A stretch of 64,000 nt of DNA from Podarcis filfolensis (Eukaryota), in the NCBI GenBank assembly GCA_964270895.1, contig OZ185443.1. The stretch is one strand, 5' to 3'. Of this stretch, positions 1-64,000 are shown piece after piece. The notes below the pieces were generated by a model. It did no database searches. It was not told where the DNA came from and saw only the letters and a list, made by a program, of their open reading frames with translations. The translations under genes and the position numbers were made by a program. Each line of letters starts with the position of its first letter. The stretch's first letter is position 1.

Positions 1-3000
1 ACAGGGTGTGCTTCAGTGCTTAACTAGATTAAAGCACAAAAAACCCAGTAAATGTATATGGAAAGGGGAGGGAGCTTAACAACAGCTCTAGAAAGGCGAA
101 GAAAGGAGTTTAACTCCAGATCTCTGTACATAATCAACTTGTCTTTTGAAAACACATCTATTTTTGAGAATATACTATGTTATTATGATAACCGTGCTGT
201 AACTAAATACAAAGTATTGGCTCTCCACAATGTACAAAATACCTGCCAAGTATTAGACTATATATATAGCGGAGGTATTAATTTACAACCATGAATAAAT
301 AGTTCACAACTGTTTTCAAACCCTGTAATGCTTTTATATGTCACAAGAACATGAGAATGAAAAAAGTAACAGGAACTGATTGTTTTCATAATTGCCTTCT
401 AGTTTGCAGACTGTATCTGCTAAAACGCTAACAGGAATTAGCCATTAAAAGGACACTGGACTAGCAAGGCCAAGAGTAATTAGGCATCTTGCAGACCACA
501 TCTAACTCATCAAGGCATTTTCTCTTGGCCCCCACTCTCCACAGCAGGGGGGGGGGATTAGCTTTGAGGATTTGGAGACAACAGAGTTCAGTTGCAAGTT
601 TGGATATGCAGCATAATTTCGCTATGTGCAAAAAGGATGACTTCAGGTTTCAATCCTAAGTACATACCCTGGGAAATAACCTAATGAGACATACTCCTTC
701 TCCACATCATTTGTTCAGCATCCAACCACTTTTTCTCTCAGTGCCCAGGTGATTTTGCTGCTTGAAGCAGAGCTCCAAATGGCAACCCCCACAGCCAAGA
801 TAAACTTTCAAAAGTTCACACATCACTTTCTACCTTCACCTGTTCCCTAAATTTTATCACACATAGCAGACTGTTTCTTCTCATGTCCTCATTTTCTTCC
901 AATTTATCTGATTTCTCCCCTACTTCTAGATGTTTTGAAGCTTACTGTGGAAAATGCAGAGAAAGCATGAGGGTGTTTTATCTGCTGGAGTTACATGGTC
1001 ACATAGTGGTCATGATCTCCTCTCCAGAAACCATCACGCTTGTGCATTTGTACTAAGCCAAGGTCTGGATTAGCATTACATGTAAATCAATTTGCAGAAC
1101 TCACTTCAATGGACACAATTCAGACAAAGCTAAGCTCATTTAAGCTGTATTAAAGTCAGTGGGAAAGCTTTAAAATATGTGATCAACTCTCACACTGTAA
1201 ATATGGGACTGAAAAGTTCTTCACTTTGGTCAGATGAAATCATGCAAGGGGGGTGAAAATACCATTTTCAGCTGAGGTCAAGCCACTCTGGTTGTTTTAC
1301 TGTAAAGTAAAACTTTACTGCAAGTATCTAAACACACAAACCAGATCACAATATATATTTTTTGCCGTACAATTGTCAAACTTCAGAGCTTGCAGTGTTT
1401 CTCCTTACTGTGATTTATGGTTATGTTAGAAGCTTTTCAGTCTTGTGACATATAACCTTGACATTTTATCTATAATACATTTCCTATTCACTATGAAACT
1501 CCCTACAATAAATGTTTAATATAAAGAGGAAGAGCTCATTTGTAGCAATGCTCCCAAGAGGGCAATTGCAACATAGAATGGTTACAATGTTAGAAGGGTA
1601 AAAGAAAGTGCTACAAACTTCATAGATGTGAATATATTCAAGCTTCCCTGGAAAAACTTACGTACTAAGCTGCCATGAACAATTAAATATAGCACAGAAC
1701 TGTATTCCCTTGCAATTAAACTTTTCCTGCGTATGTGTATGGCACTTAAAACACGTTCATTTTTTTAAAAAAATAAATAAATAAATCCAAGGTTGCTTTT
1801 ATATGTCAGGCATTGTTTCTGTTGGGCTTTTTGCCACTATTGTGTGTAAGTAGACCTTGTTGTTCAACAGATATTATCATGCAGCCATTTCAAATCAGGT
1901 TTCTAAAAGTCACCTCAATTCAGATTAATGTTCACCTCTGAATAAACCCCAAACAGACCCAGATGCATGCATGTAACATAACCTCATGTGTTACAGACTG
2001 GCTGCCAGAAGAATCCAAACTCACCACATTGGCTGAATATCTTCCTCCTTTGTATAGAAGCACAAAGCTTTGCATCTCACTGTATGTGCATGGCACTATA
2101 TTTGGATCTCACTGACTTACCAACAGCATGGTAATCCAGAAGGCAAAACGATGGAGGCACAGCACTTAGAGGTCATCAACCATGGGAAGATATGGAATTT
2201 GAAAAACTTTAACGCTGGTCACTTAAGGTCTCTCTCTGGGTTCACATCATGAAATATTTGGTGATCTCTGTATATAGTGTGCTGGAGTACGATACCAGTG
2301 CTAACACCATAACAATAGCACACACCTAAAGGTTAATCATTCTGTTACAAAGAAAGCTTCTATTCCTGCCACCCCAACACAACTGTTCCAGACCTTCCTC
2401 AGCATGTTGCTGCAGCCAAGGCATTGAGTTTCCACATGGGCAACTTCGGCACAATTCCCCACTTGAAGAAGCTCACACTGGGCAAATAGGTCTGTCAGCC
2501 TAACTGATCCCAAAGTGCTGTTGCAAAGATAAAAAGCATATCTCTGCTCTAAGCTCCTTATATGAAGAATCGAATGCAATTTTAATCTATAATTTATTTA
2601 TTTTAAAAAAAAAACACCAGTTTAGCATCATCAAAAAAGAAAGCAAAAATAGGGCTATGTACTGATTAGCATCACCAAGGTGCAGAATAGAGTGAGCTGC
2701 CCACGACATGTCACCATCCTTTTCCTGCTTACTAGAGGAACAAACTGCATTCATTCATTTCTGTGAGACAGTAAAGTGCTGAATGTCTGGAAGCTTTTGC
2801 GACGAGAACAAAACTTGACCTCTTCTCAACACTGGGCTCCCCAACTTCCAACGAAAAGGACACCTCAATGGGCAGGGAGCACAGAAGCCCAATGGATTGC
2901 AAGCCTGCATTCCTCATCTGTCAAAATGGCAGGCATTTTGCTTGCAACTAAAATATGAGAGTAAAGCCTGAATTCTACATGGCAGACATATACTGGAGGT

Positions 3001-3616
3001 CACAGTGTGGCCCTGAATCGATGCCATGGGTGACTCTCCATAAATACCACTTGGGGAATTATGCTGACAAAAGCAAAGGATGGCAGGGTTTCAGTACCTG
3101 CCACATTGCGTAGGAGAGGGGAATTCAACTTCTGTCAGTTTGATATGACAAACTGCACCAGCCAAAGCACCCTTTACACAATTGTTAGAGCTACAGAAGC
3201 CCTGTTCTCTTTCACCTCCAGTTTCCCCACTGGTAGGTCAAACACAAGGTCATATATGTTTCATAAGCTGGGTGTATTGCCGGCCTCATTCCTAAAGGTT
3301 CTGTAAATATTGTAAACATTCAGTTAGTGGAAAAAATTATGAGTAACAAAATTAAATAAAAATGGGAATCTGTCCAAGGAACTGACTTTCTGCATAAAGT
3401 AAATAGTTCTATTTATAACACTCAGAATGCATGGCTATTTTTGCTGGTTCTCTGGACTGTGCATGAGTATGCTTAATGTCGGCTTTCAAAATCATATAAT
3501 CTATTGATTATTTTTAAAAATCAGATGTAACATATAAAATAAACTGTGTGCTAATATTCCAAACACACATTAGCTTCCTTTATAAAACAAATTAATTTAA
3601 AAGAATGTTTCATTAA

Positions 3617-3875
3617 AGAAGAAAAGAGGAGGAAGAAGAAGAGTTTGGATTTGATCTCCCGCTTTATCACTACCCGAAGGAGTCTCAAAGCGGCTAACAA
3701 TCTCCTTTCCCTTCCTCCCCCACAACAAACACTCTGTGAAGTGAGTGGGGCTGAGAGACTTCAGAGAAGTGTGACTGGCCCAAGGTCACCCAGCAGCTGC
3801 ATGTGGAGGAGAGGGGAAGCGAACCCGGTTCACCAGATTACGAGTCCACCGCTCTCAACCACTACACCTCACTGG
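3617..3875 (-). mobile_element. tRNA-derived, L2-tailed SINE (Squam3-like), near full length
   Basis: Reverse complement has A box (GTAGTGGTTGAGAGC), B box (GGTTCGCTTCCC), a MIR-like core (GTGACCTTGGGCCAGTCAC) and a (CTT)n tail. Family name from memory. Confidence 0.8.
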
Positions 3876-3919
3876 AAACCATATTTATAACTCTTCTGTA
3901 ATAATAGTAATCAGTCTGC

Positions 3920-5087
3920 AAACATGGTGAATATAGGAAGAGCCTGGTGATGAAGCCAATGGCCCATCTGGCCCAGCACCCTGTTCCTGCTGTGGTCAAC
4001 CAGAAGCCAATGAGAAGTGCAAAACCAGGGCCTGAGTGCAACTGCACTTTCTCCACCAGTGGTTCCTAGCAACTGGTTTTCAGAAGCACACTACCTCCAA
4101 CAGTTGAGGTAGAAGCTCGCCGTTGTGTATAATAGGCATTGGTAGCCTTAATTATCCATGAATTTGTCTAATCTTTTAGAGCCATTAAGCTGATGTCCAT
4201 CACTACCTCTTGTAGGAGTGTATTCTATAGTTTTATACATATTGCATGAAGAAGTACTTTCTTTAATCTGCCCTGACTCTTCTAACATTCAGCTTTATTG
4301 GATGTCCCCAGGTTCTAGAGTTATGAGAGATAAAAAACTTCTCTGTCCACTTGCTCCACCATGCATATATATTCTTTCATGACTCATCTTACACTCCTTT
4401 TCTCTAAATTAACCCCCCCCCCAAATGATGCTGCCTTTCCTCACAGGGAAGTTGCTCTATTCCCTTGCTCATTTTTGTTGCTATTTCCCAACACTGCCAA
4501 GATCCTTTCTGAGGTGAAGCAACCAGTATTCCAAGTGCAATCACACCAAAAATTTGTATAATGGCGTCATGATACTGGCATTTTATTTTCAATCCCTTTC
4601 TTCATGATTCTGAGCATGCAATTTGCCTTTTTCACACCTGCCTCACACTAGGTTGACATTTTTATTGAGCTCTTCACTATGACCCAACGTCTCATTCCTG
4701 GTGCAACACCACCAAATTTTCATGAGCATTGAAAATTTAGCTCTCTCTCTCTTTTTTTTTTTTTGTCCCAGTGTGCAGCACTTTAAACTTGCTTACACTC
4801 AGTCAGAAGAATCTTTTTGAAGCTCTTCACAACCCCTTTTGGTTTAATCCACCCTAAGCAAATTTTCTACCTCACTGCTCACCCCTAACTCTAAATCATT
4901 TATGAACAAGTCCCAGTATCCACTCTTGGGTGACACCACTTTCTACAATAATTTTCCAACTGGAAAACTGTCCATTTATTTCTACTCTCTGCTTCCTATT
5001 TCTTAACCAATTACTGAGCTAAAAGATAGCTCAGCAGTTGTGGAATAAGAGGAAAGGCTAACTCAGGAAATCTTTGGTAAGGTACTT

Positions 5088-5152
<65 letters not shown>

Positions 5153-5900
5153 TTTGAAAGTCTAAGCAGATGGTGTGAAGTGGATCACTTCTATCTATAT
5201 GCTGGTTGACAGTATCAAAGAACTCAAATAGGTTACCAAGAAATGACTTCAGCAAGACTTGTTCTTCTATATGTTTGAGAGTTTTATCTTTGTTAATACA
5301 GTACTTTTCAGCAGTTTTCCTGAAAGAGGCATTAATTGGCCTGTAATTTCTGAGGTCCCTTCTAGTTTTCAGGTATAGAGGCTGATCTTAGGAACAAGCT
5401 ACAATTTTTTGTTAGAAGATCAGCAATTTCACATTTGACTTCTTTAAGAACTCCTGGGTAGATACCATCTGGACCCAGCAGTTTGTCTGTTTTGTCTTTT
5501 AAGGCCTATAATTTCCATCTATTGTAACCATTATTTGCCTCAGTCCCTTAGACTCTCTTCCCCTGAAAGTCATCTTCCAGTGTGAAGACAGAGGCATGCA
5601 AGAATCCATTCAACTTCTTGCAATCTACTTACATTTCTTCAGCTAACTTTCGATTCCATATCATCCCAAGATGGAACTGTTTTCCTAGTCAGTCTACTGC
5701 TACTAAAGCAAGTAAAGATTTCTTGTTTCTGTGGTCTTTGTTTTAGCAACGTGCTCCTCAATTTTTAGTTTATATTCCCTTATTGTCTACTTGCATTTCT
5801 TTTGCCAAACTTTGTGTTCCTTTTTGTTCTCCTCATTTGGAAAAGATTTCCATTTTCTAAAGGAAGCCTTCTTGCCACATTGTGTATTTTATCTATTTCA
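3920..5900 (-). mobile_element. Decayed CR1 LINE, 3' part of ORF2 plus 3'UTR
   Basis: Minus-strand NLFEFFDTVNQHIDRSDPLHTICLDFQKA...KVPYQR matches the CR1 RT motif NLLEFFE..V..VD..YLDFQKAFDKVPH. Many stops and frameshifts. Boundaries approximate. Confidence 0.8.
5089..5148 (+). repeat. Compound microsatellite (GT)11(GA)19
   Basis: Read directly from the sequence. Confidence 0.97.
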
Positions 5901-7214
5901 ATATCAGAAAAATGCAAAGTGACACTTGGAAAAAATTCATCCAACAAAACACACAGGTTCATAGCAAGGCTTTGTGTTGAATATTTATTTTAATTCTTGG
6001 TGATTGAAAACATTCAACCAATGTAGCAAAGCTGTTTCCCTACACCAATATCTTATGATAGTGTATAACATGTAGGGAATTGTGTAATTTTTTTTATTAA
6101 GGAGCGGGCGAAGGTGTTGAACAATGATATAAAACGTTCACAGTTTACCATGATTAAAGAATGAATTACCATGCCTGAACCAAAACAAACATGTTTTTAA
6201 AAAAGTTTCTTTTAATGTGCTAAAAGGAAGTTTTGAGAGGCTGCTGGTAGGTAAACCTTTCAATCTCATGCACCCCTTTCTGGGCAAGAGTGTTTTCATC
6301 CCAAATTTCATTGAACCAACTGTCCTGATTCAGAGTTTCATAAATACTGCTATGAACAAGAGACCTGCTATGTATATATAGGTTATCTCAAACTGCTATT
6401 GCTGTATACTGTTTTGGGATTTCTAGTTAAAAGATGCATATAAATTATATGAAATGAATAAATCAAGTGATAGGGATGGAAAAATATTCACCTTGTTAGC
6501 TACGTGCTTTAAAATCTAGTAATGCTACCTAAGAATTTATTTGTACAGTTTCTATTCCTGTATAAATTCCCAAGTATTGAATGCAAACTCTTTAAAAATA
6601 TATACTGTATATCCAGTGGTGGGAAAATAGGGGGAGGGGATCCTGATCTGTGGGAGTGTCAACTCTATGAATCCATCAATTCCTTCTTTGCCCATGATAA
6701 ACTGCAAGAACTGGATAGTTGGCAAAATATCCCCAATTAATATGCTCATGGGTAAGACTGATTAGACAGATAAATGTAAAGTTTAACACCTTAACCCTAA
6801 CAGATGCTCACTAGTAGCTAATTAAGTCAAGCAAGAGCAGCTCTCTGCAGCCTGTACAAGTTAAAAGCTAGACAGCCATTTAGTACATGGCTTGTAGCCC
6901 CATGGAGAGTTCTCTTACAGTGAAAATACAGGAGGTTGCCAAACTGTGGATATTTATAGCAGGTTTCTTGTGCTACAGGATCACGTCAGGTGCAGCAAGC
7001 AAATAAAGCTCAGCTGCTTAAAAGCACTCTTTGTTACAGACATCCAGAAGCAGAATGGGGTCAACAAGTACTTCTAAAATGTGAGTGAATTTGATGCTTC
7101 TAGGGCAGTGTGACCCATCCAGAACGGGCAACCCAACCTCTTCAAAACTGCATGTTAATATAATGCTGAATACATTAATATTACTTAATGGAAGCTATCA
7201 GCAACTGTATGTTC

Positions 7215-7400
7215 TCTGGTTCAGTTTTCATCTGATCATAGCTTCCAGGTACTGGCTTAGAACTACCAATACTGCTTCTGGATCAAGACAGCAACCAAAA
7301 TACTTGGTGTCATCAGCATACTGATACCACATTCCGAATTTCTGAATGATCTCTCCCACCTGCTTCATATCAGTGTTAAAGAACAATAATAGTAGTGATG
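7215..7400 (-). mobile_element. L2 LINE reverse-transcriptase remnant
   Basis: Minus strand reads FNTDMKQVGEIIQKFGMWYQYADDTKY; the YADD motif lies at 7307-7320. Confidence 0.75.
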
Positions 7401-7628
7401 CCGCATAGGATACATCACCTGTCGTGAAAAAGTAGAGACCTTAAATGCAGTCCTTCCAAAGTCCAACTCAGCTATTTAAATTCCATGTACCAACACGGAG
7501 TGAAAGAGGACTATTTCCCCTGCCCTTGCTGTTAGTTTTTACACATGGTGATTCTACAAAGAATTTTGAACCTCTGAACATGGTTCAGAAAGAACCCAAT
7601 GACTGATGGTATCAACTGAGCTCTTTAA

Positions 7629-7712
7629 GACTGCAATCCTATACACACTTACCTGTAAGTCTCACTGAAATCAATGGTGCTTAGCTCTGAATAGACATAC
7701 ATAGGGTTGCAG
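7629..7712. repeat. Short (about 85 bp) imperfect-hairpin interspersed repeat with TGCAATCCTAT...ATAGGGTTGCA ends
   Basis: Inverted ends visible directly. Related decayed copies near 650, 17900, 24860, 39610, 49115 and 56700. Probably a non-autonomous DNA transposon. Confidence 0.55.
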
Positions 7713-10455
7713 TGCATATCTTTAAATGTTTAAAGTTTAAATATTTAAAATATTAAAAGTTTAAAAATGGAATTAACCACATTAATTTAATCAATCTTTT
7801 ATTGCTGAGGAATCAGAAAATGTGGCTCTTTTGTTTCACCCTAGCAACTTTTCTAGTCATTATGAACTTGACGGATTAGTTTATATATCTGTTTAGTAAA
7901 AATAATTACAAGTCAAGGAAGACCACAAGTAATATTTTTTTACCAAAGAGCAAAAACATGTATTATATTGAGCCTAGATATACATTTTCATCTTTTATAG
8001 CTAACTGCTACAATGAAATGCAATTTAAATCTACTTTCTTTCTGCCATAGAGAAGAAATGAATTGTTCTATTGATGTATTCTGGATGGATTATTCATAGC
8101 CATTAAAACTGCATTTAAGTTGGGCACAAAGTAAAAGACTACAGGCAAAAATCCTACTCACTCTCCCAGTGCTGGGGAGTAGTAAATGGAGCAGTTTTTT
8201 AAAATTCAGCTGAAACACAGTGACTTCTATAGTCCCACCAAAAATACCCCTTTGTAGATGAGAATTGTAACAATATTATAAATATCAGAAAATGGATAGT
8301 TTTTGTATCTTTTTAGTATCCTTTAGTATCTTTGAATTATCAAATATGCAAGATGCCTGTCACAAGAAAAGGGAGCTTCTCCCCATGCAAATAAATTGCA
8401 AATGCAGGGAGCCCAATCCAGATTTGGACAACAGTGCGGGCCTGAAAGCTAAAGCTTCCAACTAACCGTGTGAGGGTTCTGATACAAATTCCTCCCCATG
8501 TGTTTGCTGTTTACTATAAGAAAGCCATTCACACAACTGAGTGGAAGAGCAAACTTTCACTTGTGTAATGCGACTTCTCCTACCTCTGCAGCCAAACCCT
8601 CCCCTAACCCTCTGGAGAAGATTGCAGGGGATACACAGGCAGGAATCCATTCCACCAACAATGTCTGCTCCATTGGTTGATAAACACTGTTGTATTTCCT
8701 CCATAGTTCTGAGATTGCTACAGCATACAGATGAGTATAGTCAAGTAAATAGGAATTGGATATGCTGTTACACTTCTGTCAATTTCTGTGTGCTTCTAAA
8801 ACGTTTGAGACACCTCATGTAAGAAAGTTCTCAAGCCTTCACACAAACCCCCAAATGCACATCTTACTGCAGAGCATCACCGTGTCAACTACATATTGCT
8901 GAGGTTTGTACAAAACACAGTTAGTTGTGTTAGCAAGTCTTGGAAAATCTAAACACAGAACTCTTTTGCATTTTCAACAGAAGCAAAATGTTTCCTATGT
9001 ATAGAAGCCTAAACCTACAGACTATTACAGCTGGGCAAATTTCCCCAAATTCCTAAAGGCTAAATAAGCTAGTCTCAACTGGTGCCAAGTAAGCAGCATG
9101 CACTATTCTGCAACTTTAGGCTAAAAATAACAGATACTGGTACCAAATAGGCAACAGCCCTAGAATCTACATGGAGTCAGGGCCATTCCTGAGTATGATG
9201 AGTTTAGGACTACCAAAGTATTAGGTCTACTCATGTTCAAATAACACATGCAAGGGACGCATGCTCTGCCCCCCCCCCAAAAAAAATTCCATCTACTTCA
9301 CTCCCAACATTCACATGATGATTTTGAACATGCTTAGAATCCTCCTTCACATCCTTGTGCATTCAGAAGTGGAGCTACCAACAGGATTAAATGTATTTGA
9401 CAGGACTGGTGCATGCAGCCCTGTTCTCCTTTCATGTGTTCTTTGAATACATGCAGACCAATCATCTGAATAGGACTTTCAGATAGTTGTATCCAACTAA
9501 GTTCTACATAGAGTAGACACACTGAAATTAATGGATCTAAGTTAGTCACTTCCTGGTTTAACTATATTTTAAGTTGTCTGACACATAAACGTAGCAGGGG
9601 AAGGAACATGTGAAGATAGCTTACTGAAAAAAGCTAGTTAGGACAAGATGGGATCTCTTTGCTGGCCATGTTTCATGGTCAAAAAGAGCAGAGTACCAAA
9701 TCAAACGAAACCTTCAGGGATTCTGTTATGAAACTCAACCCTGGATGCTACTGCTCTAGCCAAACCTGATTGCTATGTCTCCGCTATTTCCAGCCTTCCT
9801 TTCTGAGAATGTTTCTTGGCAGAATGGTTGTTCTGTGGTTTCACACATCTGGATTTAATCTGTTTTCTGGACCTTTGCTTGCATGCCTTTGATCTTGATG
9901 TGACACTTCTTGACTATGGCTAACTACGTCCAGCTAGAAAATTCTAGGAGAAATTCTAGCCTTTGATCCAGCTACATCCTGATGCAGTGAGATCAGGTGG
10001 ACTATAAATATGAAGATATAAATAAATGCATTTTTGTCATGAACTTCCATATACAACACTTCAAAGACAGAGATACACTGATATTCCTTCTTTTAAAAAT
10101 ATGATTTTACATCATGGAAAAGGTTTGAGGGGGGTGGCAATCAAGTGGTGTATAATTTTTTTATGAATAAGAGAAATAAAAATTTATTTGCAGCAAGATC
10201 AAGTCTAGAAGAAGCCATCAGAGTTCTTAATTACAGGATGTGTTCAGGTAGAAGAGAAGGAACAAAGAATGAATCTGGAGAATACTGAAGTTATTCCTGG
10301 CCTGGAATTCCATACAGAGACAGCCATCTTGGTAATGGGATCCTATTGCTAGTAAATCAGATGTGCTTTTGGACTCCATATGCACAAGTAATGGCACTAT
10401 CAAGACCAAATGACTTTCTAGCTCTTGAGGACAATGGGCCAGAGAACCTCTAGAC

Positions 10456-10641
10456 CAGGAGTTGTCAACCTGGTCCCTACCACCCACTAGTGGGTGTTTC
10501 AGGATTCTAGGTGGGTGGTAGGGGGTATTACAGCACAAGCTGAAACCTCCTTCTATCAAGCACTGGTGGGTGGTAAGGAAATTTTACCATCAAGAAAGAT
10601 GCATTAGTGGGCAGTAGGTATAAAAAGGTTGACTACCCCTG
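10456..10641. mobile_element. hAT-Charlie MITE (186 bp)
   Basis: TIRs CAGGAGTTGTCAACCT / AGGTTGACTACCCCTG. Perfect 8-bp TSD CTCTAGAC (10448-10455 and 10642-10649), fitting the Charlie NTCTAGAN target. Confidence 0.92.
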
Positions 10642-12555
10642 CTCTAGACTGTGACTTGACTTTTGAGTCCTGAATATTTAATTGTGCATGAAGAATCATT
10701 TCTATTTTGTGGGGTTTCTCCCATCACTAAATGGAAATTTGAGAGAGACCATTAAGGCTAAGAGGCAGTGGAGTGAGAGTACAAATTAAATTTACTAATT
10801 GATAAAAACTAACTAAGCTGCAACTTGGCTACAGACATTCAATATGAAATAAAATTTGGTATCATCATCTGGTGTGTGTGTGTGTGTATCCATCTATCTG
10901 TGTGCATACAGGGCTAAAATTATTGATTTATTGTAATTTCTAGGTAAGTAACTCTGGTACCATGATGTAAGCCCTAACTGAGGGTAAAGCAGACAGTCAT
11001 GTTGGACTTCTGGGGGGACGGGGACCCTGAAACAAACAGTCAGTTTGAACATGATGTATAAGGAGTGGCTATTATAGGGTTTTTTATGTTTTATATCTCC
11101 CTTGGGGGGGATTCTTTGTTAGTGTCAATATTGTGTATGTTCTTGTGGTTGGTCATGTCTGAAGCCTGAAAACTGCATTATTTTGTGAATTTTAATGAAA
11201 TTTAGGCTACACATCTACCTGGAAGAAAGCCCCACTGAATTAATGTTACTTTGGAGAAAACATACATAGGATTGTATTGTTATTTCTTATGCTAATGACA
11301 GACTTAACCAGTTGAAAATATTATCATATTATCAACTGTAATGACTACATTCAGCTATAGCCAAATGGACATCTCTATGCATTCCCTCCAAGAATTAAGG
11401 TAGCATAATTCAAATCTAATTTATACCAGGCTTAGCTCAAATTTAGTTAAGAAAATTCAAGTATATATCACAAACATGTCAGTTCTTGGCAGGAATTAAA
11501 GCCACACACACTACTTCATTACCATTACAATTCACATCAGGAAACGGAGAGTACAAGAGTTAGAGACTACATATTAGAAATATACAGCATAGTTCACTTA
11601 CTGTAGGGGGGGGGATAATCTCTCAAAGGTGCTTACTCAGCACACTGCTCACAGCTACCAGAATACATAGGTGTTATGCTATCACAAGAGAAATAATTTG
11701 CCTTGTCTGCCAAAGTGACATGTGGGAAAGAGGGCCACAGTAAATAGTATATAAATGCTATTAAATATAATAAATACAGTGTGTTTCTTTTGCTCTTGTC
11801 CAGCCTCCTGCACAATCTGGCAAAATCCTTCCATCTTCTCTCCATAATTCTTTCTCTTTCACCTCACCCTCAGTGACAATTTTTGATCGATTGTAACTGT
11901 GCTTTATGAAGGAGGGTGGGAGCAGTCTGACTTTAGGAAGCAAGATTCCCAACTTGATCACCATGCAAATCATGGGCAAGCTTAGTAGAATCAGGGAAGC
12001 ATGTGATGGAGCAGCATCCACCTATTCTTTCCCCTCTTCTGAAGAACCTCTGTAAGTAGAAGCTATCATTTGGTGGAACTGAAACAGGTGGACATGAGGC
12101 TGCACACACATGGTTTATTCTAGACTCAGGGGAGACTGAGTGCTTGTTTTTCCTACATAGTCCACACACAGTCTTGCATAGTTTGCCCCTGAAATGCACT
12201 TACTGAGAAATGAGTTTCGCTCTGAAAATAAAAGCTCACTGCAGATTGCCCCACAGTGTGTCCCTTTGAAAACAAATTAAGGCAATGGGTATCAGCACTG
12301 GGAGATGGGCCAAAGGCATTTTTGGTGGGCAAAAACCAAGATGTTGTGGGTGGACCTATCCCAAGACTGCAATCACCAGTTCCTTCTTCATTTACCGGGG
12401 GTATGTGTAAGGAAGAAAAGGCATGGATAATCTAATCAAGGGGAGTGTTATAAAATGTGTATCAAGTAACCACATTACCCTTGTGGCTCTAGCTCAATTT
12501 TGATTGAAAGCAGCGCATTCCGAGGATCAGAATGATTTCATACTGAGAAGAACTA

Positions 12556-12745
12556 CAGTCGTACCTCCGCTTACATATCCCTCTGGATACGTAAACTTCG
12601 GGATGCGAATGCGGCAAACCCAGAAGTATTTTTCTGGGTTTTGCAGCGCACATGCGCAGAAGCAACCCTCCAGTTGCGAATTCCTCAGGATGCGATGTGA
12701 CAGAACCTCCGGAATGGATCCCGTTCGCAACCAGAGGTACCACTG
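12556..12745. mobile_element. Tc1/mariner-pogo (Tigger-like) MITE
   Basis: TA|CAGTCGTACCTC ... GAGGTACCACTG|TA: terminal inverted repeats with a TA TSD. Confidence 0.88.
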
Positions 12746-13264
12746 TACATTTTTGTGCTACAAATGTTAGTATGTATGGAACTAGATAGAGTAGATTTGA
12801 GAGAGGGTGTATCAGTTAAGTTCTTCTCTTTGACACACTTTCCCTGCATGATATTTAAAGTAAGCTGATATTTTTGTAAAGCAAGGTTGGCCCCCTGGAC
12901 TGACAGTACTCTAGTGGCTGACTGGTGTTAGACATGCATTCTGCACATGACCAGAGGCACTGATTAAATACAAAATGGTGATTCTGAGAAGCTAGATGCA
13001 TCTGTGTGTGAATTCAAGATTACGTGTTCATTTATAAAACTATTTTTGTATCACTGTTCATTAAAGAATTCAGAGCAGTTTATAACAACTTTAAATAAAA
13101 CCATACAATAAATATCATGTAAAAAATTAAATTCAGAAATCAACTAACGATGGTGGGAAAATGTATTCTTAATTGTCTGCATGAGGCTGATGGAATAAAA
13201 AAGTTGTCAGTATCTGGAACAGGTAACTTGCTGGACATACCCATCGAAAGAGCCTCTATCTTTG

Positions 13265-13420
13265 CAGAATTCAAGCAGGTTATTGGCCCTCATTCATTCC
13301 ACCATTGCGTTTAGACACCAACCCAGAGCTTTCACAGCCTCTGAGTCAGATGTTATGGAGATGTAGAGCTGTATGCCATCAGCATACTGATGGCAATGTG
13401 CTCCAAAATTCCATATTTGT
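13265..13420 (-). mobile_element. L2 LINE reverse-transcriptase remnant
   Basis: Minus strand reads FGAHCHQYADGIQLYISI...WCLNAMVE*MRANNL, a decayed form of L2 HQYADDTQLY...WMRANKL. Confidence 0.75.
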
Positions 13421-14089
13421 TCACTGTTTCAGTATATGCTTCTGAATGATGTCAAAGAGGTGTTTTTGTTTTAAATTCAGTAATGGGGAAATGAAGATCA
13501 TTCTTGGGAATTAATACAGAGAACAAATCTGTAAGGCTGTGCAGATAGCATAATGTATATAGCAGAAGAATACCTCTTCACCCTTATATATGCATAGCAA
13601 ACTCACACTTTCAATTACTCATCTCACATTTAAAAGCCCTTTTCAATTTCTGTGAACTGTGCATCCTACATTGAAGGGAATGTGGATTTGATTGAAAAGC
13701 ATCCTCTTATACGCTTATATTGTATTGGTGCTAATCTTCAACACTCACAAAACATGTGTGAAATAAGAGAGGTTGCTGAGGAATAATTTACAGGCCAGTT
13801 CTATGAAGAGCCCACAGTAAGCTAATAATCACGATCAGAACCAACTCAAACATCATTAAGCTTTCAGATTCTCCCAAACTCTTTTTTGTGTGCATATTAA
13901 ACAATGGAAGCCCCTCTTTTTTAAACACACGCATACGGCTCCCCATTTTGCTTTTAAAAACTTCAAGAAGAGTTCCAGAGACCCTGCAATCCTTGTGTTT
14001 ATGACCTTTCCTGTGTTTTTGATAAGTAAGGTATGAGTTTACTGTGACTTTCCAAGGCATATTTTCCTTCTCAGCTGTAAATGAGATGG

Positions 14090-14185
14090 ATGGCCATCTG
14101 TCATGGATACTTTAGCTGAGATTCCTGCATTGCACGGGGTTGGACTGGACGACCCTGGGGGTCCCTTCCAACTCTACGATTCTGC
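14090..14185 (+). mobile_element. CR1 3' terminal fragment
   Basis: GATTCCTGCATTGCACGGGGTTGGACTGGACGACCCTGGGGGTCCCTTCCAACTCTACGATTCT is a typical CR1 3' end. Similar tails at about 27830-27900, 38455-38520 and 43105-43170. Confidence 0.75.
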
Positions 14186-14689
14186 AACGGAGCACAGCGG
14201 GACTTGCGCGCCCCATAGGAGCCTGGGGCCTGCCTTGCGATCTGGTGGCCAAGGCGAGGCGGTGGGTAGTCGACGGCCCTCATCTCCTGGAAGGCAGCCG
14301 CCGTGGGAAGTGCGGCAAGTCCACAGGCCTCCTGCTGCTGCTCCCCCTCCTCGCGGCCCACTTCGTTTTCCCACCAGCTGCGGAGCCGGGCCTCGTGGAG
14401 GCGGCTGGCTTCGCCTCTTCCCACGGGCCCGCTGCCGGCTGCGAGGACCCGGGAGACCAGGGCCGCCCTGCTGGCCCTTCGTCTCGTTCTCTCTCTCCCC
14501 CGGGAGAGGCTTCCCTCCCTCGGCCTCCTGCCGGCGCCCCTTCGGAGCGTGAGAACCCGGCGAGGAAAAAAGAGTCCCCTCAGGAGGAAGGCGGCGGGAA
14601 AGGTCGCGCCGGGGCGGGCAGGGCGCGGGAAGAAGGAGAGGGAGCCGGCGCGCGCGCCCTTCGGGCAGGTGAAGGCGGCGCCCACTTAC

Positions 14690-14763
14690 TTGATGTCCTC
14701 CCAGACCTCGGGGCCGTAATTCCGGATCACCAGAAGCTCCAGAGCGTGATTGACGAATCCGTA
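14690..14763 (-). CDS. GUCY1B1: GUCY1B1 exon 2 (74 nt; H-NOX N-terminus)
   Basis: ggcag|TACGGATTC...GACATCAA|gtaagt; [24 protein letters not shown](K), identical to the human beta-1 N-terminus as recalled. Confidence 0.97.
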
Positions 14764-15348
14764 CTGCCAAAGAGGGGGGAAAGCGGGAAAGCAGCGTTGG
14801 TGGAAAGCTCTCAAATGCGCAAAGGGGGCGAAGCTTATGATGTGCTTGTGCGTGGAAACACGGGGACGAATCCGGGTTGGGTTCGAGAAACGGGGAAGAA
14901 ATGTAGGGATGGCAGCGATTATTCCCTCCCCCGCCTCCCCCCCCCCTTTCACCTGCTCCAGGTGGATGGTGCCTACAGGAGCGCCTAGCTTCAGGCAAAA
15001 CCACAAAGCCAAGGAGGGGGGTTTGGAGATGGGTACCAACCCGGGTACTTCCTCTGCAAGGGAAAGGAGCGGGGTGCCAATATTCCCCCTTCACATCCCC
15101 GTCCCTCTTCCAGGTGGACTGTGCCCAGGAAAGAAAAGCGCGCGGCTGTGAGGGAGCCCCAACTGCGGCCGCATCTCCCCGCTCGCAACCCGCTTCGCAC
15201 GCCGAAGCTATTCCCGTCCCCTGCGCCGCGCTCCTTATAGCGCATCCTTCCCTTCCCATCCCTGTCAGAATAGCCGCTTCCCTCCCCACTCCCCGAATAA
15301 AGGCGACCCGGCAGCCTGTGGCGCATCTGCCTCTCGCCTCGCACTCAC

Positions 15349-15351
15349 CAT
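15349..15351 (-). CDS. GUCY1B1: Soluble guanylate cyclase beta-1, first coding exon (ATG only)
   Basis: ggcgcgATG|gtgagtgc: strong donor directly after an ATG inside a CpG island. Splices in frame to exon 2, as in the known GUCY1B1 structure. Confidence 0.85.
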
Positions 15352-16032
15352 CGCGCCTGCCGGAGCGGTGACGCCACCTCAGCAGCGGCAGCTCCGCGCG
15401 GGGATATAGGCAGGCGAGGAGGAAGACGAGGACGGCGGCGAGCAGCGGCTTCTCGCGCCAGCCTCCCTCGATGCGCCCTCTTGAGTGTCACCCGAACGCA
15501 GCCAATCGCGACGGCGGCCCGGAGGGTGGCTTCCAATCGGAAGCAGAGGAGGGAATTTGGATGCTGCCGGGGTGGGAGGGGGGAAGGGGAGGGGGTGGCG
15601 AATGATGGGGAAGGCAGGGCGATGCGGGCTGGTGGCGACAGTGCTGGGAGAGGCGACACCGGAGGCAGAGACGTGATTGCCTTGACAATGGGGGGACGCA
15701 GGAGACGCTTCAGCTGATGCAAACCAGGCTGCCCTGAAGTCATCCTGAGGGATGTGCGTGTGCGCCCAGGGCCAGATTCCTCTCCCTCTCTCCATCTCTG
15801 TTCTTGGCTGCTTCCCAGGGACTTGCTCACCTGTTTGCTTTACTTTGATTAATACATCGACTCACCTTTCTAGTCGGTGGCTTTTCTGAGACTTGCATGG
15901 TAAATATTTAACAGGCACGATTGCTCTTCACGTTCCCACAGGCTTCAGTATTTTGGCTCATCATTCGTGCGTTGTTATTAAGCCTTTTCTAGAGTCCACT
16001 TTGTATTTCAGAAGAGTGGCAACTATCCTCTC

Positions 16033-16068
16033 TATCTGAAGAAGTGTGCATGCACACGAAAGCTCATA
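16033..16068 (+). ncRNA. Minimal type I hammerhead ribozyme motif (Penelope-associated, dimer type)
   Basis: CUGAAGA (16036-16042), one extra A, palindromic stem II GTGTGCATGCACAC (16044-16057), GAAA (16058-16061), palindromic AGCU stem III, cleavage triplet CUC (16063-16065), stem I TAT/ATA. Activity untested. Confidence 0.6.
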
Positions 16069-16136
16069 CAAATAAGTAACTTAGTCGGTCTCTAAGGTGC
16101 TACTGGAAGGAATTTATTATTATTATTGTTTTGTTT
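16034..16136 (+). mobile_element. Penelope-like element pLTR fragment carrying a hammerhead motif, with a 14-bp TSD
   Basis: CTGAAGAAGTGTGCATGCACACGAAAGCTCATAC...GGTCTCTAAGGTGCTACTGGAAGGAA, flanked by CAACTATCCTCTCT at 16020-16033 and 16137-16150. Confidence 0.8.
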
Positions 16137-18194
16137 CAACTATCCTCTCTGCATTTTCACAGCTTATAACTCCATTTAGGATTTTTGCTGTTGCTATGAT
16201 GAAGATGATTCCAAAATAATTACCCAAAGGTCACCCTGGCTGCGCTGAGAGCTGTCATTCCTCTAAACCCGCTAGTCAACTGTTATTTTCCAGATTTCAT
16301 TAGAACAATTGAGGTGTGGATTCTGGCAAAGTTGTCCAGCGGCAGCCCAAGCCATTTTCCCACCTGATGTGAAGGGCAAGATGGTGCATTCCCCATTCTC
16401 TGCACAGAATCTAAGTAGAAACCAGACTGGTAGTTGATGGTGATGGAACTGAGGCCTCCATCACACCCTTAGGGCAGCAAGCTGGCTTAGAGGCTGCAGG
16501 GTAGACCACATGGCACACATTTCTAGCCACTTTCCACCCCTCAGAATTTTCTTCCTGAGGCAGCTGCCTTGCTCTGCTACATGGACAGGCTGGCCCTGCT
16601 ATTGCCAATACTCCTGTCCTTTCAATAAACTGTGTATCTGTATCTTTCCAATTCCACATCTTCGTCAGGGGTGCTGACCTCGCCTCTCGGATGTGGTACC
16701 CTCATCTCCAAATGAACATTATGAAAGTAGAGTTTATAACCTTTCTGCCCACATCCTTCCTCGGTCTCTGAAGATACTGATTTTAAAAACAAACAAACCC
16801 AAAAACAATTCCAGAAGAAAAGCTGTATTGGAACTAATAATAATAATAATAAACCAGTGGCAGTATTGCAGCTAGATAGTTGGGGCTTAAAGAGCAAAGC
16901 TGGCCAAGATTCTTCCTACGTGAAAAGGAATGATTACAGTGTAATCATTAAATTGGCCATCAAAAAATGGAGGTAATAGCTAGCAATTCTAAAACTAGGC
17001 TTCTATAAATGGGGAAAGGGCCAAAAACTGCCATGGGTATTAAAATACTTTCTTAAACTCCCCCTTATAGGAAGATTTAAAATGAAAATGAAAATTGAGA
17101 CAATGAAAAACAGGATGCTCATTACCCAAGACAGACTCTTAAGGAAAGGAATTAATTACTGTTTTCTTGCAATACATACCCGCAAGAGGCCATCATGATT
17201 ACTGGGAAATGAAGGTTAAATAAACTCTTCTCTTGGCAGGAAATGTACCAATAGGGAAGTGATCCAAACTGGTGCCTTCTGGTGTTCAAATGTAGTGGAT
17301 AAAGGTCAGAATGGTCAAGTGCAGTAGCAGGAATTCAAAGACATGTGAGCGTGTGCTTTGAATATTGGACTTGCATGCAGATTGTAGTGATTAACACTGC
17401 TGACCCACCCAGAGCTATGCAGGCAGAATGAGAAAAGATGGATTGTGAAATATATTAGATTCAGTCAAAGCAATTACTATGTGCTGTTTTGAGAAGCTCA
17501 GCAGACCCATCTACTAACCATCATTATCTGAATCTGCACTATTCAAATTTCTAATTGAGTTTGTTATATCCCGGTGTGCACTTAACCATGCTTTAACTTA
17601 TATACGTATATAGAAATAATAGATTTAACAGTAGAACAATGTGGAGGAATTATTGAATTAGATCAGCAGGGAGGGGGTTTAAAGACAATGTTTCTGGACA
17701 TTTGCTGGATAAAGCAAATTTTAGAAATGGTTAAGTTATATGGTGATCATAATTCTTAAATCATCTCTGCAGAATCAGTGTGACTTACCTGGAGGAAATG
17801 TGTTTGACAATTAAAGAATAATCCAGATCCACTCAGAAATAAGACCCACTGATGCAACTAGGACTTAACTTCTAAGGGTGTGAGCATGGGATTTCAACCT
17901 AATCCTATGTGCACGTACTTAGAAGTAAGCTGTATGTAATTCATCAGTACTTATTTCAGAGTCACCATGCAAAGGACTGGGCTATAAGACAAGTATATTT
18001 CATTGCAAACAGCTTCCTATAAACAGGTAGTACAATTATAATCAGATTCATTGCAATACATGTTTTTAGCCCCTCACCCTTTCCCATTGTTGCACACCTT
18101 GGCAGTTAGGAGCTCCTTTTTCCAACTTCAGTTGGTAAGACAATTGTAGGCATTCCTGGACCAGGATAACTTAACCACAGTTTTCCATGCATTG

Positions 18195-18265
18195 TGAACC
18201 TCACATTTGGATTACTGCAATGCACTCTATATGGGGTTAGCCTTGGGGAAGGTCCGGAGCAGAGG
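18195..18265 (+). mobile_element. L2 ORF2 C-terminal remnant
   Basis: GATTACTGCAATGCACTCTATATGGGG encodes DYCNALYMG, the L2 LDYCN motif. Confidence 0.6.
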
Positions 18266-18726
18266 CTGCACGTCCCTTTTTGCCACCTGAGGCAAAACAG
18301 GAAGGTGATGCTCCCCTGCCACCCTGCTTCCTCTGCAGCCTTCCTTACCTGGGTTGCACAGTGGCAAAGTGGCAGCGATGACAATGGGTTCTGGTGAGAT
18401 CTTCCCCAAATCTCACAAGATTTTGGTGAGATTTGGGGAAGACCTCCCCAGAAACTGCCACCACCATTTCTCTGCTGGTGGTGGAGATGGCAGGGGCCCC
18501 CATGGCAGCTGCCTCAGTTTTCCTCCTGGGCAGGCAGGTCTTGCTCCAGAGGCTGCAGCTGACACAGAGCACAGTGCGTAGGTTGCATATGGGGCCAAAC
18601 TAACACCAGCAAATAACACCCTGCAAAAAACACCCAGGCCAACTTCAGAGTGTTGGTACTCACATGTAAGTCCCTATGCAGCTCGGGACCAGCTTACTTG
18701 AGAGACTGTTTTATCTCTTATTATAC

Positions 18727-19185
18727 CATGGGTCAGCAAACTAAGGTCCGCGGGCCAGATCAGGCCCAATTGCCTTCTGGATCCAGCCCACGGACAGTCA
18801 GGGAATTGCCGCATGGATTGTCAGCGCGTGTGTTCTTTCCCTCTCCCTCACACAGTGGCAGCGGCATCTCCTCCCTCCCACCTCCTGGCTTCTCTCCGCC
18901 CTGCCTAAAGGAGGAAGGGGGCTGGGCTTTGTTGGTGCCAGCAGCAGCAGCGCTCGAGCAGCTGCCATTTTAAGCAGCCCCTCTCTGGAGCCCTTTTGCG
19001 TGTCATTCATCGTACCTCCACCACCACCGCCAGCCCCTGCCGCTCGCAAGACACAGGGAAGCAGCCACTGGGGCTCGTGGTACTCTTGCATCTTTCTTTC
19101 TTTTTTTCCAAAATATAGTCCGGCTCCCCACAAGGTCTGAGGGACAGTGGACCGGCCCCCTGCTGAAAAAGTTTGCTGACCCCTG
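18727..19185 (-). mobile_element. hAT MITE (459 bp), long variant
   Basis: Ends CATGGGTCAGCAAACT / AGTTTGCTGACCCCTG. 8-bp TSD TATTATAC / TCTTATAC (7 of 8 match). Confidence 0.88.
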
Positions 19186-20098
19186 TCTTATACATCTTTG
19201 CAGTCTGCAGAAGAGTTCATCCTGCAAGTTCTGAAGATCTCAGCAGCCTGCTCCGCTGTAACTCAGAGCAGGGCTTTTAGTGTGGCTGCCCCTGCCCACT
19301 GTGGAACAACATTGCTGTCAAGATATTATCTGCACTTTCAGAAAGCAATTTTTGTCCCAACTGGCTTTCCCAGTTAGATAAATGGGTCTACCGCAAGTGT
19401 CCACTTGTTAGGGTTTTAGTTTTGTTTCAAAAGCTTTGCTTTTGTGCTTTTAACTCTTTATAATTATCTGATGTATAAATCACCTTGAGATACTGCTTTA
19501 GAAGGTGATTAATAGTTCAGTAATAATAGTGAATTGTATCATCAGAGCAGTCTTTAATTCAGGAGAACCTGGAACTGATCACAGATCATGCAACACCTTC
19601 TAAACAGACTGCCTTCAGCATATCCGGCATATTAAAGGAGAAGCCAAAATAGTCGCTGCTGAAATGCTTGAGAAAGCACTATTGCCAAGTCAATTACTCT
19701 TCTATTCAGACATCTCAACTTGGTCATCTGTACCGGATGGAAGATGAGTCCATTCCAAATGAACTTCTAACATGCAGGTGTTCAAAAGCCATCTAATCAA
19801 ACAAAGATCAGGTTTTAAGGATGTTTGCAAGTTAAGAAGGGCCTAAGGCTGAAAAGGAACATTGTAAGCTGGGAAATTTCAGCTGGCAACAGGCTATGTA
19901 GAAGGTCAAAATGCAGCAGACAGAAAAGAATAGAAAGAGAGGAAAGAGAAAATAAAGGAAAGGTCCACTGTGAAGTCTTTTCTCAACATACCTTCAAGGT
20001 ACATAAATACCTTGAAGATACGATGTCCAGTATCTGTGTCCAAGATAACTGTGCATAGCTCAGTGATCCATATGTGCCATAAATATATTTCCCTTATC

Positions 20099-20260
20099 GG
20101 GGAAGGGCCATAACTCAGTGGTAGAGTATTGGCTTTGCAAGCAGAAGGAGCCAGGTTCAATCCCTGGTGTCTCCAGGCAGAATTGGTAATGTCCCCTCTC
20201 TGAAATCCTGGATAGCCACTGTGGACAGTATAGACAATACTGAGATGTATGAACCAAGAG
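20099..20260 (+). mobile_element. tRNA-headed SINE with a CR1-like tail, decayed
   Basis: A box TAACTCAGTGG (20111), B box GGTTCAATCCC (20155), body ending TAGACAATACTGAG. Related copy at about 49719-49905. Confidence 0.7.
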
Positions 20261-20766
20261 CCCCTATATTCCATAGTCCTCCTACAAGCCACAAAAACAT
20301 AATACTTTGTTCAAGTGCCATCAGGAGACAGCCTTGGTAGAAGAGGACAGTGTTGCTGAGTTTGATGCTTTAGAACTGTCTCAATGTATGTTCCTCTACA
20401 AAGTAAGTAGAGCAAAGTAGTTTTCATCTGAGCTGCAGAAGAACTGTATCTTTACAGTATGCAGAACACAACCCAACATTCCCAGTTTAAGTCTTTGAAA
20501 ACTGTTTTGTTGCAGTGAAGACTTTTGCAGAAGTAAGGGTTCATTACCATTTGCTTGTGTAAGCAGAAGAGATTATTTGGCTGTCAGCATCAAAACCTCT
20601 GAAGCCCATGGGACATATATCTTTAGAGGATTGTTTATTTTATTCCAGATTCCTGCACAGTTTATTATTTCTTTGACTGTATGTCTAACCTCATGTTCCA
20701 GCACAACTGCATATTTAACATTCAGATCCACCCTTTGTGGGAGAAAACACAGCTCAAACCACTGCA

Positions 20767-21012
20767 TCTGGATATGATGGGGCATTCAGAGCAATGGATC
20801 ATCTGTGTGTACACACTTTGGCATCCTTCTAAATGAAGTAGCATCATTTTAAACAACCATCCAGCCATGCAGTTCAAGGGAAACTCTGTTAATGCGATGG
20901 ACACCATTTCCATGTAGGAAAACACATTACTAACAACCAGAACTACTGCAACTATGACTCTGGCAAACACAGATGATCCACTGCTCTGAATGCCCCCCCC
21001 CCCATATCTAGA
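20767..21012. mobile_element. Unclassified TIR element (about 245 bp) with roughly 40-bp inverted ends
   Basis: Left end GATATGATGGGGCATTCAGAGCAATGGATCATCTGTG (20771-20807) is the inverted match of CACAGATGATCCACTGCTCTGAATGCCCC...CATATC (20968-21008). Confidence 0.6.
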
Positions 21013-21417
21013 GACAGCAGCCTGAGATATGTTTTCTCTTAAATGTAAAGGATGGATCTAAAGGTTAAATATGCAGTTATACTGGAACATGAGATTAGAC
21101 ATACCACCAAAGTATTCTGCAATGTTTGATGGGAAGCACACATGACCCAGTGTGTGGCAGTTTTGAAAAAAAGCAAATTCCATGCTAGGGATCATTAGGA
21201 AAGGAACTGAACATTTTGACCATGTTCCTGTTACAGATGTGCCCTCCTTCCCCATGTTTAGGTGGCAATGACAGATTTTATGGGAACAGGTCAGCAGGCA
21301 TGGATATGCTCTTCCCCTTTAGTGAGTACAATCATTCTGAGATCTACTGAGATCTTATACTGTCGTTGAGAAAAGTCAAAAGTGCAAAACTGGTATCAAA
21401 AGTGCAAAGATCCTAGT

Positions 21418-21550
21418 TGGATAGCTCAGTCAACAGTTCATGAGATTCTTAATTTCAGGGTCATGGGTTTGGGCAAAAAATCCTTCATTGCAGGGGGTTG
21501 GACTAGATGACCCTAATGGTCCCTTACAACTCTACAGTTTTGTGGTTCTA
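21418..21550 (+). mobile_element. tRNA-Lys(CTT)-derived SINE with a CR1 tail, decayed
   Basis: GGATAGCTCAGTC...TGAGATTCTTAATTTCAGGGTCATGGGTT followed by a CR1 3' end. Confidence 0.75.
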
Positions 21551-22120
21551 TAAATCTAGCTTCAATAGATTTACCTCAAGTCATAGAATAAGACTTTGGC
21601 TCAGAACCATTTTTTGAAATCTAATTTCTTTCCAGTCCTATTACTGTTAGAAATGAAATACAGTCTTGAAAGTATGGTCATGATCAAAGGCTTTGACTTA
21701 AGATCCCTAAAAAAAAACTTCTGCTCCATGTTAGAAGTAAAAAGAGAGAGAATAAAATGCAAGATGATTCAGTGACCTGATGTAAGCCTTACTATAAATG
21801 GCAGCTGAGTTTCTATTTTTGGAGTCTCACACTCTAAGGAGATACGTTTCCTGCCTCTCTAAGCCTGAACCCTCAAAACAATTTACACTTGACTAGTCTC
21901 TGTTCAGTCACCTGGAACTGGTCCAGAGTTAAGCGGTTTCAGGTCTGCAGCCCTTTTATGCAAATAAATGAGGTGGGAAAGCAGCTATTTCTGGCCACTG
22001 TGAGGAGAGACAAATAGGATCACCAATGTAGGCCAGGCCATGCACATGCAAAAACAGTCAACATCTGGGCACAATATTGGGTTCTACACACAACAGAAGC
22101 CAGCAGTGTATCTTATGGCT

Positions 22121-22448
22121 TAAAGGGTAAAGGGACCCCTGACCATTAGGTCCAGTCGCGGACGACTCTGGGGTTGCGGTGCTCATCTCATTTTACTGTC
22201 CAAGGGAGCCGGCATACAGCTTCTGGGTCATGTGGCCAGCATGATTAAGTTGCTTCTGGCAAACCAGAGCAGTGCACGGAAATGCCGTTTACCTTCCCGC
22301 TGGAGTGATACCTATTTATCTACTAGCACTTCGTGTTGGCAGGAGCAGGGACCGAGCAACAGGAGCTCACCCTGTCGTGGGAATTCAAACTGCCAACCTT
22401 CTGATTGGCAAGCCCTAGGCTCTGTGATTTAACCCACAGCACCACCCG
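22121..22448 (-). mobile_element. Sauria SINE (Squam1/POM-type; partner of BovB/RTE)
   Basis: Typical body (GTCATGTGGCCAGCATG, TTTACCTTCCCG, CCTATTTATCTAC), tRNA head and (CCTTTA)n tail. Flanked by a 59-bp direct repeat. Confidence 0.88.
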
Positions 22449-22539
22449 CATCTGGGCACAATATTGGGTTCTACATACAACAGAAGCCATCAGTGTATCT
22501 TATGGCTAGAGTACACAACAGGAAAACAATTCTGTATGC

Positions 22540-23720
22540 TTGTTTCATTGGTAGCATTGCAAATCTATGAGGTAGCCACATTTGGAATACTATGTACAAT
22601 TCTAGGTGCTCCATCTCAAAAAAGAGATAGCATAGAGCTGTAAAGGAGCAACCAAGATTGGAGCATCTTCCCTTGGAGAAAAGGCTAAAGCATTGTGTGT
22701 GCAAAGCAGGGGAGAGGAGTAATTTAGGGGGGGGGAGTGACTGTGGTGGTGGAGTTTCTTCTACAAGTTCCAAAGATCTTAGAACTTGGAGCAGGGCTGC
22801 CCATTTTCTGTGGAATAGCATTCCTATTGAAATATGACAGACATCCACTATCCACTTTCCAGAAACAATTGAAGGCATCTTAGTTCCGACAGGCTTTCCC
22901 ATTTGGATAAGTAGATCTTTATCACGAGTGTCCATTTGTTGGAATTTTGGTCTTATTTTCAATGTTCCTTTCTCTCTTTTTTGTACTTTTGAGTGTTTAA
23001 CTGTGTTTAATTATTTTATATGTAAATTGCCTCGAGACAATGATTAATACATCAATGCTTGTATACACAAAGTGTTACTATTTACTAACACTAGAACTTA
23101 CAGGGTCGTTCAATGAAAATGGACTGGTAGTAGATTTAGGACAGATGAAATGCAGCACTTCTTCACAAAGAATATATTAATTAAATTTATGGAATTCGCA
23201 GGCACAAGATGAAGAGATGGCCACTAGCTTAGATAAATTTAAGGAAGGTTTAGACCAATTCATGGAGTGTGGAACCATCAATTAGTCATCAGGATGGAGG
23301 GATAGGATGCTTCTAGTTCAGGGGTCAGCAAACTTTTTCAACAGGGGGCCGGTCCACTGTCCCTCAGACCTTGTGGGGGGCCGGACTATATTTTTTGGGG
23401 GGAAATGAACAAATTCCTATGCCCCACAAATAACCCAGAGATGCATTTTAAATAAAAGGACACATTCTACTAATGTAAGAACACGCTGATTCCTGGACCG
23501 TCTGCGGGCCAGATTTAGAATACGATTGGGCCAGATCTGGGCCCCGGGCCTTAGTTTGCCTCCCCATGTTCTAGTTACTGTATCCTAGGGAGCAACACTA
23601 GGTGAGAGCTACTGACTTTATGTTCTTCATTGTTGACTTCCTGGAAGCATCTAGTTGTCCATTTTGGGAAAGAGAATACTGGATCTTTGGTCTGTTCTTG
23701 TAGGGCCCCTTTGACATTTT
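22540..23720 (+). mobile_element. Fragmented CR1 3' region interrupted by a hAT MITE
   Basis: CACATTTGGAATACTATGTACAATTCT (HLEYYVQF, the CR1 RT HLEYC.QF motif), GTAGATTTAGGACAGATGAAA...CACTTCTTCACA, and a 3'UTR that continues on both sides of the MITE. Boundaries approximate. Confidence 0.65.
23319..23568 (+). mobile_element. hAT MITE (250 bp), short variant
   Basis: Ends CAGGGGTCAGCAAACT / AGTTTGCCTCCCCATG. Perfect 8-bp TSD TTCTAGTT (23311-23318 and 23569-23576). Confidence 0.92.
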
Positions 23721-24457
23721 TATCATGCTGTGGGTTCACCTACTGATTTTCCACGTCAGCAAAGTATAACTTACAATCTGTACCCATGTAGGATCACTCT
23801 CACTGGAGTTTAGCAGGGATATGCCATGGCCTGACATGGAAAACCTTTCCTCATGCAGACTGTGCCAGAGCCCTGGAATTTAGCACCATTCTGCTCCATA
23901 AGTGTTGGGCAGGATCCATAAAGAGTTGAAGGAGAAGGTTGAACTTGAATTACATGCTCTTGCTGTCTTATGCTTCAACCTTACTGACCTTTACTAGGAC
24001 AAGACTGGCAGGCTTCTTTGTACATTTATTATGCAGTTAGGAGCTACTGCCCCTGTTCACTTCACTCAACCTAAGCCATCCAACCCTTTTGCCACCACCA
24101 CCCTTCCCTCAAATTTGGCCAGCTCCACTACCTCACCCATTCCCTCACCTATCCCTCCACTTCAGACAGTTGTATTTTGAAGTGCCCTTGTTAAACCTCA
24201 CTCCAGCTACATTGAATGGGGGTGGGGACTTCAAAGAGTAGTTTGCCAAATTGCATTGTGAAACCCCTCCTTCCATTAAACAACTTGGATAGGCTGCCTT
24301 CCATCCTGTCATTATGCTGGAGTTGACATGGCTGTTTATGCAGCGTGATGACAACCTTACATTTTTATGCATATAGGAAAAAATGTTCTGTACATTATTC
24401 AAGTGTTTTTCCTTTTATTGAAGTCATCATATATCAAAACATGAGTATACCACCTAT

Positions 24458-24525
24458 ACACACACACACACACACACACATATACAAATACACACACACA
24501 TGCACACACACACACACACACACAC
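24458..24525 (+). repeat. Interrupted (AC)n microsatellite
   Basis: Read directly from the sequence. Confidence 0.95.
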
Positions 24526-26411
24526 AACCTCACACTTCTGTAATGAATGCAATGCAATCTGTTTAGAAATGGTCGATACTGTGGAATAGTTTACTTTACA
24601 CTTTAATATAAACTTAAATAGCAATGAAAAGAAAACATTTATTGCTATAATACATAACAAGGGAGATTTATTCCCCTTGAAATCAGATTTATAAGTTTGA
24701 TTACAGAGGTTTTAGCATTTGATTATAATCACACACACATATACACACACATTGGTATAATTTATTGACAGTGAAAGAAGTTCAGGAAGCAGTAAGTGAC
24801 ATATCTGTATACTAGCACTGAAAACAGCTGATAACCATATATGCAAGAGCAATCAAATGTAGGCCTACTCAAAATTAAGTCCCATTGACTTCAAAGGGAC
24901 TTGCAGGTATGTGTGCATAGGATTGCAGTCTAAGTGAAATGCTTGGCCTTTTAATATCTGATTAACCTGTGCCTTTCAGGAAATGGTTAATACTGAACAG
25001 AGTTTTACTTAAAATAATGCAGCAATGCAGTGAAAAAGGATGTCCCATATTTTAGGACACTTTGGCCAGATTATACATTTCTCAGCTGGTAAAAGAGCAT
25101 GAAACTCTTAAACAAAAATTGAGGTTGTGCCATCATGTTATGCTTCCTCTCTTTCCTAATTCTTTTGATGACACATATTCATGATGACACATACTTCTTA
25201 TATCACATGAGATAAGAAATAGGAAACTGTAGGAAGTACAGAAGTCAGAGCAGTAAGTTTGAGAAAGAAGAAATTCCATTTCCAGACAGGTATGTCAAGA
25301 ATAATTTCAGGGAGTTGTACAAATGAAGAGGAACAGTTACAAGTCTGAGATGGAGGGAGAGAAGGACAGAGGAAGGAGATCTTACTACATAGACTTGCTT
25401 GGACCCAGAGTGTGGCAGAAAAATGGTTCCTAAAAGGAAAAATTCCTCCTAGCTTAGTTTCAGAATTGGTCAGTATTTTACCATCCTGACAAGAATTTTA
25501 CTCTCTTTGTTAATTGCCAGGACTGAAGGATGCAAAGGCAGAAAAAAAATCCAGCCAAGCCATTTTTGGTGTCAGTGCGAATGCATAAAGTATCACAGTG
25601 TACACATGGGGCCTAGGTCCAGATCTGTAGCGCATTCTGTATGCATGCAACGTGAAGGCCGTGCACTACAAATGCATTCTGAGCTACCGTGTGAAAATCC
25701 ACCACATAACGAAAAGCACATTGAGGTATGGTGCTGGAAGAATTAAGATTAGGAATAGTTCAGATTCATTTAAAATACTGTAATGGGGCTACTTGAATGT
25801 CAACTTTGTTTCTGCTATACATTTAAAAATACTACTATAGTAATAATGGGCTGTAAATGGAAACTAAGAAAAGGTACACTGCATGGCTTGCAGTGTGCAG
25901 TAACTGAGATTGAACATGTTTTCACTTCCCCCATTCATGAACCAAACAGCCTTCTCCCCATCAAATGAATGGTGGCCTATAGTGTCATTCCAAGCTACTC
26001 CTTAGGTGGTACTGTAGCATCTGTGAGGCCCCCTAGGCAGAATGAGGATGAGAGGCTAGACACCAATTCCACTTGCAACTAGGTAGGCATTCTCTTTGCC
26101 ATGTATTCCATGTTCATGTTTAAAACTAGCAGTGGCCAATGTGGCATTGTGGCTTTCCAATGCCAAGCATCACTGTTAGTTACCAAGAAAGAGATGAGGT
26201 GGTAGAGAGCTTGGCGTGGTGCAGACATGGCGATGGAAGCATTGAATTGGTTCTTCCAGGCATGCACCACACTCCCTGCCTACTTTGCCATTCCCCCATC
26301 CTTCTTGGTGCCAGCAGTGGCACTTGGGTGTTGAGAAGCCTGGTGAGCAACACCTCCCCACCCACCACTAGTTGGTACAACTTGGTTAAGCAACTCTATG
26401 TAACCCGAATA

Positions 26412-26655
26412 CAGTGGTACCTCAGGTTACAGACGCTTCAGGTTACGCAATTTCGGTTGAGCACTGCGCCAAACCCGGAAGTACTAGAACGGGTTACTTC
26501 TGGGTTTCGGCACTCGTGCATGCGCAAAAGCACTAAATCGTGCTTTGCACATGCGCAGAAGCACCGAATCGTGACCCGTGCATGCGCAGACGCAGCACTG
26601 CAGGTTGCGAACGTGCCTCCCGCACGGATTACGTTCGCAACTTGAAGGTCCACTG
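26412..26655. mobile_element. Tc1/mariner-pogo (Tigger-like) MITE, about 480 bp 3' of the GUCY1A1 stop
   Basis: TA|CAGTGGTACCTC ... AAGGTCCACTG|TA. Confidence 0.85.
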
Positions 26656-27131
26656 TATATTTCAAGAAAGAGCAGTGCTACATGTTATGCTGTTCATATA
26701 GCAAGCAGCTCAGTTCTGCTTGTTTTGAATGCTGTCCCTCCAGAAGTGATTCCTAAAGACTGGGAAGTCGAGAGAAGTGTCAAGCACATACTTTAGGGAA
26801 GTAGGGGGCCCTTATCAGACTCACCTTGGTGAAGCAACTGTTTGCAAGAGGAAAAGAAATATTAGGTGCCTGGGCTTTCCCCCTTTCATTGTTACATGAG
26901 GTGTCACTAATATGGGCCGCTCCTGCTTCTCACCCTTCCAAACTGCCACTGACTTAATATATTTTTACATAAAATAAAAATTGAAAGTAGTATGTAATAT
27001 CCCTTTTTTTTTTTTTTTGGTAATTTTAATACTGGCTTTCAGGTGTTAACAAGCTAAAGTGCTGTCATGTTTCCTTTTTTTGAATGTTCAGTTCATACAG
27101 AACTCATCCTGGAAATGCAAGAAAGCACAGC

Positions 27132-27333
27132 TTAGTCTACTCCTGTTGGTGTCCCCAAGAAATTTGCTTTTCCATCTTCAGCGTCTTTCTTTTGAAACCA
27201 GGGCTTTGAATTTGTTCCTTGAAGGTAAGCATCAAGAAAGTAACAGATCCCGGGAATATCACTTGGAAAGTTGGGAGGAAGTTCCTGCCTTGAACGAGGA
27301 GTAAATACAAATCCTGGATAATCTTTTAGTAAC
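27132..27333 (-). CDS. GUCY1A1: GUCY1A1 last coding exon (202 nt including TAA)
   Basis: cttgcag|GTTACTAAAAG...GTAGACTAA; [66 protein letters not shown]. The eight exons sum to 2061 nt in frame. Confidence 0.96.
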
Positions 27334-28476
27334 CTGCAAGAAAAATTGAAATGCGGTTAAATATAATATACATGTAACCTTTAAATAATGGTGATCAATA
27401 TTATCAAAACAAATTCATATTTGTTGCTTTTTTGCATGGGAGGGTGACAGTTTCACTCTGAACTAACCACTGCAATGCAAAGATCTGGAGAATTTCTTCT
27501 CACGTTTCTAATATATGCATATATCTGTCTCTGATATTGAAGAGAATGAAAGCCCGAGGACAAGTGAATTCTGCACAGCAAAGCTTTATGCATGTATTAA
27601 ACTACTGCATTGGTGGTATCAATGCAAGTGACATAATGTCTTACTTCACTTCATTATGGATCACATTGTGCTGTGATCCCTGTGTTTCTATGCACGATAG
27701 TGTGCTGTATCTGCCATCAACACAAATTGCTAGGTCGTATAGGCTTCCCATCCGAACAAGTTTTTACTGGAATCAAAGGGTATCTGCTTGTTTTTAATTG
27801 TTGTATATGCTTTTTTTAAACAATGTTTTTCATAGAATAACAGAATTGGAAGGGACCAAAAGAGGGTCATCCAGTCCAACCCCCTGCAAAGCAGGAATCT
27901 CAACCACATGGTTCCCCATCCAATTTGAAATCATAACTGACCCTGCTTACCTTTTCAAATGTGCTAGGTTTACGTATGTGCAATTGTTTAACTATTCTTG
28001 TATCTGGAATTGTTTTATGTAAGTTTTTATTGTACTGCAAATCATACAATTGCTAATAAATGCAGTAAATAATAGGTAATAAGACTCTATTATTTGTTAT
28101 TGTTTTGCTTGTTGGTTACAGCAAAAAAAAAGTCTCAAAGTGACTTACAATTTAAAAGGAAAATGCAAAAAGCATACAATACGAAATTAAAATACATCAC
28201 TCTTTGATCATTTTATTCAACCTTCCATAACATTCAGGTTTGTCCATTCCTGACAGTGGTTCTTTTGCTGAGCACTGCACAAAGCCAACAAGCACAAAAT
28301 CTAAATACAAACAGTCTCTTCCAACCTCTCCCCACAGTTCTGCTAATTCAATAGAACCATGTCATAGAATGTGATGCAGTACTTTGCAAAGGGGGGAAAG
28401 CTGCAGATAAATGTGAAGGTGATTAACAAGCCACCACTTTCATAGTATAAGAACTTTGCATAGTAAACTACTGTAC

Positions 28477-28631
28477 CTATAGGTTGTTGGGCTGACATTT
28501 ATTTTCCTAGGAACGCTGCAAGACTCAAACTTGTTGGCAAGTGTTACGTTGTTTCCAAATAGGCAATACCGCGGCATTTTAACACCTACGACGCCAGCAA
28601 AGACTGAGCCGGAATGCAGACCTATGCGCAT
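28477..28631 (-). CDS. GUCY1A1: GUCY1A1 coding exon 7 (155 nt; cyclase domain)
   Basis: ttttcaaaag|ATGCGC...CCTATAG|gtacag; [51 protein letters not shown](R). Confidence 0.98.
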
Positions 28632-29854
28632 CTTTTGAAAACAAAAGAAGATATATAATGTTGTTTGACTGTTACACTTGACAAAAACCAAAGTCGCAGT
28701 AAGTTTTATTAGCTCATTTGCAATCATTGTGGATTATGACCAGAATATGAGCAGTGCAATTTGAAGAGCAGTAGTCAGATGGTAACAACAGAAAACTTCT
28801 TTTGATACTCTGCATAACCATTAGTCAAAACAAAGCATGTTTGTGCAGAAATGTCTGAGTGTAGTCCAACAGGCACGGTTGATGCAGAACGTTAGTTTTG
28901 GTTTTGTTCTTTTCCAGCAAACCTTGTTGGGACAAATGGAACTGGTGTTCTGTGGACCATTTTCTGAGAAATGAGTCCTTTAACGTCTAGCTTAGGAACT
29001 TGTGGGAGATCGTGTTTCTCAAATTTGAAGACTATTTCAACAGTTCTATCATCTTGGCTTCCCCTCAAATCAAGCACTTACCATGACTTACAATCCTGTT
29101 CTGTATCCTACAATTACATTTAAATGATAAATACTATGCAGCCAATCTATTCTTCCATGTCCAACAAAATACTTTGCAGCATGCTGCTTGTTTACAGCTA
29201 GAAAAATTAGTTATTTATACTGTATCCTCAAAAACAAACACCTCTCAAGAGTTACATGCACACTGTCTTCTCTTTGCAGTTTGTTCATAAACAAGGGCAT
29301 ATTGCATAGCAGAAATTATGTACAAAGCTGCAATCAGAATACCATTACTGTTCAAGGAATGGTCTCCTAATTTACAGGCTGGTGTTGGCAATCACTTGAA
29401 AGTTCTTACACAAACCCAAAGGATCAAGAAAACGCCTGCATTGACTGATGGAAGCATATTCAAATCACAGTTCAAACTTTTACTAATATAATCAAACAAA
29501 ATACTCTGTGATGCATACGTGTTTTCCAGTTCCTAGCAGCCTGGAATCAACAGATAAATATGTAAATGTTTCTCTCAACTAGGATCCATCCACCTGCTAG
29601 TGAAGTGATCAAGCCCAGAAAACAGAAGGCAGGTGTTACCCAGGAATTGGAGGGGTCGGTGCCTTTGGAATTTTAGGGAACTGGCAAAGCCAAGTGCCTC
29701 CCATATTATAGTGAAACCACAACCAATTTAGTATTTGCTGAGTTGCAAGGTACAATATCTCATGAGGCACGGACTGCTTTTCTTCATGCTATGCCTAAAA
29801 CTAGCAGATGCTTCATACTTATAGGCCACAAGAAAGCAAGGGATAAATAATAAA

Positions 29855-29991
29855 ATTGTAGAGTTGTAGAGTTGGAACCATGAGAACCATCTGCTCCAAC
29901 TGCCTGCAATGCAGGAATCTTTTGCCCAACGTGTCACTCGAACCCACGATCCTGAGATTAAGAGTCTCATACTCTCCCAATTGAGCTATCC
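29855..29991 (-). mobile_element. tRNA-Lys(CTT)-derived SINE with a CR1 tail
   Basis: Reverse complement GGATAGCTCAATTGGGAGAGTATGAGACTCTTAATCTCAGGATCGTGGGTTCGAGTGACACGTTGGGC, then a CR1 tail. T-arm and acceptor stem are broken. Confidence 0.82.
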
Positions 29992-32206
29992 ATAGTGACA
30001 TTAACGTGGTTTTATGGGCACCAAGGGGACTTTCCAGAGGAATGCTGATTAACAGTAATGAAAACTCAATTTAGGATATTAGTAGTTTGCTTTTGAGATA
30101 GCTTTTGAGATAGAATACAATTACACAGCAAGGGTCAAATATTGTAAGAGTTAACTATTATTAAGTGTGTTGAAAACATTAAGTGTAAACAACCTCAACT
30201 GATAAGGTCCAAGAGCTAAGCCCATATGCCAGCTGCTAGGGATAGATAACACACTAGTCCCTTTTTTGGAAAATCTAACATTATGGAATAGGACTGTGGA
30301 GTCTAAGGGCTACATTTCCCAATAGCACTATCTATGACATGTACTGCTAGGTTGCATTGTGGAACTATAGTGGAATACAGTACAGGTTTAGTGCTCACTT
30401 CCATGTAATTTGCTTCCAGAAGAAACCCATTTGTAAAAAAGATGGACATGAATGCTAAACATGTGCTGTATTCGACTATAGTTCACTATATTCCACTATA
30501 GTTCTGGAAGTGGCTCTTAGGTTGTCTGAAATCTCACCATTAGGAAAGCATCAAGGACATGGAATAAACTGTGAATGCAGCCTCAGGGTGGGAAACTGCC
30601 CTGCTGGGAAAAGGAGATAAAACAGAGGAAGAGACAGAAAAGTAGAGGGGATGTCAGCCTAGGATCAGGTCTGTGAGGGCTGATGAGACACCAGTGGAAA
30701 CTCAAGTGGAAAAGGAGATTAATTCTAGCAGTCTGGGAAGAAAGATAGCCCTGAGATTCTGGCTAGACAAAGTGTCTTTGTGAGAAAGGCCATTGGTAAC
30801 TGTACTGGAAGGCAAGAACAGTGACTGCAAGATGAGCTTAGCACACCAGCAGTGCTCTCCTGATTTTTATTAATGTCCACTTGGTGATTCATGTTCACAT
30901 GCTGCCTGGGCTGAAAATAAATCTTCCAAACATAATTTTTTCCCCCTGCCAAGGCATATTTATCTTTTCTGTAGAATCTTGCAGCCAAAGAAAGTGGTGT
31001 ACAGTTCAGATCAATATTTAAAACTCAGTCCTTGGCCCCTTTGGGGCTCTCATTACTCTCTAAAAGGTTTTAGAACCTCTCTAAGAGGTGATAATGCTTC
31101 CATAGAAATGGCAGCTGGAATAACTCCTATGAACTCCACACCTTGGACTGACTTTCTTTAGCAACCCTGCCCCCTGACCTTACCAGTCCTTTTGGACAGA
31201 GGTAGCCAAAAGCTTTAAGCAGTTGACTTTAAACAGTGACTTGAAGCACTGTGGTCCCCCAGCCATAATTTCCTTCAGGCTGCTTATCCTCTTCTTCTCT
31301 CAGTTCCATCTCCCCTGCCCTTTTCCCAAGCCACCTATCATTCCTTCAACTTCCTGTCTTGCTTCATTTCTTACTCTGCTCTTTTTCATTTTCTTCAGCC
31401 CCCTTGGTTTTGGGCAATCTATGTCATAACTTCCCCACATCCTAGGACTCTTCCTTGTCCTCAGTCTGACCCTGTGTGATGGTTTCCTTCTAGCCAAACA
31501 GGTAATAATACAGTATTCACTGTCCATTAGAATTCATTCTTGTTTGTCTACAGGGAGGTTATACAATGTTGAATCAAACATCGTTTCCTAACCTTCCAAT
31601 GCGTTTCTCCATCATTTCTCCTTGCCAGAAAACGTAAATTTGAGGGAGAAAGTGCTGCACAAGAGGAAAAATCCACTTTAATTGCACAACCTGAATTTGC
31701 TGTTATGTGCTTGAATCCCACCACCCAAAATAATGACAGTCTGGAAGCGGCTTTCTCTTTCTCCACAGAATCTGGATTTCAAACTGCTTTGTACTCTGAG
31801 TGACTGAACATCCAGTGGCAACACATCAGCTAAGCCAGTATCAAAGGTGTCACCACCGCAAAATCAAGTATTTGTGGGGCAAATAGAAACTTTTGTGGGA
31901 AAGCAGCATGAGGGAAGGGTTAAAACCACCTTCTCCAGTCCTCAAAAGAACACCTCCCACCATACAAATACTATGAAACAAATTCTAAAATATAGTTGGT
32001 TTGATCATGGAGCTTTCACATCACACCTGGTTTGGTCCCAATTCTGCACAGAAAAGCACAAATGAATTTAGAGCATTGGTCATGAGGTAAATTAAATCAT
32101 TGTGAAAGAAAAGCATTTCAGGTAATACTTCACTAAAAAATGAAAATAAGGAACAGCTACTATTTAAAATATCAGTAGTTTAGTGAATTTGAGATAACAT
32201 GCTGAC

Positions 32207-32350
32207 CTTGATGAGCTCTCCATGTGGAGACATCACTTCATTGGACAGCTCCATCATTTTCAAAGCCATCAATGCAATCTGAATAGCATGGGTCTCACTT
32301 TCCTTGTGTAAGCCTCCAGCCACACAGTATGCATCTCCAATGGTTTCTAC
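32207..32350 (-). CDS. GUCY1A1: GUCY1A1 coding exon 6 (144 nt; cyclase domain)
   Basis: ttcag|GTAGAAACC...ATCAAG|gtcagc; [48 protein letters not shown], including the second metal-binding Asp. Not in the ORF track. Confidence 0.97.
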
Positions 32351-32848
32351 CTGAACATTAAAATAAATAACTTAGAACACAAGTAAAATCACATGAAGAA
32401 AACACAGAACACACTTGGAAGGGTTGTCCATAACTCTGTCCCCTCCAAAGTGCACCCACCCACTTGAGATTCACATGAACTTGAGTTCTGATGTGCTAAT
32501 TGCATGATGCAACTTGCCAGCTGCTGGAGCAGATTATTTTGAGCTGTAAAACCTGGTTTACTGTGGTGTTTCATTATGACAAAAATGTCAAAATATTTAT
32601 CTTTCATCCACCATCCATGAGGTTCTATCATCAGTCCTGGAGGCATTAACTCATAAATAGTGCCAATGAAGCTAGAAGATTTACTCCACACTAAATGCAC
32701 CGAGGATTGCATTCTGAGGTATATAATTCATTAAATGACTTATTCCAGATTAACACCATCTTCTCTAAGTTGCATTATATCACTCAAATAACCTTACAAG
32801 CTTGATTCCCCTCTCGAGGAGGACAAATTGGTGCAATAAATTCTCTAC

Positions 32849-33334
32849 CTTATAGACATCCAGCTCTCCACACTGGTAATCAAAGAGAGTGTAGAGCTCG
32901 TTGAGCATTGTGATAACCTGCATAGGTGAACACTGGGAACAGATAGCAGTGAACCCTACGATGTCAGAAAAAAGCATTGTCACATTATTAAATTTCTTGG
33001 CCTGTACAACTTGTCCTTGCCACAGCTGCTGTGCAACCTCTCCGGGGAAAATAGAGCACAGAAGATCTACTGTCTTCTTTTTCTCCTCTTCAAGGGCTTG
33101 GTGTGCCTGCTCAAGAGTAGCCTTAAGTTTTCCTAGCCTTTTCTTCAGCCCATCTTGAGCTCGGGCTTGTTCTCCTATTAAAACAACATCCCTAAGTGCA
33201 TTATGAATCGGAATATCTGAAAGATAGAGGCCACGTCCTGTAAAGTCTTCTAGTCTATCCACACAGGGGGATCCCAAAAACAAGATGGTACTGGACTCAA
33301 AGATGTAGATCATCTGTCCTTTAAGGTCCATAAC
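32849..33334 (-). CDS. GUCY1A1: GUCY1A1 coding exon 5 (486 nt; end of PAS, coiled coil, start of cyclase domain)
   Basis: tttcag|GTTATGGAC...TATAAG|gtagag; [10 protein letters not shown]...[22 protein letters not shown]...[14 protein letters not shown]...ELDVYK, including the first metal-binding Asp. Confidence 0.98.
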
Positions 33335-34196
33335 CTGAAACAATGAGAGAAAGATGAGGTGATGTGAGACTTCTGGAGCATTATGGAAATTTACTAATGC
33401 AGTGATAGCCAAGTTATTAAGCCATAGTACCAAACTCTCTCCAGACAACCTGCTTTGGGTTAGAAGCTCAATGATTATTATAAAATCACAAATCTCACAC
33501 CTCTGAAGAGCTTTAGAAAATAGGGGCTGTCCCTCTACTAGGTGGAAACTTAACAACTATTGTTCCCACTGGGTAATTTGGTAAGGAGAGGCACCTCACA
33601 TGCACAAATAGGGGTCAATAAGAGCTAGAAAACTCAGAGTAGGGTCTGGATACAGCTTACAGGCTATCCTACAGATTTTCTGGCAAGGGCCAACACGTTT
33701 AAATGCTCTCCTGTGATGGTTTGCTTTTAAAAAACCTCCTTATTGAAATATATCTTGAGGTGGAGTTTTAACCTAGCTTTCTCCCTGAGATGCTTGTTTT
33801 CCATGAGTAGGGTCTTTTCCTCATGAGGTAATGTTAAAACATGCATTCCCTTCACCTGCAGTCCAAAGTGGAATGACTCCAAAATAAATGTAACAAGTGG
33901 AGAATAGCTTACTTCAAACAAGCATTCCATTCTTAATGGAAGCATTAACAAATAAATGCAAGAATTTTTTATGCTTTCACTTTTGCGCTTTTGCTATGAA
34001 AAGAAACTTACATGAGGAGAAGCTTCAGATTCAAAATTCCCGATGTCAAAGCCCCCCAAAATGGGAGGAGGAGTCATTCATAGTTATTCACTCATTGCCT
34101 TGTGTAATACTTCCAAAGCTACTATTGCATTTGCACACTTGAATTAGAGATGGGATGAAGAAATAAGAAATATAAATATGATAAACCTGTTCTTAC

Positions 34197-34906
34197 CCCT
34201 GTTGACCTTTTAAGAGCGCTGTCCCCTCGTCTCACTCTTATAGTAAACTGCATGTTTAGCATTGTCATGATCCCACTAAACGTGGAGTTTATTTTAGGAG
34301 CCAGGATTTCGAACCACTCATCAAAGTTTGGCTTTGCTTGAAATTCTCTCCTGCTCAACAGTCTCCTTATACCATTGCCAACTTGCAGAATAGCCATATC
34401 CTTGTCAAACATGCAATGAAATGGGAAAGTCTTGCAGAACATGGAAGCAGGAATCACAAGAGAAGACTGAGGTTTACAGGGAGATAAAGATGGCTTTGCA
34501 CTTTTGACTTGCACAGAGTACAACAAATATGGCTGGTTAATAAACTCAGCGCTATCTTTGCAGAAGCAAGGGGGCATCACCGTCACTTCAACCTCTGTTT
34601 CATACAAAATGTGAGCCGCTGCTTTGATAATGCCGGACAGGATGAGGCTGGTTGTTTTCTTGGGAAAGAAATAGTACACATTTAAGAAATCTGGGTCCTT
34701 TTCCAAGCACAGTATTGAGATCTCTTCAAGTCTACCCTTTTTTTCTGCTTCGTGGCAGTGAGCACTCTGCTTCAGAAGAGTACTGAAACTGTTCAAGAAG
34801 TCTTTGAGGGATCCCCCGACAACTCCAAGGATATGTTCATCTTCTTCATAGCATATTTTGAAAAGCTCTTCACCAAGCGATTCCTTCATAATGTTTACTG
34901 GAACTC
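34197..34906 (-). CDS. GUCY1A1: GUCY1A1 coding exon 4 (710 nt; pseudo-H-NOX C-terminal part and PAS domain)
   Basis: tttgcag|GAGTTCCAG...ACAGGG|gtaaga; [22 protein letters not shown]...FCKTFPFH...[12 protein letters not shown]. Confidence 0.97.
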
Positions 34907-35568
34907 CTGCAAAGTTAAAACATTTTATACCAGCATTCTTCTAAACAGTATGCCTTTGATTTTTTTAAATCCTTCTGCATTTCATTTTCTTTCACCCCAA
35001 ACCTGTTTTCCACTATTAAACATCTTCAAACTAACAAAGCCATTTCAGATCAGTCTCTGGTGGCATCTCCTCTCATTCTCGCAAAACCTCATATGGTAGG
35101 AGCAAAGTACTTGTTGACTTTGCTTTGCAATTTTATTTTATTTTAAATATCTTAAACTTTTAATCGTTACGCCTTTGTTTTATTGTATATGTTAATTAAT
35201 GAATTTTTATGTTAGGTATTTTAATTATGGATTTATTTTATAGTTGTAAGCTGTTTAGAAATCATTTGGACAAGTTATAACAACAACTTTGCACGTCTAT
35301 TTGTTTTCAGCAAAAAATTGGTAACCATTTCTAGTGGAGGACAATGAATAAGAGTCCTTCCAAATGGACAAAAAAGACGTGGATTAGAGTTTACTAAAAT
35401 ATAAGAGCTGAACTAAGCATTTGGTAGCAAACATGGATTTTGGAGTCTGAGGTGGCACTTGTCCACTGGAAAGCAACACATGTATGCGTGCAAGTTCTAG
35501 AGGAGAAATGCCCAAATGTTCATGTATCACCTCATGACAGAGAGATGACATTGCAGAGGAGGTGTGTA

Positions 35569-35810
35569 CAGTGGTACCTTGGGTTACAGATGCTTCAGGT
35601 TACAGACGCTTCAGGTTACAGACTCCGCTAACCCAGAAATAGTACCTTGGGTTAAGAACTTTGCTTCAGGATGAGAACAGAAATCATGCAGTGGTGGCAC
35701 AGCGGCAGTGGGAGGCCCCATTAGCTAAAATGGTACCTCAGGTTAAGAACAGTTTCAGGTGAAGAACGGACCACCAGAACGAATTAAGTTCTTAACCAGA
35801 GGTACCACTG
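35569..35810 (+). mobile_element. Tc1/mariner-pogo MITE with 16-bp subterminal tandem repeats
   Basis: TA|CAGTGGTACCTTGGGTTAC ... GTTCTTAACCAGAGGTACCACTG|CA; three copies of GGTTACAGAYGCTTCA. Same family as 63515-63765. Confidence 0.9.
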
Positions 35811-35974
35811 CACTCCAATACTAACGAGGAAGGAGTGTGCAGCTACCCACCCAAAAAAGCAAAATAACAAAGCAAAAGGGATCACCAAATGACTTGGGGA
35901 GGAAGGGAGATTTCTTTATATTTAATCCCTTTAGGTATTATGGGGCTGCTTGAGAGAGTGCTCTCCTTCTAAAG

Positions 35975-36097
35975 CAGGGATGGAGAATCTATGACTCTCC
36001 AGATGTTGCTGGACTCCAGTTCCCATCAGTTCCAGGGCAGGGATGATGAGAGTTGGAGTTTAAGAATACATTGAAAGCCATAGGTTTCCCATTCCTG
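35975..36097. mobile_element. URR1-like hAT MITE, decayed
   Basis: TIRs CAGGGATGGAGAATCTATG / CATAGGTTTCCCATTCCTG, with internal CTCCAGATGTTGCTGGACTCCAGTTCCCATCA. TSD not preserved. Related fragment at about 46225-46320. Confidence 0.7.
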
Positions 36098-36582
36098 AGC
36101 TATATAAATTTAAAAAATAAAATAAAATGAAGCTTGTTTTTAAAGGCACATATACTCACTATTGCAACAGATGTGCTTGTTTGTAATAGACACAAAGCAC
36201 TTAGTATCACAATAAAGCAGAAAGGATAACATTTTCTCAGCAACCAAGTAGTTTGAGTGAATGCCTAGAAAATATAAATCCTCTGCAACACAAATATTTT
36301 CTTAAACTAAGCACTAGAAAATATCTGCTCGTATTGTCAACCTCCCACAGTAGCCAAAGCCAGGTTGAATCAACACCATATAATGAAGACTGCACTGTTA
36401 GCCCTGAAAGTAATTTATTATCTCCTACTGTGTCCTCAAAATATGAACGGCATCAACATGATCCCTCACTATGGCTGGTCACAAATGTGAGTGGTGTGTG
36501 CAGAACTTATTCCACTTCAAATGTTTAATAAGCATCAACTAATTGCATTAAGTGGAATTGGTTGCCATAGATATCTCATTAC

Positions 36583-36641
36583 CTGATGCATTTGCATGGT
36601 CAGTGATTAGCTTTTCAAAGTCTTCTCTTTCCTCAGAATTC
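36583..36641 (-). CDS. GUCY1A1: GUCY1A1 coding exon 3 (59 nt)
   Basis: tttatag|GAATTCTGAG...GCATCAG|gtaatg; (R)NSEEREDFEKLITDHANAS(G), matching human [20 protein letters not shown]. Phases fit both neighbouring exons. Confidence 0.93.
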
Positions 36642-37610
36642 CTATAAATGATGCAAAACAGAATTTTAAAAACTACCTAATCCACAGTAAAAATTAATTT
36701 TCAGGTAATAAAACCTGAAAAAAATAAAACAACAGATAAGCAACCCAATTCACAACGTTAATTTGAGAAAACTTTAGATTCCCATTTACTCAAAAATTAA
36801 GTTACTCTTTCTTATCTGCTAACTAAGCAATTTTGCAGAAAAACAATTAAGCAAGCCAATGCTTTTGTGTCTCTTCCTCATACAACCTATTCTGTTCCTA
36901 CACAACCACTAGCAAAAGAACTAGCACCTTTCTGTATCTTCACCACCGCCGCCAAGTAACTGGAAGCAAATCCTACACTTGAATATCAGTAGGAGTCACA
37001 GCTATGTTAGCTTAAAATCATAGTGCCACAGTGTTCAAGTTCTACAAACTCAAGTTATTAAGAAAGGAATTTTAGCTTCCAGGAGTGGCAGGATCAGAGA
37101 CTAGGCAAGACTGCTATGAAATTTTGCCTCCTAGTCCAATCCCTGCTTTGACTTGAATTTTCATTATAAAGATTCATGACTCCTATGCAACCCACCTCCC
37201 TTTCTTAGGGGAAATATATAGCTGAATATATTTTTAAATAAAAGTAAAAGTCAGCTACTTTTTAAAGCTATTAGTTCTCATGCCTAAGGACAACTTTGCA
37301 ACTCCCATTTGTAGGAACAGGCAAACACAAAATGTCTTCGCAATAGAGAGAGGAAAACTCTAAAGGGAATACTGCTCAAAATTCAGTCTTGGTACAATGA
37401 CATAATGATAAAAGTTTCCAGTGTCTTAATGCTGAATTATTGTTTGATACCTTAATACTTAAGACTGTGTTTGGCATTTATGGTACCTGATTTCACTAAC
37501 ATAGGGGTTTGTTATATAATCTGTGCAGTCGTTACCGTAAATGGGATCCAACTTCCTATTTGGTTTTTGCACTTGTTATTGGTTGCAAAATGTTAACTTA
37601 TTTAACTTAC

Positions 37611-37672
37611 CTGATTTCTTTTATTTTATTATTTGCTAGCGTCCTCTGAAATGCAAGATATAACCTTTCATA
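37611..37672 (-). CDS. GUCY1A1: GUCY1A1 coding exon 2 (62 nt)
   Basis: tttcag|TATGAAAGG...GAAATCAG|gtaagt; YERLYLAFQRTLANNKIKEI(R), matching human [21 protein letters not shown]. Not in the ORF track; found by reading the sequence. Confidence 0.93.
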
Positions 37673-40225
37673 CTGAAAGGAGAAAAGTCATATTAATTCA
37701 AATGTCAAGTTTAAGCATATATTTCATATATTTCATATATTAGAATTTCATATTAGAATGAGCTGCAAACCTTATACTAAAGGTAGAATGCAATTCTATC
37801 CAAAATTAGAACACACCTATTTGTAGATCATTGGAGTCCCCAACTTGTCCTGTCTACATTATGGTGTAGTGTAATGTGACTGATGTTTTCAGATGACCAG
37901 CATTCTGTGTCAAAGCACCTGCCCCTCGACTAGATATGGATCAGGGAGATCACATTGTAAGTTCCCATACTAACACAACAAGCAACTGTGGGCCCATATC
38001 ACTGTTATGGAAATTTACTACCCAGCCCATTCCATTGATAAGATGCCCAGCTACAGATGTTGCTCTCCAAATACTGCATCCATATTCACATGCCACTGTG
38101 GACAAATGAAGATGCAGTGTGCTCATATCCATTGGATACACTTCATTACTCCTCGGCCCTTCCAACTCAGTGATTAATCATGGAGTGCTCTGATGAGCAC
38201 ACATAGTTTCCCATTTGTATGTGCCTGTCCATTTATTTCAATGAAGGAAGGTGATCTGTGTCTGTATTGACTCAGTTCATTGAAATGAAGGATAGATGTC
38301 ACATATGAAAATGGAATACATGGAAGCTTTCAGGACTGAAGTATTTCTTTGACAGAAAGATAATGCTGCAATTCCCTTCAGTTAACACATAATGAAGTTT
38401 GGTCAACTGTATCTCAGGACTTATATATGTATCAGAATGCCCAAATTATACAATAATAGAGTTGGAGGGGACTGTGTAAGTCGCCTAGTCCAATGCCCTA
38501 CTCAGTGCAGGAAATCCCCAATAGAAGATTGAACTATTTATCTATTTAGACTCCTAATATGAGAGTCAGTATATATGAGCATATTGTGAAAATGACAGGA
38601 TTTCCAAGCTTGGGCACATAATGTTTTATTGTCTTTCATTAACCTTGTTGTGTGACACACAGAACATTGTAGACAGCAGTTTTATGGGAGGAAGAATGGA
38701 AGTATGTCCATGCTGCCTCAAGAAAAAACTACACTGGTAATGAAGGCTGTGTTCTACATTTGAAATAAAAAGAACAACTGAACGAATGTTATACCTTATT
38801 AAAACAAGATGTAATTAATATTTATATCTAAACAGAAACAATATGTGCAGCGCTTTCCAACTCCTTATTTGAGTCTGGACTTACAATCTTCTTAAAAAAC
38901 AAACCAACCAACGAATTAAGAAACAAACAAAGCCCCACATGAATTTGCTAGTATCTTGAATCTCATCAAATGCTATTTTGGGCCACACTATACACTCCCC
39001 ATGATATTTGCACACAACCTTTCACTGACGTCAATGGAAGCAGCATGTGTTGATCCAAGGCACGATAGTCACCTTCTCAGTTTTTTGAGTTTTCCATGTG
39101 GAAACTGCGTACATCCAGTGACGAGAGATAGTAACTTTTAAACAAATCTAAGACCATCTAAGGCAGGGGAAAGAAAGCTGGTCACAATCTACTGGGAGAT
39201 CTCTGGATGCTTTGCAGTAGATCAACAAGGGTTTCTACCTCAGTTATTTAATGACAGCAACAACTAAATGACTCCCTCTCTCTAATTTAGGATGCTGAAA
39301 TAAACAAAGCTTGCTGGTAAATCCAGCAAGCCTGAAATCTCCCCGCCCCAGTTTTTATAGATAGGCGTATTCCCCCCCCCCCCACACACACATATAATGC
39401 AGTCAATGCCCGTGCAACAATCTGCACCTTTGAAAGCAATGTTGGGACATTTTCGCAGTCAGCGTACCAGTTCAATGAACTGCAAACCAAGTCTAGAGGC
39501 AACAATGAAGGTTCTATGGTTATATCTAAATCCTATCATTTCAGAATATACATTAACATTATGTTACATTAAATATAACAAAATGAGATGTCTCTTTTAG
39601 TATATATTTTACAGCACAATCCTATATATGTCTATTAGAAATAAGTCTTACTGAGTTTACACTCAGGTAAATGAGCTTAAGCTTAAGTACCCTTAAATTA
39701 AAAGACAGCAGCATGAATATTATACGTTACTCCTGGTAGGCAGTATACTTTGCATGTGGAAGACAACTTGCCCAATTGCTTTTTAAAGAACCGCATACAG
39801 TGGTGCAATGAAAAATATCTATGCTTCAGTGAATCCAAAAAAAATGATGATATTTGGAATAGACTGCATTGAAACAGATGAACCATTAGTCTGACTCAAT
39901 GTTGGGAGGCTACTTATCTCACTAAGGAATGCTTTTAGACATTGCTGCATTGCCCACTAAAATTGCTTCTTGTCACACTCTCCCATGGATTTATAGACTG
40001 TTTTTGAGTTACGGGTGCCTTTCCTACAACTACAATGGGGAGAAGACTAAAAAAACAGACATTCCGTAAAAAGCAGGAGCCGAGATGTGTAATAAACAGC
40101 ATGTAAAGATTTGGCATCCAATTAGCAAAATTGCCCTTTCCCTTAATAGTATATTGGATTTCTGGTCTGAAGGTTCGTGGTTATAATCCATAAGTTTTCA
40201 TTTCCCCCTTTCCAGTTTCCACAGC

Positions 40226-40239
40226 TATTATTGTTATTA

Positions 40240-40283
<44 letters not shown>
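40226..40283 (+). repeat. (TAT)n microsatellite
   Basis: Read directly; about 19 units with two TGT variants. Confidence 0.95.
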
Positions 40284-41291
40284 GACCAGCAATCCTCTAT
40301 CAACACTATGTCATCATTCCTTCTACAGTGCTCAGTAGATGAGATGACAGACACCACCCCCTTTGTGCTCAGTGCAAGTCACACTTATCTGCACATCAAT
40401 TTTTCAATATTGTACCAATTTATATGTAGGTTGCTCCAACTGTTTTCCATTATTAGGTGGTTTCCAGTAGTTCTTTTCCATGCACCTTTTCCAGCTCTAC
40501 AATATCTTTTGTTTTTTGAGATGTGGTCTAAAACATAACTTGGTGGTTGGCTGTGATAACGGGATTGCAATCCTGGGTTTTTCATTGGTTACCACAGCTG
40601 CTTCCCCATGGCTTCCCCGTGGCTTCCTATTTTGTCATCAAAACATTAGGAAGCCAAGTGCAGCAGGCCAGTTGCAAAGATCCTTCATCTTACCTCTTCC
40701 TTACAGGATATGTTTGGTTGGGAAAGACCTATGTGATTGCGCCCACTCACATGGTTCCGAACTTTCACATGTTAGTATGCCAGAATGGCAATGAGTTCCA
40801 GAAAGCATCTCTCTCATCAATGCTGCAACAAATTCACTGCTATAATAAATTAAGGTGCCCTGACATGGAATAAATCTGAGTAAACCTGCTCCAACTAGAT
40901 GTTGCCATGGTTCATCTGGCACAAAGTATTATCCACCCTTACTTCACATAGGTTGCTAACCTCTTTAAATTTTGCTAAGTAACTGCTAAATCAATGTGTG
41001 AGTAAACATTTCGTATTTGAGTTGCTTTTAATCATCCTTCTTTTCCTTTCCCTAAACACAGAAGATGTAGTGAAATAAGATTAAATAAATGCAAAAGGTT
41101 TCAAACTACAGGATTAGGCATAATTAGAACTGAAAACAGAACCCAACGTCAAGAACAGAGTTTGAAAAGGAGCATTCATCAAGTGAAAATTGTCTTGCTT
41201 TTAAAATTATTGCTTAAAAGGCATTCCTCTAAAACCTCCCTTAGAATGGTCTTGTAGACTACTTTCATCAAAGCATCATAATAATTTATAC

Positions 41292-41534
41292 CTCAGGAGA
41301 GATGAGTTTGCAGATGCTCTCAGCTAAAGTGTGCAGATACACTCGGCTCCTGCTGGTTTTCCTTTGTGGAAGGTTCCCGTGCGTAGTCTTTTCTCTGCAA
41401 ATTGGCAAAGCCTTGGAACTATTTGGCACTTCTGCACATTCATCCTCATTTTCATCTGAAATCCCACTTTGGGTCAATAATGAAAAAGGGCACTCGCCAG
41501 TGATCTTCAGGTCTTTCAGTTTGGTACAGAACAT
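41292..41534 (-). CDS. GUCY1A1: Soluble guanylate cyclase alpha-1, coding exon 1 (81 aa). The exon extends to 41646, giving 112 nt of 5'UTR.
   Basis: Translates [20 protein letters not shown]...[26 protein letters not shown], the vertebrate alpha-1 N-terminus. Acceptor ttctgttgtag|GG at 41646; donor GAG|gtataa at 41292. Confidence 0.97.
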
Positions 41535-44500
41535 ACTGCACAAGTCTCTGTTCACCAAAGTTGTGAATTTCTCTAGTTTGGGCTGAACATGTCTGTTCTA
41601 TTAACCGACAGCAGAAGATGGCAGGAACAACTGTAGCTTTATATCCCTACAACAGAAGATGAAACAGAAAAGAGAAGCACTGCATTTGTACATTTGTTGA
41701 ATTTGGTTCAACTTCAGAAACATAAGCTTCCTTAATTCAGCAGGCTCTGGCTTTGCAACACACAAGCATGACTTCACAGTTGACCTAATGTTCAATTACT
41801 TCATACAACACAGAGCCAAATGGTAGATGTAATGTGTGAACTAGCCGCAAGAATACACCCAGTCCAGTACTTTGAAAGGTTAGGACAATTGCACAAAGAA
41901 TTAAAAATCCACAAACCCACCTTCAACACCATATACTTCAAAATGGCATTTATGTCAAAAGGTAGAGGGGTTGCCATTTACTCTGATTCTATTTTTAAGA
42001 ATGGGTTTTCATGGGGAAAACAACTCTGGAGCAAAAAAAGGAGGGTCACTTGGACATGGAGCTTTAAAGTGCAGCCACGCCTGGAAAGAGCAGAGGAAAG
42101 GCACATGTGGATAAGCCCCAAAGGAAAACTACATTCACTCGTGTATCTTTCAAGGATTCAGTTCAGTATCACTTGTCTTTTCAGTACAAAAAAAGGAAGG
42201 GAAGGTTAGATATAAGAAATATGGGCTTCCAGTATACCACTGAGAATTAGGTCCTCTTATTCTCCTCTGGTGGATGCATATTATTCCAAAAGAAATTCAC
42301 CTGGAGTCAGCTGGATAAATTATAGCTTCTCCAAATTAATTGGCACAATCCTAGCAGACCTTCACTGACCATAAAGACACTTCCAGACTTTGTGTTCTTT
42401 TGTGAGTGAGTGACAGTGTGCCTGGCATGCCCAATGGGGACAGTACCAACCTCTGCAATGATCGCTGCTGGGGGGGGGGGCGAATTAACTAGCAGCATCA
42501 ACTAGCACAGCCATTATGGTGCAATTACAGGGAGTAATGGCACTAAGGGCTCAGCTACACAGCTGCAAATAAAATGTTTTAAATGTGTTGCAAAGTGCAA
42601 TATACAAATGTATATTGGATGGCAAGAGTGAGCTATGAAAATTTAATGTATTTTTCAAAACATTTTTTTTAAAAGCACTTTCGCGGTGTTTTTTTTTATA
42701 TATGTGTAGATTCCACCTCTGTAACTAAAATAAGATAATATGAGTAAAGATTGGTATCTTATTTGTTGCTGCAGGCTGAAGAGCAATATTTGTCTAGTCC
42801 TATGTACCTTATGTACAGAAAATTTGGAACGTCTCCAGATCAACAACAAAAATAACCTCCTCTATTTATGAATATAACTACTTCAATACCCTGTAAGGTA
42901 ATGTACAAAGCCTAACTCCCTACTTTTCTTTCACATGTTTTGGCAGTAGGTTATATTCTGAAAATAATGTGTAAAACAGATGCTAAGTACTAGCAACTAC
43001 GAGCTTGGATTCTTCCATTGCTATCACTTTGCAATCATCTGGATGCATCAAAGTTTGGCTAGAACATGATAACATTTCTCATGATCTAAATGTTAATGTG
43101 GTAGAATCATATAATTGTAGAATTGCAAGGGACCACAAGGGTCATCTAGTCCAACCCACTGCAAGGCACGGACATATTTGAAAAATTATAAAGGACATTA
43201 TACATAGGACTGTATCCAGTGCAACAGTAAGTTAAAGCCACGTAGTGCTGGCAGAACATGGTGGTGCAAGAGAAAACACAAGTGCATGACCTAAGATGGT
43301 TCAACAAAAATCTGCTGTTGAGTAAGAAGCTTCTGCTAGTGCAATTCCTAGGTGGAATATTTTGTTGTGAAACTTTGCCCATCCATTAGCACAAGAACTC
43401 TTGCACTAGCCACTGGAGAATGATAGATATGACCCATACTACTTTGCTATGTATTAGTCAAACCATCACTGCAAGTGTGATCCACTCAGTTTTACTCATT
43501 CCCAACCTACGCAAGAGATTTTAGATTGATTTGTGCAAGGCGCAGCAAAACACATTATCACTGATATGTGTAGATTGTCTTCTGTCGTCTTTAAAGTGTG
43601 CTTTGTCATAGAGGCAGACATATACAGTACAGCACTGCATATACAAATAGTTTATTTTTGCAAAAGAAGCCAGTGTAGTTGTTTGGTTATATCATCATTA
43701 TGTCTCCCAACCAATCTGATTACAGTATTAACAAAGCAAAAGTACAGCCAGCCAGGTTGGCGAAAGATCTATTCATACTGAGAATATACATAAGCAAACA
43801 GAATCGCACACAACACTCAAAAAGCACAAACTGACAAGTACTTAGATTATATAAACAAGCTGGCTTAACTTTACATGCCAGAAGAGAATATGGAGTGTGT
43901 ACTCCATATGAGCTTGATATTATGTGCAAGATCCATTTGAGAGGGTGGGATAGAGTATAAGAGGCTATGCATGATTTAAATAAAGATCAAAACTCAACAA
44001 ACTGAAGCACATTGTGTGTCCAAGATAAACACATTTATTTATTCTTTACTGAACTGGTTTCCACTCCACCCCCCTCATTTTTGCACCCAGTGTTATAAGA
44101 GAAATAAACAATAATGGACTCAGATAAACAGGACAGTGATAGAACCATAGAAATGTAGAAGAATTTGGTCTATTTCCTCTATCAAGATGATGCTCTGAAC
44201 TCAACACTCCAGAAGAGATTCACTCAACTTATCTAGGTTTCAGCCTGCCACAAGGAAAGAGCAAGAACAAGTAAGGGCAAAAGAAGCCATATTTGTCACA
44301 TAGCTACTTTCTTTAGCCTTAACTCCACCTCAATCAAACTGAATCTCTGTTGAGTACCAAGCTACCTTGCTTGCTGCTTGGAGAAAACAAGCATCTTCTC
44401 ACCAAACCCAACTTGCATTGTCTATGTATCACAGATCAAAACTTACTCATTGTCTGACAAAAGGAGGTTGGCTGGTACACTGGGGTTATTATTATTTCAA

Positions 44501-46569
44501 ATGAGTTCTCAAAGGGTTACTTTTCGTTGCCAAGTAACTGGGAAATATTCCTGGAACAAGGAGGCAGAATCAAACTATTTTGATCTATCTGGGCAACAAG
44601 TATTACAAAAATAGTTCTGAAGCCATTAGCTTTATTATTAAGATGTGTAAAAGAAAGATTTATTTGGCCTTCTTTGAAAACCATGGCTGAAGTCATTACA
44701 GCCCAAAGCAAATAATTTCAGCTGGGTATGCATTGCATGCTAGGTAAACTGAGTATAAGTAAAACACAGCAGTTCACGGGGAAAACTGCAATGTTTACAT
44801 CTATTGCTATGTTCTATGCAGTGTTCTTTTTATTTGAGTTATGAAAATCAAGCTCTTGTAAAGTGTCAGCAAAACCTAGTCAAGAAAGGCAGCATATAGA
44901 AATGGCAGGAGATTTCAGAAGGTATGAAAAAATAATTGCCATTCTTCTACGTGTAAATATCTACACAAACAAGTATTCTGCACAGATAGAAATGTGGTCA
45001 TACATGTAGGATTATAATAAACTAAGTTATATTCAGAATGGACTTAAATAGCAAGTCAATGGATTTCAAGGGATGAACACTACCCATAAAACAGGCATCA
45101 GACCTTAAATGCCAGGGATATTGGAGGGTTCAAGCCTTCCTTACTTCTCAGTAGGCACAAAATAAAGAAATGTTAACTTAATAGCTGCTTAAATAGCTGT
45201 TCTTTTATTAGTAAGGCAGTAGAGTTCTTAAAATGCTATACAGTTGCATCGGAAAACACCCAAAGAAAGAAAGTATTCACAGGCAAAACATGGTACAGTG
45301 TAACAAAGGAAGCAAAATTACTGAACCATTTGGAGGATAGTGAAGTATGGTGTTGGTAACTTAAAAACAATTAAGGGCTGCTTCCAAGTTAATATTTTGC
45401 AAGCCTGCAGGGGCAGGGGAGCTAAACTGAAACAAGAGTATAAAAACAAACAAAAAAAGAGTATCAAAGCTCTACATACATAGTTATCTCTTGTGCATGC
45501 ATAACATCTGTTTGTATCACTGCCTGTTCATAAATCAGACCATTATGTTTACTCCATATAAAGCAACTAAATATAGAAACAATGTCCTCATCGAAGGCTC
45601 AGTGCGATGGTGAGACTGCCCAATAGGTCCATCCTTTCTCCCATGCTAATGTTACTACCACATGGTGTGGTAGAAACTTTCTAAAAAACAGACAGGAACA
45701 GAATATGAACAGATATCACACGTAAAACATGAAATTAAGGAGCTCTTTAGAATTCATTTTGATTCTGACACCACAATGCATGCAATAATTTTTTTAATGG
45801 AAGAATATCTTAAGACTATATTTCAATGTTTATCAAATTCAAGTCTAATCTGTAATACTAAAATTCACACACAAAGCCTCTCCCATACCTTATTGATCTT
45901 TTGTACTTACTTCTTATTTTTATAATATAGATTAGTCATGTTCTGGAGGCACTTATTTAATTATGTATTAGGCAGAAAGTTAATTTCCAGAAATCTGGAG
46001 TCTGGGCTAACATTATTATAAATGTCTGAAGACTGCTGTGTGGAGACAAGTCTTAAGGAATCATGACAGGAACATAAACTTTACGTATATCTAGTTTTTC
46101 ATTTAAAACTGCAAATGCACCTGTTAGCAAGAGGACCTCTGGTGAGGCAGGACGAATGAGGGAAGGGGGGCTTTATAAATGGGTGTTGGAGATGGGAGAT
46201 ACAGGTACCTGTGCCCGCTCCCCTTGCTGCTGAACCACAACTCCCATCATCCCTGGCCATTGGCCCTACTGGCTGTGGCTGATGGGAGCTGGAGTCGAAG
46301 AGCAACAGGAGCTCCCCATCTATGGTGTAAAGTGTAAAATATCACTTCCTATGTCACATTGGCTATTTGAAGCAAAGATCCTCTGCCCCAGCAGTACCCA
46401 CCCAGACACCCTTCTCCTAAAAGGCTGGTACAGGTTTCATATACCAACCAATGGGGAGATGCATCCCACTAATTTAACTGCATCAGATGCCTGCTTTTGC
46501 TCATCTCTCCTGCTTATGCAGACTTCAGTCTTTCACATCAAAATCTGGGTGGAACAAACCAGATAATTG

Positions 46570-47107
46570 TTATTGCTGTGAGTTTGGGAGGTTGGGGGTT
46601 AGTCTGTACGATGCCAGAGTCCCTTCTAATTTGGGGCATCCTGGATCCAGCAAGGGCTAAAATCTAATGGGAGGATTCAATTGTTGGAAGTAGCCAGACC
46701 AGCTTCTTGATGTGTTAATGGGCTTAAGCATGGTAGTTAGTATAATAATGGAAATGGCTTTGTGCCAATGGGTGGGCCCCCTCCTCCCTCACCTGGTTGA
46801 TAGTGAGAAGCACAATAGGTAGTGTGTGAGGAAGCTGGGCTAGAAGCAGGCAGAAGCTAGAGCGTGAGGGCAATGCTTGATTTGTGCATGCCTCCAAAGT
46901 TGTGGCTATGGGAGAAGCTAGACCTTCTGGGGGTTTTAACGCTGTAATCCCCTCCATTTTAGGCTCAGGTTGTATATATGTAGAAATAAACCATATACTG
47001 AAAGGACACCACAGTATATCTGCTCTGCCTCATTCCAAGGAAACTGAACCCTGGGTAAACTCCTGGAACCCCCTGAAATCTCTCACCACTCAGAGATTGG
47101 GGTGGCA
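46570..47107 (+). mobile_element. Probable solo LTR (Gypsy/ERV-like), antisense to GUCY1A1
   Basis: About 535 bp with TG...CA-like ends, AATAAA at 46985-46990, and a 3' half resembling remembered lacertid LTRs. TSD not confirmed. Confidence 0.45.
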
Positions 47108-50100
47108 TATTATCATTCTTGAAATGCCTAGTAAATCTAGCTTTTGGTATGCATTACTTCTGGGGATTTGGATTATTTCCTAGGCAGGAACACAATTTGA
47201 GATGCACTGGGGTGGGGAGAGGAGATGAATGATACACCACACATGTCTAAGCCTTGATGTTTTCTTTTCAACTAGAGCCAAAACATGGTGAATTCTTTTT
47301 AAAGAACTTATTTTCTATTATTATTATTTTTTCTGAAATAAAAGAACCCAATTTTCTTGGAGCGTTCAGCGACTTTGGAGAAGTCAATGTGTTATGGAAA
47401 AACAGTATCACTATAACATGTTTTGATAATTCACACACCCATCCCACACCCCACACTGGGCACAGATTCTTTAAACTTTGTTTGCAGCAGAGAATTAAAT
47501 CCTACATAGCAAGTGATGCATCAAGCTGACAACAGGAGCAGATTCCAAAGCGACAAGACACTGTCACTAAAGTAGCAAAGCTGGAGCTAAGATATGAGAG
47601 CTGTTATTATTTGACTTAGAATGTCAAATGTTTCCCACCGCCTATCCAGTTACTGCTGAAATGAAATTATGGAAATACATTATAAATACACACATTTTGC
47701 CTCACACATTTTTCTTTTAATATGTGAACAACAGTCAGCTAGAGAACATAGAATGGAGCAAGCAACAGAACGATTCTATAGGAACCTGCACACACCACTT
47801 AAAGGTTTGTCCCATTTTAGCAGCTGAAACTTGCAATGTAATGAAGTCAGTATTGTACATAATACTTCTGGCCTATTAGCAAATATGTTATTCATAGACT
47901 GAATTTACTATCCAAAGTATGGCTTATTGGTTACAGCAGAATGTGGAGTTTATTGAAAGAAAACGAGTCCAAATAACACGTGACTGCAGGAGATCTTTGA
48001 TTAAACCTCCCAATATTTTCGTTTTCAGTTCAAGGCAGCCACAGGCAGCTCTAAATTAGTTCAGAGCTGTGGCACAAAGGAAGGAGTCAGCACCAAAACT
48101 GCTGGACTGCCCCTCCCACAGGGCCATTGATCCAACTCAAATCAAAGCACCCCATGGCTATTTTTAATTAAAAACTAAACGTGAGAACCAGTCACAAATC
48201 TCCCACATCCCATGTAGTTTAGCTTCTGTGTCATTAGGAATAAAGTACCTTAAGATTATGCTTGTGAATGCATTGGTCTCAAAATAACTGAGTTTGAAGT
48301 TTAGAATGGTCCCTGGGAACGAGTGAATTAATATTCATTAACTGCCATGCTTGCTCTGTGACATTAATATTCATATTCATTTGTAATCCATAACAAGTTA
48401 TACAATGTATTTTAGCCCCCTTCATTGTTCAACAGCTAGGATGTTGACTTGTATCAACCACAATGGGCAAAAACAATAGGGTGTCCATATGCTCTCCTTT
48501 GCAGAGGACAGTCCTTTGTTTGAAGGAATCCTCTAGTTGGTGAGCTGTCTGGTTTTAAAGATAAAGACCCATAAGAAGGGAGAGCAGGGACCTTGAAGTT
48601 GCCCATCAAAAGCAGCTCCTGGACAGCAGATTGAGCAAGCACACAGATCACCTGTCCAGTCTTTCTCAATATATTGTACGTCTATTAAAATTTTAGTAAT
48701 CAATTCTACATTTGTATCTGTACATATGAATTAGTGGAAGCAAATTTTACACAAATCAGCGTCCTCTTTTGTGGAGATGTGTTAAGTGACCACCCTAATA
48801 AGCAAACTGTTGTTGCAGGTTGCCAATTAGTTTCCGGGCTATATTCCAGCTGACTGTACTTACATGTCCTAGGGCAGAGGTACCAGAAAAACTCCCCTTC
48901 TCTTTTGTTTTTTGTCCACGTTGTTATGAAATTTTTATATCCCACCTGCCACCTTAACCAGGGCTCTGTTTCAAAATTCGACAGCACAGGTGAAACCATT
49001 TTAAAGATCTTGCTACTTGTCACTATCAATTTTGCAACCCCAAATACCTCCCTCAGTTGAGTTTAAAAGGCTGACAATGACCTGTTTGTATTATCTGGAT
49101 ATTTTATACAATTACTGTTGCATTCCTATGCACAATTTCCTGAGAGTAAGGACCACAGAATTCAGCAATATTTACTTCTGAGGAGACATGTATATGATTG
49201 TAGTGTTCAGTGTGTAAAACTATAATGAGGCTTTGATTCTTCTTGATACTGTTTTCCTTTTATAAACCATCAAAGGGCAGCATACAGATTTTAGAAATGA
49301 ATGAAATTAATTGCATTAGTGTGTTTATAGTTACACTGCATTGCTTTTCAAGCACTAAATATACAACTGAGCACAATTCACATCTCAGTGTAGATAAAAG
49401 GTGAAGTATTTTGATTTACAATTATTTGCTCTTACTCATTTCAACAGAAAAAAATCATTTTCTTAGACCCAAAGAATCTGCTCAAGTTCCTTGCAAATTA
49501 TTGTTTACAAGCAGAGCCTAACAATCCAATATTGGAAGCTTCTGCACTAGAACTAATAGGAAGAAGAACAAGGATCCTAAAACTTGTGCAATTTCACAAT
49601 CTACACTTTGAAGGGAATTGAACACAAACTTCAGTTTAGCACAGTACAGCTGCCAGCAGCCACCATCATTGTCGCAGTCTCCCATTCCAACGTAGAAGAA
49701 CCTCGTTGTAGGCACCCTGGGCTGTGGTTCAGTAAAGCACATGCCTTGCATGCACAAAAGTCATGTTCAGTTCCTAGCATCTCCAGTTAAAAAGGATCTT
49801 GGGTAGCAGAGATGAGAAAGACCTTTCTCAGACACCCTAGAGCACCACTACTAATCAGTGGAGAGGATAATGGGCTAGATGGATCAATAGTATAAAAAAG
49901 CAGCTTTTTACAAGCCATTTTGTCTCACTAGAGCTGCCGGTGTCATACAGGCTGTGCCAGACACAGAATACAGTTTTAGCTTTTATGGAGAAGGTCAGTG
50001 TTTGTTCCATAACAGGAAAGCAGATTTGCAGGATCAAAATAAATCCTCTCCAATCTAAACAACTGTTACATCCCTTTAAAAAAGATAACCATGCAGAACA

Positions 50101-51460
50101 ATTTTCCAATATATACTCAGTTTTCTTACTTTTCTAACACAAAAGCATGTTGTTACACCCATACAGTTCCAGTGCTTTGGGGATCCCAACAGGTATTCCC
50201 TTCCATATGATTAATCCATTGTATACAGTTTGTACTTTATAGTAGCTCCTTCCTTTCTTTTTTCATTCAGTCCACTTTGCTGTCTTTTTTCCTACTTAAT
50301 ATTTTATTAAGTTTACACACACACACACACTATGCACTCACTGTGAACAACAATGCATACACAAAACTGAACATCCTTCTTCGCATCCCCATTTTCCTCT
50401 GTACAGTTTTCATATACTAGAGGTTATAAGCAGTACTTATGGGAATATAAAGCCACGATCGACATCTTGCCTAACTCCCTCATCTATCTTTGTTATGTCT
50501 TTTGCATTATAAAGCACTTTCTTTCCCCCCACCACCCCAGCCAAGACTTGTGGGGGGAAAGGATCTCACCAGACCGAACTACATTGCACTGGACCGACTG
50601 ATGCTAAATGTGTCTGTTTGAAACATATATTTAGCAACCCCTTTTACTCCTGAAGGGCATATTAACTATATTAATCATCTCTAGGTCACTGGAAGCCTTT
50701 GGCTTGGAAAGAGATTATTTAATTACTATTTGCTTTGTCTAGGCCTCTAGACAATCAATGTGCTTTTGACTCAGTGCAAGCATTAACTCTTTTATAACCC
50801 TTCCTTGAGCTCAAAATGCTCCTGTTTACTGGGTACACATGAGCAATCGTTAACATTTTGGGTTTTTACTTGAGGTGATGAATTCGTGATGCCATGCCTT
50901 CTACACTGCCATGTAGATTTGCTCTTTTTAAAAAACAAAACCATCCTATTATTTCATAACATTGTCATACCACTTAAGAGGCTTGTGTGTGTACGTCTCA
51001 TTGAACCAGCCATTCCACATGCACATAACAATGTAATACATTTGATAGTTTTCAAGATGCCACAAGACCGTTGTTTCTACTGCAAAAGATTTACTCCTCT
51101 GAAAGCATAAATGTTGTCCTATTCGGAATAATCATTTGACATATCACTCTTGAAAACTGTACCATTTCAAACTATATGCAGAGGGATTGCACATTTGAAT
51201 ACTGTACTCCTCAATGTTATATTTATGTAAATGGTGGATGAAATCCATGTAGAAATCCTGACATAGTATCTGTGCTACTAGATTCATTTTGAGCAGTTTC
51301 GGTACACTAAGAAAAAAAAAAGGGAAAGTACAGCATATTAACTGTTGGAACTCATCAGCATGCCAACTAGCATAAATTGCTTTGATTATAAAAAGTACTT
51401 TTAATTAACATTTTAATCAAATTCTAGTCTGTTTGGTCTCTACCTACTCCCCTTCCATGT

Positions 51461-51489
<29 letters not shown>
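51461..51489 (+). repeat. (CA)n microsatellite
   Basis: Read directly from the sequence. Confidence 0.95.
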
Positions 51490-51491
<2 letters not shown>

Positions 51492-54400
51492 TAACCTTTC
51501 TGTTGGATTTTCTGATGTGTTTTTTAGAATCTCACCCATCCTGTGATTTTTCTAATTTTTATATTTCTGTTTGTCATTCTAGAATAAACATGCAAAACAT
51601 TATTGTAGTCAGTAGAGGCTGCTAACTCCCTTCAGCTTGATTTGGAACTAGGTCAGCAATTATAAGACTCACTGGATAGCTAAACTTTTAAAAACTAGAG
51701 GAAAACCCCCAGACTCATCTTTTTCTAAGTTATCTAAAATGACCCTAACGTCACCTTGGCAAATTGTCTTAACATTTCACAGACCTTTAATTCACCTTTT
51801 TGACACCAACCTCATCTCACACAAACAGATTCAAAGGATGATATCAAGGGATCAATGGAGAAGATCAAAACTTATGGAAAAGAAACCATCCAATTTCTGA
51901 ATTTACCTAACCAAGCTCTAGGAAACTTCCCAGCCAAAGTAGTGCTTAACATGTGCAATCGTTTCCCCATTTTTCATCTGACACTGACACCAAAAAACAT
52001 TCCTTCCATAAGCCACAGTATTTTTTAAAAATGAACTACATATATTAAATTTGTGGTTATATTTATGCTAAATATTTCTCATTAGTTATGTTTTTAGCTG
52101 TTCCTATTTTATCTGTAAGCTGAATTTAGCCCCTGTCAGGGTGGGGGTGGGGGAGGCAGGCGAATAAATAAATGTGAACAAGCTTCTCCAATTTATTTAC
52201 TAACTTAGTAGCACTGGTCCATTGGTTACTTGAAATATTGTAATTCTCTTCCACAGAATGGTGACACAATTCACTGATACTGTGAAGCTTTTGGGTGATA
52301 AAGTTTGTGTTTTCATATTACACAATAGTGTTTCATGTTGCCCAATTTCCCAAGCCATAGAACATGCCAGGGAATAGCCTTTCACAGGGTCAGTGTCCTT
52401 GTGAGGAAAGAGTCCTGGAGATTTGCACTGCTTTTGTATGCTCTGGTTATCTTCAAACAAACAAGTTATGTTGAATGGGAAGCAAGTATATAAACAGGCA
52501 TCAATTGTCAAAAGCAACAGGACATCCCTAAGGCTTATACCAGTCAAGTCCAAAAACGTAGCAACTGTATCTCTCTTTGTCTAAATTCAAAAGTGTTTCT
52601 CTTTTCCCTTTCTTGGCACTACAGATGGAGAATAATTTTGTTCAGGTCACATTTTTAAGCAAACTGACCTAATTTACACCTTCTGGACTAATGCACAGAT
52701 CAGAATGTAATTATCTATTGGATTTCATGCTTCTCTGAAATAGCTAACGTAGTTCTCAGCTTTAAAAATGCACCAAAATGCAAAAAGTATATATTTTTGT
52801 GATACAATATGTCAAGAAATGTGTACATTGAGCTAGAATAAGCATTTAAATATATATTTTATAAAGTATTATTAAGTGCATATCTAAATACATTTTTCTA
52901 TGGACTTTAAAAAATGCAATTAATCCATGAATGGGGCAGAACAGACTCATGAATGAACACATGCAAAACTGACATGGACCAGATGTGCACTGATTTGTCC
53001 ATCCCTACTTGGCGATAGATTCCCTGGGCGTGGTGGGGGGCTTATCTCAGACCCCCCCCCCTGAGAGGTACAGATATAACTAGCATTCCAAACATCTGGA
53101 AGAGCTAGCCTAGTTTAGTAAGGATCAGTAGTGACTTTGAGTATGTCCAAGCTTTGTAAAAGGTAGCATATTTATTGCAATGCTATTAACCTCCTTGAAT
53201 TCATGGGAAAGGCAATAAAGACAAACAAACACAACTAACCTTTTTGTGAACTGTATTTCAAAGCATTTAGGGAGTGCTGTCTAAAGCATTTTAACAAACT
53301 GGGCAAATGGAAATTTCCATCCAAATTCTATCAATGCAATAAATTCATTATTGCAATATTTTTTTCTTTCATAATTATATAATTAATGTTATTTAAGCAA
53401 TCACTTTCAAGTGGGCATTTCTGGGACCCTGGGCACTTTGAACAGAAGGAGCTAAGAAATGATACTTAGTCCCATTCATATATATATCTCCACCCACACA
53501 TAAACAAACCAAATTATTCTCCAAGATTCTCCGTGTTACAAGTGACCTAATTACAATATGGGCTGGACTGTGCTCAAGGGATATAACAATGCAAGTGACA
53601 AATCTGCTTTTCCAAAAACTGTTTATGTGTATTATCCCTGACTTTTTACATACGGAAATATAAAGCCATTATTCTCTTAACCTTCCATATACATATCCAT
53701 GCCTATCTATGCTCCCCACTACTCTACTAAAATAAACATAAAGTGGAACTCAGATGAATTATATTGAACTCTTGTTGGTTTTAAAACAGTTCAAAAAATT
53801 CAAAACTATTCTTTACTTAACTACTGTAATCCTCTACATGTTCTGCCTTCATACTTGCAGGAAGCTGTAAAAGTCCAGCTGTGACATCTTCAACAGATTT
53901 ATTTCAATGCCCATTAAGTATGCATTTGAGGTGAGAAAATCCATAGTTGCACAAGAAAGAAAGAGTGGGGGAAACTCAGGTTACAAACATGGTTTCAGCT
54001 GCTGCCAAATGTGATTGCTGCAACAGAAGCACTTAGCAGCTGTAAACCCTGTGCAATGAAAGAGACCTCTACGACAACATCTGAGAAAGGTACATGGGCC
54101 TCCACTTTGATTTATTCTCTCTCAACACAGAAGGCAAGAAAGGTTATATCCATGAAATATGTTGCTCTCTTTTTTGGCAGAACGTTTTGCAAGATTGGTT
54201 CAGCCGATAGTCGGTTATGATTAGCTTGCTCCCTCAGGGACGCAATCCTAAACATACTTCTCTGAAAGGAAAGGCACATTCCTAAAAGCCACAGCATTTT
54301 GGCTCCACGTGTGCTAGGATGGCTTCTCCCCTGTCCTGTATGTACAATGTGATATGTGGAATACATCCTGTCTATATACATAATGACACAAATATACTAG

Positions 54401-56579
54401 GCTCAAATTCCACATATGCAACAGAAGGGAGTAGTTGCAGCATGTGGATGAGGCATATATTCTGTATCTTGCGTGTGCGTGCATATATATATATAGCATT
54501 GCAGGGAACATACACAAGACTGTGGCTCGTTCTACTTTATATGTGGAATCTAGCCATGTGTGGAGCCTACCTACTGGTGTGAATTGGCCCTAAGCCCCGT
54601 GGATTTCAGTGGGGTATGACTTCCAAGCAAACAAGTTTTTTTGCTTGGTGGGTTTTTCCAAACAATGCCCTGCAAAACATTATAAGGTTTAATAAACCCA
54701 GTTATCAACTTCATTTCTCCATGATGGAGACTACATCTTATGGGGCCAAGGGAAAAGAAGACAAGACAAATGAAAATAAAGAAATGTACCTATTGTTATT
54801 AAATAGCAATGTAACAAATGTTTGTGCCATAGGAGCCAGATTTGTGTACTTCATGGATTACCTCAAAGGAGTTCATATAGCTGATAAACTGATTTAAAAA
54901 AATTACTCAATATATTTCAAATAACTGCATTATACTCTAGTCTACTGCAATGTTAGCTTCACATTCAGTTGTCAGGGGCGGGGAAGCACCAAAATAATTA
55001 TCTGGCTATTATCAGTTAGTGACCTTTTCCACTTTGTTTCTTCTCCTTCCCAACTGTAGAGTGAAAGGAATCTTCTGACTGCTCTTCTGTTTAGAGATAA
55101 TGATCAGTTCAGCTGATTGGGGCATCTCTGCCTGCCTTTTATCTAGCAGCCTATCTGGTCTACTCATGATTGACAGAGTATAATAAAGCCTAATCTCAGT
55201 TTCAGAATCACAGCAATACACATAGGAACAAGATTTCATTCCCTACCGTTTGATAAAAAAGTGAAAACAAATTGACTGTTTCACTACTTTTTGATAGCAG
55301 TGAAAACAATATATGACTTTTCCTTAATGGCATAAAAAGTATACCGGCCAATGTAACCATTTCAAACAAATATTAGTTCTATTATATAAGAAGCCATATT
55401 TTCCAGTAGCTGCCGCCCCTATCAGAGTTGTCGTCATCACCAACCTAGGAACTTCAATGTGAAGGCAGCACCTTCTGGTTTGTTCTTTTTAAATTTATTC
55501 ATCCCAGTCCTCTGTATTTTCCACAAAACTACATTCATTTATCAAAGAAATGTATATGCTACCTTTTAAACAAACTGTCCCAAGATAATTAATTAATTAA
55601 TTAATTAATTATACAAAATAATCCAATTACAAAACTATAATTACTACTGACAATTTTATGTCAACAACAGTTGAAAGATCCATTAGGTATTCAAAACTCA
55701 CATCAGAATCCACAGGAGTGAATTCCACAGACAGATACTTGAATTTGCAACATTTCAGGTTTGATCTGTTTAATTATTCTAATCGAGTATCAACCAAAAG
55801 TGTAGTGGTGGTAGTTGTTCACTCAAAGGTCAGGCTGCATTTTGAGTGTGTTGATTTTATAACATTAAAAATGCAGAATTCATGATATTCTATGAACTCA
55901 GACAGTTGGAAGCATAACCATAAACCCTTTATCCCGACTGTCTGGATTTTAAAAACAAAACAAAATACATTGCAAGCTGTATTTTGCACATCCACATTTT
56001 TATTTTGGATCTGACATGAAAATCCACCAATAAATTATGTACCTTGAAACTGATTATCTTAGTCGTCCATTAACGAAACTGTTGCCTTCCAAAAAGAATT
56101 ATTGACGACAGCGTTAATTGTTGTAGTAGACACCTTTATCCTTAACCAGTGAGATGGTGAGCTAAACATTAAAACCTTCTTTTGTGACTCCATAAAGATG
56201 TATCATGAAATAATTCTCATTAACCTCACTTTCTATATTGTTCTGGTATTACACAACGTACTTTGAAAGATATTGTTCTTTCACCGTGCTTGTCTAAAGT
56301 TAGTAGAATAAAATACATGCAGTAGGTGGCCCAGACAACAAGACCCCCACTCTTGACCTCATTGATGTGGTCAAATGAAAACAGAGCAATGTGTTTGGCA
56401 CCAGCTTAGCTGCAGGAGTTGCTGGAAGGACCTCCATACACACTGCCCAGGCCTGTCACTAAGGTTTGACGTCCTCCCAGGAGGTGCAACCCATTGCCTC
56501 TTGAGACAGATGGATGCCAACAACAAGTAGGTGGTAAATTACAACCCATAAGGAAGTATAATAAAGTCACAAAGTTTCT

Positions 56580-56790
56580 GGTGGTTTCTTAAAATTTATC
56601 AAATACATTCTGGCATAGGCTTTTGTGGACGAGAATCCATTTTTGTCAGATGCACCTGACAAAACAAGGACATAAAAACTTATGCCACAGTAAATATGTT
56701 AGGCTGAGCCTAAGTCCCCTTGAACTCAGCGGGACTCAGTTCTGTGTAGAGATGTGTGTAGAGCTGTGCTGTTAAGTCTTTAAAGTGCTA
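56580..56790. mobile_element. Old, head-to-head Penelope pLTR remnants with a decayed hammerhead
   Basis: Inverted junction TTTTGTCAG-ATGCAC-CTGACAAAA (56641-56664). The minus arm has a degenerate hammerhead core. The plus arm CTTATGCCACAGTAAATATGTTAG...TCTTTAAAGTGCTAC is interrupted by a short hairpin repeat. Confidence 0.55.
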
Positions 56791-57849
56791 CCTAAATTCC
56801 AACTACTCAATAATACAGTTAGATAATTAATAAAAACCATACTAATTTATTTGTTTTTTTACTCATATGCCAGTTGCATGTTTTCATACTGGATTAGAAA
56901 AGGGGCAAATTGGCTAAGAAACTAAGAAACTTTCAAGATTTTAAACAGTTCTTAATTTTAGCTTCACAACCATGAACACAAATGGCAGAAACAACAGCAG
57001 ATTCAACAATGGAGCCTTTGACAAACATTAAAATACTGTCCCCAAGTGCTCAATCAAAAACCAGAAAAGTAATATATTTCTAACCTGTAGCGATTAATTC
57101 TACTTTAACTCTGCTTTCAATAGACATTACCATACAATGCATACGATAGCATCACACCAATAAGTCCAGTTGGTTTTAATGCACCAATTAGTCCAGTTGG
57201 TTTTAAAATAAGAACTTATTTTCTAAACTTGCTGGAAGTTATGTAGATGAGACCGAGGCAAAGAATTCATAAGGACAAGAAAGGAGAGTTAAAACTAGCA
57301 GCCTTTTGCCATATAGCCTACATCATGCTCAACATTGCAAGAGTTGGGATGGGGGGGAGGATGTTTCTTTATAGAATATGAAGCAAGTATCAATAATTTA
57401 ATGTCTGAAATCAGTCTGACTTGCACTCTAAGATGCACCCTGTGTAACTATATATTTTAGTGCTATCTCCAAGAAAGGTGGTAATGGTGAAGCAACTGGG
57501 TATTGGAGTTTTGTTTTGTTTATTTTGCATACTCAGATACAATGGCCAAATAACCAGAAAAAAACAGCCTTGGCCTGGTTTGTGCTTGGTTCACAAAAAT
57601 CTACAGATGAAATTTTCCACAGACCAGAGATAGCGTTGGTGCCAAAGCATGAAAACGAGCTAGTACATTTCCTTCTTTCTTCTCTAATGGGAATAAACGC
57701 CTTATTTTGGGTTGTGTCATTTCTGATGAATTTTTCCTGATCGTTTTGACACTATACCATGGTTTCATCTGCTGTTTTCCTCCTTGCTTCTGTTGACTAC
57801 TGATTCTAGTTTTAGTTTCCTTATTTTAATTGATAACAAGATAGAGACA

Positions 57850-57982
57850 AAATTTTAAAAAATCCTTCCAGTAGCACTTTAGAGACCAACTAAGTTTGTT
57901 ATTGGTATGAGCTTTCGTGTGCATGAACACTTTTTTTTTATTTTGTTTCGACTATGGCAGACCAACACAGCTACATACCTGT
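57850..57982. mobile_element. Penelope-like pLTR insertion with an internal inversion and a 12-bp TSD
   Basis: 57850-57930 is the reverse complement of the segment seen at 16044-16115; 57931-57982 is the next pLTR segment in forward orientation. AAGATAGAGACA at 57838-57849 and 57983-57994. Confidence 0.8.
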
Positions 57983-58499
57983 AAGATAGAGACAGTGTGA
58001 CATAAGTGCTAATGCTAAAGTTGGGGACATTCAGATCCAGCCACGGAGCACATGAAATGATTGATCCATTCTGCTCTCCTCCACACATTTTTGTTTTTTT
58101 TGTTTTTAAAAAACATTTTATTTACAATTCTATCAATAGTGTGTCTTGCCTTCAAGGAGTTAAAACTTGTATATATGGTTCTACCCTTCCCTAGCTTATC
58201 TTCACAATAACCCTGTGAGGTAGGCTGTGCCAAAAGACGTGATGGCCCAGTGAGTTTCATGGCTGAGTGGGGATTTTGGCCTTGATCTCAAAATGACAAC
58301 TGTGAAGCTAAAAGGGGGCGAAGAAAATCGGACGCCATCCTGACCTTGGAAGAAAGGGAAGTTGTGATTTGGTTTGGTTTGGTTTTTAAATGCAACAGAT
58401 CCTTGCAAACTGCTTTGAGAACCGTTACAGTTGTAAAGCGCCGAGCAAATCTTGTTACGAAACAATAACGAACAAATAACATTTAAAGAAGCAGCCATC

Positions 58500-59900
58500 C
58501 AGCCTATGCAAGTATTTGCACAGCATGCGAGCTGCTTTTTCGGGGCGCAGCTACGGTGGCCGCTGAGGAAAACTCTGGACAACTCTTGACTCGGCCCGAG
58601 GAAAGGCCGGCGCGGCCTCGGCAGCAACCTTCCCGCCAGCTCCTGACAGGGTGAGGGTGGAAGCAGCCCGCTCCGCCTTTTCCCACGAAGCTGCCCCGCT
58701 GCCACTGCCTGGAAGCCCGGAGCTCGTCCTGACCCCGCTGCCCTGACCCGGGACGCTTCGCCCTCTGCCGTGTTCCGGAGGCCGGAGCGTGGGAACCAGC
58801 CAGAGCGAGAGCCGGACGGGCGCGCCGAGGGGGGAAGGCGGGGCCCGCAGGCTCCCGCGGCGGCTCCGGTTCCCTTCAGACCGCGCGAGCCTCTTGCCGG
58901 GCGCAGGACCTGCCTCGGCACCAGCAGGGCGGGAAAGGAGAGAGCTGCCCGTCGCGGCCCGTCTTTCCTCTGTGGAAAGGGTAGGGAGGTCCGGAGAGGA
59001 GTCCTGGCTGAGGAACCCGCTTTGCTATTGGCAGGACTTTGCGGAGCTTCCAAACCACCAACCGCGTGCGGAGGGTGGGGGGCAGTGAAGGAATGGTGCG
59101 CATAGGAAGGTGAGGGAAACGGCAACAATACCCCTCGCTCCCCCCCCATCACCTGCCTCAAGTGGACCATGCCCAGAGAAAGGCATTCGCGAACCAATTT
59201 AGGGCAGAAGAAGAAGGAAAGCGGTGGCGCGCGGTGAAGGTTGGGCTAGACCGAGGGAGCGGCGCAGGCACCGCTTGAGCAGGCGAAGAAGGGCGGGAGA
59301 GGGCCACACCCCGGCGCGCCAGGCAGCGCCAGCCCCTCCCCTCCGCGCCCTAGCGCTGTCCAGGGTCCCCATTTGCCCCGGCTGGCGGCTACGAGACGTC
59401 TTTCTCCTCGACGCCTGAGCGAGAGGTGGCCGCGCGCCGCCGACCCGAGCAGCCCCACCGCCGCGCGCTCGCCCCGTTGCCGCCTGCTTTGTGGCGCACG
59501 CTTCCTCCACTCACCCCGTCGCGCTGCTTCTCCCCTTTCGCTTCGCCCGGCGCTCGAGCGGCAGTCGGCGGCTCTTGCTGCTGCTTCTTCGGCGGCGGCG
59601 GTGCCTGAGGGGAAAGCGCCGCTCGCCTTCCCAGCTCGACAGCCTCTCCCCGGCGAACTCATGTTGGAAACGTGCGTTTGGACAGCTGGCTTCAGCCGCT
59701 TCTTCTGGCCCCTCCCCGGCCTCTCGCTCCAAGCGAGGAGGCGCTTTCTTGGGCGCCCAATCGGAAGAGCCGCCGCGGCAGGAGCGGAGCGGGGGGGGGG
59801 GGGCAGAAGAAGCGACACAAAAGGAGGAAAGATAGCAAGGTGCGGGGGGGAGAGAAGAAAGAGCGAGGCACTCGTTAGGTGGCACATTTTAAGACTTCCC
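58500..59900 (-). promoter_or_regulatory. CpG island, probable promoter and non-coding first exon(s) of GUCY1A1
   Basis: GC- and CpG-rich segment 17 kb 5' of the first coding exon. Strong donor CGGG|gtgagt at 59515, a second donor CAG|gtgatg at 59153, and CCAAT at 59757. Boundaries approximate. Confidence 0.8.
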
Positions 59901-60029
59901 ATCATCTTGGGTTCTACTGTGTTCAGTCGCCGATTACCGTAAATACAAACACGGATAGGTTCTTGGCTGCCACATAAAGCCTTGCCCCTTATTCTAAAAT
60001 TGTTGGGAGTTAAACACCTTCACTATTAT

Positions 60030-60243
60030 TATTATTATTGCATTTCTATCCTATCTTTCCTCCAAGGAGCTCAAGGTGGCACCGTCTTTCTCATTTTATC
60101 CTTAGAACAACCCTGTAAGGTAGGTCGGGCTGAGAGTGAATGAGTGACTGAACCAAGGTCACACAGTGAGTTTGATGATTAAGCTGCATATGATTTGAAC
60201 CCTGGTCTCCCTGGTCCAGCACTCAAACCACTACAGCACACTG
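60030..60243 (-). mobile_element. Older Squam3/MIR-like SINE
   Basis: ACAACCCTGTAAGGTAGG...CCAAGGTCACACAG...ATTTGAACCC...AACCACTACAGCACACTG with an (ATT)n tail. Similar fragment at about 58190-58290. Confidence 0.7.
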
Positions 60244-62346
60244 CATCATATGTAGCTTGCCCCAAACAGATAAACATACCTGGATGCCACTGGGAACTCT
60301 TCTATTCCACCAGTCTGCATTCCTCCCCGCCCCCAGCATCCACTGCCTTAGCCTATGTAATGAGAAGGCCAGCCCGGTTAATCCATCTCTTCAAGTTATA
60401 TGGACCTTTCCAACTTGGCATCATGCCGGAAACTTGCTTCTGAGCCGGGAGTGGCCTGCCACAGCACTGTCAAATACTTGCAATAAAGACTATGCTCAGG
60501 AGAAGCAGAAGTGGAGATGCTTCTGGGGGCCTACAGATGAACAAGCTCCTGGGTGCTATAGATGAGACTCAAGCTGTCATGAATTGCCTGCCACTATCAG
60601 GAGTTCTACCAGGATTGGAGAACCTCAGTCCCAAGATGCAAATACAGCCCTCCAGACCTCTCTATATGGCCCTCAAGACTCTCCCCATGGCACACACTTC
60701 AAGCTCTGCACCCTCAGTTGTTTTTGACTGGCTGTAATGTAATCATCCCTTTTGCATGGATAGAGGATGGAGAAGTCAGTGTGCATGTGGAAACCTCCAA
60801 TTTTCAATGGTATGTGCTGAGTAAACTTCAGGTGGCTACCACCCAACATTTTTTCCATGTAAGGATAACCAAACGTAACTAAGGCCTTTGATTGTTACCA
60901 AGAAAATCTCTCTTCCTATATAGATAATACCTCTTTTTCCCTTTTCTTTTTAAGAAAAAAAATAGGGCAGCTGCTCATGAAAATGTCAAACTGATTTGTG
61001 TAGGATACAGTTTAGGATTCCTTATCCTAAGTGGGGAAATGGGTGCATACACATTAATGTGATAAGACGTAAATATTGAAAATACAAAAATGTAGAGTGC
61101 AAACATTATGATACTGATATATTTGGTTATTCATATAACTAGAGTTGCAAACGCAAGAAAGAAAGGAAATGCTGTCATTAAAGTGAAAAAATGCATAAGG
61201 CTGACAGTGTCTTGAAACTGATCATTCTGTACATCTTTACCAGTATCTGTTTTTCTCCAGTGGAGTTGTATGCATGCAACAAGTTTTGGTTTCCTCTTCT
61301 TTGGAAAAGCAGCCCAGTTTTGGCATACCCACACAGCAACTCATTATGCTTTGGCTTGTGAATTTTGCAAATAGGGAATTGTTCCTAGCTTTTTATATTG
61401 ATCCCTGAGCCCTCATTTTGCTCTGGATTCTAGCATGTTCTTTTGTATGTTGTATTTTGTAACTTTATAATGCATTGTGGCTTGGCTCTAGCTGCATATA
61501 AATAAACAAACAAATGTAAATATTCAAGAAGCTGATCATGATATGCCTCCTTTTTTCTTTTTCTTTTAAAAACATCTGGATCCACTCTTCACTTTATGGG
61601 AAAATCCTCTGAGTGTGTATTAAAAAAATCATTCATTGTAAATACATGCACACAAATTGAACACAGATGAAATCCTTCTCGTTCAGGAAGCTGAATCATT
61701 AATTGGACTAACATTTGACTGGTTGCAGTTTTGAAATTACTCTGATTTATACAGATGAAAAACCTTATGTTCTTAAGTGGTAATAAATGCCAAAAACATT
61801 TTGACATCAAAATTGTATGTGATTATTATTATTGTTATTAGAAAATATTTGTTTTGGACTAGATTTTTTCCCCTGCTTTCAAAGTTGAACTCATTTATTT
61901 CAATCTGACTCTGTGTTATTTATCACATCTGTAATACACTGTAGTTTATAAAATGGTTTATCATTCTTATCTTCACAGCAATCTGTGAAGTAGGTTAGGA
62001 TGGGAATTATTATTCCGCACCAGTCTGCCACTCTTCTTCATGGCTAAGCAGTAATAAACCACCCTAAGGAAACTTCTAAACAGTTTTGTTGGCTGGCGGT
62101 TGCAAAGGAATGAATTGCGGGGAACCAACTGAATCTTAATTGAAACTTAATACAAATAAGAAGGGGTTACTATTGGGTGGAGGAGTTTGTGGTCCAGGAA
62201 TGGATTAGACCAAGGCCCGTTGAGGCCAGCATTCAGGTCTCACAGTGGCCAACCAGATGCCTATGGAGAAACTGCAAGCAGGACCTGAGTGCAGTAGAAC
62301 TCTTGCCCCTTGTGATTCCCAGCAACTGGTAATCAGAAGCAGACAA

Positions 62347-62697
62347 GGGATGTGGGCGGTGCTGTGGTCTAAACCACTGAGCCTCTTGGGCTTGCCAATC
62401 GGAAGGTTGGCAATTCGAATCCCCATGACGGTGTGAGCTCCTGTTGCCCTGTCCCTGCTCCTGCCAACCTAGCAGTTCGAAAGCACGCCAGTGCAAGTAG
62501 ATAAATAGGTACCGCTATGGCGGGAAAGTAAACAGTGTTTCTGTGCACTCTGGCTTCCGTCATGGTTTAGTTGGTTTAGTCCTGCTGGCCACATGACCTG
62601 GAAAGCTGTCTGTGGTCAAACGCCGGCTCCCTTGGCCTGAAAAGCGAGATGAGCACCACAACTCCATAGTGAAGTATGTCCTTTACCTTTACCTTTT
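62347..62697 (+). mobile_element. Sauria SINE, near full length
   Basis: GGGATGTGGGCGGTGCTGTGGTCT head, ATTCGAATCCCC B box, CAAGTAGATAAATAGGTACC body and a (CTTTAC)n tail. Inserted next to a CR1 3'UTR remnant. Confidence 0.85.
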
Positions 62698-63104
62698 ACT
62701 CAGAAGCAAATGGCAAGGTAGTGCATGAATTCTGTGTTGCTTTTACCAAACACCTGATAGCCAAAATAAAAATAAAAATGCATCCAAACAAGGAGCTTGC
62801 ATTGCTGGATATCAGATCTAATAGGTACTTGAAACATTTTTATTATTATTTAAACCACCTATTTCAGTAGCCATCACACCATCCCTGCCAATGAATCCCA
62901 TAGGTAATTATACTTTCTGCAAAGAGCTGCTTCCTTTAGCCTTCCTGAACCTGCTGCCTTATCAATTTAATTGGATGCCCTGATGCAGTTCTCATGTTTT
63001 GAGGCAGTGTGCAGATTTTTCTCTATTCATTATTTCAACATAGCAAACGAGCCTACCATTAACAGTTCTTCTTAAACACCAACATTGATTGGAATGGGAT
63101 TTTT

Positions 63105-63107
<3 letters not shown>

Positions 63108-63142
<35 letters not shown>
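63108..63142 (+). repeat. (AC)n microsatellite
   Basis: Read directly from the sequence. Confidence 0.95.
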
Positions 63143-63144
<2 letters not shown>

Positions 63145-63514
63145 TGCTGCTTTTGCAATAAACATGCAAAGTTCAAAGATGGATATTTTAGAATGACAAT
63201 AGGCACAACTCACAACTTTGTTGGGGGGGGGATACAAAAAAATGGTGCCTACCCATCTAAATATGATTTTGTAGGCACTTCATAGTAAATTGAATTTATG
63301 TCATATTGTCGTTGTCCATTTGTTTTCTAGATGCTTAACAATGAACCATTTTTATGCTGCCTTCCTCCTGTTATTTCTTTCTTGTATTAAGAAAACTTTT
63401 TCTTAATACTGTACCCTTGTACATTTTATTTTAAATCTTTAATCAGAAGATGGTGTTAACAGGAGAGCCTTTAAGGGAAGAGAATAGAGGATGGTGAGCT
63501 AGATTCCCTCTTTT

Positions 63515-63765
63515 CAGTGGTACCTCGGGTTAAGAACTTAATTCGTTCTGGAGGTCCGTTCTTAACCTGAAACTGTTCTTAACCCGAGGTACCACTTTAA
63601 CTAATGGGGCCTCTCGCTGCTGTCGCACGGTGGCAGCGGCAGCGGCACAATTTCTGTTCTCATCCTGAATCAAAGTTCTTAACCCGAGGTACTATTTCTG
63701 GGTTAGTGGCATCTGTAACCTGAAGCATCTGTAACCTGAAGCGTCTGTAACCCGAGGTACCACTG
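63515..63765 (-). mobile_element. Tc1/mariner-pogo MITE, same family as 35569-35810
   Basis: CAGTGGTACCTCGGGTTA ... GTAACCCGAGGTACCACTG|TA, with internal TIR-like copies and 16-bp repeats. Confidence 0.9.
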
Positions 63766-64000
63766 TACTTCCCAACATCCCATTTTCACGACCTTCCTAA
63801 TACCACTCCTGCATCTGAGTCGGCTAGGAGGAAACCTGTTACTTCTCAAGGGGCCAGAGCTGTCCTTTGGGAATTATCCAATTGCTGGTGCAATTTACTT
63901 CTTTTTACCCTTGTTTTCTCTGGGTTGTTGTTGTTTTTTATTTAAAAAAAGCTTTTAAATTCAGTGCTATAGTTGATTAATAGGCCCACTTAGCAATGTA

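Follow-up and report, generated by a model that had tools for sequence, protein, structure and literature searches.

Upstream of the GUCY1B1 gene, the stretch of Podarcis filfolensis DNA analysed here (64,000 nt in length, referred to as the window) carries a sequence that holds the parts of a self-cleaving hammerhead ribozyme, on the divergent strand relative to the promoter of this gene. Does the motif cut RNA originating from a host promoter, or was it brought along by a transposable element and does it lie idle at its present position? Based on the motif architecture, the boundaries of the sequence carrying it, the comparison with described elements and predicted RNA folding, it very probably represents a passenger ribozyme motif with little or no activity at this locus, carried by a Penelope-type insert that is young, solitary and truncated at its 5' end.

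Reading of the region 15700-16500 revealed a complete minimal type I hammerhead motif at 16033-16068 on the plus strand. Its letters are exactly those given in an earlier, sequence-only reading, which had described a complete CUGANGA and GAAA core, a palindromic stem II, a loopless AGCU and a stem I of 3 bp. On the plus strand, the motif comprises UAU at 16033-16035, pairing with AUA at 16066-16068 to form stem I (three A/U pairs, no G/C pair), the CUGAAGA box at 16036-16042, an unpaired extra A at 16043 between A9 and G10.1, and helix II, in which GUGUG (16044-16048) pairs with CACAC (16053-16057) over 5 bp around the loop CAUG. Helix II and its loop together represent a perfect 14-nt palindrome, GUGUGCAUGCACAC, at 16044-16057. 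These elements are followed by GAAA at 16058-16061, by the palindromic AGCU of helix III without a loop at 16061-16064 (A15.1-G15.2-C16.2-U16.1) and by C17 at 16065. Since C17 obeys the NUH rule, the cut is predicted to fall between 16065 and 16066. In hammerhead numbering, every invariant core position is present within 16033-16068 (C3 U4 G5 A6 N7 G8 A9, G12 A13 A14, A15.1-U16.1 and H17), and the G10.1-C11.1 pair corresponds to G16044-C16057.

A structure-aware descriptor for minimal hammerheads, requiring the two boxes as well as helix II with G10.1-C11.1, palindromic 15.2/16.2, U16.1, H17 and stem I, matched only once on both strands of the window, namely at 16033-16068. A far looser descriptor, which tolerated a core with U3-A8, bulge lengths of 0-2 nt, helix II and stem I of 3 bp and 2 bp, respectively, as well as a helix III in the form of a hairpin, again returned 16033-16068 alone in the same window. 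Chance likeness to a hammerhead could be suspected on the grounds that the bare pattern CTGANGA...GAAA is common by itself and not significant in the window (11 occurrences observed versus 6.4 expected). However, the strict descriptor found no match in any of 300 dinucleotide shuffles, and the motif resides inside a duplication-bounded repeat whose helix II, GAAA and AGCU are common to its relatives. The shuffles and the repeat-family membership effectively rule out a chance resemblance, the probability of which is considered to be next to nil.

No Rfam hammerhead family reached its gathering score, and none matched at E<=10 on 15950-16200 (251 nt), the families considered being type I (RF00163), type III (RF00008), HH9, HH10 and type II. 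These families have the same catalytic core as the motif, which differs from them in having neither a hairpin helix III nor a full helix I. Weak Rfam matches to RsaOG, a snoRNA and a CRISPR repeat were rejected as noise.

The repeat carrying the motif is delimited by a 14-nt target-site duplication, CAACTATCCTCTCT, present at 16020-16033 and 16137-16150; the two copies were 100% identical in the repeat search. They enclose an insert of 103 nt (16034-16136, plus strand), interpreted as a 5'-truncated Penelope-type or Penelope-derived non-autonomous retroelement and composed of 2 nt, the hammerhead, a body of 71 nt and a T-rich end. The insert terminates 71 nt past the predicted hammerhead cut site. 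T16033, the final base of the left duplication, is at the same time the outer base of stem I, in agreement with the former claim that the outer pair of this stem is contributed by the flank. Given a core without any loss and two identical duplication copies, the insertion is probably young, and mutation has probably not inactivated it. Tandem copies were not found, the target-site duplication being the sole direct repeat in 15900-16300. Moreover, an ATG is located in the helix II loop of the insert, the reading frame of which stops after 9 codons, and coding potential is therefore absent. A linked reverse transcriptase ORF was not seen with the insert, and the window contains two short copies of the family.

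The second family copy is 133 nt in size and located at 57850-57982 on the minus strand, where it features a 12-nt duplication of its own, TGTCTCTATCTT, at 57983-57994 and 57838-57849. Between helix II and the T-rich end, the two copies share 90-91% identity across 70-77 nt. Helix II of the second copy contains one mismatch, and its CUGANGA box is missing because the truncation falls inside the hammerhead. In addition, this copy possesses an inverted T-rich 3' end and an extension of approximately 35 nt ahead of the truncated body, which makes it an insertion of the 'Penelope palindrome' type with a 12-nt duplication. The family is thus represented in the window by two dispersed copies with duplications of 14 nt versus 12 nt and an inverted tail in the copy at 57850-57982; for Penelope-like elements, published descriptions include truncated copies, duplications that vary and tails that are optional or inverted (PMC11167929). 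The sequence-only reading is thus upheld with respect to the origin in an inserted retroelement with a target-site duplication and to the Penelope-type minimal architecture with a dimer-type helix III.

Degenerate family patterns fitting both the 16-kb and the 57.9-kb copy were used for searches in other sequence collections. The two matches obtained in metagenome contigs were rejected as chance, as they are located in GC-rich contigs with no insert sequence around them, and a 23-nt family pattern had 0 matches in prokaryote genomes and viral contigs. A 13-letter family string, exact in the 16-kb copy and one letter off in the 57.9-kb copy, was absent from the literature text searched, and an 11-letter string of the 16-kb copy had no match in the supplement of one paper. 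Within the window, an (ATT)n microsatellite at 40228-40284 gave short spurious BLAST matches to the T-rich end of the insert.

Minimal hammerheads (min-HHRs) of metazoan Penelope-like elements were described by Cervera & de la Pena 2014 with four features beyond the search descriptor (PMC4209133). An unpaired nucleotide between A9 and G10.1 is conserved in these ribozymes, and further class features include the G10.1-C11.1 pair as well as a long helix II (6-8 bp) combined with a short helix I (typically 4-5 bp) (PMC4209133). Positions 15.2-16.2 are palindromic and loop 3 is missing or a tiny palindrome, and helix III consequently requires the pairing of two copies (PMC4209133). Such motifs were reported in turtle and snakes, mostly single and dispersed, and are thought to derive from truncated elements (PMC4209133). 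The motif at 16033-16068 agrees with this class in its type I topology, intact core, bulged nucleotide, G10.1-C11.1 pair, extended helix II and loopless palindromic tetranucleotide, that is, a dimer-type helix III; furthermore, the 16-kb insert resembles the class in being a single motif in a truncated, dispersed copy. The sequence-only reading had noted the extra A and likened it to that of a viroid hammerhead. The extra A itself stands, and its interpretation is refined here: as the feature is conserved in the Penelope-element class, it is a family hallmark of these hammerheads and not just a viroid oddity (PMC4209133).

Some deviations from the published class were observed. With 5 bp and the loop CAUG, helix II falls slightly short of the published 6-8 bp. 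In this copy, which is truncated 2 nt before the core, helix I comprises three A/U pairs, the outer one derived from the duplication, versus 4-5 bp in published examples. Short helices I are known elsewhere, with 2 bp in D. virilis and 3 bp in Poseidon_Ac. Moreover, hammerheads of the Penelope-like class reside in terminal repeats, the elements themselves coding for a reverse transcriptase and a GIY-YIG endonuclease, whereas the family of the insert is represented in the window by two short copies. It counts against the Penelope tie that no full-length family element with a reverse transcriptase was present in the comparison, and the assignment is a putative one.

Another closely related system is the Poseidon_Ac element of Anolis carolinensis, whose consensus across the tandem junction reads CUGAGGA, a bulged U, a helix II of approximately 6 bp, GAAA, CGUC and AGG, with a palindromic ACGU and a 3-bp stem I of two G/C pairs and one A/U pair (PMC11167929). 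The motif described here follows the same plan of box, one bulged nucleotide, helix II of 5-6 bp, GAAA, 4-nt palindrome, C17 and 3-bp stem I. The bulged nucleotide is U in Poseidon_Ac and A16043 in the insert, and stem I contains two G/C pairs in the former as opposed to three A/U pairs, one of them from the flank, in the latter. Reverse transcription of Poseidon_Ac starts at ORF positions 111-118; as its cut site lies at position 29, this amounts to a separation of 82-89 nt (PMC11167929), compared to a distance of 71 nt between cut site and insertion 3' end in the present case; genomic copies of Poseidon_Ac additionally have an optional tail of 30-40 bp. Sequence similarity between Poseidon_Ac and the insert is confined to the core. 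Furthermore, the Poseidon_Ac ORF begins in helix II, whereas the corresponding frame of the insert ends after nine codons, and Poseidon_Ac copies are tandem, nearly identical and active, in contrast to the lone 103-nt fragment found here. From the missing similarity outside the core and the early stop, the insert is, as judged from its sequence, assigned to a different family.

For the Penelope-type insert, the following course of events is proposed. An element endonuclease would make a staggered cut, giving rise to the 14-nt duplication. Reverse transcription would begin at an element-internal start, located 3' of the hammerhead cut site at a distance of 71 nt, and would halt 2 nt outside the hammerhead core, on its 5' side. 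Even fragments of 100 nt would keep the hammerhead, given its position very near the 3' end of the element. In its native setting, that is, in tandem element transcripts, the motif would pair with a second copy via the palindromic helix III and would process the element RNA. As a separate observation, CAACTAT at the start of the duplication (16137-16143) resembles CGACTAT (57950-57956), which follows the T-rich end, inverted in the second copy. This likeness may reflect target-template microhomology at the start of reverse transcription, or coincidence; in the Anolis Poseidon_Ac study, no such target-template homology was found (PMC11167929).

Concerning the origin of the insert, a variant of this explanation deserves consideration, namely that the insert represents the monomer of a short non-autonomous hammerhead repeat (non-LTR retrozyme or SINE-like) mobilised by Penelope-element enzymes. 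Non-LTR retrozymes share with the insert that they are short and non-coding, feature type I hammerheads needing dimers and occur as scattered monomers, and they are related to Penelope-element terminal repeats (PMC7229834; bioRxiv 10.64898/2026.07.22.740005). In reptiles, the retrozyme consensus averages 176 bp, with many dispersed monomers, and the retrozymes are derived from Penelope-element terminal repeats (bioRxiv 10.64898/2026.07.22.740005). The small size of both window copies (<140 nt) and the non-coding nature of the insert, compared with the Poseidon_Ac ORF starting at helix II, are in line with this variant. However, non-LTR retrozymes are defined by tandem repeats giving circular RNAs, whereas a tandem arrangement is absent at the 16-kb insert, which is single, with the other family copy 42 kb off and on the opposite strand. 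Moreover, the family is judged from two copies, and in other Penelope-like families the hammerhead resides within a terminal repeat that is non-coding. The retrozyme variant is regarded as a serious but tentative possibility; the reading followed here is a truncated copy of a Penelope-type retroelement or of a short non-autonomous derivative.

Regarding the gene context of the motif, exons of GUCY1B1 and GUCY1A1 were compared one by one to the reference. The end of GUCY1B1 exon 1 is located on the minus strand, with the start codon at 15351-15349 followed by the donor GTGAGT. The translation of exon 2 (14689-14763, minus strand) matches soluble guanylate cyclase beta-1 at residues 2-26 (E 1.8e-12). 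The distance of the motif from the ATG, formerly estimated as approximately 690 bp, was measured as 682 nt. A CpG island extends over approximately 14200-15800 (GC 62-72%, CpG observed/expected 0.54-1.09), and the GC content drops to 36-44% around the insert. The motif is located approximately 230 nt outside the upstream edge of the island. Further upstream, minus-strand ORF pieces at 28.4, 32.8-33.6 and 34.1-34.9 kb encode HNOBA and guanylate cyclase domains, as would be expected with GUCY1A1 located upstream in the orientation of GUCY1B1. The gene context as previously described, comprising GUCY1B1 exons 1-2, the CpG island and GUCY1A1 upstream, all on the minus strand as far as the genes are concerned, was hence reproduced. 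The plus strand lacks a canonical poly(A) signal from the island up to the motif, its first AATAAA occurring at 16624; therefore, upstream-antisense RNA, if made, could reach the motif.

Several further features of the locus were recorded. A tRNA-Ala (anticodon TGC) at 20104-20175 on the plus strand, between GUCY1A1 and GUCY1B1, was called by Rfam (46 bits) and ARAGORN and may represent either a genuine tRNA gene or the leading part of a SINE that derives from a tRNA. A partial tRNA-like match at 29931-29988 on the minus strand was at the Rfam threshold (29 bits, model positions 8-63); since ARAGORN made no call, it is taken as probably a SINE remnant inside GUCY1A1. At 58200-60000, long GC-rich ORFs are densely packed on both strands of a second GC-rich stretch, which probably corresponds to the GUCY1A1 promoter with its CpG island; a candidate CCAATCGGAAG motif may be common to the GUCY1B1 promoter and this putative GUCY1A1 promoter. 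Within the GUCY1B1 gene body, ORF fragments with reverse-transcriptase-like motifs (NYRPI..., YADD) are located at 5061-5387 and 7231-7440 on the minus strand. Their motifs suggest LINE remnants; they are unrelated to the hammerhead insert.

Folding predictions for the motif in its context point to an inactive conformation. For the 151-nt transcript 16000-16150, the MFE and centroid fold has -29.9 kcal/mol compared to -4.0 for the hammerhead fold, both values being thermodynamic predictions that ignore co-transcriptional folding and proteins. In the predicted fold, CUGAA of the box pairs with UUCAG of the upstream flank, and AUACAAA just 3' of the cut site pairs with UUUGUAU at 16000-16006; the flank competing with the hammerhead fold spans 16000-16017 on the plus strand in the MFE and centroid structure. 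The three stem I pairs have a predicted probability of 0.0, and the helix II pairs reach predicted probabilities of 0.94-0.95. As a whole, the region 16000-16150 is not unusually structured (z = -0.69). When two copies were folded in trans, the predicted dimer MFE structure was formed via the 14-nt helix II palindrome and not via AGCU. Judged from its geometry, a dimer swapped through helix II would be unable to build helix III.

The sequence-only reading had proposed that promoter-antisense RNA could self-cleave at the motif. According to this explanation, upstream-antisense RNA from the GUCY1B1 CpG island would be cut at 16033-16068, alone or in trans, which would shape its length or stability. 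The intact core, the location on the divergent strand close to ATG and island edge, and the plus strand free of canonical poly(A) signals ahead of the motif are consistent with this possibility, as is the in vitro activity of a squamate Penelope-element hammerhead of like plan (PMC11167929). However, single motifs of this class showed no detectable cleavage, and dimers and trimers had low activity only, that of dimers at non-physiological Mg2+ (PMC4209133). Dimer cleavage has also been reported by Lunse, Weinberg & Breaker 2016, as related in a review (PMC6765202). RNA-seq read ends were missing from the cut site of the Anolis element as well, although that element is active (PMC11167929). At the present locus, neither of the two descriptors found a second hammerhead on the plus strand in 64 kb, the 4-bp AGCU contact is too weak to hold a trans partner, and the core is predicted to be sequestered. 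Furthermore, promoter-antisense RNAs are unstable anyway, which also counts against a role of cleavage. With the CUGA box hidden in the predicted fold and single motifs showing no detectable cleavage in published work (PMC4209133), the claim of self-cleavage was not borne out and is regarded as highly improbable. Exceedingly improbable, and slightly more so, is cleavage of upstream-antisense RNA in vivo in trans, via transcripts of other copies or with the help of proteins. By comparison, the caveat in the same reading that the ribozyme may be weak or inactive is its better-supported half.

A different question is whether the motif is a catalytically competent relic, which, like other Penelope-element hammerheads, would cleave in vitro when two copies are supplied, as a tandem dimer or through a high RNA concentration, at high Mg2+, and nevertheless be inert at the locus. 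All conserved core positions, G10.1-C11.1 and the palindromic helix III are intact, and the Poseidon_Ac ribozyme with its 3-bp stem I is active in vitro, its activity being abolished by C3G or G8C (PMC11167929). Because this active Anolis ribozyme also has a stem I of 3 bp, a short stem I alone is no proof of inactivity. However, stem I of the present motif consists of three A/U pairs, one of them borrowed, as compared to two G/C pairs and one A/U pair in Poseidon_Ac; the 14-nt palindrome would favour the inter-strand helix II dimer, which by its geometry should not form helix III; and reported rates for the class are low (PMC4209133). Competence of this kind is considered rather unlikely, albeit far from negligible. 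Concerning the passenger motif at its genomic position, negligible self-cleavage is expected, because one copy is present with no same-strand partner, stem I has three A/U pairs, and the flank is predicted to sequester the core. A host function is not indicated.

As found, the insert adds a further dispersed copy to a ribozyme class previously known from reptiles and other animals; as such, it matters little. It provides, however, a clean textbook case for the abundance of lone hammerhead motifs: since the ribozyme is located within approximately 100 nt of the Penelope-type 3' end, nearly all truncated insertions retain it. Only if plus-strand RNA were shown to be cut at 16065/16066 would the locus bear on the use of dispersed transposon ribozymes by host promoters. 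If cleavage in trans were true, a transposon would have donated a ribozyme at which promoter-antisense RNA is terminated or processed.
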